NCBI GenBank assembly: GCA_965242865.1
Contig: CBDETK010000013.1
Coordinates: forward strand, 576,001-640,000
Source of the DNA: Candidatus Latescibacterota bacterium
GTDB lineage: Bacteria; Latescibacterota; UBA2968; UBA8231
Length of the DNA stretch: 64,000 bases
Reading direction: 5' to 3'
The notes beneath the pieces are model-generated. The model saw only the letters and a list, made by a program, of their open reading frames with translations. It did not search any database and was not told the DNA's origin. Of this stretch, positions 1 to 64,000 are shown in pieces; positions within the stretch are counted from its first letter, which is position 1; each line of letters begins with the position of its first letter. A program made the translations under genes and the position numbers.

Positions 1-2
1 TA

Positions 3-869
3 GCCTATCTAGCGGCTTTAGAAGCCGGCCAAATAAGCCCGGTCTCCGTGTTCAACGACCAGCGGCGCACCTATATCGTCAACGGGCAAAAGTGGCAACC
101 GCGCAACTACGGCGGCCGCTACTTAGGGCGGACGACCGCGGCCTGGGCCTTGGTCCGCTCGGCCAACTCCACGGCCATCCAAATCTCCGAGCTCGTCGGC
201 CCTTCCCGCGTCGTTGAGCTCGCGCACCGCTTGGGTTTTGCCGGGCCGATCGGCGCGTACAAGAGCATTGCCTTGGGCGTTGCCGAAGTCACCGTCTTGG
301 AGATGGCCGTGGCGTACGGAACCTTTGTCAACCACGGCTTGCAGATGACGCCGACCTTGATCGAGCGGATCGTCGATGCCAACGACCAGCCGCTCTTTAT
401 CCATCAGCCGCAGATCCGCCAAGCCATCGCCCCGGACCTAGCGGCGCAGATGGTCCACCTCTTGCGCCAGACCGTGGATCGCGGCACCGGCCACCAAGCG
501 CGTCGCCGCGGCTTTGCGCGGCCGGCCGCTGGCAAGACCGGCACGACCAACGACAATACCGACGCTTGGTTCACCGGCTTCACGCCCGACTTAATCGCCA
601 GCGTCTGGATCGGGTTTGACGACCGCCGCACGCACAAGCTGATGGATACGCGGGGGGTGCAAATCACCGGCGGCAACGGGGCCGTACCGATCTGGACGGA
701 TTTTATGATCGCGGTAAACGAGGGGCGGCCAGAACGGGATTTTGACCTACCCGAAGACGTGAAAATTTACAACGTGGATTTCCGCACCGGCCAAGTGCGC
801 TCCAAGCCGGACCAGGACGGAGTGCCGCCGCTGTCCGTAGCCTTGCGCCGAGGCGAGCGGCCCAACTGA
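3..869 (+). CDS. Class A penicillin-binding protein (PBP1A-like) transpeptidase, 3' part; 5' end lies outside the window
   Basis: Frame open from nt 3; WQPRNY, SxN (SAN), SIALG, AGKTGTT and DAWFTGFTPD motifs. Confidence 0.9.
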   Translation, partial: AYLAALEAGQISPVSVFNDQRRTYIVNGQKWQPRNYGGRYLGRTTAAWALVRSANSTAIQISELVGPSRVVELAHRLGFAGPIGAYKSIALGVAEVTVLEMAVAYGTFVNHGLQMTPTLIERIVDANDQPLFIHQPQIRQAIAPDLAAQMVHLLRQTVDRGTGHQARRRGFARPAAGKTGTTNDNTDAWFTGFTPDLIASVWIGFDDRRTHKLMDTRGVQITGGNGAVPIWTDFMIAVNEGRPERDFDLPEDVKIYNVDFRTGQVRSKPDQDGVPPLSVALRRGERPN

Positions 870-875
870 GCGCGT

Positions 876-1979
876 TCACACCGCGGCCAAGACCTCGCGC
901 ACCCGCCGCGCTACAATACCTTCCTCCCCGGGCTCCATCATATAGGGATTGATCCCAAAGCCGCTCTCGTGGGTGGCAACCTCAATGCGCGGTTGACCGG
1001 CCGCGAGCTGACGCGCCAGCTCGTGGCCGCTGAGGGCCAGCCGTTCCCGGTCCCAGCGCACCGCCAAGTTCGGCGCGACATTCGAGCGCCCCGGCTGCTC
1101 GATCTGGGTCGTCACCGACGGAAACGGCTCTACGGCCGCCGCGATCGCGGCCAAACGCCGCTCCCATTCCCGCCACTCGGCCGCGTGGTCGCGCACCACC
1201 CACTGCTCTACGGCCGCCAACAGCCCCATGATCTCTTCCTTGCCCGCCTTCATGGGCCGCCCCAGCGCGTGGTGCGGCGCTCCGTTGAGGAACGCGGCCT
1301 GCAACAGGTCCTTGCGCCCCAAGACCAAGCCCGACGCCTGCGGCCCGCGCAGGCACTTGCCGCCCGAATAGGCCACCACATCCGCTCCCTGCTCCAGATA
1401 CCAGTTGGGCGCGTCCGGCCGCTCGGCCGCGGCATCCACCAAGGTCGGAACGCCGTGCCGCTGCCCGACCGCGGCCATGTCCGCCACCGAGATCGCCCCC
1501 CGTTCGGCTGCATCGCCAAACACCAAGAGCATGGCCGTGCGCTCCGACAGAGCCGCTTCGAGCGCGGCGAGCGTCTCGACCTCAATTATTTCGACGCCGA
1601 CCATGCGCACAGCGCGATCGTACCCGTGGCGGTGGCTCGGTTGGACGAGGACTTGGTTTTTCATGCCCGTCGCGTCGGGCAACCGCGCCATCTTGTCGGG
1701 ATCGGTGCCGGCCACGCAAGCGGCCGTAACTTGGCACAGCGCTGCGGCGCACCCATTGACAACAAGCCCCCACTCGCACTGCATGAGCTCGCCGATGCGC
1801 GCTCCAACGGCTTCCATGAGCTCGTCGAGGTGAACGTATTGCTTAGAGGCCTCGACCATGGCCTGCCGCACTTGCGGCAAGATCAGGGAGCCGCTGATGA
1901 TGGTATAGGTCCCTCGGCAGTTGATCAGGGGACGGACGCCGAGGCTTTCGTAGGTTGGGTAATCGAGCTGGCTGCTCAT
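876..1979 (-). CDS. SelA-like PLP-dependent enzyme (DgaE / L-seryl-tRNA selenium transferase-related family)
   Basis: LGVRPLINCRGTYT N-terminus, VDAAAE, PLP-lysine motif SGGKCLRGPQASG, GRPMKAGKEE. Confidence 0.85.
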   Translation of the reverse strand: MSSQLDYPTYESLGVRPLINCRGTYTIISGSLILPQVRQAMVEASKQYVHLDELMEAVGARIGELMQCEWGLVVNGCAAALCQVTAACVAGTDPDKMARLPDATGMKNQVLVQPSHRHGYDRAVRMVGVEIIEVETLAALEAALSERTAMLLVFGDAAERGAISVADMAAVGQRHGVPTLVDAAAERPDAPNWYLEQGADVVAYSGGKCLRGPQASGLVLGRKDLLQAAFLNGAPHHALGRPMKAGKEEIMGLLAAVEQWVVRDHAAEWREWERRLAAIAAAVEPFPSVTTQIEQPGRSNVAPNLAVRWDRERLALSGHELARQLAAGQPRIEVATHESGFGINPYMMEPGEEGIVARRVREVLAAV

Positions 1980-2040
1980 CTGTTTTCCTCGTTTCTAGTT
2001 ATGGGTGTAAATAGGAGTGAAAAATCTATGGGCGGCCGTG

Positions 2041-2180
2041 ATGTTGCGTATTTATTTTATGCTTCGTCATTTTTTGCACAAGCATAGTTTGACCGAGGTG
2101 TTATTTGAGCGCACCGTGCAGTATCTATCGGAACGCGGGTTGCTCGTTCGCGAAGGGACGAAGGAAGCTCTGATGAAGTC
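2041..2180 (+). pseudogene. IS5-family transposase remnant, internally deleted
   Basis: MLRIYF directly joined to LRHFLHKHSLTEVLFERTVQYLSERGLLVREGT; both are typical IS5 (DUF772 region) segments normally ~45 aa apart, and the frame diverges before the first catalytic D (VDAT). Confidence 0.65.
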
Positions 2181-2198
2181 TAATAAAATTTTTCCCGG

Positions 2199-2423
2199 AT
2201 GAAACGACGCACACGCCAATGGACGCTTGACGAGATGTTCAGCCATTGTCATCTCAAAATCGCACAGGCCGTTGAACAGGGGCTAGTGTGGTTGACGAGC
2301 GGACCGGCCTCAATCCTCAAGGAGCCAGTCCCTGCTGGCGTACTCAGCACCGTTGCCGCCGCTCCGACCCAAAGATTGTGGAAAAGATCAACGAGCTGCT
2401 CGCGGAAGTGTCCGACAAGCTAA
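2199..2423 (+). pseudogene. Possible degraded toxin-antitoxin remnant (Phd-like start; YoeB/Txe-like SDPKIVEKINELL in another frame)
   Basis: Weak motif resemblance only. Confidence 0.25.
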
Positions 2424-2456
2424 GACTCAATTGAGACCAGCAAGGAGTCGCGATTC

Positions 2457-4061
2457 ATGACGACAACAGCCATGCGTTTTTTTAATACCGCCGGTCCTAT
2501 CGATGCGGCGATGCATTACCACATCCCGCCCTTGGCGAGGATCGCTGTCGAAGATCTGCTGTTGCTCATCCGGCAGCGGAAGTACTTCATCCTGCACGCG
2601 CCGCGTCAGACAGGCAAAACCTCGGCACTCTTGGCATTGAGAGACGATCTCAACGCCAGCGGCGAGTTCCGCTGTGTCTATGTCAATGTCGAGATCGGTC
2701 AGTCAGCGCGGGAAGATGTGGCCGCAGCCATCCGGGCCATTCTCAGTGCCTTGGCTCGTGCCGCACGCTACGCACTGGACGACCTGTTCGTCACCGACAT
2801 CTGGCGCGGCATTCTCGACGACGCTGGCCCCAACGACGCGCTGGGGGAGACCCTCGCCCGCTGGTCCGAGTCGGACGCCAAGCCGCTGGTGCTGCTGATC
2901 GACGAGATCGACGCGCTAATCGGCGACACCCTGCTGGCGGTGCTGCGGCAACTGCGCGCCGGCTATCCCGACCGGCCGCGCCGCTTTCCCCAAAGCGTCA
3001 TCCTCTGCGGAGTACGCGACGTGCGCGACTACCGCATCCGATCATCCGCTGAAAACGCCATCATCGCTGGCGGCAGTGCCTTCAACATCCGCGCCGAGTC
3101 CCTGCGGTTGCAAGGCTTCTCCCAAGACGATGTTGAGGATCTGCTGGGGCAGCACACCGCCGAGACCGGCCAAGCGTTCACCGATGAGGCGCGACGCGAT
3201 GTCTGGATGCTGACCCAAGGCCAGCCGTGGCTGGTCAACGCGCTGGCATACGAGGCCTGTTTCAAGAACAAGGCCGGCCGCGACCGAAGCCGGGCGATCT
3301 CCGCTGACGCCATCCAAGACGCCCGCGAGCAGTTGATCCGCCGCCGTGAGACCCACTTAGACCAACTCACCGACAAGCTCCAAGAGGAACGAGTGCGCCG
3401 GGTGATCGAGCCGCTGCTGAAAGGCACTGAGGACATCGGCTCGTTGGCGGCCGATGATCTGCAATACGTGCGCGACTTGGGCTTGGTCGCGCTGGAAGGG
3501 CCGGTGGCCATCGCCAACCCGATCTACCGCGAGGTCATCCCCCGCGACCTGACTTGGACTACGCAGGAGATGTCGATCCACCACGACCCGGCTTGGTTCG
3601 TTGATGATAGCGGTCGCTTGCAGGTGGACAAGCTGCTGGCGGCGTTCCAAGAGTTTTTCCGCGAGCACTCCGAGCATTGGGTGGAACGGTTCCAATACAA
3701 GGAGGCCGGACCGCAACTGTTGCTACAGGCGTTCTTGCAGCGGATCGTCAACAGCGGGGGGCGCATTGAGCGGGAGTATGGCTTGGGTCGGCGTCGCACG
3801 GATTTGCTGCTGGTGTGGCCGGTGGCCGGCGATCTCAGTCTGTTGCAGAAAGTGGTCATCGAGTGCAAGGTGCTGCACCGGGGGCTGACGCCGACGTTGC
3901 GCGAAGGGTTGGCGCAGACGCGAGCGTACATGGACCGTTGCGCGACGGCCGAAGGGCATCTCGTGCTGTTCGACCGAACCGAGGGCACGGCGTGGGACGA
4001 CAAGGTGTATCGCCGCGAGGAAACCGAAGGCGGCGCACCCGTCACCGTCTGGGGAATGTGA
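2457..4061 (+). CDS. AAA-family ATPase with C-terminal PD-(D/E)XK-like domain
   Basis: RFFNTAGP, Walker A APRQTGKT, Walker B LLIDEID, C-terminal REYGLGRRRTDL..VIECK; SD AAGGAG upstream. Confidence 0.85.
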   Translation: MTTTAMRFFNTAGPIDAAMHYHIPPLARIAVEDLLLLIRQRKYFILHAPRQTGKTSALLALRDDLNASGEFRCVYVNVEIGQSAREDVAAAIRAILSALARAARYALDDLFVTDIWRGILDDAGPNDALGETLARWSESDAKPLVLLIDEIDALIGDTLLAVLRQLRAGYPDRPRRFPQSVILCGVRDVRDYRIRSSAENAIIAGGSAFNIRAESLRLQGFSQDDVEDLLGQHTAETGQAFTDEARRDVWMLTQGQPWLVNALAYEACFKNKAGRDRSRAISADAIQDAREQLIRRRETHLDQLTDKLQEERVRRVIEPLLKGTEDIGSLAADDLQYVRDLGLVALEGPVAIANPIYREVIPRDLTWTTQEMSIHHDPAWFVDDSGRLQVDKLLAAFQEFFREHSEHWVERFQYKEAGPQLLLQAFLQRIVNSGGRIEREYGLGRRRTDLLLVWPVAGDLSLLQKVVIECKVLHRGLTPTLREGLAQTRAYMDRCATAEGHLVLFDRTEGTAWDDKVYRREETEGGAPVTVWGM

Positions 4062-4225
4062 CGCAAACACTCCGTCGAGCGGGGACCTACGTACGCGACC
4101 CTTACGTTTGAGTACGCCTTTTCTGCTGTTCCTGTGCGTCCAAGATCGCTGGCAAGATGCCCTCGATCCCGTGCAAGGCGGGAGGCGTGTAGTAAGGACT
4201 GTTACAAAACAAGGAGATCGCGCCC

Positions 4226-5398
4226 ATGCGAGCGACCATCTACACTTACCCTTGGGACCTGTCGGACGAGGGCATTGACTCGGCCCTAGACACCATCGCC
4301 CACACGGCTGGTCTCAACAGCGTCAGCCTAGCCCAGAGCTACCACGTATCGACGTATTTTTTACCGCACAATCCCCGGCGGCCCCTCTACTGGGGAGAAG
4401 AAGGCGCGCTCTACTTTGAGCCATCCCCCGCCTTTTACGACGAAAGCCCCATCGCCCCCCTGATCAGCCGCGTCGTCGATGGCCCAGATTACATGCACCG
4501 GCTCGCGGATGCCATCCGAGCGCACGGGCTCGACCTGACGAGTTGGCTGGTCTTCAACTACAACCACTACCTGCCTCAGCACTATCCAGACGCGGCCAAG
4601 CGCGATCCCTTTGGACACATCAACCTAGCCCAGCTTTGTCCGGCCAGCCCCTTAGTGCGCGACTACGCCCGCGCCCTCTGCCGCGACATTGCCGCGCAGT
4701 TTCAGCCGGACGAGTTCCACCTCGAATCGCTGGGCTACCTGCCCTTTAGCTACGGGTTCCGCAATCCCAAAATCGGCGTGCAAATCGCGCCCTTTTGCGA
4801 GCTGCTGATGGGGTTGTGCTACTGTCGGCACTGCTTGCAGCGGGCCGGTGCCCTCGGCTTGGATGGGGAGGGCTTTCGCGCCGAGGTCGCCGAGTTCCTC
4901 ACCCGCGAACTCGCTTCTAATCCTACCCCGGAAGCCATGCGGCCCCCGAATGCCGAGGCCGTAGCCGCCGCCTTTTCTGGCCGCTTGCAGACCTTGCTCG
5001 ACGCCCGCGTCGAAACGGCGACCTCGCTGGTGGAGGAAGCCGTTGCCATTGCCGCCCAAGCCAGCGCACGGGCCTCGTTCTTTGGGGGCCGCGACCGGGT
5101 CGTCAACGGGCTTGATGCAGAGCGCGTCCTCCGCAAGGTGTACATGGTCAACGCCGGCGTGGGCGACGCCCCGGACGCACTCGCCGCTAGCGTCCGCACC
5201 CTGCGCGACGAGTTCCCAGCCGACACCGGCCTCAGTGCCATCGTCCACCCCGGAGGATTCGCCGACAGTGCCGCGCTCGGCGCTCATCTGACCGCGTTGC
5301 GTCAAGCGGGCGTTCAGGGCTACGCCTTCTACAACTACGGCCTCATCCGCCGCGCCCACCTCGAATGGATTGGCACTCACCGCCATTTGTGGGCATAA
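4226..5398 (+). CDS. Hypothetical TIM-barrel / glycoside hydrolase-like protein
   Basis: YTYPWD start, LCPASPLVRDY, HLESLGY, FYNYGL end; SD AAGGAG. Confidence 0.55.
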   Translation: MRATIYTYPWDLSDEGIDSALDTIAHTAGLNSVSLAQSYHVSTYFLPHNPRRPLYWGEEGALYFEPSPAFYDESPIAPLISRVVDGPDYMHRLADAIRAHGLDLTSWLVFNYNHYLPQHYPDAAKRDPFGHINLAQLCPASPLVRDYARALCRDIAAQFQPDEFHLESLGYLPFSYGFRNPKIGVQIAPFCELLMGLCYCRHCLQRAGALGLDGEGFRAEVAEFLTRELASNPTPEAMRPPNAEAVAAAFSGRLQTLLDARVETATSLVEEAVAIAAQASARASFFGGRDRVVNGLDAERVLRKVYMVNAGVGDAPDALAASVRTLRDEFPADTGLSAIVHPGGFADSAALGAHLTALRQAGVQGYAFYNYGLIRRAHLEWIGTHRHLWA

Positions 5399-5410
5399 GG
5401 AGCTTTTCTC

Positions 5411-6430
5411 ATGGACATCCCAGCGATCCAACGCGCCATTGACGCGCTGCCCCGCCATTGCCTGACGCATTTGCCCACGCCCTTGCAGCACTGTCCGCGG
5501 CTGTCGTCCGCGCTCGGCGGGCCGCAGATATGGATCAAGCGCGACGATCTAACCGGCCTCGCCTTTGGCGGCAATAAGTCCCGCTACCTCGAATTCACCT
5601 TGGCCGAGGCCACGTCCCAAGGGTGCGATGCGGCCGTGCTGAGCGCGGTCGTCCAGTCCAATCACTGCCGCCAATTCGCCGCGGCCTGCGCCCAGCTCGG
5701 CCTCCGGGGCGTCGTCGTCCTGCGCGAGGACGATTCCATCATGGGCCGCAAGTCGCCGGCTCAGGGCAACTACCTTTTAGACCAGTTGTGCGGGGTGCGC
5801 ATTCACTTTGCTCGGCCCGAGGGGGTTGGCGCAGCCATAGCCGAGGAAGTGGAACGGCTCGAGGAAGCGGGGTGCAAGCCTTTCACCGGCCTGTCCGGGT
5901 TGTTGTCGCGCGTTGCCTATATCCAGTGTGCCTTGGAAATCGAAACCCAACTGCGCGTTGCGGGCATCCAAGCCGATGACGTAGTAATCGGGTCTGGGGG
6001 AGCCAGCTTGGCCGGGCTGGTGGCCGGTTTTTCCCTCATGGGTCGGTCGGTCGGCTTCCTCGGCACGCCCCAGAGCAAGATGAGCCAGCCCGAAGGGGTG
6101 CCGGAGCGCGTCGCGCAAGCCGCCGCAGAGGCCGCGGCCCACCTCGGCCTCCACTGCGCGCCCGACCCGGAGCACATCGCCGTGACCGATGCGTACGTCG
6201 GCCCGGGCTTCGGCCACTTGGACCGCGCCACGCTCGACAGCATCCGCCTCCTCGCCCAGCGCGAGGGCATCTTCGTCGATCCCACCTATTCGGGCAAGGG
6301 ATTGGCCTGTCTGATTGATCAGGTGCGCCGAGGGCGTTTCCACGCCAGCGAAAACATCGTCTTCGTCCACACCGGGGGAACGCCGCTGTTGTTTGCCTAT
6401 GGAGAGGAATTGGTGGGAGCGCGAACCTAA
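5411..6430 (+). CDS. D-cysteine desulfhydrase / ACC deaminase family PLP enzyme, desulfhydrase-type residues
   Basis: PTPL, KRDDLTGLAFGGNK, QSNHCR; DPTYSGK and HTGG carry S/T where true ACC deaminases have E/L. Confidence 0.85.
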   Translation: MDIPAIQRAIDALPRHCLTHLPTPLQHCPRLSSALGGPQIWIKRDDLTGLAFGGNKSRYLEFTLAEATSQGCDAAVLSAVVQSNHCRQFAAACAQLGLRGVVVLREDDSIMGRKSPAQGNYLLDQLCGVRIHFARPEGVGAAIAEEVERLEEAGCKPFTGLSGLLSRVAYIQCALEIETQLRVAGIQADDVVIGSGGASLAGLVAGFSLMGRSVGFLGTPQSKMSQPEGVPERVAQAAAEAAAHLGLHCAPDPEHIAVTDAYVGPGFGHLDRATLDSIRLLAQREGIFVDPTYSGKGLACLIDQVRRGRFHASENIVFVHTGGTPLLFAYGEELVGART

Positions 6431-6460
6431 GACGCTTGAGTTTGGTTTAGATGTTGGACC

Positions 6461-6895
6461 TTACTGGGCGGACTTTTGTTTTGACAGCGCAATACCGCCT
6501 TCCTCAATCCCCAAGGCCCCGACGACTTCCTTGATTCGAGCGAGCCGGGCCGAGGCGTAGTCCGTGGCTTCGTACCGCTGTATCTGTTGTTCCTTGAGGC
6601 CGAGGCGTTCGGCCAGCTCTTTTTGACTCAGTCCTTGAGCGATCCGCGCTTTGATCAGAAGGGTCGGCAACTCAGCGACAGCCTTGAGTTGATCGAGTTG
6701 AAACAGGCCGGCTTTTAGCGATTCATATTCGCGCAATTCCTCTTCTAGGTCGGCGATTTGGCTGCTGAGGGCCTCGCGTTGCGCCTTGACAATGAGCGGA
6801 TGTACTCCATCGCCCTTACCAATGCCCTGCAAGGTCTGCGAGAACCGCTTCGCTTGCGCTTTGGTAAGCCGATATTGCCTTTCGTTTTTGATCAT
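6461..6895 (-). CDS. XRE-family HTH regulator (HigA-like antitoxin), no adjacent toxin
   Basis: MIKNERQY start; LIKARIAQGLSQKELAERLGLKEQQIQRYEATDY. Confidence 0.85.
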   Translation of the reverse strand: MIKNERQYRLTKAQAKRFSQTLQGIGKGDGVHPLIVKAQREALSSQIADLEEELREYESLKAGLFQLDQLKAVAELPTLLIKARIAQGLSQKELAERLGLKEQQIQRYEATDYASARLARIKEVVGALGIEEGGIALSKQKSAQ

Positions 6896-6911
6896 TGGAA
6901 ACCTCCCAAGT

Positions 6912-8441
6912 CTATGGCCCCAACCCCAACGGCCCCATGAGCTCGTCCAGCGCGTCGGCCAGCGGCTGTGGGTTGGCGAGGTCGGCGATGATGGCTGCTA
7001 GGAAACGAACGCCGCCGCGACGGGCAAAATCCGCAATCTGCGCGTAGCTCAGCTTGGGCAGGTCGGCTAGCTGCTCGCCGACTAGGTGCGCGAGCCGGTG
7101 CTCCAAAATGGGCGGTCTCTCGGCGTACGGCATGTTCTTCAGCAACAGGATTAGGTCGTTGCGCGCCAAGACGCGCTCGCGGACTCCGTAGCCCAAGCGG
7201 CGGCAATATCCGGCAAAATCGTCCAAAGCATCCGCCCGGCCCCCGGCCAAACCCAGCGCGTCCTCCCGGCCAAAGAAGGTCGTCATCGCGGTCCGGGCGA
7301 TCAGGTAATGGCCCCACACCGTGGGATGCAAATACTCGGTGATGAGCGCGTCTCCGACCAAACCCGCCGGCGCGTGGGCGGCAAACGCCTGCTCCACGTC
7401 GATCAAGAGCGCCCCAGACTGCGCGGCCAAAGAGCGAATGGCGCGGTTGAAGGGCGAGCAGGCCCGCAGGTGAATGCCGTCTAAATCGCGGGCGCGCACA
7501 AACGCGGCGAGTGCTTGGGCGGAATCCCCGGCCGCTTGGTGGGCCGAGCCAGCGGCAAAGTGCAAAGCCGCGTGTTGGGGATACTCCGCGGGGGTCGCGT
7601 CCGGCGGCGGGACCGGCCCCTGCGAGCGCAGGGGATAAAATCCGGCCAAATTGGACACCAGCGTACAGAGCGCGACCGGCACTGCGCGTGCGCGCAGCAC
7701 TTCGATCATCTCGGCCATGTTGCGCTGGTAATGAGCCACAGTCTGCTGGTGCGCTTCGTCCCCCAAGTAAATCTCGCGCTGCACCAAGTGGACGCCAAAG
7801 GACTCGGCGGGCGCGGCCGGGCGCAGCGAGTGCAGGAGGCTGTCGAGCAGGTAGTAGAGCTTGGTCCGCTGCAAGAACAGCTGTAGCTGGATGAAGGACC
7901 AGTTGCCGCTCAGGCGGGCAAACGGCGTCGCGGCCCCGTACGGCCCGACGAACTCGTTGTGACCGGCGTAGATGAGGACCAAATCCGGCTCGTGCTCGAC
8001 CACCTCCTCGACAAATTCGCGCAAGACAAAAGAATTGGTGGCGGTGACGCCGCAGTTGACGACCTCGATTGTGCGCGCTGGATACGCATCCGCGAGCATC
8101 TGGTGCAGGAAATTGGGAAACGAAGTGTACGCGGGATTGGGGAAGCCGAGCAGGGTGGAAGCTCCGAGCGCGAACACGCGAAATGTGCGCGCGTCTTTCA
8201 CGCGGGCAAAGCGGTCTTGACCCGGGGCCAAGCGCACGTACTGGCGAGGGAAGAAGCGTCGGGCGGCCTGCGGGTTGATGCGGTAGGACGAGTCCGTAGC
8301 CGCGAAAAGAGCGTCGTCCGGGCCGATGCCAGCCAGCCACAAGGCCGCCTCCAAGAGCGCGACGAGCGACAAACCAACCAGCAGGGCAAGGCCCCGGTCT
8401 TTTGCTCTGCGTACCGTTTTTGCTTTGTTTGTCGCGTCCAT
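6912..8441 (-). CDS. Membrane-anchored SGNH/GDSL hydrolase-like protein
   Basis: N-terminal TM segment, FRVFALGASTLLG, EVVNCG, YAGHNEF, EYLHPT. Confidence 0.75.
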   Translation of the reverse strand: MDATNKAKTVRRAKDRGLALLVGLSLVALLEAALWLAGIGPDDALFAATDSSYRINPQAARRFFPRQYVRLAPGQDRFARVKDARTFRVFALGASTLLGFPNPAYTSFPNFLHQMLADAYPARTIEVVNCGVTATNSFVLREFVEEVVEHEPDLVLIYAGHNEFVGPYGAATPFARLSGNWSFIQLQLFLQRTKLYYLLDSLLHSLRPAAPAESFGVHLVQREIYLGDEAHQQTVAHYQRNMAEMIEVLRARAVPVALCTLVSNLAGFYPLRSQGPVPPPDATPAEYPQHAALHFAAGSAHQAAGDSAQALAAFVRARDLDGIHLRACSPFNRAIRSLAAQSGALLIDVEQAFAAHAPAGLVGDALITEYLHPTVWGHYLIARTAMTTFFGREDALGLAGGRADALDDFAGYCRRLGYGVRERVLARNDLILLLKNMPYAERPPILEHRLAHLVGEQLADLPKLSYAQIADFARRGGVRFLAAIIADLANPQPLADALDELMGPLGLGP

Positions 8442-8456
8442 CAATCGCTAAAAAAC

Positions 8457-10403
8457 ATGGCTGAAATCGACCCCTCTGACAATGCGCCGGCCGCCATTAC
8501 GGGCCGGAGCATCCTCGTCGGTGCCGCGCTGAGCTTGCTCATTGCCATCGGCATTCCCTACGGCAGCATGGTCGTCCAAGGCTCGCGCCTCGGGCTGAGT
8601 TCGGCCACGCCAGCCGCCTTCTTCCTGCTGTTCGTCCTGCTGCTGACGGTCCAAGTCGCCTTGGGCCGCTACGGTTTTCGGCGCGGCGAGTGGGTCGTCA
8701 TCTTCGCCATGATGGCTGTCGCCACGGCCATCCCCACACGCGGTGTGGTGGGGATGCTGCTGCCCATGATCACCGGCACCTTCTACTACGCCACTCCCGA
8801 AAACCAATGGGCCGCCTTAGTCCATCCGTTTCTGTCGGATTGGATGGTCGTGTACGATCCGGCCGCGGTAAAGGCATTTTACGAGGGCACCAAAGGCTCG
8901 GCCATTCCCTACGGCGTCTGGCTCAGGCCCCTCGGGCACTGGTTGGTGTTCTACGCGGCGTTTTACGCCGCCATTATCGCGGCCATATCCATCTTGCGCC
9001 GCCAGTGGGTTGACAACGAGCGCCTCGTTTTTCCGCTGGCCCAAGTTCCCCTCGCCATGATCCAAGACAGCGGCGAGCAAAAACTCCTCAAGCCCTTTTT
9101 TCGCAACCCCATCTTGTGGTGCGGCCTGCTGGTGCCCTTCTTGTTCAACAGCACCAACGCCCTGCACCACTACTTCAACTTCGTCCCCGCCCTCGCCCTC
9201 CAGACCAGCGTCGAGCTGTTTAGCCGCACGGCCTCGCTCAACATCCGCATCAACTTTTTGATGTTTGGCTTTGCGTACTTCATCAACTCCAATATCGCCT
9301 TCAGCCTGTGGTTTTTCTACCTGCTGCACGTGCTCCAAGAAAGCATCTTCAGCTACGTCGGCATTTTCAGCCCCGAGGAGTTGGGGCCTTGGACCGGGTC
9401 GGGGCCGGTGGGCGCGATCATGGGGCATCAGATGATGGGCGCGCTCATCGTCTTGGTGTGCTATGGATTGTGGACGGCGCGGCCCCACCTCAAAAACGTG
9501 CTGCGCAAGGCCCTGTGGGGCGACGACCGGATCGACGACTCGCAGGAGATTCTCTCCTATCGGGCCGCGTTTTGGCTCTTCGTCGTCGGCGTGACCGCGA
9601 TGGGCTTTTGGCTGTGGAAGAGCGGGATCCCGGGTTGGATCGTGCCCTTTTTCCTGTTCTCGTCGCTGGTCATATTCATCGGCCTAGCGCGCATCATCGC
9701 CGAGGCCGGCATGCCCACGGTGACCCCGGAAATGGTCCCGGCCGGCTTTGTGGTGTCCGGCGTTGGCGTCCCGGCGCTCGGCGCGCAGGGCATGGTCGCC
9801 ACGGGCTATTCCTTTGTCTGGGCCGGCGATTTGCTGGTCTTTATGACCGCGCCCCTCGCCAACAGCCTGCGCTTGGGCAGCGTGATCCAGGGCACTCGCC
9901 GCCCGCTCTTTTGGGCGCTTGTCGCGGCCATGCTCATCAGCCTCGTGGCCTCCTGCTGGTTCATGCTCTACCTCGCGTACCGCGATGGCGCGCTCAACCT
10001 GCATCCCCAGTACTTCACGGGCTTTGCCGCATACCCCTCGGACTTTGCCGCACAAAAGCTCGCCAACCCCACCGGGCCGAGCCTCGTCGGGTGGCTGTGG
10101 ACGGGTTTCGGGGGCCTGATCATGGGCGGCTTGATGACCGCTCGCCACTTCTTGGTGTGGTGGCCCTTTCACCCGCTCGGGTTTGCCGTCAGCACCGGCT
10201 GGGTAATGAACAGTATATGGTTTTCGATATTTCTCGCTTGGCTGATCAAGATCGCCGTCCTCAAATACGGCGGCCCCCGCACCTACCTCCTCACCCGTCC
10301 CTTTTTTATCGGAATCGTGCTAGGCCAATTCGTCGCCGCCGGCCTCTGGCTAGTGGTAGATGGCTTCACCGGGATGGTCGGCAACCGGACGCCGGTGTAT
10401 TAG
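8457..10403 (+). CDS. Polytopic membrane protein, DUF6785/DUF6784-like putative peptide transporter
   Basis: ATG at 8457; many TM helices; LRRQWVDNERLVFPL, WWPFHPLG, KYGG motifs. Confidence 0.7.
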   Translation: MAEIDPSDNAPAAITGRSILVGAALSLLIAIGIPYGSMVVQGSRLGLSSATPAAFFLLFVLLLTVQVALGRYGFRRGEWVVIFAMMAVATAIPTRGVVGMLLPMITGTFYYATPENQWAALVHPFLSDWMVVYDPAAVKAFYEGTKGSAIPYGVWLRPLGHWLVFYAAFYAAIIAAISILRRQWVDNERLVFPLAQVPLAMIQDSGEQKLLKPFFRNPILWCGLLVPFLFNSTNALHHYFNFVPALALQTSVELFSRTASLNIRINFLMFGFAYFINSNIAFSLWFFYLLHVLQESIFSYVGIFSPEELGPWTGSGPVGAIMGHQMMGALIVLVCYGLWTARPHLKNVLRKALWGDDRIDDSQEILSYRAAFWLFVVGVTAMGFWLWKSGIPGWIVPFFLFSSLVIFIGLARIIAEAGMPTVTPEMVPAGFVVSGVGVPALGAQGMVATGYSFVWAGDLLVFMTAPLANSLRLGSVIQGTRRPLFWALVAAMLISLVASCWFMLYLAYRDGALNLHPQYFTGFAAYPSDFAAQKLANPTGPSLVGWLWTGFGGLIMGGLMTARHFLVWWPFHPLGFAVSTGWVMNSIWFSIFLAWLIKIAVLKYGGPRTYLLTRPFFIGIVLGQFVAAGLWLVVDGFTGMVGNRTPVY

Positions 10404-10468
10404 GAAGGTCGGCGGATTAGGAAGGTCGGCGGTCTGAAAACCCATCTCGAGGCCGTCTGAAAACCCAT
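10400..10468. repeat. Short tandem duplications (TTAGGAAGGTCGGCGG x2; GTCTGAAAACCCAT x2)
   Basis: Read directly from the sequence. Confidence 0.85.
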
Positions 10469-10475
10469 TTGGGTC

Positions 10476-10646
10476 GTTGGGGCCGGCCCCCGTGCCGGCC
10501 CCCTAAAAATCAGGAGAATCAGGAGAATACAAGGTTGGGGCCGGCCCCCGTGCCGGCCCTCATCATTCTAAAGAATCAGGAGAATACGAGGTTGGGGCCG
10601 GCCCCCGTGCCGGCCCTCACATTCTTAAAGAATCAGGAGAATACGA
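10476..10646 (+). repeat. Three ~57-58 bp tandem units, each a REP-like hairpin (GTTG-GGGCCGGC-CCCCGT-GCCGGCCC) plus AATCAGGAGAATAC
   Basis: Units start at 10476, 10534 and 10591; 8-bp perfect stem. Confidence 0.9.
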
Positions 10647-12287
10647 ATGCATATAGGAATTTTACTGGTACTGGCATTGGTCTTATCGTCATGCACCCAA
10701 ACCGAGCGGCCAGTCGCCAAAATCGACGAAGACCCCATCTCGGCAGAAAGCCTGCGAGCCTTTGTCGAAAAGCTGCCCCCGGGCCTGCGCCACCCCGAAG
10801 GCGGCCACGCGGCCCGGCGTCAATACGTGCAATCGCTCATCGACCGCCAACTGATCCTCAAAGAGGCCGTCGCCCACGAGCTGGACACCCTACAAGCGGT
10901 AAAACGCGCCGTAGATGAAGCCGTGGATGCGCGGGTCATCGCCCTCTATCGGGCGCGTCACATAACCGCTCAGGTGCAAGTGCCCGAAGCAGAGGTGCGG
11001 CGAGTCTTTGCCGAAGAGGGCTATGACCGCGAGCGTAAGCTCAACGCTATTTTGGTCCACACGCGCCCGGAAATCGAAGCGGCCGTGGCCGCCCTCGAAG
11101 CGGGTCAGCCCTTTGCCGAGGTGGCCCGCGCCCACTCGCTCGACAAACGCTCGGCCGAACGGGGCGGCGAGTTGGGCTTTATTGGCCGCGAGGCCGCGCC
11201 CAGTTTGCACATCCCAGCCGAGGTTTTTAAGACCCTGCCCTTGGGGGAAATATCCGCGCCCCTGCGCGCCGGCCGCAGTTGGCACATCGTCCGCTTCAGC
11301 GAAGACCGCGACGCGCCCTACGAGCGCTACCGGCCCCTCATCGAGGAGCAGCTCTTCCGCGAGCGGTTGGCCCAAGTGGAGGCCGAGCACTTTGAGTCGC
11401 TCGGCGCAGCGGCCGGGGCGGCCCTCAATCGCGACGGACTCCAGCTCATGCTCGGCGCGGCCCAGCGCGAGGACACCAGCCTGCTCGATACGTGCGCCAC
11501 GCCCCTGTACACCTTTACTGAAGGGCAAGCCACGGTCGCGGCGGCGTACAAGGCCCTGCGGCGGCTCAATGCCCAGCGCAGCCTCAAAGACAGTGCGCGC
11601 ACGCGCACCGCACTCGACCGGCTGGTGCTGCGGCCCCTCCTCCAACGACGTGCGGCCCGCGAACAGGGCCTGTACGACGACCCGGACGTCCAGCGACTGG
11701 CCACGAGAGCCTATCAAAACGCGCTGCTCAATGCGGTGCGCCACCGCTTCGCAGCCGTCGAAATGCTGTCCGACGCCGAGGTGTGGTCATACTACGACAG
11801 CCATCCCGACCTGTTTTACCACGAAGAGTCCGTTGAGGTCGAAGAGCTGCTCGCGTCCAGCCCGGCCGAGGCCCAGTGGCTCGCCGACCAACTCGCGGCC
11901 GGTGCGCGCTTTGCCGAGCTCGCGGACCGCAGCGTACGCGCCCAAGCGGCCCAGTCGCAAGCGCGCTTCCACTTCCATCCACGCGACGAAAAGCTCTATC
12001 CGCGCCTCGTCCCGGCCATCGCGGCCGCGCAACCGGGCCAGCTCGTCGGGCCGGTTCGGGTGCGCGACGGGTACTCGGTTTTCCGCGTCCAAGGGCGCAA
12101 TCCCGGCCGGGTCGAGCCGTATGAACAGGTCCAGCGCCGCGCCCGCGCCCTGTTGCGCCGCGAGCGGGAAAATGCGGCCTTCACCGCTTTCGTCAAAGAC
12201 CTGCGCCAGCGCTATCAGAGACGGGTCGAGATCGACGAGCAAGCGCTCAAAGCGGCCCTACCGGACTCGCTGGTCCAAGGCACTTGA
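10647..12287 (+). CDS. Lipoprotein peptidyl-prolyl isomerase with two parvulin/PpiC domains (PrsA/SurA-like)
   Basis: Lipobox LSSC; FAEVARAHSLD..SAERGGELGF; GEISAPL..WHIV; second degenerate parvulin domain. Confidence 0.85.
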   Translation: MHIGILLVLALVLSSCTQTERPVAKIDEDPISAESLRAFVEKLPPGLRHPEGGHAARRQYVQSLIDRQLILKEAVAHELDTLQAVKRAVDEAVDARVIALYRARHITAQVQVPEAEVRRVFAEEGYDRERKLNAILVHTRPEIEAAVAALEAGQPFAEVARAHSLDKRSAERGGELGFIGREAAPSLHIPAEVFKTLPLGEISAPLRAGRSWHIVRFSEDRDAPYERYRPLIEEQLFRERLAQVEAEHFESLGAAAGAALNRDGLQLMLGAAQREDTSLLDTCATPLYTFTEGQATVAAAYKALRRLNAQRSLKDSARTRTALDRLVLRPLLQRRAAREQGLYDDPDVQRLATRAYQNALLNAVRHRFAAVEMLSDAEVWSYYDSHPDLFYHEESVEVEELLASSPAEAQWLADQLAAGARFAELADRSVRAQAAQSQARFHFHPRDEKLYPRLVPAIAAAQPGQLVGPVRVRDGYSVFRVQGRNPGRVEPYEQVQRRARALLRRERENAAFTAFVKDLRQRYQRRVEIDEQALKAALPDSLVQGT

Positions 12288-12290
12288 GCG

Positions 12291-13739
12291 ATGCCTGTGC
12301 GCCTGTTGCTGATGTTGGGGGCACTCGCCTGCGCCGACCCACCCGATCCGCAGGACGCGCCGCGCCGAGAGGAAGCCCGCCGTTTGCTCCAGCGCGGTAC
12401 GCTCTTTTTGCAACAGGAGCGGCCGGCCCGGGCCCTAGCGGTGCTCGCGCAGGCCGTGGCACTCGATTCTGCGTCGAGCACCGCCCAGTTTCAAAAGGGC
12501 CTAGCCCACGCGCGGCTCGACCAGCCCACGCGCGCGATTGAGGCTTTCAGCCGCGCCTTGGCCCTCGCGCCCGACCAGCCCCGCGCTCACTTTGCCCTCG
12601 CCGCGGTGCTGCGCGACCAGCATCGCTATCTAGAGGCCGCGGCCCAGCTAGAGCAGGCCATGGCCCTCGCGCCCGACCGCGCCAAATATCACTTCTATCT
12701 GGGCGAGGTGCGGCGCGCCACCGGCGATTTTGCCGGGGCCCTCGCGGCCTTCAACCGCACCTTGGAGCTCGCACCCGACCACCTCGCGGCCCGCTACTAC
12801 CACAGCGACCTCCTCATGCGCGATCAGCAATTAGCCCGGGCGCGCACCGGGTTTGTCGAGCTGCTCGCCCGCGACCCGGATCACGTCCAAGGCGGCCTCG
12901 GCTTGGGCGGCCTGCTCATCCGCCTCGGGGAACCCGAAGCAGCCATTCCCGTGCTCCAGCGCGCCGCGGTGGCCGCCCCGCACAATCCCGCTCCCCACTA
13001 CCTACTGGCCCAAGCCTACGCCGCGGGTGCCCGGCCGGACGACGCCCGCAACGCGCAGGGCCGCTTCCAGCGGTTGGGCGCGGCCGAGCGCCACCTCAAT
13101 CAAGGCAACATTTACATCCGCCAAGGCGCGTGGGACAAGGCGATTGACTCCCTAAAGCGCGCCTTGGCCAACGACTCTACCTCGGTAGAAATTCGCCTGC
13201 GCCTCGCCACCGTGTACGCGCAGCAACAGCGCTTTGCCGACGCCCGCGCCGCGCTGGAGCAAGTCCTCGCCCGCGACCCCGATCACCGCGACGCCGGCCT
13301 CATGTTGGGCGACCTGTACCTGCACGAGGGCGCGCTAGAGGAAGCCTCCGCGCACTTTGGCCGCGCCTTGGCGCTCGATCCTCACTCCTTTGCCGCGGCG
13401 TATGGCTTGGGCCGGACGCGCTTCAAACGCGGCGATTTTGCCGGAGCTGTCGCTGTGTTGCGCCGAGCACTCGCCCGCAATCCCGACCACCGCGACGCCC
13501 ACTACGTCCTCGGGCTGGCTTACGTGCGCCAAGCGCGCTACCGCGACGCCCGCGCCCAGTTCGCCCGCAGCATTGCCCTCGACCCAGACCACGCGGAATC
13601 GCACTACGGGTTGGCGCTGATCTTCGTGCAGCAAGGGCAGCGGGAACGAGCGCGGCACGCCTTGCAACAGGTGCTCGCCCTCGCCCCGGATCACCAACGC
13701 GCCCGGGCCAAGCTGGGCGAACTGGACCCAGGGCCGTGA
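12291..13739 (+). CDS. Tetratricopeptide-repeat protein, probable lipoprotein
   Basis: About a dozen TPR motifs (ALALAPD..A); ALAC signal. Confidence 0.9.
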   Translation: MPVRLLLMLGALACADPPDPQDAPRREEARRLLQRGTLFLQQERPARALAVLAQAVALDSASSTAQFQKGLAHARLDQPTRAIEAFSRALALAPDQPRAHFALAAVLRDQHRYLEAAAQLEQAMALAPDRAKYHFYLGEVRRATGDFAGALAAFNRTLELAPDHLAARYYHSDLLMRDQQLARARTGFVELLARDPDHVQGGLGLGGLLIRLGEPEAAIPVLQRAAVAAPHNPAPHYLLAQAYAAGARPDDARNAQGRFQRLGAAERHLNQGNIYIRQGAWDKAIDSLKRALANDSTSVEIRLRLATVYAQQQRFADARAALEQVLARDPDHRDAGLMLGDLYLHEGALEEASAHFGRALALDPHSFAAAYGLGRTRFKRGDFAGAVAVLRRALARNPDHRDAHYVLGLAYVRQARYRDARAQFARSIALDPDHAESHYGLALIFVQQGQRERARHALQQVLALAPDHQRARAKLGELDPGP

Positions 13740-16015
13740 CGGGTCGCATCCGCGCCTTGTGCTTGGCCGGCCTTTGCTTCGGCTGCCAAGCTGCGCCCGA
13801 GGCCGAAAGCGACCGCGTCTATGCCGAGGCCCTGCGCCTGCTGCACCAAGGCCGGTTCGCCGCGGCCGCCGATCGCTTCGAGCACGTCGTCCGCTTGGCG
13901 CCCGACAGCGCGATTGCCCAGATCCGCCGCGGCGAAGCCCTGCTCCGCCAAGGCCGGTGGCAGAGCGCGGGCCGCTTGCTCGACGAGCTGCCGACGCCGG
14001 CGCGCCAGCGGCCCGAGGCCCGCCTCCTCGAAGCGCGGCTCCTCGCCTTTGGCGGTTTTGCCCGCGAAGCCGAGCTGGCCGTCAACGAGGTCCTCGACCA
14101 ATATCCCCACTCGCTCGACGGTCGCCTGCTGCTGGCCGAGCTATACCTACAGGCCGCCGCGACCATGAACCTAGAGCGCGCCACAGCCCTGTGCAGCCAA
14201 GCACTGGCCGCCCAACCCCAGCGCCGCGACGCGCATTACCTCTTAGTCCAAGCCACGCTGCGCCTCGGCCGCTTTCCCGCGGCCTTGGAGCGCAGCCGCT
14301 CGTTGCTCGACGCCTATCCAGACGACGGTCGCGCCTATCTCTTGGCCGGCACGGCCGCCTTCTGGGCCGGCGACGACCGCGCCCGGCCTTGGCTCGAAAG
14401 AGCGGTTGATTTGCTGGAATCGCTCGACCGGCTAGAGGCCCTGTGGCTGCTCAAACTGGCCCACGAGCGACAGGGGCCGGCTGCGTCAGCGCTGCGGCCG
14501 CGCCACCGCTTTCCCCTGCATCCCTCAGGGCCAGCCGCGACCGACGTGCGCTTTGTCGATGTGGCCGCTCGCGTGGGCGTGGCCAAAAAGGATCGCGGCC
14601 GCGGCAGCGCTTGGCTCGACTTTGACGGCGATGGCGACTTCGATCTGTTCAGCGTTGGCATCCAAGCCGAACACGCGCTGTACCGCAACGACCGTGGCCG
14701 ATTTCGCGAGGTGGCCCACGCGGCCGGGCTCGCCGATGCCCGCGGCGGTTGGGCGGCCGCGAGCGCGGACTTTGACAACGACGGGGACGACGATCTCTTT
14801 GTCAGCCGCGACGCTTGGGAGGGCCGCGCGCCCAACTCGCTGTACCGAAACGATGCGGGCGCATTCCGCGACGTGGGCTTGGCCGATTCCAGCGACAGCT
14901 TTACGGCCGCTTGGCTCGACTTCGACCGCGATGGATACCTCGATTTGTACGTGGCCAACGGCGTCACGGGTTCGGGCGCGCCAAACGCCCTCCTGCACAA
15001 CCAGCAAACCGGCGCGTTCCTCAACGTAGCCGCAGCGGCTGCGGTCGCCGATTCGGGCAAGACCATTGGCACGGCCGCGGGCGACTTTGACGGCGACGGC
15101 TGGACCGACTTGTACGCGGTCAACATCGGCCAACTCAACCGCCTCTATCGCAACCTCGGCGACGGCACCTTTGCCGACATAGCCGAGCGCGCTGGCGTCC
15201 TTTTTCCGGTGGAAGGCGGGTATGTGGCGTTCTCGTTTGACCTTGACAACGACGGGCATCTCGACCTATTTGCTTCCACTATGAGCGCCTTTCCCGATGT
15301 CCTCAACAGCATGGTCACCGGTGAGGCCATTGAGCCGAACCGGCCCTTTCTCTATCGCAACTTGGGCGACGGCACCTTTGCCGACATCACAGTCGCGGCC
15401 GGGCTCAACCGTTCGTTCGGCAGCATGGGCGCGGGGCTGGGCGATATAGACAACGACGGCTTCGTCGATATGTACCTCGCCAACGGCGGCCCGCAAATGG
15501 CCCGCCTCGAACCCAACGCGCTGTTCCGCAACTTGGGCGACGGCACCTTTGCCGACATTACGGCCGCAACCGGCACCGGCAGCCTCGGCAAGGGCCACGG
15601 GGCCACCTTTGCCGACTTTGATCGAGACGGCGACTTGGACCTCTACGCTGGCTTGGGAGGCCACTACGACGCCGACACGTGGGCCAACGCGCTCTATCGC
15701 AACGACGGCCCGGCGCGGCACTACCTAGCCATTGAGCTGGTGGGGACCGAGGCCAACCGCAGTGCCCTCGGCGTGCGCGTCGCAGCCTTTGCCGAGGGCC
15801 GCGCCATCCGCGCCCAGCGCCAGAGCGGCTTTGGCTTTGGCAGCAGCAATGAGCCGCTTTTGCACCTCGGGCTGGGGTCGGCTACCCGCGTCGATAGCCT
15901 GCACGTGCTGTGGCCCGGTCAGCCCCCTCAGCGCTTCTTTGACCTGCCCGTCAATAGCCACATCCGCATCGTCCAACGCGAGGCGCACTACCAAGTTGTC
16001 AGGAGGGCACCATGA
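13736..16015 (+). CDS. TPR + FG-GAP/VCBS repeats + ASPIC/UnbV domain protein (CRTAC1-like)
   Basis: Repeated DFDGDGDxDL and YRNLGDGTFADI; NRSALGVRV, LHLGLG..VDSLHVLWP. Confidence 0.9.
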   Translation: MTGRIRALCLAGLCFGCQAAPEAESDRVYAEALRLLHQGRFAAAADRFEHVVRLAPDSAIAQIRRGEALLRQGRWQSAGRLLDELPTPARQRPEARLLEARLLAFGGFAREAELAVNEVLDQYPHSLDGRLLLAELYLQAAATMNLERATALCSQALAAQPQRRDAHYLLVQATLRLGRFPAALERSRSLLDAYPDDGRAYLLAGTAAFWAGDDRARPWLERAVDLLESLDRLEALWLLKLAHERQGPAASALRPRHRFPLHPSGPAATDVRFVDVAARVGVAKKDRGRGSAWLDFDGDGDFDLFSVGIQAEHALYRNDRGRFREVAHAAGLADARGGWAAASADFDNDGDDDLFVSRDAWEGRAPNSLYRNDAGAFRDVGLADSSDSFTAAWLDFDRDGYLDLYVANGVTGSGAPNALLHNQQTGAFLNVAAAAAVADSGKTIGTAAGDFDGDGWTDLYAVNIGQLNRLYRNLGDGTFADIAERAGVLFPVEGGYVAFSFDLDNDGHLDLFASTMSAFPDVLNSMVTGEAIEPNRPFLYRNLGDGTFADITVAAGLNRSFGSMGAGLGDIDNDGFVDMYLANGGPQMARLEPNALFRNLGDGTFADITAATGTGSLGKGHGATFADFDRDGDLDLYAGLGGHYDADTWANALYRNDGPARHYLAIELVGTEANRSALGVRVAAFAEGRAIRAQRQSGFGFGSSNEPLLHLGLGSATRVDSLHVLWPGQPPQRFFDLPVNSHIRIVQREAHYQVVRRAP

Positions 16016-19002
16016 GGCTCTTAGCGTTGCTCGTCCTTTGCTCGGCGTCGCTGGCCACAGTCCAAGCCCAACAGGGCCACCGCGTCACCAGCCGCTCGGT
16101 AGAAGTCAACCGGGCCGCGCACTGGCGCAACTGGCAGTTGCCCACCCACGCGGTGAAGGTGTCGCCAGCGGGCGTGGTTGAGCCGCACTTTTTCCGCGCC
16201 CGCTTCAACCTGCTCGACGATCTAGCGACCTTTACCCGCCCCATCCCGGATCTGCGCCGCCGCCGCAATCAGACCGCCATCCTCAACATCGACAGCACCC
16301 GAACCCGCGACGTAAAAGGCGAGATCATCCTCGACCGCAAGGGCAACCCCATCTACTCCTACTTCTTTCGCCCGGGCATCAGTCGCGTCGGCTCAAACTC
16401 AGCCGCGGCCGCCCACATCCTCGACGCGGACCCAACCACCTTTTGGGAGCCCGACCCGCAGGCCCCGCTCGACGACTGGTGGATCGAACTGGACTTGGGC
16501 CGCGTGGTGGCCGTCGATTCCCTCGTCCTCCACTTTGTCGAGGAAGAGTTGGGCGACCCCTTCTTCCAGTTCCGAGTCCTCGCCGCGCCCGACCAAGAGC
16601 CGGTGTGGGAAAACGCCGACAAAATCACCTTTGAGCGAATCGCCCACACCAAGGCCCCCAACCGCGACCAACGCACCTTTCGCATCGGCCTCGAACAACT
16701 CGACGCCGACCCGGATTGGCGCGGCAAAATGGTGCAGACCATCCGCATCGTAGTCAGCGATACCCGCGGCGAGCGCGGCGAGCGGCTCAGCGAAGCGGAA
16801 TGGCAGGCCCTGCCCGCGGACGAGCGCGGGGCGATCGTCTATTTCATTCGCGACGAACAGGGCTTTGAAGAGCCGGTCGAGCGCGCGGTTTATGAAAGCC
16901 TCGATGCCCCGCGCCAAGGCCGCCTCGATTACTACCGGCGCGAGCGGCCGCGCCTCGCCGGAATCGAGGTGCATGGGTTTGGCGACAACATCAGCAGCGG
17001 CTTGGTGGCCGGCGGCGGCCAGCTCGACCTGACCGGCGACGGCTTTTTGCCGGGGCCGGCTTTTGACGCGGATTTCAACACCAGCTTCCTGCACCTCGTG
17101 TGGTCGCCGACCATTGACCGCGGCGTGCTCACCGTTGACTTGGGCGCGTCGTTTTGGCTCGACGCCATGCGGATTTCCTCGGCCCGGCCCCAGCCTTTTA
17201 TCGACGGCTACCTGATCCGCGGCTCCGACGGCTCGCGCGACACCCGCGGCAAAATCAAGTGGGCGCGGCTAAGCCCCCGCTTTCGCGAGGACAACAGCAC
17301 CGATCGCTTTGAGCACATCGTCGATACCTACCCCCACAGCCCCAAGCTCCGCTTCCTCGAAGTGAGCATCGTCTCGTCGGACCCGCGCCGCCGAGGGGGC
17401 TACAACACCGGGCCGACCATTGCCGAGTACCAGCTTTTTTCCACCGGCTACCCCGCGCAAGTCGCGCTGACTTCCGACCTGATCGCGCTGCCTGGGGCGC
17501 GCAACTTTGGGGCCATCACTTGGGAAGCCGAGACGCCCCCGGGCACGACCGTCGCCGTCCGCACCCGCACCGGCGACTTGCTGGGCAAGGTCATCCGCTA
17601 CTTCGACAAAACGGGCAACGAAATCGCCTACGATGCGTGGAAAAACCTCTTGGGCAGCTTCAAGGGGCCAGCCGACACCTCCTTCGTCCCCACCAGCGGC
17701 TGGAGCCCGTGGAGCCGCGCCTATCAGCAGCCCGGCGACATGGTCACCTCCCCCGGCCTACGCAAGTTCATGCAGTTCCAAGTCGAGATGATCACCACCG
17801 ACCGCACGGTCGCCTCGTCAATCCGCTCCCTCGCCGTCGAGCTCCTCCACCCCGTAGCCCAACGCATCACCGCCGAGTTGTGGCCGCCCTCCGTGGCGGC
17901 CTCCGGGGTGCGGGAAACCTTTGACGTCTTCGCCCAGCCCACTTTCATCGAGTCGCCAGCGCGCTCGCGCAGCACGGGCTTCAACGAAATCCTGCTGACC
18001 ATGCCGGCCTCGGACCAGCTCGAACTCGTGGAGCTGGGCATTGCCGGCCCGGCCGGCGAACGAGTCTTTCGCCCCGCCGCCGCCGACTCAGCGCGAATCG
18101 CGCTGTTGGCCAATGGCGGCGACTCGATCTGGGTGCGCCTAGACGACGCGCTCAACATCCTGCCAGCGGCCCGCCGCACGTACCATCGCATTGCCCTCGA
18201 AGGCGAAGAGGTGCCGGTTACGCAAGGCGGCTTGCCGCTTACGGGCGCGGCCTATGGCACCCTCGACCAAGACGAGCGCGGCGCCATCCGCTACTTCCGC
18301 CGCACCGGCGACCGGCTCAGCGAAATCGACCAAACTAGCTACCAGAGCCTGCCCAGCGCGGAGCAAGGCCCGATCCGCTACTTCCGCATTCTGCGCGGCG
18401 ACGGCGCCCAGTTCCCCTTTAACGCGCTCGGCGACTCGCTCGACTTGGTCGCGTACAATCGCCTTTCCGCGCCCCAGCGCGGCCTAGTCGCCGGCCCGGG
18501 TCCGCGCCTGCGCGTGCGTCTGTCCGCCCCGGTCTTTCTCAACGGCACGACCTTGCGCCTGTTCGTGCGCCACGCGGCCACCGCCAGCGCCGACGCTGCG
18601 TGGCAGGCCGTTGAAGCGGGCAACGCGGCCGACAGCGTCGCCAGCAACACGCTTTCGATCAACGTCCCCATCGACGGCGAGCTCGTTCAGGGCCTCGCCG
18701 TCGGTCCCAACCCGTTTACGCCCAACGGCGACGGGATCAACGACGCGGCTGAAATCTCGCTGGAGATCTTCAAGCTCACGTCGAGTCGCCGCCTCCAAGT
18801 GCGCATGTACGCGCTCGATGGGCGGCGGGTTTGGCAGCGCGAGGAAATGGTGTTGAGCGGCCGCACCGCAGTGCGTTGGGACGGCAGCGATGACCGGGGC
18901 CGCCGAGTGCCGCCCGGGCTGTATCTGTGCCAAGTCCAGCTCGAGGCCGACGCCACTGGCTTCCCGACGAGCCAAGCGCGGGTTATCGCCGTGGCCTACT
19001 GA
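16012..19002 (+). CDS. Large secreted protein with discoidin-like segments and C-terminal FlgD-Ig/CHU_C-type domain
   Basis: Signal peptide; LDADPTTFW..WIELDLG; PNPFTPNGDGIND..WDGSDDRGRRVPPGLY. Confidence 0.75.
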   Translation: MRLLALLVLCSASLATVQAQQGHRVTSRSVEVNRAAHWRNWQLPTHAVKVSPAGVVEPHFFRARFNLLDDLATFTRPIPDLRRRRNQTAILNIDSTRTRDVKGEIILDRKGNPIYSYFFRPGISRVGSNSAAAAHILDADPTTFWEPDPQAPLDDWWIELDLGRVVAVDSLVLHFVEEELGDPFFQFRVLAAPDQEPVWENADKITFERIAHTKAPNRDQRTFRIGLEQLDADPDWRGKMVQTIRIVVSDTRGERGERLSEAEWQALPADERGAIVYFIRDEQGFEEPVERAVYESLDAPRQGRLDYYRRERPRLAGIEVHGFGDNISSGLVAGGGQLDLTGDGFLPGPAFDADFNTSFLHLVWSPTIDRGVLTVDLGASFWLDAMRISSARPQPFIDGYLIRGSDGSRDTRGKIKWARLSPRFREDNSTDRFEHIVDTYPHSPKLRFLEVSIVSSDPRRRGGYNTGPTIAEYQLFSTGYPAQVALTSDLIALPGARNFGAITWEAETPPGTTVAVRTRTGDLLGKVIRYFDKTGNEIAYDAWKNLLGSFKGPADTSFVPTSGWSPWSRAYQQPGDMVTSPGLRKFMQFQVEMITTDRTVASSIRSLAVELLHPVAQRITAELWPPSVAASGVRETFDVFAQPTFIESPARSRSTGFNEILLTMPASDQLELVELGIAGPAGERVFRPAAADSARIALLANGGDSIWVRLDDALNILPAARRTYHRIALEGEEVPVTQGGLPLTGAAYGTLDQDERGAIRYFRRTGDRLSEIDQTSYQSLPSAEQGPIRYFRILRGDGAQFPFNALGDSLDLVAYNRLSAPQRGLVAGPGPRLRVRLSAPVFLNGTTLRLFVRHAATASADAAWQAVEAGNAADSVASNTLSINVPIDGELVQGLAVGPNPFTPNGDGINDAAEISLEIFKLTSSRRLQVRMYALDGRRVWQREEMVLSGRTAVRWDGSDDRGRRVPPGLYLCQVQLEADATGFPTSQARVIAVAY

Positions 19003-19124
19003 TCGAGGAGGAGGAGCTTGCGACGATCACAATCGGTCCTGCATACTAGTTAGGTGGTAACGGTCAATCCGGCCCACGCTTCTTGGCTGTATCCTCACTG
19101 TGAGCATAGCGGGAAGTTATATAC

Positions 19125-19153
19125 TTGATACCGGAAATTAGGGCCGTTATAAT
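19125..19153 (+). promoter_or_regulatory. Sigma70-type promoter TTGATA-17 bp-TATAAT with CCGG in the spacer
   Basis: -35 at 19125-19130, -10 at 19148-19153; SD GGAGG before ATG 19179/19182. Confidence 0.75.
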
Positions 19154-19178
19154 ATGCTAACCATCTAACGGAGGATGA

Positions 19179-19590
19179 ATGATGACACAACCTATCGTCA
19201 GCAACTACGACCTGTTCCGCTTGTTTTCTGGCGAAGACGAGGAGTCAGCACGCACCCGGTTGGAATCCGTGCGTTGGGGCGGCCATATAATTTGTCCCCA
19301 TTGCGGCAGCCACAACATCTATACTAGAACTGGCAAGCGTACGGGGATCCATGACTGCCGCGATTGCCTCTCGTACTTCAGCGTCCGGACGGGGACGGTC
19401 TTTGAGAACTCACGCATTGCGTTGCGGGATTGGATTCACGCAATTTATCTACTGATGACGGCACACAAGGACATAAGCAGCATCCAGTTGTCAAAGGAGA
19501 TGGGCGTAACTCAGAAAACGGGATGGCTTATACTGCACAGACTGCATACCGCTTGCGGGGGGAATATGGAAGCCCTGCGTGGAATGGTTG
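19179..19590 (+). mobile_element. IS1595-family transposase N-terminus (Zn ribbon + HTH), DDE domain missing
   Basis: RWGG..CPHCG..CRDC..FSVRTGTVFENSRI..ISSIQLSKEMGVTQKTGW; ends at LRGMV just before the usual EIDE motif. Confidence 0.85.
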
Positions 19591-20471
19591 GAGGTGCGGG
19601 TCCAATGAGCAGGCTCGACGCCGGCTTGAGCCACGTCATGTCCTATCGCCCCGAGCATTTAACTGAGAACCCGTGTATCCTCGTCCAAGGCGACGCCACA
19701 AAGAGGGACACCCTGAAACGCGAATGCGCGGACTTGATCGTTACATCGCCGCCTTACAACATAGGCAAAGCCTACAATGGGTATGCGGAAGCCGATGAAA
19801 AATCCTACGACGATTATTTGAAGTTCTCTAAAAAGTGGCTGCGGAACTGCTACTTTTGGACTCGACCAACCGGCCGTCTATGTGTCAATGTGTCAATTGA
19901 CAAAAATCGCAACGGAAAAGTCCCACTATCCGCCGATATAACCAAAATAGCAATGGATGCCGGATGGTCTTATCATGCTACCATTATATGGAACGAGGGA
20001 AACATTAGCCGTCGGACGGCTTGGGGCAGTTGGAAATCTGCTAGCGCACCGCACATCATCGCGCCGGTTGAAACAATTATTGTCCTCTATAAGGGCCGCT
20101 GGAAGCGGGAACGACAGGGTACGAGTGACATTAGCGGAGAAGAGTTCAAGGATTGGGTATTGGGAGTTTGGAATTTTAACGGTGAAAGTGCAAAACGGAT
20201 TGGGCACGAAGCCCCGTTCCCACGTGCCTTACCGGAGCGGTGCATTAAGTTGCTATCTTTTCCCGGCGATACCGTGCTCGATCCATTTGCTGGCTCTGGT
20301 ACCACCTTGATAGAGGCGGTGGAACGCGGGCGGAGTGCGCTTGGGATCGAGCTAGAAAAGAAATACTGCGACCTGATTAAGCAAAGGATTGAAAAGGAAT
20401 GCAAAGTGAGATTGGAGACATCACAACAGGTGACGCCGGCGAAATCTACACTTCTCTGCTGGGCGGCATAG
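19179..20471 (+). CDS. Beta-class N4/N6 DNA methyltransferase, in frame with the IS1595 N-terminus; possible internal start at 19605
   Basis: DLIVTSPPY, HEAPFP, VLDPFAGSGTT; GGAGGT SD upstream of ATG 19605. Confidence 0.9.
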   Translation: MMTQPIVSNYDLFRLFSGEDEESARTRLESVRWGGHIICPHCGSHNIYTRTGKRTGIHDCRDCLSYFSVRTGTVFENSRIALRDWIHAIYLLMTAHKDISSIQLSKEMGVTQKTGWLILHRLHTACGGNMEALRGMVGGAGPMSRLDAGLSHVMSYRPEHLTENPCILVQGDATKRDTLKRECADLIVTSPPYNIGKAYNGYAEADEKSYDDYLKFSKKWLRNCYFWTRPTGRLCVNVSIDKNRNGKVPLSADITKIAMDAGWSYHATIIWNEGNISRRTAWGSWKSASAPHIIAPVETIIVLYKGRWKRERQGTSDISGEEFKDWVLGVWNFNGESAKRIGHEAPFPRALPERCIKLLSFPGDTVLDPFAGSGTTLIEAVERGRSALGIELEKKYCDLIKQRIEKECKVRLETSQQVTPAKSTLLCWAA

Positions 20472-20980
20472 CTTCCTATCGCTCCGCGCATGAGTTCATA
20501 GGCACTGCCTACGAGATGTATCTATCCGGGTATCCAACTAACCCAAGCGTCAATGGCAAAGTATTTGAACTGCTCGTATTTGAAACCTTGGTACGCGAGA
20601 ATGTGCTCCCGTTTTACTATCAAGCGCAGATCTCCCTCGTTCCAAACGTCGTCTTCGATTTTGTCTGTTTTAACCTCAGAAAACCTGTCGTTCTCTCGTG
20701 CAAGGTCTCGTTGCGCGAACGCTACAAACAGGCCGACCTTGAAGGTACGGTCTTGCGGCAAGTCTATCGCTTGGCCGAAAGTTATCTCTTGACGTTAAGC
20801 GATGAACAAACGGGAGTTCAGGACAAGATCGTGAAAGGGGACATTGCTGGCTTGGCCTCTTGCATCCGAGCGGATTCCGAACAGTACACCCGCCTGCTGG
20901 CCGAACTCTCCAAACGCGAGTTTGTAGAGGCGAGCCCTATAAAGCCGTTGTGCGGTTCGTTATTTTCGTTATCCCAGTAA
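20399..20980 (+). CDS. Putative type II restriction endonuclease, CCGG-family (Cfr10I/NgoMIV/EcoRII-C-like motif)
   Basis: NGKVFE, FDFV..LSCKVSLRERYKQADLE; overlaps the MTase 3' end. Confidence 0.7.
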   Translation: MQSEIGDITTGDAGEIYTSLLGGIASYRSAHEFIGTAYEMYLSGYPTNPSVNGKVFELLVFETLVRENVLPFYYQAQISLVPNVVFDFVCFNLRKPVVLSCKVSLRERYKQADLEGTVLRQVYRLAESYLLTLSDEQTGVQDKIVKGDIAGLASCIRADSEQYTRLLAELSKREFVEASPIKPLCGSLFSLSQ

Positions 20981-20996
20981 ACCGTTGCCTAACGCC

Positions 20997-21020
20997 CGGG
21001 GCCAATTATCATTAGCCCCG
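20997..21020. terminator. Hairpin CGGGGC..GCCCCG after the R-M cassette
   Basis: Inverted repeat; no clear U-tract. Confidence 0.35.
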
Positions 21021-21048
21021 AGGTACTTCCACTAAGGAGGGATTGCAG

Positions 21049-23712
21049 GTGAACCGGAGATGGATATGCCAGACGGCAATCGCCGTCCTGTGGCTCGGCA
21101 GTGCGACCGCCGACGCCCAGACCTATGGAGCGCGCACGGGCACGGTCAAACGAGGCGGGGTGGTTTCCTTTGAGCCCCAGGGGCCGGGCGTCCTGTTCGA
21201 TGCTCTCGACCCGGCCAAGCGCCGGTGGTACGTGCCGCAAGAGCTGTTTAACGAATACCAGTGGCGGCAATGGGAATACTCCAACTACGCCCGCGATCAC
21301 TACCAGCGCTACGTCAGCGCCATCCACGAGGGCGATTACTACTACGACCTCTACGGCAACCTCATCACCCGCGGCTGGCTGATTTTCAACAACTCCCAGA
21401 CCCAGCCCCGGCAGTTTGGCTCTTCGGTGCTGAAGTCTGGAAAATTCGAGGGCTGGTTTAGCGGCTTGGTCGTCTCGGCCGACTCTCGGGGCCAGCACCA
21501 CTACGCCCTGACGGCCGGCACCAAGATCCGCTCGACCCTGACGCCGATGACCTTTTCCAAGCCGCGCTGGGACGGCATTCAATTCGACTACGCGGCCGAC
21601 AAATACCAAGGCACCCTGATTTACTCGCGCATCAGCCGCCCCGGGGGCACGTCGACCAACGATCAAGAGAGCTTGGTCACCAACGCCACGTCCATGTTCG
21701 GCAGCCGCGTCACCGCGCAGGTGGGCGACTTTGCCACGCTCGGTTTGACCATGGTCAACGCCCACCAGTCCAACACCCTCATCGACGGCTTTACCGGCAA
21801 CCCCTTCACCGGCGAGCTATCGGTCGATCAAAACCAGACCGTCTCGATCATCGAGATCGTCTTGCGCGACGACAGCCCGGCCGATGGGGTCGGCGGCGCG
21901 GCCTTCTTCAGCGCCGGCTCGGACATCATCATCACCTATCTCGACGGCACCCAAGAAAACGGCAAGGCCATTCGCTTTGAGCCGATCGTCGAGGGCGGCC
22001 TCGTGGGCGAAGGCTTCCTTTCGGCCGACGGCGTCGAGGAAATTCGCCTGCGCTACGACTTTGACAGCCCGGCCTTTGTCAACCGCGCTTCCGGGACCAA
22101 AGAAGAGATCAAAAAGGTCGAGTTCCGCCTCGTGCTGGGCAACGACTATCAGGTCTGGGTTACCTCCGACAGCCAGCTCAACGCGAGCGGCGAGTCCGTG
22201 CTGTTGCTCGTCGCCCAAGCCGCGGGCAACGTGCGAGACAACACCAATTTGCAGATCGTCAGCTTCGACTATGGCCTCCCGACCTCCACCCAGATCTGGG
22301 GAGCCACCCTAGAACTGAAAAAGGTCCTCGGCTTTGACTTCTACGGCGAGTACGACCTTAGCTACAGCTACACCAAATACCCCAATGTGGTTGCCAAGAC
22401 CCACACCACCTTTTCGGGCATCCGCGGCGACCGGGCTGCGGCCGCGTGGATGATAAACCTGTCGCGGGCCGCGTTTCCCTTCTTCTTCTTGGGCGAGGCG
22501 TACAGCATGGATCCGCGCTACTCCACCCGCACGTTCACCGCCCAAGGCGATGGCTTTATCGACTACGAGGACGAGCGCATCCACGTGGTCGAGCTCGTCG
22601 AGGACAACGACGACCAAGACGAATTTCCCGACACCGTGCGCAAGGACTGGCAGACCGGCGACCCAAGCGTCTTTCCCGGCTGGGACGAGAACAACGACTT
22701 CATCTCGGATTTCAATCAGAACGACAACCGCTTCTTGAGCAACCTCATCCCAGACTACGAGGAGCCGTTTTTGCGCCACAACGTCGATCGGCCCGAATTC
22801 CTCTTCGGCATTGACCTAAACAACAACCTGTGGGTCGATCGCTTTGAAAACGACGAACTACCCGACTATCCCTACAAGAAGGATCACCGCGGGTACAACG
22901 CCTACGGCGGCGTCCACCTCACCCCAGAGGTGCGGCTGATGGTCGGCGTCTTGCGCGAGGGCCTCATTTCTTCCAATCAGAAAAACCACGCCAATTACGC
23001 CTTGCTGACCCTCGACCGCCACACGCCCACTTGGGGGCGCTTCCGCGTCTTTGAGATGCTCAAATCCACCACCGACGACATTCCCGACGACCTCTTGCAG
23101 TGGCTGCCCAGTGCCAATATCCGCACCGGCGAACCGACCAAGGTCGAGGATCCGCTCATCGCCCGCGACGCTTGGATCAACAGCCTGTGGATCGGCCACG
23201 ACTACGAGCTGCGCGGCCTGCTGACGGCCAATTTTATCAAGTACGACCTGTACCACTCGCGGCTCAGCGCCAACGAGCGCGCGCTGTTGGGCCTGCGCCA
23301 GCGCGACTTTTTCTTTGGCCTGATCAACAAGATCAGCTACCGCTTCGACTTTGGCCGCCTGTGGCTGGAGCCGCGCTGGAAAAGCGAGTACCGCCGCCAA
23401 AGCCGCGACCTGATTGCGGCCGAAAAGCGCACCGAGCTAGCCGAGATCGGCGGCTTTATCCTCGGCTTTCCCCTGCTGAGCCACACGAACCTGCTGAGCG
23501 GGCTGGAGCTGACCTTCCTCAACGACATGGAGCGCGACTCCAACGACTTCAACGGCCTAGTCTGGGCCTTGCAGCTATCCAATATCTCCGATTACCTCGG
23601 CTACAAGGTCACGACCCATGCGGGCATGAAAATCGACCGCCACCAGCCCCGGGGCGAGGACGCCGTGATCATTAACCAGTTCTTCATTTCCATCTACGCC
23701 GGCTTGCAATAA
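21049..23712 (+). CDS. Large exported hypothetical protein, probable outer-membrane beta-barrel with Asp/Asn-rich Ca-binding-like loops
   Basis: SD AAGGAGG then GTG; signal peptide; alternating hydrophobic C-terminal strands; EDNDDQD, DENNDFISD, DLNNN. Confidence 0.6.
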   Translation: MNRRWICQTAIAVLWLGSATADAQTYGARTGTVKRGGVVSFEPQGPGVLFDALDPAKRRWYVPQELFNEYQWRQWEYSNYARDHYQRYVSAIHEGDYYYDLYGNLITRGWLIFNNSQTQPRQFGSSVLKSGKFEGWFSGLVVSADSRGQHHYALTAGTKIRSTLTPMTFSKPRWDGIQFDYAADKYQGTLIYSRISRPGGTSTNDQESLVTNATSMFGSRVTAQVGDFATLGLTMVNAHQSNTLIDGFTGNPFTGELSVDQNQTVSIIEIVLRDDSPADGVGGAAFFSAGSDIIITYLDGTQENGKAIRFEPIVEGGLVGEGFLSADGVEEIRLRYDFDSPAFVNRASGTKEEIKKVEFRLVLGNDYQVWVTSDSQLNASGESVLLLVAQAAGNVRDNTNLQIVSFDYGLPTSTQIWGATLELKKVLGFDFYGEYDLSYSYTKYPNVVAKTHTTFSGIRGDRAAAAWMINLSRAAFPFFFLGEAYSMDPRYSTRTFTAQGDGFIDYEDERIHVVELVEDNDDQDEFPDTVRKDWQTGDPSVFPGWDENNDFISDFNQNDNRFLSNLIPDYEEPFLRHNVDRPEFLFGIDLNNNLWVDRFENDELPDYPYKKDHRGYNAYGGVHLTPEVRLMVGVLREGLISSNQKNHANYALLTLDRHTPTWGRFRVFEMLKSTTDDIPDDLLQWLPSANIRTGEPTKVEDPLIARDAWINSLWIGHDYELRGLLTANFIKYDLYHSRLSANERALLGLRQRDFFFGLINKISYRFDFGRLWLEPRWKSEYRRQSRDLIAAEKRTELAEIGGFILGFPLLSHTNLLSGLELTFLNDMERDSNDFNGLVWALQLSNISDYLGYKVTTHAGMKIDRHQPRGEDAVIINQFFISIYAGLQ

Positions 23713-23725
23713 GCGCACAGGACGC

Positions 23726-25936
23726 ATGGCTAGACGCTGGATGTTCTATGGGGTGGGGGCCGTCTTCGCGCTCGCCCTCTCAGCGCGCCTGTACTACCTC
23801 CACGAACTACGCGCCAGCCCGCTTTTCACCGCGCCCGTCGTCGATGCGCGCACCTATACCGAGGACGCGCGCTACCTCAGCGACGTCTCCTTTGCGGGTC
23901 GGCCCGCGCCCTTCTGGCAACCGCCGTTCTACCCCGTGCTCCTCGGCGTCCTCTTTGCCCTCGCCGGAGACGACCTCTACCTGCCGCGCTTCATCCAAGC
24001 CATCCTCGGCGCGCTCGTCTGCGTCCTCATAAGCCTGTTGGGGCACCGGGTCTTTGGCGCCGGAGTCGGGCTGGGCGCGGGGTTTGCCGCGGCCTTGTAC
24101 GGGCCGCTCATCTACTTTGGCGGCGAGTTGCTGCCGACCCTGCTGGCCTGTGGCCTCAATGTGCTCGTGCTGGTACTCGTAGTCGGCGCGGGGGGTTGGC
24201 AGCGCGCCCTAGCGGCCGGGGTGTTGCTGGGCCTGTCCGCGCTGACCGTGGCCAACGTGCTGCTCTGCGCGCCCGTGCTGTTGGGCTATCTCTACGGGCG
24301 GCAACGCCGGCTCCGGGCACCGGCCCTCCTGCTCTTGGGCTGTGCCTTGGTCATCGCGCCGGTCGCGTATCGCAACTGGGCGGTCGGCGGCGATCTAGTG
24401 CTCATCTCGCACAACGCCGGCATCAACTTTTACATCGGCAACAACGCCGACTCCGCGCAAACGACCCGCATCCGCCCGGGCCGAGCTTGGGCCGAGCTGG
24501 TGGAAATGCCCGAGCGCCGCGCCGGCATTGAGCAGCCTTCGGCCAAGTCGCGCTATTTTTTCGCCCAGTCTTGGCAGTACATGCGCTCTGAGCCGCTCGA
24601 TTTCTTGCGCTCGCTGGCCTACAAGGGCTACCTGTTCCTGCGCGGCGACGAGCTCCCGCGCAACCGTGACCCCTACTTCGCCCGCAACGATTCTGGGCTG
24701 CTGTCGATCCTGCTGTGGAAAAAGGGACTGGCGTTTCCCTTCGGGTTGGTCGCGCCGCTGGCGTTGTTGGGGCTTTGGGGCGTTTCGCGCTCCTCCTCGC
24801 CCGAAGGACGCTTGCTCGCGCTCTTTGTGGCCTGCTACGCGCTTTCCGTGGTGCTGTTTTTCGTCACCGGGCGCTATCGCCTGCCCGCCGTGCCCGTGCT
24901 GTTGTTGTTCGCGGCTTGTGGCGTACGCGTCCTGTGGCAGCGCCCTCGGCCGGCCCTCGCTGCTTTGGCCGGCCTGTTGGTCTTTTGCAATGTGGGCGCG
25001 GGGGCGATGGACTCAGCGGGCAATGCCCACGAACACTACTACCTCGGGTACGCGTACGAAGCGCGGGACATGCCGGCCCACGCGGCCCGCCACTACGGGC
25101 GCGCCATCGCCCGCGACCCGGACTTCCCCGAGCCCGTCCTCGCGCTCGCAGCGCTCCACGGCGAGGCCGAGCGCTACGACGAGGCCATGGCCCTCTATCG
25201 GCAGTACCTCCAAGCGCGGCCCCACGACGCGGATGTGCGCTTTCTCCTCGGCCACACCGCGCTGCTCGCTCGGCACTACGACGAGGCGGCAGCCGCGTAT
25301 TCCGAGGTTGCGGCCGCGCGGCCCCACTGGGCGGCCGCGCACGGTGGCCTCGGCTACGCCCTCCTGATGACGGACCAACCCCAGCGTGCGGCCCAGTGCT
25401 ATCGCCGCACGCTCGAACTGAACCCAGACTCGACGCTCGTGCGCTATCAACTGGCCCGCCTGTACGCGGAGCAGGGGCAACACCGTGCGGCCATCGCCGA
25501 GTTTGAGCAGCTCGTGCAGCGCACACCGCACGTGCCCGAATACCCAACCCGCCTCGCCGACCTGCTCATCGAGCTCGAACAAGGCACGGGCATGGCCCTC
25601 GGGCAGACGGAGCGGCTCGCGGAAGCGGAACACCTCTTGCGTCGCGCCATTGCCCTCGCCCCCAAGGCCGCGCATCCCCATTGGAGCCTAGGGATGCTCT
25701 ATGCTCGCCAAGCGCGCTATCCAGAGGCCGTGCCCCTGTTTGAACGTTTGCGCCAGCTCGCTCCGCACGACTATCAGGTCCATCTATTCCTCGGCCACCT
25801 GTACCAGCGCACTGGACGCCCAGCCGACGCGGCAGCTCAATTCGCGGCCTTTAGCCGTGGCCAGCGCGCCTACCAGATGAAAAAGGTGGTGCGCCGAGAA
25901 ATGGAAGCCCAGATCGAACAAATTTTCGGCGGTTGA
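23726..25936 (+). CDS. GT-C (GT39/PMT_2-like) glycosyltransferase with C-terminal TPRs
   Basis: VDARTY, FWQPPFYP, GINFYIGNN, RYRLP; TPRs. Confidence 0.8.
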   Translation: MARRWMFYGVGAVFALALSARLYYLHELRASPLFTAPVVDARTYTEDARYLSDVSFAGRPAPFWQPPFYPVLLGVLFALAGDDLYLPRFIQAILGALVCVLISLLGHRVFGAGVGLGAGFAAALYGPLIYFGGELLPTLLACGLNVLVLVLVVGAGGWQRALAAGVLLGLSALTVANVLLCAPVLLGYLYGRQRRLRAPALLLLGCALVIAPVAYRNWAVGGDLVLISHNAGINFYIGNNADSAQTTRIRPGRAWAELVEMPERRAGIEQPSAKSRYFFAQSWQYMRSEPLDFLRSLAYKGYLFLRGDELPRNRDPYFARNDSGLLSILLWKKGLAFPFGLVAPLALLGLWGVSRSSSPEGRLLALFVACYALSVVLFFVTGRYRLPAVPVLLLFAACGVRVLWQRPRPALAALAGLLVFCNVGAGAMDSAGNAHEHYYLGYAYEARDMPAHAARHYGRAIARDPDFPEPVLALAALHGEAERYDEAMALYRQYLQARPHDADVRFLLGHTALLARHYDEAAAAYSEVAAARPHWAAAHGGLGYALLMTDQPQRAAQCYRRTLELNPDSTLVRYQLARLYAEQGQHRAAIAEFEQLVQRTPHVPEYPTRLADLLIELEQGTGMALGQTERLAEAEHLLRRAIALAPKAAHPHWSLGMLYARQARYPEAVPLFERLRQLAPHDYQVHLFLGHLYQRTGRPADAAAQFAAFSRGQRAYQMKKVVRREMEAQIEQIFGG

Positions 25937-25957
25937 TCCGCAGAAAGCGACTTCTCG

Positions 25958-28900
25958 ATGTACAACGCGAGCCGCTGGGCCGTTTTCGGGCTGTTCTTTT
26001 TCTCTGGGGCCTGCGCCCTAATCTATCAAATCACTTGGCTGCGCCTCTTCCGGCTGGCGATGGGCAATACGGTCTTTACCTCGGCCACGGTGTTGACCGC
26101 GTTTATGGCCGGGCTGGCGTTGGGCAGTTGGCTCGCCGGCCGGATCGCCGACCGCACGGGCCGGCCCCTGCGCGTGTACGCCGTGCTAGAAGTGCTCATC
26201 GGCCTTTGCGGCTTGGCCATGATGCCGGCCTTTAGCGCGATAGAACCGGTCTATGGCTGGCTCTATCGTGCGTTGGATGGAACCGGCCTTTGGCTCGGGG
26301 TGGGGCGCTTTTTCGCGTCGGCCGCCCTGTTGGCCCTGCCCACGACCCTGATGGGCGCGACCCTGCCGCTGTTGAGCCGCTTTACCACCCAACGGCTTGA
26401 GCGCATGGGGCGCGACTTGGGGCGGCTCTACGCGCTCAATACGCTCGGGGCCGCGCTCGGGGCCGCGCTGACCGGGTTCCTGTTGGTCCCTTCCCTGGGG
26501 GTGCAGACCACGCTGTGGACAGCGGCCGGGGCCAATGTGCTCATCGGCGCGCTGGCCTTTGTCCTCGCGGACGCGCCTTCGGCCCGCACCCCTGCAGACG
26601 AACCGGCGTCGCGCCGAGGCGACCCGGCCGCGCTGTGGGCACTCGGACTGACGGGTTTTGCCGCCATGATCTACGAGGTGAGCTGGACTCGCACCCTCTC
26701 GCTGCTCATCGGCTCCTCAGTGTATGCGTTTACCTTGATGCTGGTGGCCTTTATCTGCGGGCTGGGGCTGGGCAGCTTGGTGCTGGCCGGCTGGATTGAC
26801 CGCCGGGCGCGGCTCTTTGGCGTCCTCGCCCTGTTGGAGCTGGCCGTCGGCCTAACGGCTCTGCTGGTCGAGCCGCTCTTTGGCCTGCTGCCCCTCGTGG
26901 TCGTCGAGCTGGTCAACCGCTATGCCGGCTCCTTTGGGCTGCTGCATTTGAGCGAATTTCTCATGGCCTTCGGCCTGATGTTCCTGCCGACGTTTGCGGC
27001 CGGCGGCATCTTCCCGGCCGCGGCCAAGCTCTACACCCGGCACCTCTCCACAGTGGGCAAGTCGGTCGGCGATGCGTACGCGGCCAACACGCTCGGGGCC
27101 GTGCTCGGGGCCTTTGCCGGGGGCTTTCTCTTGATTCCCCTTATCGGAGTGCAGGCCAGCATTCTCGCGGCCACCACCCTCAATCTAGGGTTGGGCCTTT
27201 ACTTCCTCTGGCGCGATGGCCGGTTTAGCCGGCCGCTGGTCCGCGTGCTGGCGCCCGGCCTGCTGCTGTTGCCCCTAGCGGTTTCGCGCCTGCCGGCTTG
27301 GGACGTGGCCCTGCTCAACAGCGCCCCGTACCTCTACGCCGAGCAGTATCAGAGCGCGGCCCGCCTCACCGGGCAAGGCGTGGCGCATGCCATTGGGCGC
27401 GATCGCCGCTTGCTCTATGCCAAAGAAGGCATGACCGCGACGGTGACCGCGTGGGAATGGCGCGGCGAGCGGTTCATGCGGGTCAACGGCAAGGTCGTTG
27501 CCTCCTCGCAGGGCAAGGACTTGCGCTCGCACGCGCTCTTGGCTCATCTGCCGCTGCTGTTGCACGAGGATCCCCAAGACGTGCTGCTGATCGGCTTGGG
27601 CTGCGGCATCAGCTTGGGCGCGGCCTTGTGCCACCCGATTGAGGCCATTGACTGCGTCGAGCTGTCGCCCGAAGTCGTGGAGGCGACCGAACTCTTTAGC
27701 GAGGTGAACCAAGACGCGCTCGCGGACCCGCGCACCCGGATGATCGTCGGCGACGGCCGCAACCACCTCGCGCTTTCCGAGGGCCGCTACGACGTCATCA
27801 TCTCCCAGCCTTCGAGCTTGTGGATTGCCGGCATGGTGGATCTGTTCACCCGCGAGTTTTTCCACGACTGCCGCCAAAAGCTCGCGCCCGGGGGCTTGGC
27901 CGGCGTTTGGCTCCAAGCCTACGCGCTCGAACCCGAGGATGTGCAAACCATTGTCGCCACGTTTGCCCACGCCTTCCCGCACGTGTCGGTCTGGGAGCTA
28001 ATCCCCGGGATTGACTACTTGCTCGTCGGCTCGGCCGCGCCAGTGCCGGTGGGATTGGACCGGCTCACGGCGCGCTTGGACCGGCCCGGGGTGCGGCGCG
28101 ACTTGGCGCGCAGCGGCGGGGGCGACGCCCTCGATGTGCTCTGCTCGTATGTCATGGGCGATCGAGGGGTTAAACAGCTCGCGGGCGATGCCCCGCTCAA
28201 CACCGACGACAATGCCCGGCTGGAGTTTGCGGCCCCGCGGGGCCTGTACCGCGACCTAAGCCGCGGCTCCGGGCTGTTTTCCCTCGCGGACCTAGCCGAG
28301 GTCCGGCGCGCGGATCTGGGCTTTGTGCATCCGGCCGCGCCGCCGGAGCTAGCCCGCGCTTGGGCGGCGCGGCACCTCGCGCTGGACGGGTTGATGCACG
28401 AGCAGCGCGGCGCGTACTCCGCGGCCTTGGCCCAGCTGGGCCAAGCCGCACGGCTGCGGCCCGAGGACATAGAAGTGCGGCGCGTCTTGCCCGAACTGAG
28501 CTTCAAACTGGCCGAAGACGCCATTCGCCGGGGCCGCTTGCAACAGGCCGTGCGCTGGTACGACGAATTGCTCGCCGCGCTGCCCGACCACGCCGTGGGC
28601 CACTACCGCAAGGGCGAGCTGCACGAACACCTGCGGCAGTGGGACGTGGCGGCCGCGGCCTATCAGCGCACGACCGAGCTCGCTCCGACCTTTGTCGCCG
28701 CCCACTTGCGCCTCGGGGCCATTCACACGCGCCGCCGGGCATTCGCCGAGGCCGCGGCGACCTATCGCCGCGGCTTAAAGGCCCTGCCCGTTCACCTCGG
28801 GCTGCTCAACAACCTCGGCACCACTCTCTTGATGCAGGAGCGCTTTGCCGAGGGGGTAAGCGTCTTTCGCCAAGCCTTGGCCCTAGACTCCACGGACGCC

Positions 28901-29128
28901 CGCGTGTGGAACAACCTCGGCACGGCCTTTCTCAAGCAGCGGCAGTTTGCCGCGGCGCAGCACTATTTGACGGAAGCGGTCCAGCGGCGGCCCGAGGACG
29001 CGACCTTGCGGCTGAAACTGGCCGACGCCTATCGGGGCACGGGGGATGTGGAACGGGCGCGACAGGTGCTGGAGGAGGGACCGGACGAGCCGCGGGTGCG
29101 GGAGATGAGGGCGCAGTTGGGGGAGTGA
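25958..29128 (+). CDS. Fused membrane (MFS-like) / spermidine synthase-like domain protein with C-terminal TPRs
   Basis: SGACALIYQ, LYALNTLGA, IGLGCG, VELSPEV, GDGRNHL, YDVIISQP, NTDDNARLEF. Confidence 0.85.
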   Translation: MYNASRWAVFGLFFFSGACALIYQITWLRLFRLAMGNTVFTSATVLTAFMAGLALGSWLAGRIADRTGRPLRVYAVLEVLIGLCGLAMMPAFSAIEPVYGWLYRALDGTGLWLGVGRFFASAALLALPTTLMGATLPLLSRFTTQRLERMGRDLGRLYALNTLGAALGAALTGFLLVPSLGVQTTLWTAAGANVLIGALAFVLADAPSARTPADEPASRRGDPAALWALGLTGFAAMIYEVSWTRTLSLLIGSSVYAFTLMLVAFICGLGLGSLVLAGWIDRRARLFGVLALLELAVGLTALLVEPLFGLLPLVVVELVNRYAGSFGLLHLSEFLMAFGLMFLPTFAAGGIFPAAAKLYTRHLSTVGKSVGDAYAANTLGAVLGAFAGGFLLIPLIGVQASILAATTLNLGLGLYFLWRDGRFSRPLVRVLAPGLLLLPLAVSRLPAWDVALLNSAPYLYAEQYQSAARLTGQGVAHAIGRDRRLLYAKEGMTATVTAWEWRGERFMRVNGKVVASSQGKDLRSHALLAHLPLLLHEDPQDVLLIGLGCGISLGAALCHPIEAIDCVELSPEVVEATELFSEVNQDALADPRTRMIVGDGRNHLALSEGRYDVIISQPSSLWIAGMVDLFTREFFHDCRQKLAPGGLAGVWLQAYALEPEDVQTIVATFAHAFPHVSVWELIPGIDYLLVGSAAPVPVGLDRLTARLDRPGVRRDLARSGGGDALDVLCSYVMGDRGVKQLAGDAPLNTDDNARLEFAAPRGLYRDLSRGSGLFSLADLAEVRRADLGFVHPAAPPELARAWAARHLALDGLMHEQRGAYSAALAQLGQAARLRPEDIEVRRVLPELSFKLAEDAIRRGRLQQAVRWYDELLAALPDHAVGHYRKGELHEHLRQWDVAAAAYQRTTELAPTFVAAHLRLGAIHTRRRAFAEAAATYRRGLKALPVHLGLLNNLGTTLLMQERFAEGVSVFRQALALDSTDARVWNNLGTAFLKQRQFAAAQHYLTEAVQRRPEDATLRLKLADAYRGTGDVERARQVLEEGPDEPRVREMRAQLGE

Positions 29129-29134
29129 TTCCTC

Positions 29135-29890
29135 TCATATATTGTAGTGCAGCCCGCACTCTTTGTGATCGGTCGCGCCGCTGTCGTGCTCGTTGAACCA
29201 GCGCCAGCGACCGACGCGCTTGTGCTCGCCCGGGCGGGTCGGGGTTGAGCATATAATGCAGCCAAAGCTCGGATAGCCCTGCCCGTAGAGCGGATGGACC
29301 GGCAGCTTGTTTTCCTTGGTGAAATCCATGAGCTGTTCCTCGGTCCAATCCACCAATGGGTTGAGCTTGAGTAGCTTTCGCTGCGTACCGTATTCATTGA
29401 TCAAAGCCGCCTTCTTCGCCGTCTGCTGGCGGTGCTCAGATTGATCCCAACGCTGCCCGGAAATCCAACAATCCGCGGTCCGCAACAGCGCGTTGTTGGG
29501 CCATTCTTTGCGGACTTGGCAGCAGTGCTCCTGCTTTTCCTTGGAATCAAAAAACAAGTACTCGCCGTGGCGCGAAACCATCAGCTCGACGTCGCGGCGC
29601 TTGGGCTGGATGACCTCAATGCGGCAGCCGTAGCGCGCCTCAACTTCTTGGCGAAACGCGTACGTCTCCGGGTGGAGCCGGAAGGTGTCAATGGTTGCCA
29701 AGCGCAGGTCCAACCCCAAGGACGAGACCATGTGGATCATGGCCACGCCGGTGTACTGGAAGCTGGTGTTGAGGACGGCCCGACCGGGAAAGGTCTCGCT
29801 GGCCCAGCGCAGCAGGGCCTCGGCCGGCATCTGGGCTAGGGGCAAGTCGCGGATGTAGTGTTCTAACGGCTGATTGCGTTCTTTGTCCAT
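29135..29890 (-). CDS. cysH: Adenylyl-/phosphoadenylyl-sulfate reductase, Fe-S APS-reductase type
   Basis: IDTFRLHPETY, CCQVRK, GYPSFGCIIC, C-terminal ECGLH. Confidence 0.9.
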   Translation of the reverse strand: MDKERNQPLEHYIRDLPLAQMPAEALLRWASETFPGRAVLNTSFQYTGVAMIHMVSSLGLDLRLATIDTFRLHPETYAFRQEVEARYGCRIEVIQPKRRDVELMVSRHGEYLFFDSKEKQEHCCQVRKEWPNNALLRTADCWISGQRWDQSEHRQQTAKKAALINEYGTQRKLLKLNPLVDWTEEQLMDFTKENKLPVHPLYGQGYPSFGCIICSTPTRPGEHKRVGRWRWFNEHDSGATDHKECGLHYNI

Positions 29891-30113
29891 CTCGTCGTCT
29901 GCAGCGGGGAAAATGACCTTATAATGACCTTATAATATAAGATACTGAGAAAATATTGAGAAAAGAGACGCGCCGGGCCTGTCCAAAAGAAAAGCGCGTC
30001 CCGAACCTGCTAATCTGGTTGGCTCGGCCCCGGACAGCACGCCTCTTGCCATTGTTCAAACGGCAGGATTAGCTTTTTCAGGCGAGGTAAGCCAACCAAA
30101 GCGAGCACGAGCC

Positions 30114-32348
30114 ATGAGCAGCCAAAAATTACTAGAACCCGCCGATGAGGCCGCGGCCGCGCGGATTGCCGCGGCCCTGCCCGCGGCCGAGGCGGTGCTA
30201 ATCCGCGCCTCTACGGATTTGGCCGCCGACGGGCGCTTTGGCCGCCAGTGGCTGGTGGCCACCCCTCGCCGGGTCCTCGTCGTGCCGGCTCAGGGCGCGA
30301 TCGTCGATATCCCCCTCGCCTCGCTGGCCAAGGTGCATACCGACGCGCTCGTCGGCGGTGGCCAGTTGGCGATTGAGCGCGTGGATGCGCCGACCTTGGC
30401 GCTGAGCTATACGCGCTCGGAGGCCGAAAAAATGTCCGAGGTGGCGCGGGGCTTGGAGCAGTTGCGCCAAGGCCAATCCTTTGCCATCAATGGGCACTTA
30501 GACCGGACCCGTTGCGCCCAGTGCCACCGGCTCTTGCCGGAGCGAAACGGCATCTGTCCGGCGTGTATTGAGAAGCTGGCGACCCTCAAGCGCATTGCCA
30601 GCTATCTCGGCCCGTACAAACTCAAGGCGGGGGTGTTGGCCTTTGCCTCCATTGCCACCACGGCCGCCGAGCTAGCCCCCCCGCTGATTACCAAGCGCAT
30701 CGTCGATGAGGTGTTGGTCCCGGTGGAGGGCCGCGCCACCGGGTTTGACGAGCGCGTCCACCTCTTGGGCCTGTTCGTCTTGAGCTTAGTCGGCGTCCGC
30801 TTCTTTGCTTGGGTCGCCGAATGGGCCCACGGCTGGATTGCGACTTGGCTCGGCGCGCAGCTCACCGCGGATATTCGCTCGCTTCTCTACCGCCGGTTGG
30901 AAATGCTGTCTTTGCAATTTTACGACAAGCGCAAGGTCGGCTCCCTCATCTCGCGGGCCACCCGCGACGCCGGCATGTTGCAGGACTTCCTCGTCGATGG
31001 CTTGCCTTACATCGTCATCAACGGCCTAATGGTCTTTGGCATCCTCGGGTTTTTGTTCTGGATGAGTTGGTCGTTGAGCCTGTACGTGTTGATCCCGGTG
31101 CCCCTGATCATGCTGTGGGGGGTGATCTTTTGGCGGCGCTTGCGCGGGTTTTTCGTCAAGTGGGGCGAGGTCTGGTCGGGTCTGACCGAGCGCACGGTGG
31201 AGACGCTGGCCGGCATCCGCGTGGTCAAGGCGTTTGCCCAAGAGGGCCGGGAAATAGCGGCCTTTGCCAAGCCCAATGGCAGGCTGCGCCAAGTCGCCGA
31301 AAAGACCGCGATCAATCGCGGCGTGTTCTTCGCCACCATCTCGTTCCTAACCGGGTTGGGGGTCTTGGTCGTCTGGCTGCTCGGCGGGCTGCAAGTCCTC
31401 GGCGGCAAAATGACCTTGGGCACGCTGTTGGCCTTTTACTCGTACATGTGGCTATTTTACGGCCCCTTAGAGTGGTTCGGTCAAGTCAATGCTTGGATGT
31501 CGCGGGCCTTTGCCGGGGCCGAGCGCATCTTCGAGGTCATCGACACCCCGCCCGAGGCCTATGAGGACCCAGCCGCCCAGCGGCTGCCGCGCATGAAAGG
31601 AGGCATCCGCTTCCGGGGCGTCACGTTTGGCTACGACAAGAGCAAGCCCGTGCTGAAAAACTTTGACTTGGACATCGAGCCGGGCGAGATGATCGGCCTC
31701 GTGGGCAAGTCCGGGGTCGGCAAGACGACGACCGTCAACCTCATCGCCCGCTTTTACGACGTCGATTACGGGGCCATTGAAATCGACGGGATCGACATCC
31801 GCCGCATCGCCCTGCGCGACTTGCGCTCCCAGATCGGCATCGTGCTGCAGGAGCCAGTGCTTTTTTCCGGCACCATCGCCGAAAACATCGGCTACGGCCG
31901 GCCCGGTTCCTCCTTGGCCGACATCATGGCGGCCGCCCGCGCTGCCAACGCCCACAACTTCATCATCGCCAAGCCCGATGGCTATGAGACCCAAGTCGGG
32001 GAAAAGGGGGCCGGGCTTTCGGGTGGGGAGCGCCAGCGCGTCTCCATTGCCCGCGCCATCCTCCACAACCCCCGCGTCTTGATTCTCGACGAAGCGACCG
32101 CCTCGGTCGATGTGGAGACCGAGTTGCAGATCCAACAGGCGATTCAGCGGCTCGTCGAGGGCCGCACCACCGTGGCCATTGCCCACCGGCTCTCGACCTT
32201 GCGCCACGCCAACCGCCTGATGGTTCTCGACGACGGACGCATCGTCGAGTCCGGGACCCACGCCGCGCTCATGGAAAAGCAGGGCACCTTTTGCGAGTTG
32301 GTCACCATGCAAAAAGAGGTGGCCGAGATCATCGCCATTAAGGACTAA
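30114..32348 (+). CDS. ABC exporter (TMD+NBD) with N-terminal extension and CxxC..CxxC ribbon
   Basis: GKSGVGKT, LSGGERQR, ILDEAT; CAQC..CPAC. Confidence 0.9.
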   Translation: MSSQKLLEPADEAAAARIAAALPAAEAVLIRASTDLAADGRFGRQWLVATPRRVLVVPAQGAIVDIPLASLAKVHTDALVGGGQLAIERVDAPTLALSYTRSEAEKMSEVARGLEQLRQGQSFAINGHLDRTRCAQCHRLLPERNGICPACIEKLATLKRIASYLGPYKLKAGVLAFASIATTAAELAPPLITKRIVDEVLVPVEGRATGFDERVHLLGLFVLSLVGVRFFAWVAEWAHGWIATWLGAQLTADIRSLLYRRLEMLSLQFYDKRKVGSLISRATRDAGMLQDFLVDGLPYIVINGLMVFGILGFLFWMSWSLSLYVLIPVPLIMLWGVIFWRRLRGFFVKWGEVWSGLTERTVETLAGIRVVKAFAQEGREIAAFAKPNGRLRQVAEKTAINRGVFFATISFLTGLGVLVVWLLGGLQVLGGKMTLGTLLAFYSYMWLFYGPLEWFGQVNAWMSRAFAGAERIFEVIDTPPEAYEDPAAQRLPRMKGGIRFRGVTFGYDKSKPVLKNFDLDIEPGEMIGLVGKSGVGKTTTVNLIARFYDVDYGAIEIDGIDIRRIALRDLRSQIGIVLQEPVLFSGTIAENIGYGRPGSSLADIMAAARAANAHNFIIAKPDGYETQVGEKGAGLSGGERQRVSIARAILHNPRVLILDEATASVDVETELQIQQAIQRLVEGRTTVAIAHRLSTLRHANRLMVLDDGRIVESGTHAALMEKQGTFCELVTMQKEVAEIIAIKD

Positions 32349-32359
32349 CGATTAGCCCG

Positions 32360-34573
32360 ATGTCCACCTTTTTGGAAAATCTGCCGCACGCGGTCGAAGC
32401 CAAAGTCCACTCGCGCAAGGGCCGCGAGGAAAAGGTCCTGATTCAGGTCGCCACGGACATGGCCGGCGAAGACCGCTTTGAGCAGCGCTGGTTGGTGGTA
32501 ACGTCCAAGCGGCTGATGGTCCTCGCGCCCAACGGCGCGAGCAGCGACGTGGAGTTTTCCCTGCAAGCGGTCAAGTCCGCCCGCATTGAGGCCCTAGTCG
32601 GCGGCGGGCGCTTGGAGCTGGAGCGCGGCGAGGGCGCGCCGACCCATCTGTACTACTCCAACTCGCTGGCCCCCAAGTTCGCCGAGGTGGCCGAGGGCAT
32701 CGGCCACCTCAAACAGGGCCAAGACCTCAACCTGCCCCGCGAATTGGACCGGACGCACTGCGAGCACTGCCAGCGTCGCCTGCCCGAGATAGGCGGGATA
32801 TGCCCGGTCTGCCTCGCCAAATTCGATACCTTTAAGCGCCTCATCGGCTACATGCTGCCCTATCGCTTCCAGCTAATCTCGCTGCTGGGCCTGACCGTGG
32901 CATCCTCGCTGTTGGAGCTGGCGCCGCCCTATATCGTCAAGCACCTCATCGACGATGTGCTCGTGGCCGAGGCCGCCAACGTCACCATGCTCTACTATCT
33001 GGTCGGCGGCCTTTTCGCGATTGGGGTCGTCGAGTGGGTCGTCGGCGTGGTCCGCCGCTGGCTCAACACCCGAGTAGGCTTCCGCGCCATCGAGCACTTG
33101 CGCTCGGACTTGTTCAAGGCACTCCAGTACCTGCCCCTGCGCTTTTACGACAAGCGCAAGGTCGGCGCCTTGATCTCCCGCATGAACAACGATTCCGAGA
33201 TGGTCGAGGATTTTCTGCTCTTTGACATGCCTTACATCGTCTCCAATGCCGCGATGATCGCCGGCATCTTGGGGCTGCTGTTCTACATGAACTGGGAGCT
33301 GACCCTCTACGTGTTGGCCCCGGTGCCGCCGATTGTCATTGGCTCGAGCCTAATCTGGAACCGCCTCCAGCGCTTTTGGGGCCGTTGGTCGGCGCGCTGG
33401 TCGCGGCTGACGACGCATCTCAACGAGTCGATCGCCGGCATCCGCGTGGTCAAGGCTTTCGCGCAAGAGCACCGCGAGTCCGAGCGCTTTGATCAGCGCA
33501 ACCACGCCCTGCGCCAAATTAGCGTCAGTGCCGAGCGGTCTTGGTTGGTTTTCTTCATGGTGACCAACTTCTTTATGAGCTTTGGCGGGTTCTTCGTGTG
33601 GTACTTCGGCGGTCGTCAGATCGTGGAGGGCGGGCTGTCGCTGGGCGAGCTGATGGCCTTTATCGCCTACCTGTGGATGCTCTACCACCCGCTCAAGTGG
33701 TTTGGCGATTTCTACAGCTTCATGGTGCGGGCCTTTGCCGGGGCCGAGCGCATCTTTGAAATCGTCGATGCGCCCTCCGAGCCGTTCGACAATCCGAGTG
33801 CCCAGCACGTCCCCGTGCTCAAGGGCCAAGTCGTTTTTGAGGGGGCGGCCTTTGGCTACGACCCGGGCAAGGTCGTCCTGCGCAACCTCGACTTGGTGGT
33901 ACAGCCGGGCGAGATGATCGGCTTGGTGGGCAAGTCCGGGGCGGGCAAGAGCACGCTGATCAACCTCATCACGCGCTTTTACGATGTCTCGCACGGCCGC
34001 CTCGCCATCGACGGGGTCGACATTCGCCAAATTCGCCTGCGCGACTTGCGCTCGCAGATCGGCTTGGTGGCGCAGCAGTCGTTTTTGTTCAACGGCACCA
34101 TTGCCGAAAACATCGCTTACGGCAAGCCCGGGGCCACCTTCGACGAGATTTTGCGTGCGGCCCGCGCGGCCAACGCGCACGAGTTCATCGTCAAACAGCC
34201 GGACGGGTACGACATGGTCGTCGGCGAGCAGGGCGACAAGCTGGCCGGCGGCGAGAAGCAGCGCATCGCGATTGCGCGGGCCATTCTCCACGATCCGCGG
34301 ATCCTGATTTTGGACGAAGCGACTTCGTCGCTCGACACGCCGACCGAGAAGAAGATCCAAGAGGCGATTCAGCGGCTGGTCCAAGGCCGCACGACCTTTG
34401 CCATTGCCCATCGGCTCTCGACCTTGCGCAGCGCGGACCGCCTCGTGGTTCTCGACGCGGGCAAAATAGCCGAGGTGGGCACGCACGAGGAGCTCATGTT
34501 GCGCGAGGGCATTTTCTACCACTTGGTACACACCCAACGCGAGACCTCGGCCGTCATGGCCACGAGCGGCTAG
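32360..34573 (+). CDS. ABC exporter paralogue (TMD+NBD) with the same N-terminal extension
   Basis: GKSGAGKS, LAGGEKQR, ILDEAT; CEHC..CPVC. Confidence 0.9.
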   Translation: MSTFLENLPHAVEAKVHSRKGREEKVLIQVATDMAGEDRFEQRWLVVTSKRLMVLAPNGASSDVEFSLQAVKSARIEALVGGGRLELERGEGAPTHLYYSNSLAPKFAEVAEGIGHLKQGQDLNLPRELDRTHCEHCQRRLPEIGGICPVCLAKFDTFKRLIGYMLPYRFQLISLLGLTVASSLLELAPPYIVKHLIDDVLVAEAANVTMLYYLVGGLFAIGVVEWVVGVVRRWLNTRVGFRAIEHLRSDLFKALQYLPLRFYDKRKVGALISRMNNDSEMVEDFLLFDMPYIVSNAAMIAGILGLLFYMNWELTLYVLAPVPPIVIGSSLIWNRLQRFWGRWSARWSRLTTHLNESIAGIRVVKAFAQEHRESERFDQRNHALRQISVSAERSWLVFFMVTNFFMSFGGFFVWYFGGRQIVEGGLSLGELMAFIAYLWMLYHPLKWFGDFYSFMVRAFAGAERIFEIVDAPSEPFDNPSAQHVPVLKGQVVFEGAAFGYDPGKVVLRNLDLVVQPGEMIGLVGKSGAGKSTLINLITRFYDVSHGRLAIDGVDIRQIRLRDLRSQIGLVAQQSFLFNGTIAENIAYGKPGATFDEILRAARAANAHEFIVKQPDGYDMVVGEQGDKLAGGEKQRIAIARAILHDPRILILDEATSSLDTPTEKKIQEAIQRLVQGRTTFAIAHRLSTLRSADRLVVLDAGKIAEVGTHEELMLREGIFYHLVHTQRETSAVMATSG

Positions 34574-34587
34574 GGGAGAGCGACGCA

Positions 34588-35118
34588 ATGACAGACGACA
34601 AAAAATTAGCGATCACCCCGATTTCCGTTTCTCACCCCGAGCGCGTAGCCATCGACGAGATACGCCTCTTCCGCGAGCCGGCTTGGGTCTTGCGCTTGAC
34701 CATCGAGGGCGACCGCTCGTACCTGAAGGTAAAGGTCGTCCGCGCTGCGCCGCTTTCTCACCCGACCCGCTACATCTGCCTCCTCGACGCCAAAGACGAG
34801 GAGATCTGCATGATCGACGATCTCGATCCGCTCCATCGAGCGATGCGCGCCTTGATTGAGGAGGAGCTGGACCGCCGCTATTTGACGGCGTCCATTCAGC
34901 GGGTCAATGCGGTGCGCAACGAATACGGCACCTCGTATTGGGATGTGCAGACCGACCGCGGCTCACGCGAGTTCGTCGTCCAAAACGTGTCGGAAAACGC
35001 CCAGTGGCTCGGCGACCACCGGCTGCTGATCACCGATGTCGATGGCAACCGCTTTGAAATCCCGCACCTCAACGAGCTGGACAAAAAGAGTTTGGCCACG
35101 GTCGAGCAGGTCGTCTAA
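34588..35118 (+). CDS. DUF1854 domain protein
   Basis: VVRAAPLS, WDVQTDRG, LLITDVDGNRFEI. Confidence 0.8.
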   Translation: MTDDKKLAITPISVSHPERVAIDEIRLFREPAWVLRLTIEGDRSYLKVKVVRAAPLSHPTRYICLLDAKDEEICMIDDLDPLHRAMRALIEEELDRRYLTASIQRVNAVRNEYGTSYWDVQTDRGSREFVVQNVSENAQWLGDHRLLITDVDGNRFEIPHLNELDKKSLATVEQVV

Positions 35119-35400
35119 ACGCTAGGTGTTGGCGCAACGTCTCCAGCATATCCGCTCCCTATTCGATTTTGACCATTTTTACGGATTAGCCGCAGCCCCT
35201 CTCGTCCGCAATTTTCGGCAGTGGTACAGTTGGAATTTTTTAGGACGGTCGGCCCCTTTATCCGGTGCTTGAAATTTTCAAAGAGGCCCACTGCCCAGCA
35301 TGGCCCCTATTTGGAAGTGTGATAGGCAATCGTTAGTTTGATTTTATGGCCGGAATTCGCCACTCGGCAAAAACCATTTACCCAACGCAAAGGAACCGCC

Positions 35401-36126
35401 ATGGAAGCTCCCCAAGCAGCAATCAGCGTCGTCGGCCGCATGGTGCGCGTCTTCTACGCGCCGAGCGAGACCTTTGAGGCCGTAACCGAGCAGCGCACGA
35501 CCGCCGACTGGCTGGTGCCGACCGCCTTGATCGCCGCGGTGACGACCATCGCGGCCCTGCTCGTCCTGCCCATCGTCACCGGTTCCACCATAGAGTCCAT
35601 GCAGCAGCAGATGGAGGGCATGTCCGCCGAAGAGCGCGAAATGGTGGAGAAATTCCAGTCCCAAGGCGCAGCGCAGGTAGCGACCCTAATCGCCACGCCG
35701 ATTATGATGTTCGTTTATCTCTTTATCTCGGCTGGGCTTTGCCTAGTGCTGGGCAAATTGTTCGGCGGCCTACTCTCCTACGGCCAAGCCCTAGCCATAA
35801 CCGCGTATGCCGGGCTGATCACCCTTCCCCAACAAGTGCTCGGCGCCTGGCTCATCTCGGCCAAGCAGACGCCGGAAATACAGATGGGGCTAGGGCTTTT
35901 CCTCGCTGAGGAGGCACTGCACAGTTTCGGTGGCCGCTTTTTGGCCAGCGTGGATCCCTTTTTGGTTTGGTGGACGGCACTTATCGGTATCGGGCTGTCC
36001 ATCGTCGGGCAGGTAGAGCGCAGCCGGGCTTACGTTGGGGCCGTTGTGCTGTCGCTTGTTTGGATCGCTGGGTTCGCCGGGTGGGCCTCGCTCGGCGCGG
36101 CCTTCACCCCCAACTCCAACGGCTAA
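35401..36126 (+). CDS. Yip1-family membrane protein
   Basis: VFYAPSETF, five TM segments, DPFLVW. Confidence 0.8.
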   Translation: MEAPQAAISVVGRMVRVFYAPSETFEAVTEQRTTADWLVPTALIAAVTTIAALLVLPIVTGSTIESMQQQMEGMSAEEREMVEKFQSQGAAQVATLIATPIMMFVYLFISAGLCLVLGKLFGGLLSYGQALAITAYAGLITLPQQVLGAWLISAKQTPEIQMGLGLFLAEEALHSFGGRFLASVDPFLVWWTALIGIGLSIVGQVERSRAYVGAVVLSLVWIAGFAGWASLGAAFTPNSNG

Positions 36127-36136
36127 GTCGTTCACC

Positions 36137-37396
36137 ATGTCTTCCAAAAGCAGCAAAAAACGCCCCCTTTTGAAGCTCCTCGTCTTCTTGCTGTTGGCCG
36201 GCTTGGTCGGGGCCGCGATTTACTTCAACTTGCAGCGGGAAAAGGCCGAAGCAACCTATCCCACGGCGCTCGTCGAGCGGGGCGCGCTCGTCGATAAGCT
36301 GGCCGAAACCGGCCGCATCGAGCTGGTGCGCACCGTAGAGGTCAAATCCACCATTGCCGGCGAAATCCGCAACTTGCCCATCGAAGCCGGCGCGTGGGTG
36401 GAGGCCGGCGAGCTAATGGCCGTCATCGAGCCCGACCCCAACCAATCGCTGCAATTGTATCAGAAGCGGTCGGGCGTGGAGCAGGGCAAGATCGACTTGG
36501 CCGAGCAGGAGCGGAACTTTGAGCGTCAAAAGACGCTCTTCGACCGCAAGATGATACCGGCCAAGCAGTTTGAGGAAGCCGAGGTGCGCCTGACCCGTGC
36601 GCGCACCAGCCTGCAATTGGCCCAGCTCGAACTCGACATGCTCGAAGCCAAGGCCAACCTGCAGCGCGCCCAGCTTGCAGAAGGCCAAGTCGCGCTCGAC
36701 GAGGTGCGGGTCCTCGCCCCAATCGACGGCATCGTCATCCGGCGCAACGTGGAAATCGGCGAGGTGGTGGCCTCCGGGCTGTCGTCGTATTCCGGCGGGA
36801 CGGTCCTTTTCCAGATCGGCGACCCCAGCCAGCTCATCGTGCGCGGCGACATCGCGGAAATCGACATTGGCCGAGTGGTGATCGACCAAGACGTGGACAT
36901 TGTCGTGGATGCGTACCCCGATACCACCTATCGCGGCCGAGTGCGCTGGATCGCGCCGGTGGGCCAGCAGAAGCAGGGCAGCACCATCGTCACCTTTGAC
37001 ACCGAGATCGAGATTATCGACCACGCGCCGCGCCTGCGTCAGGGCATGTCCTGCGACATCGACATTCTCTTTGCGCGGCGCGACAGCGCGTTGTACTTGC
37101 CGGTCGAGCAGGTGCTGGAAGTCTTTGACGACGAAGCGGAGCGCTTTGTCGCGTACCGCGCCCAGTCGCCGGATTCGCTGGCCACGGCGGCGGACAGCAC
37201 TCGCCCAGACAGTGCGTTGCACCTGCCGCTGAGTGCCTTCGCCGAGGTGGAATTGGCCATCGGCATTGAGACCTCAACCCGCTTTGAAATCCTCTCCGGC
37301 CTCGCCACCGGCGACCGCGTCGCCCAAGACCCAAGCGTCATTCGCAGCCAGCTCGAGCAAAAGGACGAAGGCGAGGACGAGGACGAGGAACGCTGA
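36137..37396 (+). CDS. Periplasmic adaptor (MacA/HlyD family)
   Basis: VEVKSTIAG, APIDGIV, EIDIGRV, DAYPD..G, LRQGMS. Confidence 0.9.
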   Translation: MSSKSSKKRPLLKLLVFLLLAGLVGAAIYFNLQREKAEATYPTALVERGALVDKLAETGRIELVRTVEVKSTIAGEIRNLPIEAGAWVEAGELMAVIEPDPNQSLQLYQKRSGVEQGKIDLAEQERNFERQKTLFDRKMIPAKQFEEAEVRLTRARTSLQLAQLELDMLEAKANLQRAQLAEGQVALDEVRVLAPIDGIVIRRNVEIGEVVASGLSSYSGGTVLFQIGDPSQLIVRGDIAEIDIGRVVIDQDVDIVVDAYPDTTYRGRVRWIAPVGQQKQGSTIVTFDTEIEIIDHAPRLRQGMSCDIDILFARRDSALYLPVEQVLEVFDDEAERFVAYRAQSPDSLATAADSTRPDSALHLPLSAFAEVELAIGIETSTRFEILSGLATGDRVAQDPSVIRSQLEQKDEGEDEDEER

Positions 37397-37418
37397 GTTG
37401 GCTGAATCGCCTAAAAAG

Positions 37419-38804
37419 CTAGGTCCGCGTCTCTAGCTCTAAGCGGAGCAGGGCCTGAGGCAGGAACTCAACGGGGATACCGCCCAGCTCCGGCGGCGCG
37501 CTCCGGCGGGCGAGGATGCGGCTGTTGGCGTACTTGCCTATTTGTTTGAGCACCTTGGGCCGCAACTGGCCCGTCCACTTAACTTCCACCGGCCAAAAAC
37601 GACCGTCCTTTACGTAGGCGATATCGACTTCGCCCTCGCCTTTGATATAGTACGTGGGATAGCGCCGGCCATACTGGGCAACGGCGCAGGCTTCTGCTAG
37701 GAGGGCCGTGCGCTCGGGATCGGCCAGCAAGGGGCGCACTTGGGCGGCGAAAGGATCGCGCACCTCGTGCAGCCAGCTTTGTACGGCGTGGAAAATGAAG
37801 GGATCGCAAAAGCTAATTTTGCGCGCCTTTTTCGGCGCACCGGCCAGTTTGTCCTCGCGCAAGGCCGGCTGGACGCGGAGGACATCCATAGAGGCGAGCA
37901 GGGCGATGTAGTCGCTCACCGTAGCGGGATGGTCGATGCTCAGGGTGCGGGCCAAGGCGTTATAGGTGGTCTGGGTGCCGTAGCAGCGGACAACGGCGGC
38001 CAGCACTTCGCCCAAGTAGTGCTCCTGCTTGCCTCGCTTGAGCACATCGCCGCGTATCCAGTCGCTGTACGTGGCGAAGGTGGCCGGGAGGATGCGGTCG
38101 TGGCGGGCCATATCGTTAATGGCGGTGAGAAAGCCGCCGTGGACTAGATAGGCGAGAAATTCCTCGAGCAGGACTTGCTCGGTCGCTGCAGGCAGCGGCG
38201 AGCTCGGCTCGGCTAATTGGAGCAGCTCGGGGCGGCTCAGCGAGCGCTTGAGCCCCATGGCCGCAGCAAAGCTCAGAGGATGGAGCTGAAAGTCAACGGC
38301 CGCGGCTTGCCCCCGGCGGCCGGGAAACCGCATGCGGGCCTCTTGGATGACCGCCGTGTCCGAGCCGGTCGCAATGAGCACGACGTCTTCGAGCAAGCCG
38401 GCGTCGGCGAGGTACTTGATCCCCTTGTCCCAACCGGCGATATAGGTCACTTCGTCGAGCAGGATATAGCGCCGGCCCTCGCTAGGCATGGCTCGCTGTA
38501 CGGTCGATAGCAAGCGCACGAGCGCATGGTGATCGTCGATGAGTTCGCCGGAGAAAAAGCGCAGCCGGGCCGGGTCCAAGCCGGTTGCGAGCAGGTCGGC
38601 CATCCACTGCTTGAGCAGGGTCGTTTTGCCGATCTGGCGGCCCCCGCCCACCGTGTAAATGCCCGGCTGGCGGCGCGGCAGGCGGTCGAGGAGGGGAAAG
38701 CGATAGATTAGCGGCTGAGCGCGCAGGCGTCTGAGGTGCGGGTCCAAGTCGGGAAAGGCGCCGTCGAGGTGGGTATTGTGGATTTGGAACTCTTCTAAGT
38801 TCAT
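37419..38804 (-). CDS. AAA_14 ATPase with DUF4143 domain
   Basis: GGRQIGKTT, LLDEV, TGS, GGFL, EVDIA..PVEVK. Confidence 0.85.
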   Translation of the reverse strand: MNLEEFQIHNTHLDGAFPDLDPHLRRLRAQPLIYRFPLLDRLPRRQPGIYTVGGGRQIGKTTLLKQWMADLLATGLDPARLRFFSGELIDDHHALVRLLSTVQRAMPSEGRRYILLDEVTYIAGWDKGIKYLADAGLLEDVVLIATGSDTAVIQEARMRFPGRRGQAAAVDFQLHPLSFAAAMGLKRSLSRPELLQLAEPSSPLPAATEQVLLEEFLAYLVHGGFLTAINDMARHDRILPATFATYSDWIRGDVLKRGKQEHYLGEVLAAVVRCYGTQTTYNALARTLSIDHPATVSDYIALLASMDVLRVQPALREDKLAGAPKKARKISFCDPFIFHAVQSWLHEVRDPFAAQVRPLLADPERTALLAEACAVAQYGRRYPTYYIKGEGEVDIAYVKDGRFWPVEVKWTGQLRPKVLKQIGKYANSRILARRSAPPELGGIPVEFLPQALLRLELETRT

Positions 38805-38998
38805 TAAGAATCTATGGTTACGTCTATTGTAAAAATTTAGTCAATCGGCTCTGAATAAACTTAGTCAACGCAAATCTATGGCGCAATTTTGCACTTTTGG
38901 CACGAGCGCCCCTGGGCGAATCAGCCGCCCCAAACTTGGGATTGTGATTCGTCTAACTTATCTTTACCGCCTCAATTGCTGCATAACGAAAGACGCCG

Positions 38999-40228
38999 AT
39001 GACCCTTCTCGAACCCCTGTTCGCTGGCTTGGGCCAGCTCCGGGCACACAAGCTGCGCTCGCTGCTGACGCTGTTGGGCATTGTCATTGGCGTGGCGGCC
39101 ATCATTGCCGTGGTGTCGCTCGGCGAGGGGCTGCGGCGTCAAGTGATCTCCCAGTTCGTTTTTAGCGGCGGCGCGGGCATGATCCGGGTGGAGCCGCCGC
39201 GCCAGTGGGTGCGCAAGGATGGCCGCTGGGTCCGCCGCCCTTGGCAGGAGTACCTGACCGAGGCCGACTTGGCGGCCATGCAGCGAGAAATCGACGAGCT
39301 GCACGCCCTCGTGCCCGAGATCCACGGCAATGCTGCGCTGTCGCACGGCAAGACCACCGTGCAGGCGAGCTATACCGGTACTTCGGCTGCGTTCAACGAG
39401 GGCTTCAACTGGCCCTTGGCCCGCGGCCGCTCCCTGAGCGCGTTGGACTTGCGTCTCGCCCGCAAGGTCTGCCTGCTCGGCCACGACGTGCGTACAGACC
39501 TCTTTCAGGAAGCCGAGCCGCTGGGCGCGGAGATCAAGCTCAACGGCGACCGCTACGTGGTCGTGGGGGTGCTCGCCGAGCGCGTCCGCTTTGGCCAAAG
39601 CGAGGGCAATCGCGTGTTGGTCCCGTACACCACGGCGCAAAAGCGGCTCAACGGCGTGGATCACTTCTCTGGGCTGACGCTTTTCGTCGAGGATTTGACG
39701 GCTGTCGAGCGGGTCGTCCATGCGGTGCGCCGCGTTCTCCGGCGCCACCACGAGCACGGCGACGCCTTTGAGGTGGAAGCCAGCCAAGGGCAAATCGACC
39801 GCGCCAACGAGTTCTTCCGCGTCCTGCAGCAAGTGGGCGGTGGGATTGCCGGGATTTCCCTGCTGGTCGGCGGCATTGGCATTATGAACATCCTGCTGGT
39901 ATCGGTGGCCGAGCGCACCCGCGAGATTGGCATCCGCAAGGCCCTCGGCGCCAAGCCGCGCCACATCCTCGGCCAGTTCCTCGCCGAGGCCGTCGTCTTG
40001 AGCCTAGTCGGCGGTCTGCTGGGCATCCTCAGCGGCTTGGGGTTGGGCTTGGGAGCGGCCTTCGTTATTCAGCAACTCGCGCCCGGCGCGCCTTTTACCA
40101 GCATTGTCGCGGCTGAGTCCGTGCTCTGGGCCGTTGGCTTTTCATCGGGCGTCGGCATCTTCTTCGGCGTCTATCCCGCCTTTCGCGCGGCCCGGCTCGA
40201 TCCGGTAGAGGCGTTGCGTCGCACGTGA
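38999..40228 (+). CDS. MacB-like ABC transporter permease
   Basis: [42 protein letters not shown]. Confidence 0.92.
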   Translation: MTLLEPLFAGLGQLRAHKLRSLLTLLGIVIGVAAIIAVVSLGEGLRRQVISQFVFSGGAGMIRVEPPRQWVRKDGRWVRRPWQEYLTEADLAAMQREIDELHALVPEIHGNAALSHGKTTVQASYTGTSAAFNEGFNWPLARGRSLSALDLRLARKVCLLGHDVRTDLFQEAEPLGAEIKLNGDRYVVVGVLAERVRFGQSEGNRVLVPYTTAQKRLNGVDHFSGLTLFVEDLTAVERVVHAVRRVLRRHHEHGDAFEVEASQGQIDRANEFFRVLQQVGGGIAGISLLVGGIGIMNILLVSVAERTREIGIRKALGAKPRHILGQFLAEAVVLSLVGGLLGILSGLGLGLGAAFVIQQLAPGAPFTSIVAAESVLWAVGFSSGVGIFFGVYPAFRAARLDPVEALRRT

Positions 40229-41448
40229 TCTTCCTCGAAGCCATCCGCATTGCCCTCGGGCAAATATGGGTCAACAAGTTGCGCGCGGCCCTGACCCTGC
40301 TGGGCATGACGATTGGGGTCGGCGCGGTCGTCGGCATCGTGTCCATTGGCGAGGGGATGCGGCAGTTTGTCATCGACGAGTTCGGCAAGCTGGGCGGGGC
40401 GCAATTCGTGATGGTCTCGCCGCAATACATGCATCTCAGGGATGGCCGCTGGGTTCCCAATCCCCGCTATAAGCCCTTGACTATGGACGACCTGCACGTG
40501 GTCGAGCAAGCCTCCGACCGCTTGGCCGCGGTCCTGCCCTCTATGACGCACGGGGCCGATCTGCGCTATCGCAAGGCCAGTTACCAGAGCCGGGCGGCCG
40601 GGACCCTGCCCGAATTCGCCGCGGTGTACAATTGGCAGGTCGCCGAGGGGCGCTTCCTAATCAACGCCGACTTAGAGCAGCTGCGCCGGGTCTGCGTGAT
40701 TGGGAAAAAGGTGCGCGAGGAGGTGTTTGGCTTGGCCCCCTTCTTGGGCCGCGAGCTCAAGCTCAACGGCCAGCGCTTTACGGTCGTCGGCCTCATGGAG
40801 GACCGCCAGACCTTTGGCGAGGACTGGGGCGACCAAGTGCTGGTGCCGGTGACGACGGCCCAGCGCCGCCTCGCCGGCAACAAGTTCATCCAATCCTTGG
40901 TCGCCCACGCCAAGGAGCCCGAAGACGTGCCCCACCTTACCGTTGCGATTGAAGAGGCCCTCAAAAAGCACCACGGCCCGGAGGCGAGCTATCAGATCTT
41001 CAGCGGCCGCAGCATCCTAGAGCAGGTCGAGCAAACCATTTTGCTGCTGAAGTTGGTCGTGGGTGGGATTGCCGGGATTTCCCTGTTGGTCGGCGGCATT
41101 GGCATTATGAACATCTTGCTGGTGTCGGTGGCCGAGCGCACCCGCGAGATCGGCATTCGCAAGGCCCTCGGCGCCAAGCCGGTGACCCTGTTGTGGCAAT
41201 TCGTGATAGAGGCGATGGCACTGAGCTTGACCGGGGGCGCGCTCGGGGTGGCGGCGGGCTACGGGTTGGGCGAGGGCATTGCGCGCGTCATTTCCCATTA
41301 CAGCGAATTGAACTTTCCTAGCATTGTCTCGCCCGAGGCCACCCTGCTGGTACTGGCCTTGTCCATCGCGATTGGTCTTTTCTTTGGCATCTACCCGGCG
41401 GCCCGCGCCTCGCGGCTCGACCCGGTGGATGCTTTGCGCTCGGAGTGA
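40225..41448 (+). CDS. MacB-like ABC transporter permease
   Basis: Same motifs; start overlaps the upstream stop (GTGA). Confidence 0.92.
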
Positions 41449-41452
41449 TCTC

Positions 41453-42133
41453 GTGCTGATCGAACTGAATGGCATTAGCAAGGTGTATGTGCGCGGCACC
41501 GAAGAGGTACACGCCCTGCGGGCGGTGGATTTGGCGATTGACGCCAACGAATACGTCGCGCTGATGGGGCCTTCTGGCTCGGGGAAATCCACCCTGATGA
41601 ACATCCTCGGCTGCTTGGACTCGCCCACGGCCGGGACGTATCGCTTGGCTGGCGCGGACGTGTCGCGGATGAATGCCAACGAGTTGGCCGAAGTGCGCAA
41701 CCGCCGCGTTGGCTTCATCTTTCAGACCTTCAACCTGCTGCCGCGCGCGTCCGCGCTGCAAAACGTCGAGCTGCCGCTGATTTACAACGGCCAACGCCGC
41801 AAGGTGCGCCGCGCCCGGGCGACGCAGGCGTTAGAGCGGGTTGGTTTGGCCGACCGCATGACGCACCGGCCGACCGAGCTGTCCGGCGGCCAATGTCAGC
41901 GGGTGGCCATTGCCCGCGCCTTAGCCAACGAGCCTTCGCTGATCCTCGCGGACGAGCCGACCGGCAACCTCGACTCTCGCACCGGCGAGGAGATCATGGT
42001 GCTCTTCGACGCCTTACACGACGAGGGCAACACCGTGCTCTTGGTGACCCACGATCCCGTCATTGCCCTGCAGGCCAAGCGGCTGATCCGCATCCACGAC
42101 GGCCGCATTGCTTCGGACGAGCGGCTGGGGTAG
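41453..42133 (+). CDS. MacB/LolD-type ABC ATP-binding protein
   Basis: [30 protein letters not shown]. Confidence 0.93.
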
Positions 42134-42162
42134 TGCGCTGAGGCACCGCATCGGCCGGCTCA

Positions 42163-42198
42163 TTGACGCAACTTTCGCGTTCCACTACTCTTGCGTTA
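42163..42198 (+). promoter_or_regulatory. Putative TA promoter (TTGACG-17-TACTCT) overlapped by inverted repeat TGACGCAA..TTGCGTTA
   Basis: Read directly; position fits an autoregulatory operator. Confidence 0.5.
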
Positions 42199-42265
42199 TA
42201 GAGCCATCGCGGACCGCTCCCGGTCCTCGTTGGCTGCTATATTCTGCGGATACTGGAGGCTTCTA

Positions 42266-42508
42266 ATGAAGAACATCACCATCACCTTACCGGAGGATGT
42301 CGCTCGGTGGCTGCGGGTCAAGGCCGCCGAAAACGAGCGCAGCGTCTCCAAATGGCTGGCCGAGCTGCTGGAAGATATGCAGCACCAAGAAGACGAGTAC
42401 AAGGTCGCAATGGAACGCTATTTGGCGATGCAGCCACGCAAGATCAACTGGCTGGCCGGCCGCCGGCCGACACGCGAGGAATTGTATGATCGGCCCGGTC
42501 TTCGTTGA
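42266..42508 (+). CDS. Ribbon-helix-helix antitoxin (VapB/CopG-like)
   Basis: MKNITITLPEDVARWLRVKAA..SVS..TREELYDR; SD GGAGG. Confidence 0.85.
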   Translation: MKNITITLPEDVARWLRVKAAENERSVSKWLAELLEDMQHQEDEYKVAMERYLAMQPRKINWLAGRRPTREELYDRPGLR

Positions 42509-42950
42509 CACCAACGTTTTCGTGTACCGCCACGATAGCTCGGATCCGTCAAAGCAGGCTTGCGCCGAGCAATGGATCAGACTACTCGTGCATAGTCGCT
42601 CTGGTCGTCTGAGCTTTCAGGTGCTCCAAGAACTCTACGCGACTCTCACGCACGCGCAGCGGCTGAACCTTGGCCGGTCGGAGGCCCAAGAGATCGTCAA
42701 GATGCTCGCAACGTGGCGACCGATAGCCGTTGACCTCGCGATGCTGAACCGAGCTTGGGCCTTGCAGGACCGTTTTTTCGTGTCTTGGTGGGACGCGCTC
42801 ATCATCGCCGCCGCCCAGACCTGCGAGTGCCAGGTTCTGCTGACCGAGGACCTACAACACGCCCAAGAGTTCGGCGCGGTTCGGGTAGTCAATCCGTTTG
42901 CCGCGCCGGACCGGCCGCCGGAAGAGATACTGGCAGCGTTGGCGGTGTGA
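42486..42950 (+). CDS. PIN-domain toxin (VapC-like)
   Basis: FVDTNVFVY, QVLQE, SWWDALIIAAA, LLTEDL. Confidence 0.9.
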   Translation: MIGPVFVDTNVFVYRHDSSDPSKQACAEQWIRLLVHSRSGRLSFQVLQELYATLTHAQRLNLGRSEAQEIVKMLATWRPIAVDLAMLNRAWALQDRFFVSWWDALIIAAAQTCECQVLLTEDLQHAQEFGAVRVVNPFAAPDRPPEEILAALAV

Positions 42951-42977
42951 GCGTTTAATCGCCGCACGACCTCGCCC

Positions 42978-43010
42978 TCGCGCCGGTCGAGATGATCTTT
43001 GACCGGCGAG
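42978..43010. terminator. GC-rich hairpin after the PIN gene
   Basis: CGCCGGTC..GACCGGCG stem. Confidence 0.45.
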
Positions 43011-43059
43011 CTAGTTTAAGCACACCTCTATACTTCCATCATCAAGGAGGAATACCACC

Positions 43060-43938
43060 ATGTTCGTCCGTGCATTCGCGTCCATCGCCCTCGTCTTTCT
43101 TCCCTTCTCTGCGACCGCTCAGATTACCCTCGCTCCCGACGATTTGCGCCTGCCCTTGGGCATGGCTTGGGAACAAGAAATCGCCACAGCCCAAGTCAGC
43201 CTAGCGGCTTCCGAATTCAACATCGGCTCTGCTGGTGCCGACCAATCCTTTGACCTGACTGGCGGCCTCGCCCACAGTACGTCCATTCGCGTTCGCAGTT
43301 CGGTCATCCCGCTGGAGCAGGCCCCCGCTGCCGCTCGCTTCCCCGACGCGGATTACGCCATCCACAACATTGTGCCTGTGTCCGGCACAATGGAAGAAAT
43401 CGAGACGTACCACTATTTCCAGCACACTGCCGCAGGCGATGTTCCCATCGGGGCCGAAGGACCAGCCGGACGAGTTCCCATCTCGATGGTCGATATAGGA
43501 ACGCCTTGGCCGCTGGAATTCGGCAAAAGCTGGACCATTGAAAATTTCTCCTTGGACCAGACTATAGCACCGGGAGTAACAAGTTCCGGTGTGTACGATT
43601 ATCAATACGCGGTTGATGCGTGGGGCGAGATTCGGCTGCCAGCGGGCACCTTTGAGTGCCTGCGCGTTCACCAGACAGGCACGGGCGTCGTTACCTTCAC
43701 GGGCGACGCCCGACTCGAGGCGTTGGGTGAAGTGACCGCCCAGATAGATGCCTATGGCTGGTACGCCCGTGGGATTGGGGCCATCGCCATGGTCATAGAG
43801 ACGAGGCAGACTTTTACCGACGGCAATCCCCCACCAACTACGACCACCCTAGTCGCCCGCCTCACTGAGGTGTCCAGCCCGGCCAGCGCGGTAGCCGCCA
43901 CGAGTTGGGGGGCCGTCAAGCAAACGTTTGCCGAATAG
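43060..43938 (+). CDS. Secreted hypothetical protein ending SAVAATSWGAVKQTF
   Basis: Signal peptide; VDAWGEIRLPAGTFECLRV and WYARGIG (DUF3108-like); SD AAGGAGG. Confidence 0.7.
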   Translation: MFVRAFASIALVFLPFSATAQITLAPDDLRLPLGMAWEQEIATAQVSLAASEFNIGSAGADQSFDLTGGLAHSTSIRVRSSVIPLEQAPAAARFPDADYAIHNIVPVSGTMEEIETYHYFQHTAAGDVPIGAEGPAGRVPISMVDIGTPWPLEFGKSWTIENFSLDQTIAPGVTSSGVYDYQYAVDAWGEIRLPAGTFECLRVHQTGTGVVTFTGDARLEALGEVTAQIDAYGWYARGIGAIAMVIETRQTFTDGNPPPTTTTLVARLTEVSSPASAVAATSWGAVKQTFAE

Positions 43939-43941
43939 GTT

Positions 43942-43974
43942 TTACTGCCACTTGGTGCCGAGCAAGTACTTCAC
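43942..43974 (-). pseudogene. 10-codon stump of a VapC toxin (MKYLLGTKWQ)
   Basis: GTG overlaps the antitoxin TGA; matches the PIN start MKYLLDT with D->G, then stop. Confidence 0.55.
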
Positions 43975-44210
43975 TGACAGGCTTCCCAATCGTCCTCGCC
44001 GAGTGGCTCATCCCAACCGGGCTGGTACGCGACCGTACCGCGGAGTGAGCCGAAGAAGGATTGGGGGTCGGGTTTGGCGTCCGGCTCTGGGGGGACGATG
44101 CAGGCTACGACCTTGCCGCGGTTGGTCAATTCCACGGTTTCATATTTGGTGCCGACTTCGCGCACGACTTGGGTGCATTTGGCTTTGAACTCGCTGATGG
44201 ACATCTGCAT
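43971..44210 (-). CDS. Phd/YefM-family antitoxin
   Basis: MSISEFKAKC..VELTNRGKVVA..FGSLRG..DEPL. Confidence 0.9.
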   Translation of the reverse strand: MQMSISEFKAKCTQVVREVGTKYETVELTNRGKVVACIVPPEPDAKPDPQSFFGSLRGTVAYQPGWDEPLGEDDWEACQ

Positions 44211-44222
44211 GACCTCAACTCC

Positions 44223-44250
44223 TGACTATATGGTCATTTCATAAGACCAT
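44223..44250. promoter_or_regulatory. Palindromic operator upstream of phd (ATGGTC-N9-GACCAT; TGACTATATGGTCA)
   Basis: Inverted repeats read directly. Confidence 0.55.
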
Positions 44251-44298
44251 GTTAAACGGCACACCGCCTGTTGTCAATAATTTCCGTAGTGCCCTGCT

Positions 44299-44358
44299 AC
44301 ACCCCCGCCGGTGCCGGTCCCCGTCGCCTAATCCAACGACTCGACAGTATGTACTACC
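44299..44358 (-). repeat. Degenerate second copy of the glcF 3' end (matches 45469-45530)
   Basis: ACACCCCCG..CCCCGTCGCC.AATCCAAC..CTCGAC.GTATG.AC.ACC is shared. Confidence 0.8.
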
Positions 44359-44427
44359 CATCGCGGCTCAACCTTTTTCACGACAAAGGCAACGCGGGAT
44401 GACCGAGCGTTGACGAGTGCCAGTTAA

Positions 44428-44808
44428 TCACTACTACCGGATCATCTTTCAACAATTGGATTAAACACCCTGCTCAGGAAAGTGCGGGATATTGACGACC
44501 TTATGAAGAAAGCGGCGGTGATAGCTGGAAGAAAGGAAAGCCGCAACCGTGTTGCGAAGTTTGGGGCTGTTCTTTTTGTTCGTGTGCGAATAGGGGGTTC
44601 AAGGCTAACGGCGGCACATGAAAGTAGAATGGGGGATATTCGGTCGGATTTACAGTGTTTTGATACGCACACGACCGAGTTGATTGGATATACCGAAGCG
44701 GCGGCGAATAGTCTGCCGGTGTGGCTGTATGATTCCGATAATGCCCGCCGGGCTACAGAGAAACAGGAATATCCTTCCATCGTTGAGGAGTTGTTGGAGA
44801 AATTCTGA
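44428..44808 (+). pseudogene. C-terminal fragment of a ParA/MinD-family ATPase
   Basis: PDHLSTIGL in frame upstream of the called ORF; EAAANSLPV..EYPSIVEEL; no Walker A. Confidence 0.55.
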
Positions 44809-45398
44809 TGAACAATTCAGCAAAGTTGACCGGACGGAAGTTGGACCGATTTCTGAGTGATCTTTCGGAGCTGATCGACACGTTTCCCTCACGGGAGACA
44901 AAGTCTCGGTTGGATCAGGAGTTAGGAGTATTAATTGGCTTCTTGGAGGAATTCAGAGAGCGGTTGAGATCTCTTCCTACGGAAGAGGATATGGACGGCG
45001 TCACGTCAGCCATCGAAACGATAAAAGACCAATTGCGTATCGCAGAGTCGGATCCCATGCTGTCTCGTGTAATTGGTATTTTGCCGGACAATGAAGCACC
45101 GAGCAAGTCTCAACACAAACCCATGACGAAACAGGATCACGAGGAAGCGAAGACTACGGCGGAAGCGATGAAAGGGATGGTACTTGGGGATATAGAGCAT
45201 AAGCTCAAGGACAAAAAAAAGTACAACAACGCCATGTTGCGGCAGATTGGAAATGAACTGGGACTACGCTTTCCCTCTAAGTCAACGCGGCTGTCGATGA
45301 TCGATAGGATCATAAAGCATATATCTAATCTTCAAGGGTACAGGTATCTTAGACATGGGGATGATAGGCCCCTGACGGAGATAACGGTTAACGAGTGA
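44808..45398 (+). CDS. Hypothetical protein, lower GC, ParA-associated
   Basis: Start overlaps the preceding stop; C-terminal LRQIGNELGL helix-extension-helix-like segment. Confidence 0.65.
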   Translation: MNNSAKLTGRKLDRFLSDLSELIDTFPSRETKSRLDQELGVLIGFLEEFRERLRSLPTEEDMDGVTSAIETIKDQLRIAESDPMLSRVIGILPDNEAPSKSQHKPMTKQDHEEAKTTAEAMKGMVLGDIEHKLKDKKKYNNAMLRQIGNELGLRFPSKSTRLSMIDRIIKHISNLQGYRYLRHGDDRPLTEITVNE

Positions 45399-45463
45399 GT
45401 ACATTTTTATACGAGCACCAGCCAATGTGCTGGAAGTCCGCCTGTCTCCTAGTCTAAATCCGT

Positions 45464-46750
45464 CTATGACACCCCCGCTGGCCGAGGCCCCCCCGTCGCC
45501 CAATCCAACAGCTCGACGGTATGCACGACCGGCACCTCAGCGCGGGCGGCAATTTGCTCCATGCAGCCGATGTTGCCCGCGGCCACGACCTGCGGCGCGA
45601 CGCGGGCGATGTGCTCCACCTTGCGCGCTTGCAGCTTTTGCGCCAAGTGGGGGCGCAGCATGTTATAAGTGCCCGCACTGCCGCAGCAGATATGCCCCTC
45701 GGGCACCTCAACCACCTCAAAGCCCGCCGCCCTCAGCAGGTGCCGCGGCGGCTCGGTGACGTGCAAGCCGTGTTGGAGCGAACAGGCGTCGTGATAGGCC
45801 ACCCGCAGGGCCGGCGCACGACCAGCCTCGCCCAGCCCCAACTGCGCCACCACCTCAGAAACGTCCCGCACCCGCGCCACCACCGCTTTGGCCTTGTCGG
45901 CCCACTGCGGGTCGTGGCGAAAGATGTGATCGTATTCCTTAATCGCCGTACCGCACCCCGACGTATTGAGCACAATCGCGTCCAAACCGCCCGTTTCTAG
46001 CTCGCGATGCCAAACCTCAAGGGCGCGCTGCATCAGCTTGCGGCTGTGCCGACGCTCTCCTAGATGAAACGTCAGCGCACCGCAACAGCCCATGTCCGGC
46101 GGGATGACCACCTCAGCCCCCAGCCGCGTCAGTAGCCGCACGGTCGCATCGTTGATCTGCGGCCCCAACACCTGTTGGACGCACCCGGTGAGCAGGGCCA
46201 CGCGCAGCCGCCGCGTGCCCTCGGCCGGCACGACCCCGGGCCGAGCCACAGCCGCCGGCCGCGGCAACCGCTTGGGCGTCATGGCCAACAGCGGCCGCAG
46301 GGCTCGGGGCAGCAGGCCGGAGAACGCACGACCCACGCCAGCCATTTTGAGTGCCCAGCGCATGCGGGCCGGATAGGGCAACAGCCGCGTCAGCAGGGCG
46401 CGCAGCATGCGGTCCGCCCAAGGCCGCTTGACGAGCTTTTCCAGCCGCGGCCGGGCCGTTTCCAAGAGGCGCGAGTAATCCACGCCGCTCGGGCAGGTGG
46501 TCTCGCACGCGAGGCAGCCGAGGCAGTTGTCAATGTGCTCGACCGTCTGCTCGCTTGGGGGGACATCCTCTTCAAGCATGTTTTTGATCAGGTAAATGCG
46601 GCCGCGCGGGCCTTCGAGTTCGTTGCCGGTGAGCAAATAGGTGGGGCAGGTGGCATTGCAAAAGCCGCAGTGGACGCAGGCGCGCAACACCTGTTCGGAC
46701 GCGGCAACCTCCGGGTCTTGCAGCCGATGCGGGGGAATGGTCGTGCGCAT
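45464..46750 (-). CDS. glcF: Glycolate oxidase iron-sulfur subunit
   Basis: CVHCGFCNATCPTY, CLGCLACETTCPSGV, CCGAL, SGCG, CCGSAGTYN. Confidence 0.92.
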   Translation of the reverse strand: MRTTIPPHRLQDPEVAASEQVLRACVHCGFCNATCPTYLLTGNELEGPRGRIYLIKNMLEEDVPPSEQTVEHIDNCLGCLACETTCPSGVDYSRLLETARPRLEKLVKRPWADRMLRALLTRLLPYPARMRWALKMAGVGRAFSGLLPRALRPLLAMTPKRLPRPAAVARPGVVPAEGTRRLRVALLTGCVQQVLGPQINDATVRLLTRLGAEVVIPPDMGCCGALTFHLGERRHSRKLMQRALEVWHRELETGGLDAIVLNTSGCGTAIKEYDHIFRHDPQWADKAKAVVARVRDVSEVVAQLGLGEAGRAPALRVAYHDACSLQHGLHVTEPPRHLLRAAGFEVVEVPEGHICCGSAGTYNMLRPHLAQKLQARKVEHIARVAPQVVAAGNIGCMEQIAARAEVPVVHTVELLDWATGGPRPAGVS

Positions 46751-46754
46751 GAGG

Positions 46755-47225
46755 TCAGCTCCGTTCGTCCCGCAGCCAGCGCGACAGGGCCTTGTCGGGT
46801 GCGCTAATTTCTGCGAGCGAGGTGTAGTAGTAGGCTTGCCAGCCATCTTGCGGCAGGCCGGTGAACAGCATCAGGTTCAGGGGGTAGTTTTCTGAATCCG
46901 TGCAGCGGCGGAAGTCGTCGCGAAAGAGAAAGGTCGGCTTGCCGAGGGCAATGGCTGCCCCCAGCTCGACCATTACTCCCTCGTCCGGGGGCGTCCCATT
47001 GACAATGGCGAAAATGGCGTCGGCCTCGACCACGTCGCGCAAGTCGGCTTGGCCGACCGCGTAGGCCCAGCCCGGCGCGGAAAAGTCAACTTGGTTGTTG
47101 CGGGCAAAAGGCTCCCACACTTCAGCCCCCAAGGCCTCCAACGCGGCGACAAACTGCGGCAGGAGCCGCTCCTTCCAATGCGGCGAGAATCCATAAGGGC
47201 TAGCGAGATAGAGGGTCTTTTTCAT
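46755..47225 (-). CDS. Nucleoside 2-deoxyribosyltransferase family protein
   Basis: YLASPYGFS, PDEGVMVELGAA, LNLM. Confidence 0.85.
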   Translation of the reverse strand: MKKTLYLASPYGFSPHWKERLLPQFVAALEALGAEVWEPFARNNQVDFSAPGWAYAVGQADLRDVVEADAIFAIVNGTPPDEGVMVELGAAIALGKPTFLFRDDFRRCTDSENYPLNLMLFTGLPQDGWQAYYYTSLAEISAPDKALSRWLRDERS

Positions 47226-47326
47226 AGTGCGCTCCAGTGTTGTGTATATACAGCTGGCTGAAAAGATACGCGATACGCCCTATATTCTGTAATATAGGCC
47301 CTACAACGCAAACGAGGCGTCCCTCC

Positions 47327-48361
47327 ATGGCAAAGCCGTCCCTCATCCTCCGCGAAAACACCCCACTGGCACCTCTCACCACCATGGGCCTCGGCGGCCC
47401 GGCGCGCTACTTGGCCGAGTGTACCTCTTTGGCTGAGTTGCGCGCCTGCTTGACGTGGGCGGCGGCCGAGGGCCTGCCCGTGCAAGTGCTCGGCCGCGGC
47501 AGCAACGTGCTGTTTGCCGACGCGGGATACAGCGGCGTAGTGCTCAAAGTGGACCTCCGCGGCATGGCGTTTTCCGGCGAGACCGTTGAGGTGGCGGCGG
47601 GCGAGGACTGGGATGGCTTTGTGCAGTGCTGCGTGGAGCGCGGCTTAGCCGGCGTAGAATGTCTTTCGGGCATCCCCGGGTCGGTGGGGGCGACGCCCAT
47701 CCAAAACGTGGGTGCTTATGGCCAAGAAGTAAAAGACACCATCGCGGAAGTGCGCGTCCTCGACCGGCAGACCTTGGCGGAAGTCGCGTTTGCCCCGGCC
47801 GAGTGCGGCTTTGCCTACCGCCAGAGCCGCTTTAAGGGCGCGGACCGCGACCGCTTTATCGTGACCTCGGTGACGTATCGCTTGGACGCGGGCGGCCAGC
47901 CGCAAATCCGCTACCCCGAGCTGCGCCGGCACGTGCGCGACGCCCAACCGACCTTAGCCGCGGTGCGCGCCGCCGTGCTCGCGCTCCGCCACGGCAAGTC
48001 CATGGTCATCGACCCGCAAGACCCCAACGCCCGGTCGGTCGGCTCTTTCTTCCTAAATCCAGTCCTCAACGCGGCCGCTTTTGCCGCCTTGCAAGACCGC
48101 TATCCCAAGGTCCCGCACTTTCCCGATGCGGCGGGCGTCAAAGTCCCGGCCGCTTGGCTGGTGGAGCAAGCGGGATTTCACAAGGGGTTGCAACGGGGTG
48201 AGGTCGGCATTTCCGAGCGACACGCGCTGGCCTTAGTCAATCGCCGTGGCACGACCCGCCAAGTCCTCGCCTTGGCCGGTGAGATTCGGGACGCGGTCGA
48301 GCAAACCTTTGGCATTCGGCTGGAGCGGGAGCCGGTGTTGGTGGAGAATCCTCGGCCGTGA
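47327..48361 (+). CDS. murB: UDP-N-acetylenolpyruvoylglucosamine reductase
   Basis: LGRGSN, GIPGSVGATPIQNVGAYG, GSFFLNP, HALALVN, LEREP. Confidence 0.95.
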   Translation: MAKPSLILRENTPLAPLTTMGLGGPARYLAECTSLAELRACLTWAAAEGLPVQVLGRGSNVLFADAGYSGVVLKVDLRGMAFSGETVEVAAGEDWDGFVQCCVERGLAGVECLSGIPGSVGATPIQNVGAYGQEVKDTIAEVRVLDRQTLAEVAFAPAECGFAYRQSRFKGADRDRFIVTSVTYRLDAGGQPQIRYPELRRHVRDAQPTLAAVRAAVLALRHGKSMVIDPQDPNARSVGSFFLNPVLNAAAFAALQDRYPKVPHFPDAAGVKVPAAWLVEQAGFHKGLQRGEVGISERHALALVNRRGTTRQVLALAGEIRDAVEQTFGIRLEREPVLVENPRP

Positions 48362-48516
48362 ACGAAGCGACCGCTCGGCGCAAGATCGACCGGCTGCTCG
48401 AAAACGCGGGTTGGCGATTCTTCGACGACGACGCTGGCCGAGCCAATATCCGCTTGGAAGCGCAGGTCGCCCTCAAGCGCGACGACCTCGACCGCTCCCG
48501 TAACTCACAGTCCTGA
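48358..48516 (+). pseudogene. hsdR: Type I restriction subunit HsdR N-terminal stump (52 aa)
   Basis: MNEATARRKIDRLLENAGWRFF..ANIRLE; not in the ORF track; GTG overlaps the murB stop. Confidence 0.7.
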
Positions 48517-48526
48517 CAATATCAAT

Positions 48527-49228
48527 ATGCTCGACACCGCGACCAAACGCCGGATTGACACAGCCCGCGACATCCTCGTCGGCAAAGTGCCCGACCCGAA
48601 GAACCAAGTGGAACAGATCACCATCGCGCTCATCTACAAATTCATGGACGACCTCGATGCCGAGAGCGAGGAGTTGGGCGGGCAGCGCACGTTCTTTGCC
48701 GGTGAATTCGCCGGCTATGGGTGGGCCAAGCTGATGCAAGCCGGCTTGGGCGGCCACGAGACCTTGAACCTGTACGCCGAGGCCATTGCGCGGATGCCGG
48801 AAAACCCGGGCATGCCGCTGCTGTTCCGCAGCATTTTCAACAATGCCTATCTTCCCTACCGCGACCCAGAGACCTTGCGCGCCTTCCTCGCGATCATCGA
48901 CGAGTTCGCGTATGATCACAGCGAGCGGCTGGGCGATGCCTTTGAGTATCTGCTCTCGGTGCTTGGCTCGCAGGGCGACGCTGGGCAGTTTCGCACACCG
49001 CGCCACGTCATCGACTTCATGGTCGCCGTTATTGACCCCAAGAAAGACGAGACTGTTCTCGATCCGGCCTGCGGCACGGCCGGGTTCTTGATTTCGTCGT
49101 ACAAGCACATTCTCAAGGCCAATACCGACGCCGAGGGCTACAGTACGCTGACGCCCGACGAAAAGGGGACGCTCGCGGCCATACGCCATTCCATCAAGGT
49201 AAAACCGAGTTTGGTCGAATGTTCATAG
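48527..49228 (+). pseudogene. hsdM: HsdM N-terminal part, truncated before the catalytic NPP(F/Y) motif
   Basis: LGDAFEYLL, GQFRTPRHV, LDPACGTAGFL; homology ends near 49177. Confidence 0.8.
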
Positions 49229-50220
49229 GCGACCCGACAAAATGGACGACTGAGCCGCAGAGGTTCGCCGAGGATGGCGATGTTCTCATATCCGTCCGTG
49301 CGCCTGTTGGCCCGGTCAATCTTACTACTCAGCGAGTTTGTATAGGCCGAGGACTCGCTGCAATCAGGCCAAGGGCAACCCGCTTGCTCACACACTACAC
49401 CTTTTACGTTCTGCGTATCTTGGAATCAGAAATAACCGGCAGTGCTGGCGCAGCGTTTGCGTCAATAAACAAGACTGACATCGAGAAGATCGAAATCCCC
49501 CTGCCACCGCTGGAGGTGCAGCAGGAAATCGTCGCGGAGATTGAGAACTATCAGCGGGTGATAGACGGGGCGCGGGCAGTGGTGGAGAACTGGAGGCCGC
49601 AGATTGCGATTGAGTCGGAATGGCCGGTGGTGGCGATTGGGGATGTGTGTGATAGCATTTTAAGCGGGGGCACACCTTCGACAAAAAATGAAGAATACTG
49701 GAAGAGCGATATTCCTTGGATTACAAGCGCGGACATTGTGAACATCAGGGCCGCACAGCCAAGAAAGTACATCACTGATAAAGCCATTAGACAATCAGCG
49801 ACTAATTTGATTCCTAGAGAAAATATCATTGTCGCAACAAGGGTTGGACTAGGAAAACTGTTCAAAAACGAACTTGATGTTTGCATCAGCCAAGATTCTC
49901 AAGGGCTAATCATAAAGAACGAAATCAATGCAGATTATCTGGTGTACATACTCAGAGATCGGGTTGCGAATTTCAAAAACGTAAGTCAAGGATCGACCAT
50001 ACAAGGAGTTACCAAAAAGCAGTTATCAGAACTCCAAATCCCGCTCCCTCCTCTTGAAACTCAGCAAGCCATCGTCGCCGAGATAGAGGCGGAACGGGCT
50101 ATCGTTCCCGCCAACCGGGAATTGGTAGAGCGGATGGAGGAGAAAATTCGGACGGCGATTGGGCGCGTGTGGAATAAGAATAATAACGTGCCAATATCAA
50201 ACGCGAAGGCGATTGCGTAA
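49177..50220 (+). pseudogene. hsdS: HsdS specificity portion, 5'-truncated, probably from a fused M-S gene
   Basis: PFHQGKTEFG in frame upstream of ATG 49219; SVRAPVG; two IPLPPLExQ repeats; GGTPS. Confidence 0.8.
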
Positions 50221-50476
50221 ATGAATTAGCCGATTTGGTGGGAATGGGAACAGGACTTTACTACGAGACCCTTGTCACTGTAACCGCATATCCGAAAGAG
50301 GTGCTCCCATGAAATCCATATCCTTGCAGATCACCTATCGAAAGGGCAAGCCCTTCGCGGCTTATATTTACCTCGCTTCCAAGCATAGACAGAAAAGTGT
50401 ACGCACTAGGCAGGTGACACAAGACCTTTTGCAGGATGCCGAAGTCCGAGAAATCGAACTGGCTGTACTAAAGTGA
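50221..50476 (+). pseudogene. Internally deleted DUF4258/DUF2283-type TA pair
   Basis: MN*PIWWEWE joined to LVTVTAYP; then 50309-50476 MKSISLQITYRKGKPFAAYIYL with the central D..G..IGIE core missing. Confidence 0.5.
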
Positions 50477-50639
50477 CCACCTCACTTAGGATATAAGGAC
50501 GCTTGCGGATGGGTGGGTACGTCAAGCATCGGATTGTCAATGCGGTAGAACAGGGCTATTATAAACTCGGCCGTGGTCATCAGGATGCTCCTTGGCTGGA
50601 AGGGTGGATACTCTCAGCGTAGGAACTACCGTGACCACG

Positions 50640-50880
50640 GTCAACATACTAGCGCCATTAGTTATCTAGTCGGCGATTTACCTAGCAGAGCATCATATAT
50701 GCTAAAGACAGGATATATTGTAACAGCAGTGGCGGGAAACTCTGTTGGGACCTGTAAACACGCCACTACCATGATTGGCGAGGAGTACGAGGAATGCATC
50801 TGTAGCAACGGTTTCCGGGTTTTGCGAAACTTTCGGATTGATCCCTACTTTCTTTTATTTTTTATGCGTACCGATTGGTT
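50640..50880 (+). pseudogene. Fragment of an R-M target-recognition domain
   Basis: LPSRASY..G..TAVAGNSVG..ICSNGFRVL..DPYFLLFFM. Confidence 0.55.
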
Positions 50881-50889
50881 GAGAAACGT

Positions 50890-53250
50890 ATGAAGGCCGG
50901 GGAGTGGCAGCGCGACTTCGGGGCACTAAGCGCACTCGGGGCCGCGGTCGTCGTTTTCTTTTGGCCGGCTGCCGCGCTAGAGGGGGCGTTTTTCGTGCAG
51001 GACGTGATGGTGCAAAACCACCCGTTCCGCGACTTTTTCGCCCGCGCCCTCCGCGAGGGCCAGTTGCCGCTGTGGAATGCGGCCATCAACTGCGGCTTCC
51101 CCCTGTTTGCCGAAGGCCAAGCCGGGCCGCTGTACCCGCCCAATGTGGTTTTGGCGTTGCTTTTGCCCACTTGGGCCGCGCTAAACTGGAACATTGTCTT
51201 GCATTTGTGGCTGGCTGGCGCAGGGATGTACGCGCTGGTGCGCGGTTTTGGCGCGGTGCGGCCGGCCGCGCTGTGCGCCGGGCTGTGCTATGCCCTGAGC
51301 GGGTACATGGTCGTGCGGGCTATGTCGCCCAACTTCATCGACGTGTGCGCTTGGTTGCCGCTGCTGTTTTGGCTCGTCGATCGCATCCTCAACCGAGGCC
51401 CCTTTTTTTACGCACTGCTCTTGGCCTTAGTGCTGGGCTTGCAACTGCTGGCCGGCCATCCCCAAGCCGCCCTGTACGGGGCGGTTGCCGTCGCTGGTTA
51501 CTGGCTTTATCGGAGTTGGGTGCAGGGCGTGGGGTGGATCGCTTGGCCGGCGCTGGCTGGCGTTGTCGCGCTGGGGGCGGCACTCGCCGCGGTCCAACTC
51601 GGACCGACCGCCGAGCTGGTGCAGCTATCCAACCGCGGGTCCGGCCTGTCGTGGGCCAGCTTTGTCGCGATGTCGCTGCCGCCCGAGCGGCTGGCCACGT
51701 TGCTATGGCCCAACCTCTTCGGCAATTCAGCGCACGGCACGTACGGGAGCCGGGAAGTAGGCTTTTTCATCCAGCTCTGCGCTTACGTCGGCGTGGTGCC
51801 CCTGTTCTTGGCGTGGGCGGCCCTGCGCGAGCGGCGGGATGGCCAAGTCGGTTTTTTTGCCGTGCTGGCCCTCGCTGGGTTGGTGCTCGCCTTGGGCCAA
51901 TACACGGCCATTTTCTCGGTTTTTTACCAGATTCCGGGGTTTAGCCTGTTCCGCATCCCAACGCGCTTTTTGTTGTGGTTTGCCGTGGGGGCCGCGGTAC
52001 TGTGCGGTCTCGGCCTCGACCAAGTGTTGCGCCGGCCGCGGCCCCGGGCCGCCAACGGCTGGCTGGTGGCCGCGGTCCTCGGCGTGGCCAGTGCCGGCCT
52101 CCTGTGGGCTGGCGGGGTCGCGCTCTTGGGCGACGGTGCCTACATCCACCACGTGCGCGGCGATGGGCTGCGGCTGGTGGGGGCGTTGGCCGTCGGCGCG
52201 TGGCTGCTGGGCCGACGGGCGCGACGCGCCGCGGCGTGGGCCGCGCCCGTGGTCATTTTTGCCGAGCTGTACAGCTTTGGCGCGCATTTTAACGGCACCA
52301 TCGAGCCAGCCGCGTACACCGACACCCCGGCAACGGCCCGCCAGATTTTGGCCGACCATGAGGCCGTTGCGCCGCCGCGGATCATTAGTTTAGTCTCCGA
52401 GCGAAACTCGCCATTCGACTGGCACGGCGGATGGGCCTACGACTTGGCGTCCTATCGGCGTTATAACGAGACCTTGCGGATGTATTCGGGGGGGCAGTAC
52501 GGAGTGGCGAATGCCCTGCCGGGCTGGAGCCCGCTGCACCTGTATCGCCACGGGGAATTCGCCCGCGGCTATCCGGCCTTTGCCGCCTTGGCCGGCGTGG
52601 AATACGCAGTGCGCTCCGGTCGCGGCGGGGCCATTGACGTGCAGCGCCTGCCCGCGCCTTTGCCCCGCGCTTACGTGGTGGGCCGATTCCACCTCGCCCG
52701 GAGTCCGCAGGCCGGGTTGCGCTACATGGCTCGCGGGTTTCCGCAGCGGCGCGAAGTGGTCTTGGAGGACGCGCCGGCCGCCTCACTGGGGCCGGGCGGC
52801 GCGGCGCGGATCACCCGCTACGAGGACGAAGCCGTGGCCGTGGCGCTGGCCGACTCGGCCCGCGGAATTTTGGTCTTGAGCGATACGTACTACCCGGGCT
52901 GGCGGGCCTTTGTCGATGGGGTGGAGCGCCCGATTCTCCGCGCCAATCACGTGTTCCGCGCCGTAGAGGTCGCAGCCGGAGCACAAGAAGTAGTCTTTTT
53001 GTACGAGCCGAATAGCTTCCGCTATGGCTTGCTGGTCAGCGTGGCCGCGGCTGGGCTGTGGTTGGGGCTGGCTTGGAGCGGTCGGCGGCGGGCCTTTCCG
53101 CCGGTGGCGAATATGCCGGCCGACGCCGGAGCGCCGTGGAAAGTTCGGGCCGGGCTGGGGGCCTTGATCGTCGTGCTCCACGCCATCGCCACGCAGGGGC
53201 CGTTGTGGAGCGGGTGGCTCGAACGCCTGCGGCTCGGGGTGGGGTCGTGA
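50890..53250 (+). CDS. YfhO-family membrane protein (GT-C-like)
   Basis: GQLPLWN..GFPLFA, LLAGHPQ, LVLSDTYYPGWRA.VDG, RANHVFRAV. Confidence 0.85.
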   Translation: MKAGEWQRDFGALSALGAAVVVFFWPAAALEGAFFVQDVMVQNHPFRDFFARALREGQLPLWNAAINCGFPLFAEGQAGPLYPPNVVLALLLPTWAALNWNIVLHLWLAGAGMYALVRGFGAVRPAALCAGLCYALSGYMVVRAMSPNFIDVCAWLPLLFWLVDRILNRGPFFYALLLALVLGLQLLAGHPQAALYGAVAVAGYWLYRSWVQGVGWIAWPALAGVVALGAALAAVQLGPTAELVQLSNRGSGLSWASFVAMSLPPERLATLLWPNLFGNSAHGTYGSREVGFFIQLCAYVGVVPLFLAWAALRERRDGQVGFFAVLALAGLVLALGQYTAIFSVFYQIPGFSLFRIPTRFLLWFAVGAAVLCGLGLDQVLRRPRPRAANGWLVAAVLGVASAGLLWAGGVALLGDGAYIHHVRGDGLRLVGALAVGAWLLGRRARRAAAWAAPVVIFAELYSFGAHFNGTIEPAAYTDTPATARQILADHEAVAPPRIISLVSERNSPFDWHGGWAYDLASYRRYNETLRMYSGGQYGVANALPGWSPLHLYRHGEFARGYPAFAALAGVEYAVRSGRGGAIDVQRLPAPLPRAYVVGRFHLARSPQAGLRYMARGFPQRREVVLEDAPAASLGPGGAARITRYEDEAVAVALADSARGILVLSDTYYPGWRAFVDGVERPILRANHVFRAVEVAAGAQEVVFLYEPNSFRYGLLVSVAAAGLWLGLAWSGRRRAFPPVANMPADAGAPWKVRAGLGALIVVLHAIATQGPLWSGWLERLRLGVGS

Positions 53251-55079
53251 CGGCCGGGATCATCGGGGGGGCGGCCGGGCTGGCCGCGCTCGCGGTCTAT
53301 GGCATGACCCTGTGCCCGACCGTGTACGTCGAGGGGAGCGGCGAGTTGATCGGCGCGGCCTATCGGCTGGGAACGGCGCATCCGACCGGGTATCCCTTGT
53401 TCTGCCTCAGCAGCCGCGTGCTCGCGTCGGCCCTGCCGTGGGTCCGGCCGGCGCTGGCCATCAATGCGGCGTCGGCCCTGTTTGCCGCGGCCTGTTGCGG
53501 GGCCTTGGCGGCCGTGCTCTACGGGCGCGGGGTGCGGCCGGTGGTCGCCGTGGCCGCGGCCTTGGCGCTGGCGTTTTCGCGCACCTTTTGGGCCCAAGCC
53601 GTCATCGCCGAGGTCTATGGCTTGGCCTTGTTGCTGGTGGTCTTGGTGTGGGGCCAGGCCCTTAGAGCGTGCGAGCGCCAAGAGCCGCGCCAAGTGCTCC
53701 TCTTGGGCTGGCTCATGGGCTTGGGACTCACGGCCCACTTGATGCAGGTGCTCGTGTGGCCGGGCGTGGTCGCGGTGTTGGCTTGGCGCTGGCCCGCGCT
53801 TTGGCGGCGGCCTCTGTTGCTGGCGCAGGGGATGCTCGCGGCCTTGGGCGGGTACAGCTTGGTGGCGTACCTGCCGCTGCGCAACGGCCAAGGCACGGGA
53901 TTTCACTGGGGGCCGCTCGGCGACGTTGCGGCCCTGTGGCAGCACTTGAGCGGTGCGCTGTATCGCTCGTCGTTTTTTTCGCTGCCCCTAGAGGGCATGT
54001 TGCTCAACGCCCAGCGTTGGCTGGCGCAGGCCGCGGGCGAGTTCCATCCCGCGTTGCTGCCGTTGATCGCGTGGGGCGGGTGGGCAGCGTGGCGTCGCGA
54101 TCGCAGTACGTTCGCGTTGGCTGGGGGGGCCATCGTCTGCAATTTGGTGGCCGCGCTCAACTACCACCGCGACCCCAATGGCCTGCCGGTGTTTTACCTG
54201 CTCAGCATCGCGGGGTTGACCCTCTGGTTGGGCTTGGGGTTGGACGCGCTGGCTCGGCGGGTGCGGCCGGCGGTCTCGGTGCCGCTGGCCGCGCTCGTCG
54301 TCGCCTTGGTGCTCAGCGCGCACTACGAAGAGTCTGACCGCAGCAAAAATTGGGTTGCCGACCGCTATGGCCGCGACATCCTCGCCGATTTGCCGGTCGG
54401 AGCGATCCTGATTGCCGAGGGAGACGATGCGTCGTTTGTGCTCGACTACCTGTTGCGCATCGAAGGATTGCGCCCGGATGTAACCCTGTACAACCGTCTG
54501 GGACGCGGGACGGATGTACTCGCTTGGAGCGAGCACGCCCTACCGCTAAGGCCGGATCGCCTGCGCTGGCAGCGCGAGGCCGCATTGGCGCGGGGCCAAC
54601 GCCCGCTTTTTTACGTCGTCCCGCGCCGCTCGCCGATTGCGGGATGGGTCTTTGTGCCGACGGGCTTGGTCTATCGCCTGCAAGCCCCCGGCGACCGCTC
54701 TGGGGCCGCCCGGCCGATCGAGATGGGCAATGCGTTGGCCACGGGCTTTTTCCGCGATCCTTGGGTGCGAAAAATTCAGAGCAATTACTATTTTATGGCC
54801 GGCGAGGAGCGTCTGTGGGCCGGAGATCGGGCCGGGGCTACGGTCGCGTTTGAGCAGGCCGCGGCCCTTGCTTTTGACTCGCGCACCACGCGCTTTAACG
54901 CGGCACTCAAGTTGTTTGAAGTCGGCGAATTGGATCGTGCGATGGACCATGCGGCGGCCGCGGCCGCCATTGACCCTTGGCAGCCTACGCCTTATCGCTT
55001 GATGGCGCGCATCGAGCGCGTACAGGGGCGTTATGACGCGGCGCGCCGTTGGAATGAAAAGGCGAGCGAGTTGCAGTGA
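53247..55079 (+). CDS. DUF2723 protein (TMEM260-like putative protein glycosyltransferase) with TPR tail
   Basis: PTVYVEGSGEL, AHPTGYPL, FWAQAVIAEVY, GDD, EGLRPDV. Confidence 0.85.
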   Translation: MTAGIIGGAAGLAALAVYGMTLCPTVYVEGSGELIGAAYRLGTAHPTGYPLFCLSSRVLASALPWVRPALAINAASALFAAACCGALAAVLYGRGVRPVVAVAAALALAFSRTFWAQAVIAEVYGLALLLVVLVWGQALRACERQEPRQVLLLGWLMGLGLTAHLMQVLVWPGVVAVLAWRWPALWRRPLLLAQGMLAALGGYSLVAYLPLRNGQGTGFHWGPLGDVAALWQHLSGALYRSSFFSLPLEGMLLNAQRWLAQAAGEFHPALLPLIAWGGWAAWRRDRSTFALAGGAIVCNLVAALNYHRDPNGLPVFYLLSIAGLTLWLGLGLDALARRVRPAVSVPLAALVVALVLSAHYEESDRSKNWVADRYGRDILADLPVGAILIAEGDDASFVLDYLLRIEGLRPDVTLYNRLGRGTDVLAWSEHALPLRPDRLRWQREAALARGQRPLFYVVPRRSPIAGWVFVPTGLVYRLQAPGDRSGAARPIEMGNALATGFFRDPWVRKIQSNYYFMAGEERLWAGDRAGATVAFEQAAALAFDSRTTRFNAALKLFEVGELDRAMDHAAAAAAIDPWQPTPYRLMARIERVQGRYDAARRWNEKASELQ

Positions 55080-55082
55080 GTG

Positions 55083-55105
55083 CTTGACGAGGTTTTGTGG
55101 GCCGT
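55083..55105 (+). repeat. 23-bp direct repeat, copy 1 (CTTGACGAGGTTTTGTGGGCCGT)
   Basis: 22/23 identical to 56886-56908. Confidence 0.9.
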
Positions 55106-55141
55106 GTTAATTGGATTTTGCTCACCAGAGGAGGCTTTTCA

Positions 55142-56104
55142 GTGAATTCTAGCAAGTGGACGTTTATTGATTTGTTTGCTGGAATCGGCGGAATGCGTAT
55201 CCCGTTTGCAGAATTCGGTGGAGAATGTGTGTTTAGCTCGGAATGGGACGAATTCGCTCAGCAAACCTATTACAGCAACTTTGCTGATATGCCAGCCGGC
55301 GACATTACAAAAATTGACGAAGCGGCCATTCCCGACCACGATGTTTTATTGGCCGGCTTTCCTTGCCAGCCGTTTAGCATTATCGGCAACAAGCAAGGTT
55401 TTGGCGATACCAGAGGGACCTTGTTTTTTGATATAGAACGAATTTTGCAAAAAAAGCAGCCGCCGGCGTTCCTGTTGGAAAACGTGAGGCAATTGGTAAG
55501 CCACGATAAAGGAAGAACCTTTTTGATAATACGCGAACGCCTCAAAGAATTGGGCTATACGATATACTATAAAATTTTGAATGCGCTCGATTTTGGGTTG
55601 CCGCAAAAAAGAGAGCGAATTTTCATCGTTGGGTTCCGCGAACAGATAGCCTTTGATTTTCCCATGGGCACCGGGAAGTACAAGCCTTTGTCAGATATTC
55701 TCGAACCGGATGACGAGATAGACGACAGTTTCTTTGCCTCAGAGAGAATCCGAAAATCCCGTCTTAAAAAATGCAAAATAGAGCCGTTTTATCCTTCTAT
55801 TTGGCACGAAAATAAGGGAGGCAATATATCGGTACTGCCATTCTCATGTGCGTTACGAGCGGGAGCATCCTATAATTATCTCTTAGTAAATGGCATTCGG
55901 CGTCCCTCAAGCCGGGAACTCTTGCGACTCCAAGGTTTTCCAGAGAACTTTAAGATCGTTACAAACATCACGCAGCTTAGGAAGCAGACGGGAAACAGCG
56001 TCGCAGTGCCGGTAATTCGTGCGGTCGCGGAGAAAATGCAAGAAGCCTTACGGGAACGAAAACGGTCTGAACCTCATGCTAAACAACTCAGATTCTTTGA
56101 GTAA
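55142..56104 (+). CDS. C5-cytosine DNA methyltransferase, M.HaeII/M.NgoBI-like
   Basis: DLFAGIGG, GFPCQPFS, ENV, PQKRERIF, IWHENKGGNIS..CALRAGASYNY, GNSV; SD GAGGAGG. Confidence 0.92.
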   Translation: MNSSKWTFIDLFAGIGGMRIPFAEFGGECVFSSEWDEFAQQTYYSNFADMPAGDITKIDEAAIPDHDVLLAGFPCQPFSIIGNKQGFGDTRGTLFFDIERILQKKQPPAFLLENVRQLVSHDKGRTFLIIRERLKELGYTIYYKILNALDFGLPQKRERIFIVGFREQIAFDFPMGTGKYKPLSDILEPDDEIDDSFFASERIRKSRLKKCKIEPFYPSIWHENKGGNISVLPFSCALRAGASYNYLLVNGIRRPSSRELLRLQGFPENFKIVTNITQLRKQTGNSVAVPVIRAVAEKMQEALRERKRSEPHAKQLRFFE

Positions 56105-56117
56105 GGACTTCCGCCCA

Positions 56118-56890
56118 ATGGATAATCGATACGCTAAACAATGCTTGGATAAAGTTATCAAGAAGGCACGTGTCCATTTGTACAAACCCATACAAATCGC
56201 CGAGATACTATACCGAGATAGGGTAAAATGCGATATTGATCTTGGCAATTTAGAAACCTACAGAACAAACTCAAGAAAATGGCGCGACGAAGTTTGTTTG
56301 ATACTTTTAGGAAGAACTTCGACTTCAAGTGCTAGATTTCAAGATAATCTTTTTGAAGAGAACGCGACGCCTCCCTCTGTTTTGGTAAAATTAGGAGAGA
56401 TAAATCGAAGACATAATGGAGCAGTTGAAGCCTATATTTACGATGCCTTTAGGTCTCGACATATCCAGATGTCAACCGGATTAGAGTGACCAATGCTGCC
56501 GATAGAGGACTTGATATGTGGGCAAACTTTGGGGTCGCTATTCAGATAAAACATTTATCGCTCACACTGCCAATGGCGGATGATATTGCCAGCGACATAA
56601 CGGCCGATAGAATTATTATTGTTTGCAAAGAGTGCGAGAAGGAGGTTCTCGTTTCTGTGTTGCAGCAGTTCGGCAATGCTGGCAAAATTCAGAGCGTGAT
56701 AACAGAAGATGAGCTTGATCTATGGTACGAAAAAGCCTTGAGAGGTCGATCCGCGGAATTGATCGGCGACAAAGTGATGAAAAGATTGGAGGATGAGATT
56801 AAAGTTGAATTTCCTTCAACTGCTGAATTTGAAGGGTTTTTTGCGGAGCGAAGATACGGCCATTTGTCGCTTATTGGTATTTGGTCTTGA
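56118..56890 (+). pseudogene. HaeII-family restriction endonuclease split by an internal deletion/frameshift
   Basis: KKARVHLYKPIQIAEIL..STSSARFQD (to 56489) and TNAADRGLDMWANFG..QIKH (56486-56890); combined ~260 aa, shorter than typical family members. Confidence 0.75.
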
Positions 56891-56908
56891 CGGGGTTTTG
56901 TGGGCCGT
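56886..56908 (+). repeat. 23-bp direct repeat, copy 2 (CTTGACGGGGTTTTGTGGGCCGT)
   Basis: Overlaps the endonuclease stop codon. Confidence 0.9.
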
Positions 56909-56948
56909 TTTTTGTAGGGCAGGACGCGAACTGTAAAAGGATGTGGAT

Positions 56949-58394
56949 ATGGAGCACCACAAGACGAAAGTAGCAACCGGCTTGGTCATGCCGCTATTCG
57001 GCGATGTCGCGTCCGCTCCGCGTGCTCCCCACAGCGGTCCGGCCCGGGCGGAGTTGCACCAGCGGTTTGCCGGTCGGCTGCAAGTCAACCCGCAACTGAG
57101 CCGCAAGTTGGTGTCGTACCAAGGGAATAAGGGGGCGGTTGGGTTCCGCTGGCTGAAGTACAAAGAGGGGTTTTCCACCGCGCTCGTCCGTCAGTTCATT
57201 GAACGCGGGCAGGGAACGCAGGTGTTGGACCCGTTTTCAGGGGCCGGGACGACGGTACTGACGGCGATGAGCATGGGGATACCGGCCACGGGCATAGAGA
57301 TTTTGCCGCTCGGCACCTTGGCCGCGCAAGCCGTAGCGGACGCTGCAAACAAGGTGTCCATTGGCGAGTTCCGATCCGCCGCCCACTGCTTGCTGGACGC
57401 CATGGCCGCATGCGACCAAGACGATGAGTACGCGCTCAAACACGCTGCGATTACCAAAGGGGCCTTTCCCGCCAGCACGGGACGCGAGATTGCAAGTGCG
57501 CGAAAGTTCATTGCCCGGATGGCGGAACCAGCCCTTGCGTCGATGTTGAACGTCGCCTGTTTGAGTGTGCTCGAAGAAGTCAGCTACACCCGCAAGGACG
57601 GCCAGTTCTTGCGCTGGGACCCGCGCTCGGGCCGCACCGTTTCCACGAAGCTGAACAAGGGGCCGCTGCCGTCGTTTGCCACGGCCCTTGCCACGCGCCT
57701 CCAGCAGATGATGCAGGATTTCCCGCTGCTGAAAGAACGCTATGCCGGCCCGGTCCCGACGTTCATTACGGGTTCTAGTTTGACCGAGTTGCAAAAATTG
57801 GCTACCGGCCAGTTCGATTGCGTCGTCACCTCGCCCCCCTATGCCAATCGCTACGACTACACGCGGACGTATGCTCTTGAGTTGGTCTATCTAGGCTATG
57901 ACGACGCCCAGATCAAGGCGTTGCGACAGGCCCTGTTATCGGCCACTGTGGAAAATCGCTGTAAGCGCGCCGGGCTGTGCGCCGCTTGGGGGGACGCGCC
58001 CGCTCTCGAGCGGGTCTTTCGCATGGTGGATCAGCAAGCGGCCTTGCAGGAGGTCCTCGCCATCTTGCGCGACTGCGCCGCCGAACTGAGCAATCGCAAT
58101 GTGATTACTCTGCTGGAAAACTACTTTACGGAAATGGCCGTCATCGTGCGCGAGTTGGGCCGCGTCGTGTCTGCCGGAGGCCGCGTATTCATGGTCAACG
58201 ACAATGTGCGCTATCACGGCGAAGAGGTGCCGGTCGATTTGATTTTGTCGGATTTTGCCGAGCAGTGCGGCTTTCGCTGTGCCGCGATATGGATGTTGCA
58301 GCGGGGCAAGGGCAATTCTAGCCAGCAGATGGGCCGCTTCGGCCGGCGCGAGATCAGAAAATGCGTGTACGAATGGATCAAGGTCGATGAATGA
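56949..58394 (+). CDS. Alpha-class N4-cytosine methyltransferase, M.AvaI/M.BsoBI-like
   Basis: LVSYQGNK..RWLKYKEGFS, LDPFSGAGTT, VTSPPYANRYDYTRTYALEL, KGNSSQQMG. Confidence 0.88.
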   Translation: MEHHKTKVATGLVMPLFGDVASAPRAPHSGPARAELHQRFAGRLQVNPQLSRKLVSYQGNKGAVGFRWLKYKEGFSTALVRQFIERGQGTQVLDPFSGAGTTVLTAMSMGIPATGIEILPLGTLAAQAVADAANKVSIGEFRSAAHCLLDAMAACDQDDEYALKHAAITKGAFPASTGREIASARKFIARMAEPALASMLNVACLSVLEEVSYTRKDGQFLRWDPRSGRTVSTKLNKGPLPSFATALATRLQQMMQDFPLLKERYAGPVPTFITGSSLTELQKLATGQFDCVVTSPPYANRYDYTRTYALELVYLGYDDAQIKALRQALLSATVENRCKRAGLCAAWGDAPALERVFRMVDQQAALQEVLAILRDCAAELSNRNVITLLENYFTEMAVIVRELGRVVSAGGRVFMVNDNVRYHGEEVPVDLILSDFAEQCGFRCAAIWMLQRGKGNSSQQMGRFGRREIRKCVYEWIKVDE

Positions 58395-59349
58395 CGCACA
58401 ACTTAGCAGTGCCCAAGCCCGCGCCTTGATCTTGACGAAGGCCATCAAACGCCGCGATGACGTGCGCGTCCGCACGTTGGTTGAGGGTTTTGATGGCGCG
58501 TTGGATTACGAGGGCTATGGACTGGAAAAACTCGCAATCTCGGATAAAGCGTGGTCATGCGTCCAGCGGTTACAGGTTGCTCCGCGCATGGTCTTTGCCC
58601 ATCCAGACGTGCTGCGGCAGCATCCCGAAGCCTCGTTGTATTATCGGGGGATCGCGACCTTGTCCCTAAAGCGGGTGAGTAGTTTGGCGGCCAGTGTAGA
58701 TACGTGGGAAAACCCGACGCAAGGGAAACGCCGCCCCCCGACCATCGAGGTCGTCTGCCGAGTTGTGCGGCTCTACAACGCGGTGATTTCTTCCATTATC
58801 GAAGGAACAGATGCGTGGACGCTGGAAAACGGCTACCGCAACATCTTGGCGACTATCGGCATCAGCCAAGACGGGAAGATGCGCAACATCATCGGGCGAG
58901 AAGCCGAACGCGCAGTCCGAGATAAGTTGCTCCAATGGATTGAAGCGATGGGGATCCCCTGTGAACAAAAGGGGGGATGGTTTGAATTGGGCGCGGCAAA
59001 AACCGTCCGCATGGCCTACGGGTCTGAGCCTGATATTGTATTTGAGAAATACGACGAGCAGAAGCAGGATTGGGCCTTGGAAGTGACGATTGAGATCAAG
59101 GGCGGCATGGACCCGGCCGGTGCCCTAGAGCGGTTAGGAGCCATCAAGAAGAGCTTCGAGCGAACCCCGGCCCGGGTGGAAAATATCGCCATATTGGGCG
59201 TGGTCACGTCTGCGATGCGGACGGAATTAGACCAAATGAAGATAGTGGATTTCGACCTGTATGACGTGGTCCACTCCAAGGAAGGGTGGGACCGATTCGC
59301 GCAAGAGTTGTTTTACCACAAGCTGCGGTTGCTTCCATGGAAAAACTAA
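58387..59349 (+). CDS. Type II restriction endonuclease, XcyI-family-like
   Basis: VFAHPDVL..YYR, RNIIG, SEPDI..IEIKGGMDPAGALERLG; overlaps the MTase stop. Confidence 0.75.
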   Translation: MNDAQLSSAQARALILTKAIKRRDDVRVRTLVEGFDGALDYEGYGLEKLAISDKAWSCVQRLQVAPRMVFAHPDVLRQHPEASLYYRGIATLSLKRVSSLAASVDTWENPTQGKRRPPTIEVVCRVVRLYNAVISSIIEGTDAWTLENGYRNILATIGISQDGKMRNIIGREAERAVRDKLLQWIEAMGIPCEQKGGWFELGAAKTVRMAYGSEPDIVFEKYDEQKQDWALEVTIEIKGGMDPAGALERLGAIKKSFERTPARVENIAILGVVTSAMRTELDQMKIVDFDLYDVVHSKEGWDRFAQELFYHKLRLLPWKN

Positions 59350-59789
59350 ATCGCATACTCGACCCGAATAAGGTCGTCCTCAACCTCGCGGCGCAGCGCA
59401 ACTTCGACGCCATCCGCGAATTGGCCGCCGTGCTGTGGCAAGACGCTGTGCCCGCGCCCGAGCAAAAGCGCTTGCTCGCGGCCTTGATTCGGCGCGAGCA
59501 ACAAGCCTCCACCGGCATTGGCAAGGGCGTGGCCGTGCCCCACGCCCACGAGGACGCGATCCAACACCAACTCTTGGCCATCGGCCTCTCGCCGGCCGGC
59601 ATTGACTTTGACGCGCCCGATGGGCAGCCCGTCCACATCATCGCGCTGCTGGTCACCCCCCTCAAACACCAAAAACAGCACATGGCCCTGCTGGCGGCCC
59701 TGTCGCAGCGCTTGCAGCAAGAGGAAGTGCGCCAGCGCTTGCTGCAAGCGGCCAATGCGGCCGAGGTCGTCGATATTTTTACGGGCTGA
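59337..59789 (+). CDS. PTS EIIA (Fru/Ntr-type) domain protein
   Basis: REQQASTGIGKGVAVPHA, GIDFDAPDGQPV, HMALLA. Confidence 0.9.
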   Translation: MEKLNRILDPNKVVLNLAAQRNFDAIRELAAVLWQDAVPAPEQKRLLAALIRREQQASTGIGKGVAVPHAHEDAIQHQLLAIGLSPAGIDFDAPDGQPVHIIALLVTPLKHQKQHMALLAALSQRLQQEEVRQRLLQAANAAEVVDIFTG

Positions 59790-59802
59790 GTGCCGCGCAG
59801 TC

Positions 59803-61878
59803 ATGGTTCCAGAATTCGCCAAGGCGGTACATGCCCCCCCCTTCGAGCGGCACTCTTGCTTTTTGGCTGGGCCGCTGGTCGCCGGGCAGCGGCAGGCCCT
59901 GATCGAGCGGCTGCGGGTCTTGCTCACCGCCGGGGTGCCCGGGTACGCGATCTTGGTGCTGTTGCCCGACCGGGCGACCGTGCAGCGCTTCCGCCAAGCG
60001 GTCGATCGGCTCGACCTCGGGCCGTACAGCACCGTTGATCTACAGACGTACTACGGGCTGGCGAGCCGGTTGGTGCGGTTGTTTTGGCCGCTGGTCGCGG
60101 GCAAGGCCGGCTTTGCCGCGCCCGAGCGGCCGCCGGTTTTCCTCAACTACGAGGCCGCCCAATACCTGATGGGGCAGGTGGTGGAGCCGCTGCTGGCCGA
60201 GGGCTATTTCGAGGGCCTGCACCTGCGGCCCCAGCGCATTCTCTCCCAACTGCTCGACAACCTAAACAAGGCCGCCGTAGCGGATTTTGCGCTCGCAGAG
60301 GTGGCGCCGCGCCTGAGCCGCGCTTGGGCCGGGGCCGAACAACGGCGGCGCGTGTACGAGCAGGTGCAGACGTGCATTGAACGCTACCGCAGCCACTGCT
60401 TACAACACGAGCTGCTCGACGCCTCGCTGGTCTTTGAGGTGTGCAACCGCCACCTGATCGCGCACGAGGAATTCTGGCGCTACTTCACCGAGCGCTATCG
60501 CCATCTCTTGGTCGACTCGGCCGAGGAGCTGGTGCCGGTGGCCGGCGATTTGGTGGGGCGGCTCTTGCCCCAGTGCGACTCGGCCCTGTTGGGCGGGGAC
60601 GCGCACGCCGGCTTCCGCATCTTTTTGGGCGTTGACGCGCCCGGGGCCACCCAACTCCAGCAGCAGTGCGCGGAGACGATTGCCGTGGGGCCGCAAGCGT
60701 GTGCAGCCCGGGATATGGTGGCCTTTGCCGACCGCTTGGGCGCGAAGTTGGGGCAGGTGACCGCCGAGGCCTCGGGCGGGTGGCCGCAGCGGGCCGTGGC
60801 CGAGGTGGTGCAGACCCGCTACCGAGGGCAGATGATCGAGGCCGTGGCCCAGCGGATCGTCCAGCAGATCGCCGCGGGCGTGGCCCCGGGCGACATCGCG
60901 GTGGTGGCCCCACACGCCGATGGGGTGTTGCGCTTCCTCTTGGCCGAGACCTTTCGCGCGGCCGACATCCCCTTTGCCATTGTGCGGCGTTACGAGACCC
61001 TGCGCGAGGAGCCGGTGGTGCGAGCCTGTCTGGCGCTGGCCGTGCTCGCCCACCCGGATTGGGGCCAACCGCTCTCGATCTTTGATCTGTCTGGGGCGTT
61101 GGAGCGGGCACTCCAGCCCCTCGACCGGCTGCGGGCCGAGCTAATGGCGCGGCACTTGTACGATCCGCGGTCGGGCCAGCTCAAACCGGCCAGCGCGTTG
61201 CATGCCGCGCTGGGCGAGCGGCTAGGCCGTGCGGCGCTCGCTCGCTACGAAGCCCTGCGCGCTTGGCTTGAGGCGTATCGCCACGGCGCGGCCGACCCTT
61301 GGGATCACTTTTTGCGCCGGCTCTTTGGGGAGGTGCTGTCACACGCCGCGCTGGCGCCCGAAGACGCCGAGGTGTACAGCAAGCTGATCGCCTCGGCTGC
61401 CTCGTTCCGCGCGGTGGCCCCGGCAATGGCCCTCGAAGGCGCGGCCATTGGCCAACGCTACGTCGAGATGATCGAAGCCGGGGTCGTCGCCGCCCAATAC
61501 CTGACCGATGTCGATCTCGACGAGGCCCCAGAATCCATTGCCTTGGTCGCGCCGGTCTATACCTATTTGCTCTCCGGCCATGTGGCGCGCTACCAGTTCT
61601 GGCTGGACATTGGCGCGGCCACTTGGTGGGAGCCGCTGCACCAGCCCTTGACCAACCACTACGTGCTGACCCGGCGCTGGAACCAAGCGGAGCACTGGAC
61701 CGATGCGGTGGATTACTCGACCCGCAACCGCAACCTCTACCGCTTGGTGCGGGGCCTGTGCCTGCGCTGCCGCGACGGAATTTATCTCTGCACCAGCGAG
61801 TCCGAGGGCCGGGGCGCGGCGCAGGACGGGCCGCTGATGATGGCGGTGCAACAGGTCTTGCAGGAGGAGCGAGGGTGA
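59803..61878 (+). CDS. Degenerate UvrD-like helicase-fold protein, no Walker A, Walker B altered
   Basis: YRHLLVDSAEE, GVAPGDIAVVAP, YQFWLD; coupled to the downstream helicase. Confidence 0.6.
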   Translation: MVPEFAKAVHAPPFERHSCFLAGPLVAGQRQALIERLRVLLTAGVPGYAILVLLPDRATVQRFRQAVDRLDLGPYSTVDLQTYYGLASRLVRLFWPLVAGKAGFAAPERPPVFLNYEAAQYLMGQVVEPLLAEGYFEGLHLRPQRILSQLLDNLNKAAVADFALAEVAPRLSRAWAGAEQRRRVYEQVQTCIERYRSHCLQHELLDASLVFEVCNRHLIAHEEFWRYFTERYRHLLVDSAEELVPVAGDLVGRLLPQCDSALLGGDAHAGFRIFLGVDAPGATQLQQQCAETIAVGPQACAARDMVAFADRLGAKLGQVTAEASGGWPQRAVAEVVQTRYRGQMIEAVAQRIVQQIAAGVAPGDIAVVAPHADGVLRFLLAETFRAADIPFAIVRRYETLREEPVVRACLALAVLAHPDWGQPLSIFDLSGALERALQPLDRLRAELMARHLYDPRSGQLKPASALHAALGERLGRAALARYEALRAWLEAYRHGAADPWDHFLRRLFGEVLSHAALAPEDAEVYSKLIASAASFRAVAPAMALEGAAIGQRYVEMIEAGVVAAQYLTDVDLDEAPESIALVAPVYTYLLSGHVARYQFWLDIGAATWWEPLHQPLTNHYVLTRRWNQAEHWTDAVDYSTRNRNLYRLVRGLCLRCRDGIYLCTSESEGRGAAQDGPLMMAVQQVLQEERG

Positions 61879-64000
61879 GGTTTGAGCCGCGCGCCGGCCA
61901 GCGCGAGATTTTGGCCTATCGCGGCGGCCTGCTGGGGGTGTCAGCCGTGCCCGGCAGCGGCAAGACCGCGACGATTGTCGCCTTGGCGACGAGGCTGATC
62001 GCCGAGAGCGCCACGGCCGGGGGGCAGGTGCTAATTGTGACCTACCAAAACGCGGCCGTGGACCACATCCGCGCCCAGATCGGCCAGCGCCTGCAAGCGC
62101 TGGACCGGCTCCAAGTCGGGTACGACGTGCGGACCTTGCACAGCTTGGCTTACGGCATCGTCCAAGCCAATCCCGGGCTGGTGGGAGCCGCGGCCGAATT
62201 TGTGGTTCTCGACGAGCGCGCCAGCGACAGCTTGCTCGACAAGGCGGTGCGGGCTTGGACCGACGACAACAAGAGCGTGTGGGGCCGATTGGGGCCTGGG
62301 GAATACGTGGATCAGCAGTGGGAGCAGGAGTGGCGGGCCATTGCGCGGAAAGTCGCCCGCACGGTTATCACCACGGCCAAAAACCGCCGGTTGCGGGCCG
62401 AAGACCTCCTCGCGCGGCTCGGCGGCCGGGAGGACAGCGGGCCGTTTTTGCGAATCGGCGCGGAAATATACCGGCTCTACCAGCAGCAAGTCGAGACCAT
62501 CGGCGGCCTCGACTTCGACGACTTGGTGTGGAGGGCCGTAGAGCTGGTGCAGCAGTACCCGGATTTGTGCGACCGCTACCGCCGGCGTTGGCCCTTTGTC
62601 TTGGAGGACGAGGCGCAAGACAGCGTCCCCTTGCAGGAGGAGCTCATCGCGCTGTTGGTGGGGCCGGGCGGCCACTGGATCCGGGTCGGCGATCCCAATC
62701 AGGCGATTATGAGCACCTTCACGGCGGCCGATCCCCGCTATTTGCGCCGCTTCTTGGACCGCGCCGACGTCGCGGTCGCCGAGATGACCATTTCCGGCCG
62801 CTGCGCCCCCCAGATCATGGACTTGGCCAATTTTTTAGTTGAGTGGGCCGCGGTTGAACACCCGCTGGCCGAGGTGCGCCAGCGCGCCTTCCGGCCCCAG
62901 CAGATGCAGCCCACCGACCCGGGCGATCCCCAGCAAAACCCCGCGGACGCGGACAGCGAGATCGGGTTCCGCGAATACAACAACCGCCACGATGAGTTCG
63001 ACAGCATTGCGCGCCGGGCCAAGGGCTTTGCCGAGCGCAACGCCAACTCAACGGTGGCGGTGCTGGTGCCGACCAACCGCATCGGCTACGACATGGCCGA
63101 GCGCTTGCGGCAGGCTGACGCAGATTTCGACGAGGTGTTGCAAAGCCCGCGCTCGGCCCGGCGGGTGGGCGAGGCCCTCTGCGCGGTGCTCGGCTTTCTA
63201 GCCGAGCCTTTGCAGCGCAATCAGTTGGAGCGCGCCTACCGCGCCTTGGTGGGCTTTTGGCCCGGGCCGAGTGGGCCGGGAAATGAGGAGGCAGTGGCCA
63301 TGCTGTTGCGTAGTTGCTATCGGCCCGAAGCCCTGCTTTACCCGGAGGCCGGCCAGTGCCTCGAAGCGGCCCTGCCCCCGCTGGATCGCATTGAGCCGCA
63401 GGATTTGGAAGCCATTGCCCTCCTGTGCGGTTATCTGCGGCGCTGGCTGCGGGCGGTTGCGCTGCCCGTGGATCAGCTCCTGATGACGGTGGCCCAAGAT
63501 CTGCTCGTAGAGGAAGGGGATATGGCGCGGGCGCAGCAGTTGGCGGTCTATGTGCGCACCCGCGCCGACCAAAACGCCGCTTGGCAGTTGCCCGAGTTGG
63601 TGCGCGAGTTGAGCGAAGCCGTGCAAGGCCGGCCGGGCGCGTTTGCCGACCCAGAAGATGTATTCGCGCCTCGGCCCGGGCGGATTTTTTTGACGACCAT
63701 GCACAAAGCCAAGGGCATGGAGTGGGATCTAGTCTATGTCATGGGGGTTGACGGCGATTGGTTTCCCCACGACCTTGACGCGCGATTCTTGGGCGAATAC
63801 GAGTTTCTGGGCGGCGATCCCTGCGAGGACGCGCGGGCCGAGCTATTGGACCTGCTCGGCGAAATCGGCGCGAGCCGGCTGTCGGCCACCGACCGTTCCC
63901 ACGCCGAGGTAATCGCCGAGCGGCTGCGGCTGCTCTACGTGGCCATCACCCGGGCGCGGCGCTATTTGGTCTTGAGCTGGAGTCGCCAGATTCCGCACGC
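61875..64000 (+). CDS. UvrD/REP/PcrA-family ATP-dependent helicase, runs off the window
   Basis: Not in the ORF track; GTG 61875, SAVPGSGKT, LEDEAQD, VGDPNQAI, TMHKAKGMEWD, RLLYVAITRAR. Confidence 0.92.
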   Translation, partial: MRFEPRAGQREILAYRGGLLGVSAVPGSGKTATIVALATRLIAESATAGGQVLIVTYQNAAVDHIRAQIGQRLQALDRLQVGYDVRTLHSLAYGIVQANPGLVGAAAEFVVLDERASDSLLDKAVRAWTDDNKSVWGRLGPGEYVDQQWEQEWRAIARKVARTVITTAKNRRLRAEDLLARLGGREDSGPFLRIGAEIYRLYQQQVETIGGLDFDDLVWRAVELVQQYPDLCDRYRRRWPFVLEDEAQDSVPLQEELIALLVGPGGHWIRVGDPNQAIMSTFTAADPRYLRRFLDRADVAVAEMTISGRCAPQIMDLANFLVEWAAVEHPLAEVRQRAFRPQQMQPTDPGDPQQNPADADSEIGFREYNNRHDEFDSIARRAKGFAERNANSTVAVLVPTNRIGYDMAERLRQADADFDEVLQSPRSARRVGEALCAVLGFLAEPLQRNQLERAYRALVGFWPGPSGPGNEEAVAMLLRSCYRPEALLYPEAGQCLEAALPPLDRIEPQDLEAIALLCGYLRRWLRAVALPVDQLLMTVAQDLLVEEGDMARAQQLAVYVRTRADQNAAWQLPELVRELSEAVQGRPGAFADPEDVFAPRPGRIFLTTMHKAKGMEWDLVYVMGVDGDWFPHDLDARFLGEYEFLGGDPCEDARAELLDLLGEIGASRLSATDRSHAEVIAERLRLLYVAITRARRYLVLSWSRQIPH

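Follow-up and report, generated by a model that had tools for sequence, protein, structure and literature searches.

A probable IS1595 transporter relic with Type II restriction-modification cargo in a Latescibacterota genome, and a transposase head fused to its methyltransferase that may regulate the operon

Several described systems each share some features with the locus reported here. Copies of IS1595-family insertion sequences (IS) that carry passenger genes are known as transporter IS (tIS) (Siguier, Gagnevin & Chandler 2009, via PMC3129680), and the title of the same paper describes the family as IS1-related. Restriction-modification (R-M) genes have been reported to be linked to transposase homologues, or flanked by inverted repeats and short target duplications (PMC2853133). 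In IS1 itself the promoter overlaps the left terminal inverted repeat (IRL), and InsA, which has the Zn finger and helix-turn-helix (HTH) domain common to the transposase, represses this promoter and competes for both IS1 ends (PMC12428005). M.SsoII and M.Ecl18kI, finally, regulate R-M transcription via a separate N-terminal DNA-binding domain (PMC3978073, PMC2760811).

The window analysed here (the whole stretch of DNA, 64,000 nt) comes from Candidatus Latescibacterota bacterium (GCA_965242865.1, contig CBDETK010000013.1, positions 576,001-640,000 of the forward strand). Alignment with the empty site in same-genus genomes delimits a low-GC insert of ~1990 nt, at about 19001-20990, with the following features in and around it:

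16012..19002, + strand: left-hand host gene, 996 aa, with CHU_C type IX secretion sorting domain and F5/8 type C
19001..19110, no strand: 110 nt of inserted DNA, GC 0.545, unlike the host and unlike the IS, defined by empty-site comparison
19111..19134, + strand: left terminal inverted repeat (IRL), GGGAAGTTATATACTTGATACCGG, IS1595-family; candidate operator
19125..19153, + strand: sigma-70-like promoter, TTGATA-17-TATAAT, 11 of 12 consensus matches
19179..20471, + strand: fused gene, 430 aa, IS1595 Zn-ribbon/HTH, linker and beta-class DNA methyltransferase (MTase)
19179..19589, + strand: transposase-derived head, aa 1-137, from Pfam and NCBIfam
19557..19562, + strand: G6 homopolymer just 5' of the junction
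19590..19604, + strand: putative deletion joint and linker (GGAGP), the former 3' end of the transposase gene (~15 nt) in another frame
19605..20471, + strand: MTase proper, aa 143-430, with its native ATG; relatives of 260-300 aa and 60-90% identity start here
20399..20980, + strand: restriction endonuclease, 193 aa, PspGI/EcoRII-C/Ecl18kI/BsaWI-like
20968..20990, no strand: right junction, where a right inverted repeat is expected and absent; the host resumes at ~20985-20991 in the empty-site alignment
21043..23712, + strand: right-hand host gene, 889 aa, without a Pfam family, belonging to a large paralogous family

An earlier note on this DNA, made from the sequence alone, had described a lower-GC cassette, and GC does fall from ~0.67 in the host to ~0.51 in the insert: the head has 0.54, the MTase 0.51 and the endonuclease 0.50, against 0.61-0.67 in the host, and GC3 is 0.57-0.63 for the three parts against 0.84. 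The left host gene is 85-87% identical at the nucleotide level to same-genus genomes, up to 19000, and the insert was found in none of the 30 other same-genus genomes searched. Its first 110 nt are missing from the empty sites of G019, G023, G001, G013, G002 and G010 and have no match among the intergenic spacers of relatives; they are present, with differences, in a diverged haplotype from run X10, whose loose end before 19010 continues into the same host-gene end. This segment is possibly donor flank. The IS-derived part, in correction of the first reading, starts at the IRL, at 19111, and not at the host gene.

The N-terminal part of the fused protein is recognised by two family profiles. 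Pfam Zn_ribbon_IS1595 (PF12760) matches aa 20-63 (nt 19236-19367; E 2.7e-10, 40.5 bits against a cut-off of 25.4), with C39, C42, C60 and C63 as Zn ligands; the HTH helices follow at 82-94, 101-108 and 112-125; and NCBIfam transpos_IS1595 (NF033547) covers aa 77-137 with its positions 1-64 of 215. Homology to three full-length transposases stops at 'LRGMV', aa ~137, where theirs enters the DDE core with 'VE(V/I)DETYIGG', and a Pfam search of the fused protein gave no match to the DDE catalytic domain (PF12762). Domain profiles and transposase alignment thus agree with the first reading, in which an IS1595 N-terminus of ~137 aa, cut just before the DDE core, is fused in frame to an SPPY-type MTase. 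In the AlphaFold model the head has a mean pLDDT of 81.8, with blocks from about residue 20 to 130 scoring 85-95, and values below 50 at aa 138-142: the head is predicted to fold with confidence and the linker to be disordered. Foldseek comparison of the head model with the PDB gave nothing at E <=0.001, the weak rows being Zn-ribbon ribosomal proteins and winged-helix regulators. A search of 1.84 billion representatives with the head returned 13,074 matches, the best identity among the matches listed being 59%; 42 proteins of sufficient length for a second domain, taken from 150 matches listed of the 13,074, include none with an MTase domain, 33 with DDE_Tnp_IS1595 and 9 with neither. As to its start, the Shine-Dalgarno sequence (SD) GGAGG at 19170-19174 makes ATG 19182 (spacer 7 nt, product 429 aa) a better-spaced start than 19179.

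The catalytic part of the protein matches N6_N4_Mtase (PF01555) over aa 185-401, with 154.7 bits where the cut-off is 26.7 (E 4.6e-45). Motif IV, SPPY (aa 190-193), stands before motif I, FAGSGT (~aa 370-376), which is the beta-class order, and S190-P-P-Y193 and F370..G372-S-G374 are invariant in the MTase alignment. Relatives in the PDB found by sequence are a TTHA0409-type methylase (2zie, E 3.8e-25), the N4-cytosine MTase 8s9n, M.RsrI and CcrM, and they include entries 1eg2 and 6pbd. The SPPY motif indicates N4-cytosine methylation, and its presence suggests this modification here. The border between head and MTase agrees with the N-termini of the MTase relatives, whose native start corresponds to ATG 19605 (M143), preceded by GGAGG at 19590-19594 with a 10-nt spacer. 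The second SD and ATG that had been pointed out at this position are therefore real, and translation from ATG 19605 by itself could supply the MTase in the window allele. Long and short MTase isoforms, which had been proposed on this basis, are weakened as a general feature, however, since the internal start is not kept among alleles: one has no Met there, and in the X10 haplotype an in-frame insertion of 9 nt puts the internal SD 19 nt from the ATG.

The first 73 nt of the endonuclease open reading frame lie within the MTase gene, and 499 relatives of the encoded protein were found. A single-sequence search of the PDB gave nothing, and it was a profile that gave the matches, PspGI at E 2.3e-4 and Ecl18kI at E 0.059, with 'vKvsLRERykqa' aligned to VKRKVRERWREA in the PspGI match. 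Within the family K102, R106 (nearly invariant), E107 and R108 are conserved. Pfam RE_BsaWI (PF18643) is matched by 34 of 40 family members, the window's own protein scoring 17.6 bits, below the cut-off of 26.2. Its structural model has a pLDDT of 93, and Foldseek aligns it with PspGI (6.2e-5), EcoRII-C (9e-5), Ecl18kI (4.1e-4) and Kpn2I (6.3e-4), at probability 1.0 and TMq 0.40-0.58. This membership suggests a site with a CC/GG core. The original label of 'CCGG-family' endonuclease is right at the level of the superfamily, that of CC/GG-core PspGI/EcoRII-C/Ecl18kI.

The left end of the element is well preserved. The IRL, whose GG... terminus we take to resemble the ISNwi1-type end consensus, matches the IRL of a multi-copy element in a Nitrosomonadaceae genome at ~20 of 23 positions, and its reverse complement agrees with the right inverted repeat (IRR) of that element at 18 of 23, a score reached by none of 2000 shuffles. 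It occurs once in the window's genome, allowing at most three mismatches. The IRL encloses the promoter's -35 box, TTGATA (19125-19130), and the -10 box, TATAAT, follows at 19148-19153; the near-consensus promoter and SD of the first reading are both found. A matching layout, TTTACA ... TATAAT, is present at the left end of the Nitrosomonadaceae element, and the promoter of the window is, by this comparison, the putative transposase promoter of the old IS itself. At the right end, comparison with the IRL reverse complement gave a score of 6, which is not significant (shuffle p 0.38), a repeat search turned up neither an inverted pair at the termini nor direct repeats at the flanks, and the octets just outside the putative ends have only 5 of 8 positions in common, so that no target duplication is clear. 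Of the IS1595 terminal repeats and ~8-bp target site duplication that the earlier note proposed looking for, the left repeat is thus present and the right repeat and a clear duplication are absent. A second haplotype from run X10 leaves the window sequence at 20968..20990 and enters a good IRR (17 of 21 positions, 0 of 2000 shuffles).

The origin of the insert can be read from its relatives. A single-protein pattern scan of GTDB contigs returned two distant MTases only, and an alignment-based scan was therefore used, in which this type of head lies upstream of the MTase at 16 loci out of 80 retained from GTDB genomes: L017 and 15 loci of one Nitrosomonadaceae MAG. The latter are 15 copies of an IS1595 transporter IS made up of transposase, MTase and endonuclease or its remnant, forming a unit of 2000-2340 nt with fixed ends and inverted repeats. 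Both anchors are found in 14 of the 15 copies, exact 8-bp target duplications in 5 of 14, and three pairs of copies have their flanks interchanged; an endonuclease with 179-182 open codons is kept in four. In L019 the transposase is intact (310 aa) and its stop overlaps the MTase ATG. In L017 the head frame is open and the DDE part scrambled. The window's head is 47-51% identical to the heads of the L017 and L019 transposases. Two scans of JGI metagenome contigs yielded neither a fused form nor a relative more than 61% identical, and PF12760 is found in the window's genome at this locus only.

Relative to L019 the window lacks ~0.5 kb, corresponding to the DDE core: the window's gene stops matching the transposase at aa 137 and matches it again from ~15 nt ahead of the MTase ATG, and GGTCCAATGAGC at the window joint matches TGTCCAATGAGC at the overlap of transposase stop and MTase start in L019. 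A global aligner gave scattered blocks for the deletion, and the joint was placed instead from these comparisons with the transposases and L019. We therefore regard the insert as almost certainly an immobilised relic of an IS1595 transporter IS with Type II R-M cargo, which would have arisen by internal deletion. The earlier suggestion that an IS which carried an R-M system lost its catalytic domain is borne out by intact relatives with both repeats, from which the window differs by ~0.5 kb. Small IS1595 elements, as this case also shows, carry entire Type II R-M systems between bacteria of very different kinds.

A fusion of this kind could also be produced by a mis-join or an indel error in assembly or annotation, and it is true that, among the 120 relatives listed in our first search, a single genome had the two-domain protein. 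Independent sequences make this explanation exceedingly improbable. In the runs of two studies there are 2684-nt contigs that cover 19000-21050 in full, X1 with no difference from the window and X3, from a different study, with 4, covering the whole cassette and both host junctions. Three further alleles, P0396 (432 aa, 96% identity, on another contig, of 1.48 Mb), P0394 (429 aa) and P0395+P0002 (90%), have the common junction 'MEALRGM(V/A)GG', and the diverged X10 haplotype covers the junction with its in-frame 9-nt insertion; in run X8 there are three short identical contigs, with the junction outside them. We accordingly rejected an assembly artefact. The fusion is not unique to one assembly, and a contig of an independent study crosses its junction, two points on which the earlier note had considered that its reading might fail; in its fused form the gene has been handed down in several diverged alleles.

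What the head might do can be outlined as follows. The internal deletion of ~0.5 kb removed the DDE core with nearly all of the transposase 3' end and attached the head (aa 1-137), by way of five codons read out of frame, to the start codon native to the MTase, keeping the left repeat with the element's promoter and losing the right repeat. The fused MTase and the overlapping PspGI-like endonuclease would then be an operon transcribed from the old transposase promoter. If the head still recognises the IRL over the -35 box, accumulating MTase would repress its own operon. IS1 runs such a circuit with InsA on its IRL promoter, and M.SsoII and M.Ecl18kI follow a similar logic; here it would be assembled from a piece of a transposase. 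Autoregulation by the head, already proposed in the earlier note, is plausible, and its prerequisites are in place: the retained IRL covers the -35 box, and the head is conserved and predicted to fold; binding of IS1595 heads to their inverted repeats is presumed by likeness to IS1 and other DDE transposases. We put forward autoregulation through left-repeat binding by the head tentatively, as rather less than an even bet. A deletion-born fusion that now autoregulates its R-M operon is the best explanation of the whole, one in which our confidence falls slightly below the halfway mark.

The alternative closest to this has the same origin and a head without function, the frame being open only since the MTase needs the upstream promoter, SD and translation: a stop or frameshift would starve the cell of methylase beside an endonuclease and would therefore be removed, while missense changes drift. 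The evolution of the head, which can be followed through protein differences between alleles, speaks on both sides. Head and MTase diverge equally in two of three comparisons (7.1 against 7.0%, 5.5 against 5.5% of amino acids), contrary to such drift, but between the window and P0396 the head diverges 2.6 times faster (7.4 against 2.8%), as drift would have it. The 14 variable head positions among the fused alleles all lie outside the 30 columns with 90% or more conservation across a set of 44 transposases (chance 0.025), and the window head keeps 26 of these 30 residues, including all four Zn ligands; the four remaining residues, on the other hand, are changed in all fused alleles, among them K84 (to D; conserved in 93%) and R123 (to H), otherwise invariant in 44 of 44 transposases, and these changes may point to a loosened or modified binding of DNA. 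In L017, independently, the head frame has stayed open (47% identity over aa 1-137) despite the scrambled DDE part, which argues for a use of the head. MTase and endonuclease occur without any transposase part at 8 of the 80 loci, and reading the upstream regions of these eight by eye revealed no shared regulator gene; that these R-M pairs do without such a head counts against a head regulator being needed. The internal start, missing or weakened in other alleles, makes read-through necessary there and would explain the open frame on its own. The N-terminus, whose free decay would have told against the earlier reading, is nevertheless not freely decaying, given how its variable positions avoid the conserved columns, and we consider it probable, though by no means assured, that the head is still under selection. 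A functionless head is thus a possible but doubtful explanation.

It is quite unlikely, on present evidence, that the head works mainly in some capacity other than as a repressor, whether as an InsA-like inhibitor acting on incoming IS1595 ends or through slippage at the G6 run as a switch between fused and split forms. The InsA of IS1, repressing its promoter and competing for both ends, offers a precedent for inhibition (PMC12428005), and the good right repeat in run X10 implies that related ends circulate in the same communities, but the window's genome has no other IS1595 with such a head, both PF12760 and the IRL being found once. The switch is suggested by the P0395/P0002 contig, which is frameshifted exactly at the G run (P0395 leaves the window's frame at aa 129) to give a 143-aa head ORF and a separate MTase ORF from M130; a second frame change on the same contig, joining MTase to endonuclease, means however that both changes may be sequencing errors.

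The locus is of interest because prokaryotic re-use of transposase parts is known from few cases, usually from distant homology, whereas here the stages lie close by: an active multi-copy tIS with R-M cargo, a copy whose catalytic domain is scrambled (L017), and an in-frame fusion that has persisted while the proteins diverged by 4-10%. Should the head still bind the IS end kept over the promoter, the R-M system would have gained a regulator in a single deletion step, and C proteins and SsoII-type heads would be joined by a third route, of independent origin, to methylases that carry a regulator; an inert head would make the locus no more than a tidy relic. A fuller reading, and an unlikely one, is that of domestication caught in the act, with head and IS end forming an R-M control circuit that may also exclude IS1595 elements and toggle at the G6 run.

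Comparison with known systems places the locus between several of them. It resembles IS1595 tIS in its Zn-ribbon/HTH head and IRL, in the 8-bp duplications of its intact relatives, and in having the cargo directly behind the transposase gene, with stop/start overlap in the relatives; the window copy differs in being without the DDE domain, the right repeat and a clear target duplication, and in that the head is now in a cargo protein. With the mobile R-M forms of Furuta, Abe & Kobayashi (2010, PMC2853133) it shares an R-M system of low GC in a transposon-like shell and an insertion between two host genes recognised via genome comparison, whereas the sole gene fusion in the part of that paper drawn on here joins two MTase fragments and not a transposase head and an MTase. 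Like InsA of IS1, as described in the part of PMC12428005 used here, the window's head is a transposase head without catalytic domain, encoded beside an IRL that overlaps its own promoter, but InsA exists on its own, as the product that a live IS makes without frameshifting, and the window's head is covalently attached to a methyltransferase in a dead IS.

M.SsoII and M.Ecl18kI share with the fused protein the order of DNA-binding head, flexible linker and catalytic domain, and a candidate operator in their own promoter. As the passages used here of PMC3978073 and PMC2760811 present them, they are C5-cytosine MTases with an HTH region of ~70 aa and divergent genes, whereas the window has a beta-class SPPY MTase, a Zn-ribbon and HTH transposase head of 137 aa, and one overlapping operon. 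The fused protein has no homology to the SsoII-type N-terminal region or the C5-MTase core, its head being PF12760/NF033547 and its core PF01555, and the likeness is best regarded as a functional analogy and not as homology. The window's endonuclease (193 aa) is much shorter than the best-matching PspGI-family chains (259-305 aa), at 12-23% identity; its likeness to the Type IIP family of PspGI, EcoRII-C, Ecl18kI, Kpn2I, NgoMIV and BsaWI lies in the fold and the K-x3-R-E-R segment, and the partner endonucleases of the Ecl18kI and SsoII systems belong to the same fold family.

The fused gene claimed by the earlier note is a real open reading frame, whose aa 20-63 match the Pfam family Zn_ribbon_IS1595 and aa 185-401 the family N6_N4_Mtase, and the expression signals proposed for it are likewise present:

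19111-19134: left inverted repeat (IRL)
19125-19153: promoter-like site, TTGATA-17-TATAAT, 11/12 to consensus
19170-19174: Shine-Dalgarno (SD) sequence GGAGG, 4 nt upstream of ATG 19179, 7 nt upstream of ATG 19182
19179..20471, forward strand: fused gene, IS1595 head and methyltransferase (MTase)
19590-19594: second GGAGG, 10 nt upstream of ATG 19605 (M143)
20399..20980: endonuclease ORF, overlapping the fused gene by 73 nt

Because of its SD spacing (7 nt versus 4 nt for ATG 19179), the 429-aa reading from ATG 19182 is preferred. An alignment with three full-length IS1595 transposases bears out that the head is cut just before the DDE core: homology ends at 'LRGMV' (aa ~137), beyond which the transposases run on with 'VE(V/I)DETYIGG', where the core has its first acidic residue. 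Positions 1-64 of the 215 in the NCBIfam IS1595 transposase model match aa 77-137, and the Zn ligands C39, C42, C60 and C63 are invariant in the same alignment. The structural model of the head (pLDDT 85-95 over about aa 20-130, with a disordered tail at 138-142) has no significant match in the PDB. The drop in GC is also as described, from ~0.67 to 0.50-0.54 across the three coding parts - head, MTase and endonuclease - with GC3 falling from 0.84 to 0.57-0.63.

The fusion is not unique to this assembly. The 90%-identity cluster of the fused protein has four members: the window's own; P0394, of 429 aa with a single change; P0396, of 432 aa and 96% identical, on a separate 1.48-Mb contig that also carries an endonuclease fragment; and P0395, a 143-aa head ORF sharing a 1927-nt contig with the MTase P0002. 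At aa 129, on a run of six Gs (19557-19562), P0395 shifts out of the window's reading frame, and P0002 begins with 'MEALRGMVGG', the window's aa 130-139; this contig is therefore one frameshift away from a fused gene. A second frameshift there joins MTase to endonuclease, and both may be errors. The joint is identical in all alleles, while the linkers vary: the window reads GGAGPMSRL, P0396 GGAGSAGSMSRL and P0002 GGVSSTIRLNTTSNLI, the last lacking an internal Met.

Parts of the cassette occur in sequencing runs of four studies, and contigs of one run per study were aligned. Run X1, which may be the source of the assembly, yields a 2684-nt contig across 19000-21050 with 0 differences. X3, from another study, yields a 2684-nt contig that crosses the cassette, junction included, with 4 differences, of which two (one synonymous, one not) lie in the fused gene and two, likewise divided, in the endonuclease. 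X8 gives three short pieces, all identical. X10 gives 22 pieces, which belong to two haplotypes at about 3-15% divergence and cover the joint; in one haplotype 9 nt are inserted in frame behind 19595 and reproduce the extra residues of P0396, and a left loose end continues into the same host-gene end. A transposase head fused in frame to an MTase, with an endonuclease behind, is confirmed.

Both flanking genes are present in all 24 same-genus genomes of a first draw and lie 12 nt apart in three of them (G019, G023 and G001); compared with same-genus empty sites the window holds about 1990 extra bases (19001-20990). The cassette is absent from the 30 other same-genus genomes searched, five of which gave only short matches (≤126 nt). 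Cassette, Zn-ribbon family and left repeat are each single copy in the window's genome. Two further DDE_Tnp_IS1595 matches in that genome, G000:C13:3498947-3499399 (L004, open frame of 246 aa) and G000:C13:1438817-1438966 (L005, 126 aa), have no adjoining Zn_ribbon_IS1595 match and their DNA is unrelated to the cassette. The 889-aa gene to the right (21043-23712) has no Pfam family; it is one of a large family of paralogues, and every same-genus genome searched gives many matches to it at 67-78% nucleotide identity.

Where did the fusion come from? A protein search gave 7699 relatives at E <= 0.001 among 8000 scored; all of the best 120, bar the window's own protein, are 260-330 aa long and align with just the last two thirds, and the MTase relatives begin near M143. 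We scanned GTDB contigs with the MTase alignment and sorted the 80 loci kept by tblastn: 56 have the MTase alone, eight have MTase and cassette-type endonuclease without a transposase part, and 16 - L017 and 15 loci of one Nitrosomonadaceae MAG - have an IS1595 head upstream of the MTase. The Nitrosomonadaceae unit has fixed ends (IRL GGGAACTATATACTTTACACCGG, IRR ...CCGGTAACAACTACATAAATCCC) and spans 2000-2340 nt, with exact 8-bp target duplications at five of the 14 copies for which both ends were found; it is an IS1595 transporter IS that was active recently. In L019 the transposase is intact (310 aa) and its TGA overlaps the ATG of the MTase. In most copies the transposase gene lacks 38 nt and a 331-nt deletion reduces the endonuclease to a C-terminal remnant; four keep 179-182 open codons of it. 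L017 has an open head frame, a scrambled DDE part and a whole MTase and endonuclease.

Some further features of these loci may be recorded. The MAG (OZ252054.1) holds at least 15 copies (L018-L028, L030, L031, L037, L043), in three size classes, 2038 nt (transposase intact), ~2000 nt (38-nt deletion) and 2331-2340 nt (endonuclease largely kept); none combines intact transposase and endonuclease. Flanks are exchanged among three pairs of copies, which suggests inversions via recombination between them. The L017 block is flanked by paralogous genes (L017:1391-2353 and L017:5191-6078; 320 and 295 aa) whose N-termini are alike. Among the closest MTase and M+R relatives, many are in MAGs whose record titles name symbiont-type lineages (Poribacteria, Poriferihabitaceae, Amphirhobacter, Phototrophicaceae; L029, L032-L036, L038-L042 and L085), and run X3 is labelled sponge metagenome; within one type of habitat, the R-M/IS lineage seems to pass between bacteria that differ widely.

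The window's upstream region can be aligned to the left end of the Nitrosomonadaceae IS, repeat and promoter included, and its 'GGTCCAATGAGC' matches the overlap of transposase stop and MTase start in L019. Together with the head upstream of the MTase in relatives, these alignments show that the window's gene corresponds to the transposase-MTase arrangement with roughly 0.5 kb taken out. What was deleted reaches from the first residue of the DDE core to some 15 nt upstream of the MTase start; M143 is the native MTase start, and the five linker codons are old transposase 3' sequence in a new frame. The suggestion that an IS with R-M cargo lost its catalytic domain thus finds support in both the Nitrosomonadaceae IS, with its fixed ends and 8-bp duplications, and the ~0.5-kb deletion.

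Of the expected IS1595 terminal repeats and ~8-bp target duplication, only the left repeat was recovered: the reverse complement of 19111-19134 matches the Nitrosomonadaceae IRR at 18/23, a score reached by 0/2000 shuffles. No right repeat was found at the cassette's right end (shuffle p 0.38), a repeat search gave no terminal pair, the 8-nt flanks of the putative ends share only 5/8 positions, and the 110 nt at 19001-19110 bear no likeness to the spacers of relatives. It follows that the element cannot move here and that its arrival was probably not a clean transposition. Those 110 nt reach from the host stop codon (TGA, versus TAG in six relatives compared) to IRL; within them 19044-19062 (TACTAGTTAGGTGGTAACG) is similar to the empty-site sequence TACTAGTTATTGCTGGAACG, as if the target had been partly duplicated. 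Behind 20967, one diverged X10 haplotype reads into a good right inverted repeat and then unrelated DNA, so a copy with a complete right end exists elsewhere, at another locus or in another organism.

The assignment of the endonuclease to the CCGG family is right at the superfamily level and does not extend to a cleavage site. A profile of 40 sequences, from 499 relatives, matches PspGI (E 2.3e-4) and Ecl18kI (E 0.059) in the PDB over the 'K...LRER' segment; Pfam RE_BsaWI is matched by 34 of the 40, the window's own protein falling under the cut-off. The structural model (pLDDT 93) finds PspGI, EcoRII-C, Ecl18kI and Kpn2I with E values between 6e-5 and 6e-4, followed by PfoI, SgrAI, Bse634I, Cfr10I and NgoMIV.

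What might the head do? The R-M operon would be transcribed from the old transposase promoter, whose -35 box is covered by IRL; if the head still binds this candidate operator, the fused protein would repress its own operon. That it does so is a tentative proposal, to which we give somewhat less than an even chance. Its main rival is that the head is inert and its frame open only since the MTase needs read-through from the head's start. Divergence between alleles (head versus MTase, amino acids) is 7.4 versus 2.8% for window-P0396, 7.1 versus 7.0% for window-P0395/P0002 and 5.5 versus 5.5% for P0396-P0395/P0002. None of the 14 allele-variable head positions falls on the 30 columns that 44 transposases conserve to 90% or more (chance 0.025), and the window's head keeps 26 of these 30 residues; taken with the shared joint and the confident fold of the head, these figures are moderate evidence of continued constraint. 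Against repression, the basic R-M pair occurs without an IS1595 head at the eight loci of M+R type, and conserved residues are altered (P17S, K84D, A115G, R123H), R123 being otherwise invariant in the 44 transposases - some sign that the DNA-binding surface has changed. Nine of 42 longer relatives of the head (P0128, P0130, P0138, P0145, P0146, P0151, P0173, P0194, P0246) combine a Zn ribbon with 100-500 further residues in which neither a DDE domain nor any other Pfam family is recognised; they may be other re-used or decayed heads, and P0130 (689 aa) has three Zn ribbons.

Passenger genes in IS copies are well established, with Siguier et al. 2009 cited for them (PMC3129680), and R-M genes beside transposase homologs or within inverted repeats are described in the available part of Furuta et al. 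2010 (PMC2853133). That part holds no transposase-head/MTase fusion, nor do the titles or abstract openings of the papers listed for IS1595 passengers and for R-M/transposase fusions. The locus, with its evolutionary reading supported, combines known kinds: a transporter IS relic, and an MTase with a DNA-binding head. The self-repression proposed here is how IS1 works: its promoter overlaps IRL, and InsA, with the Zn finger and HTH it has in common with the transposase, represses that promoter and competes for both ends (PMC12428005). In the MTases M.SsoII and M.Ecl18kI, regulation is by a separate N-terminal DNA-binding domain (PMC3978073, PMC2760811).
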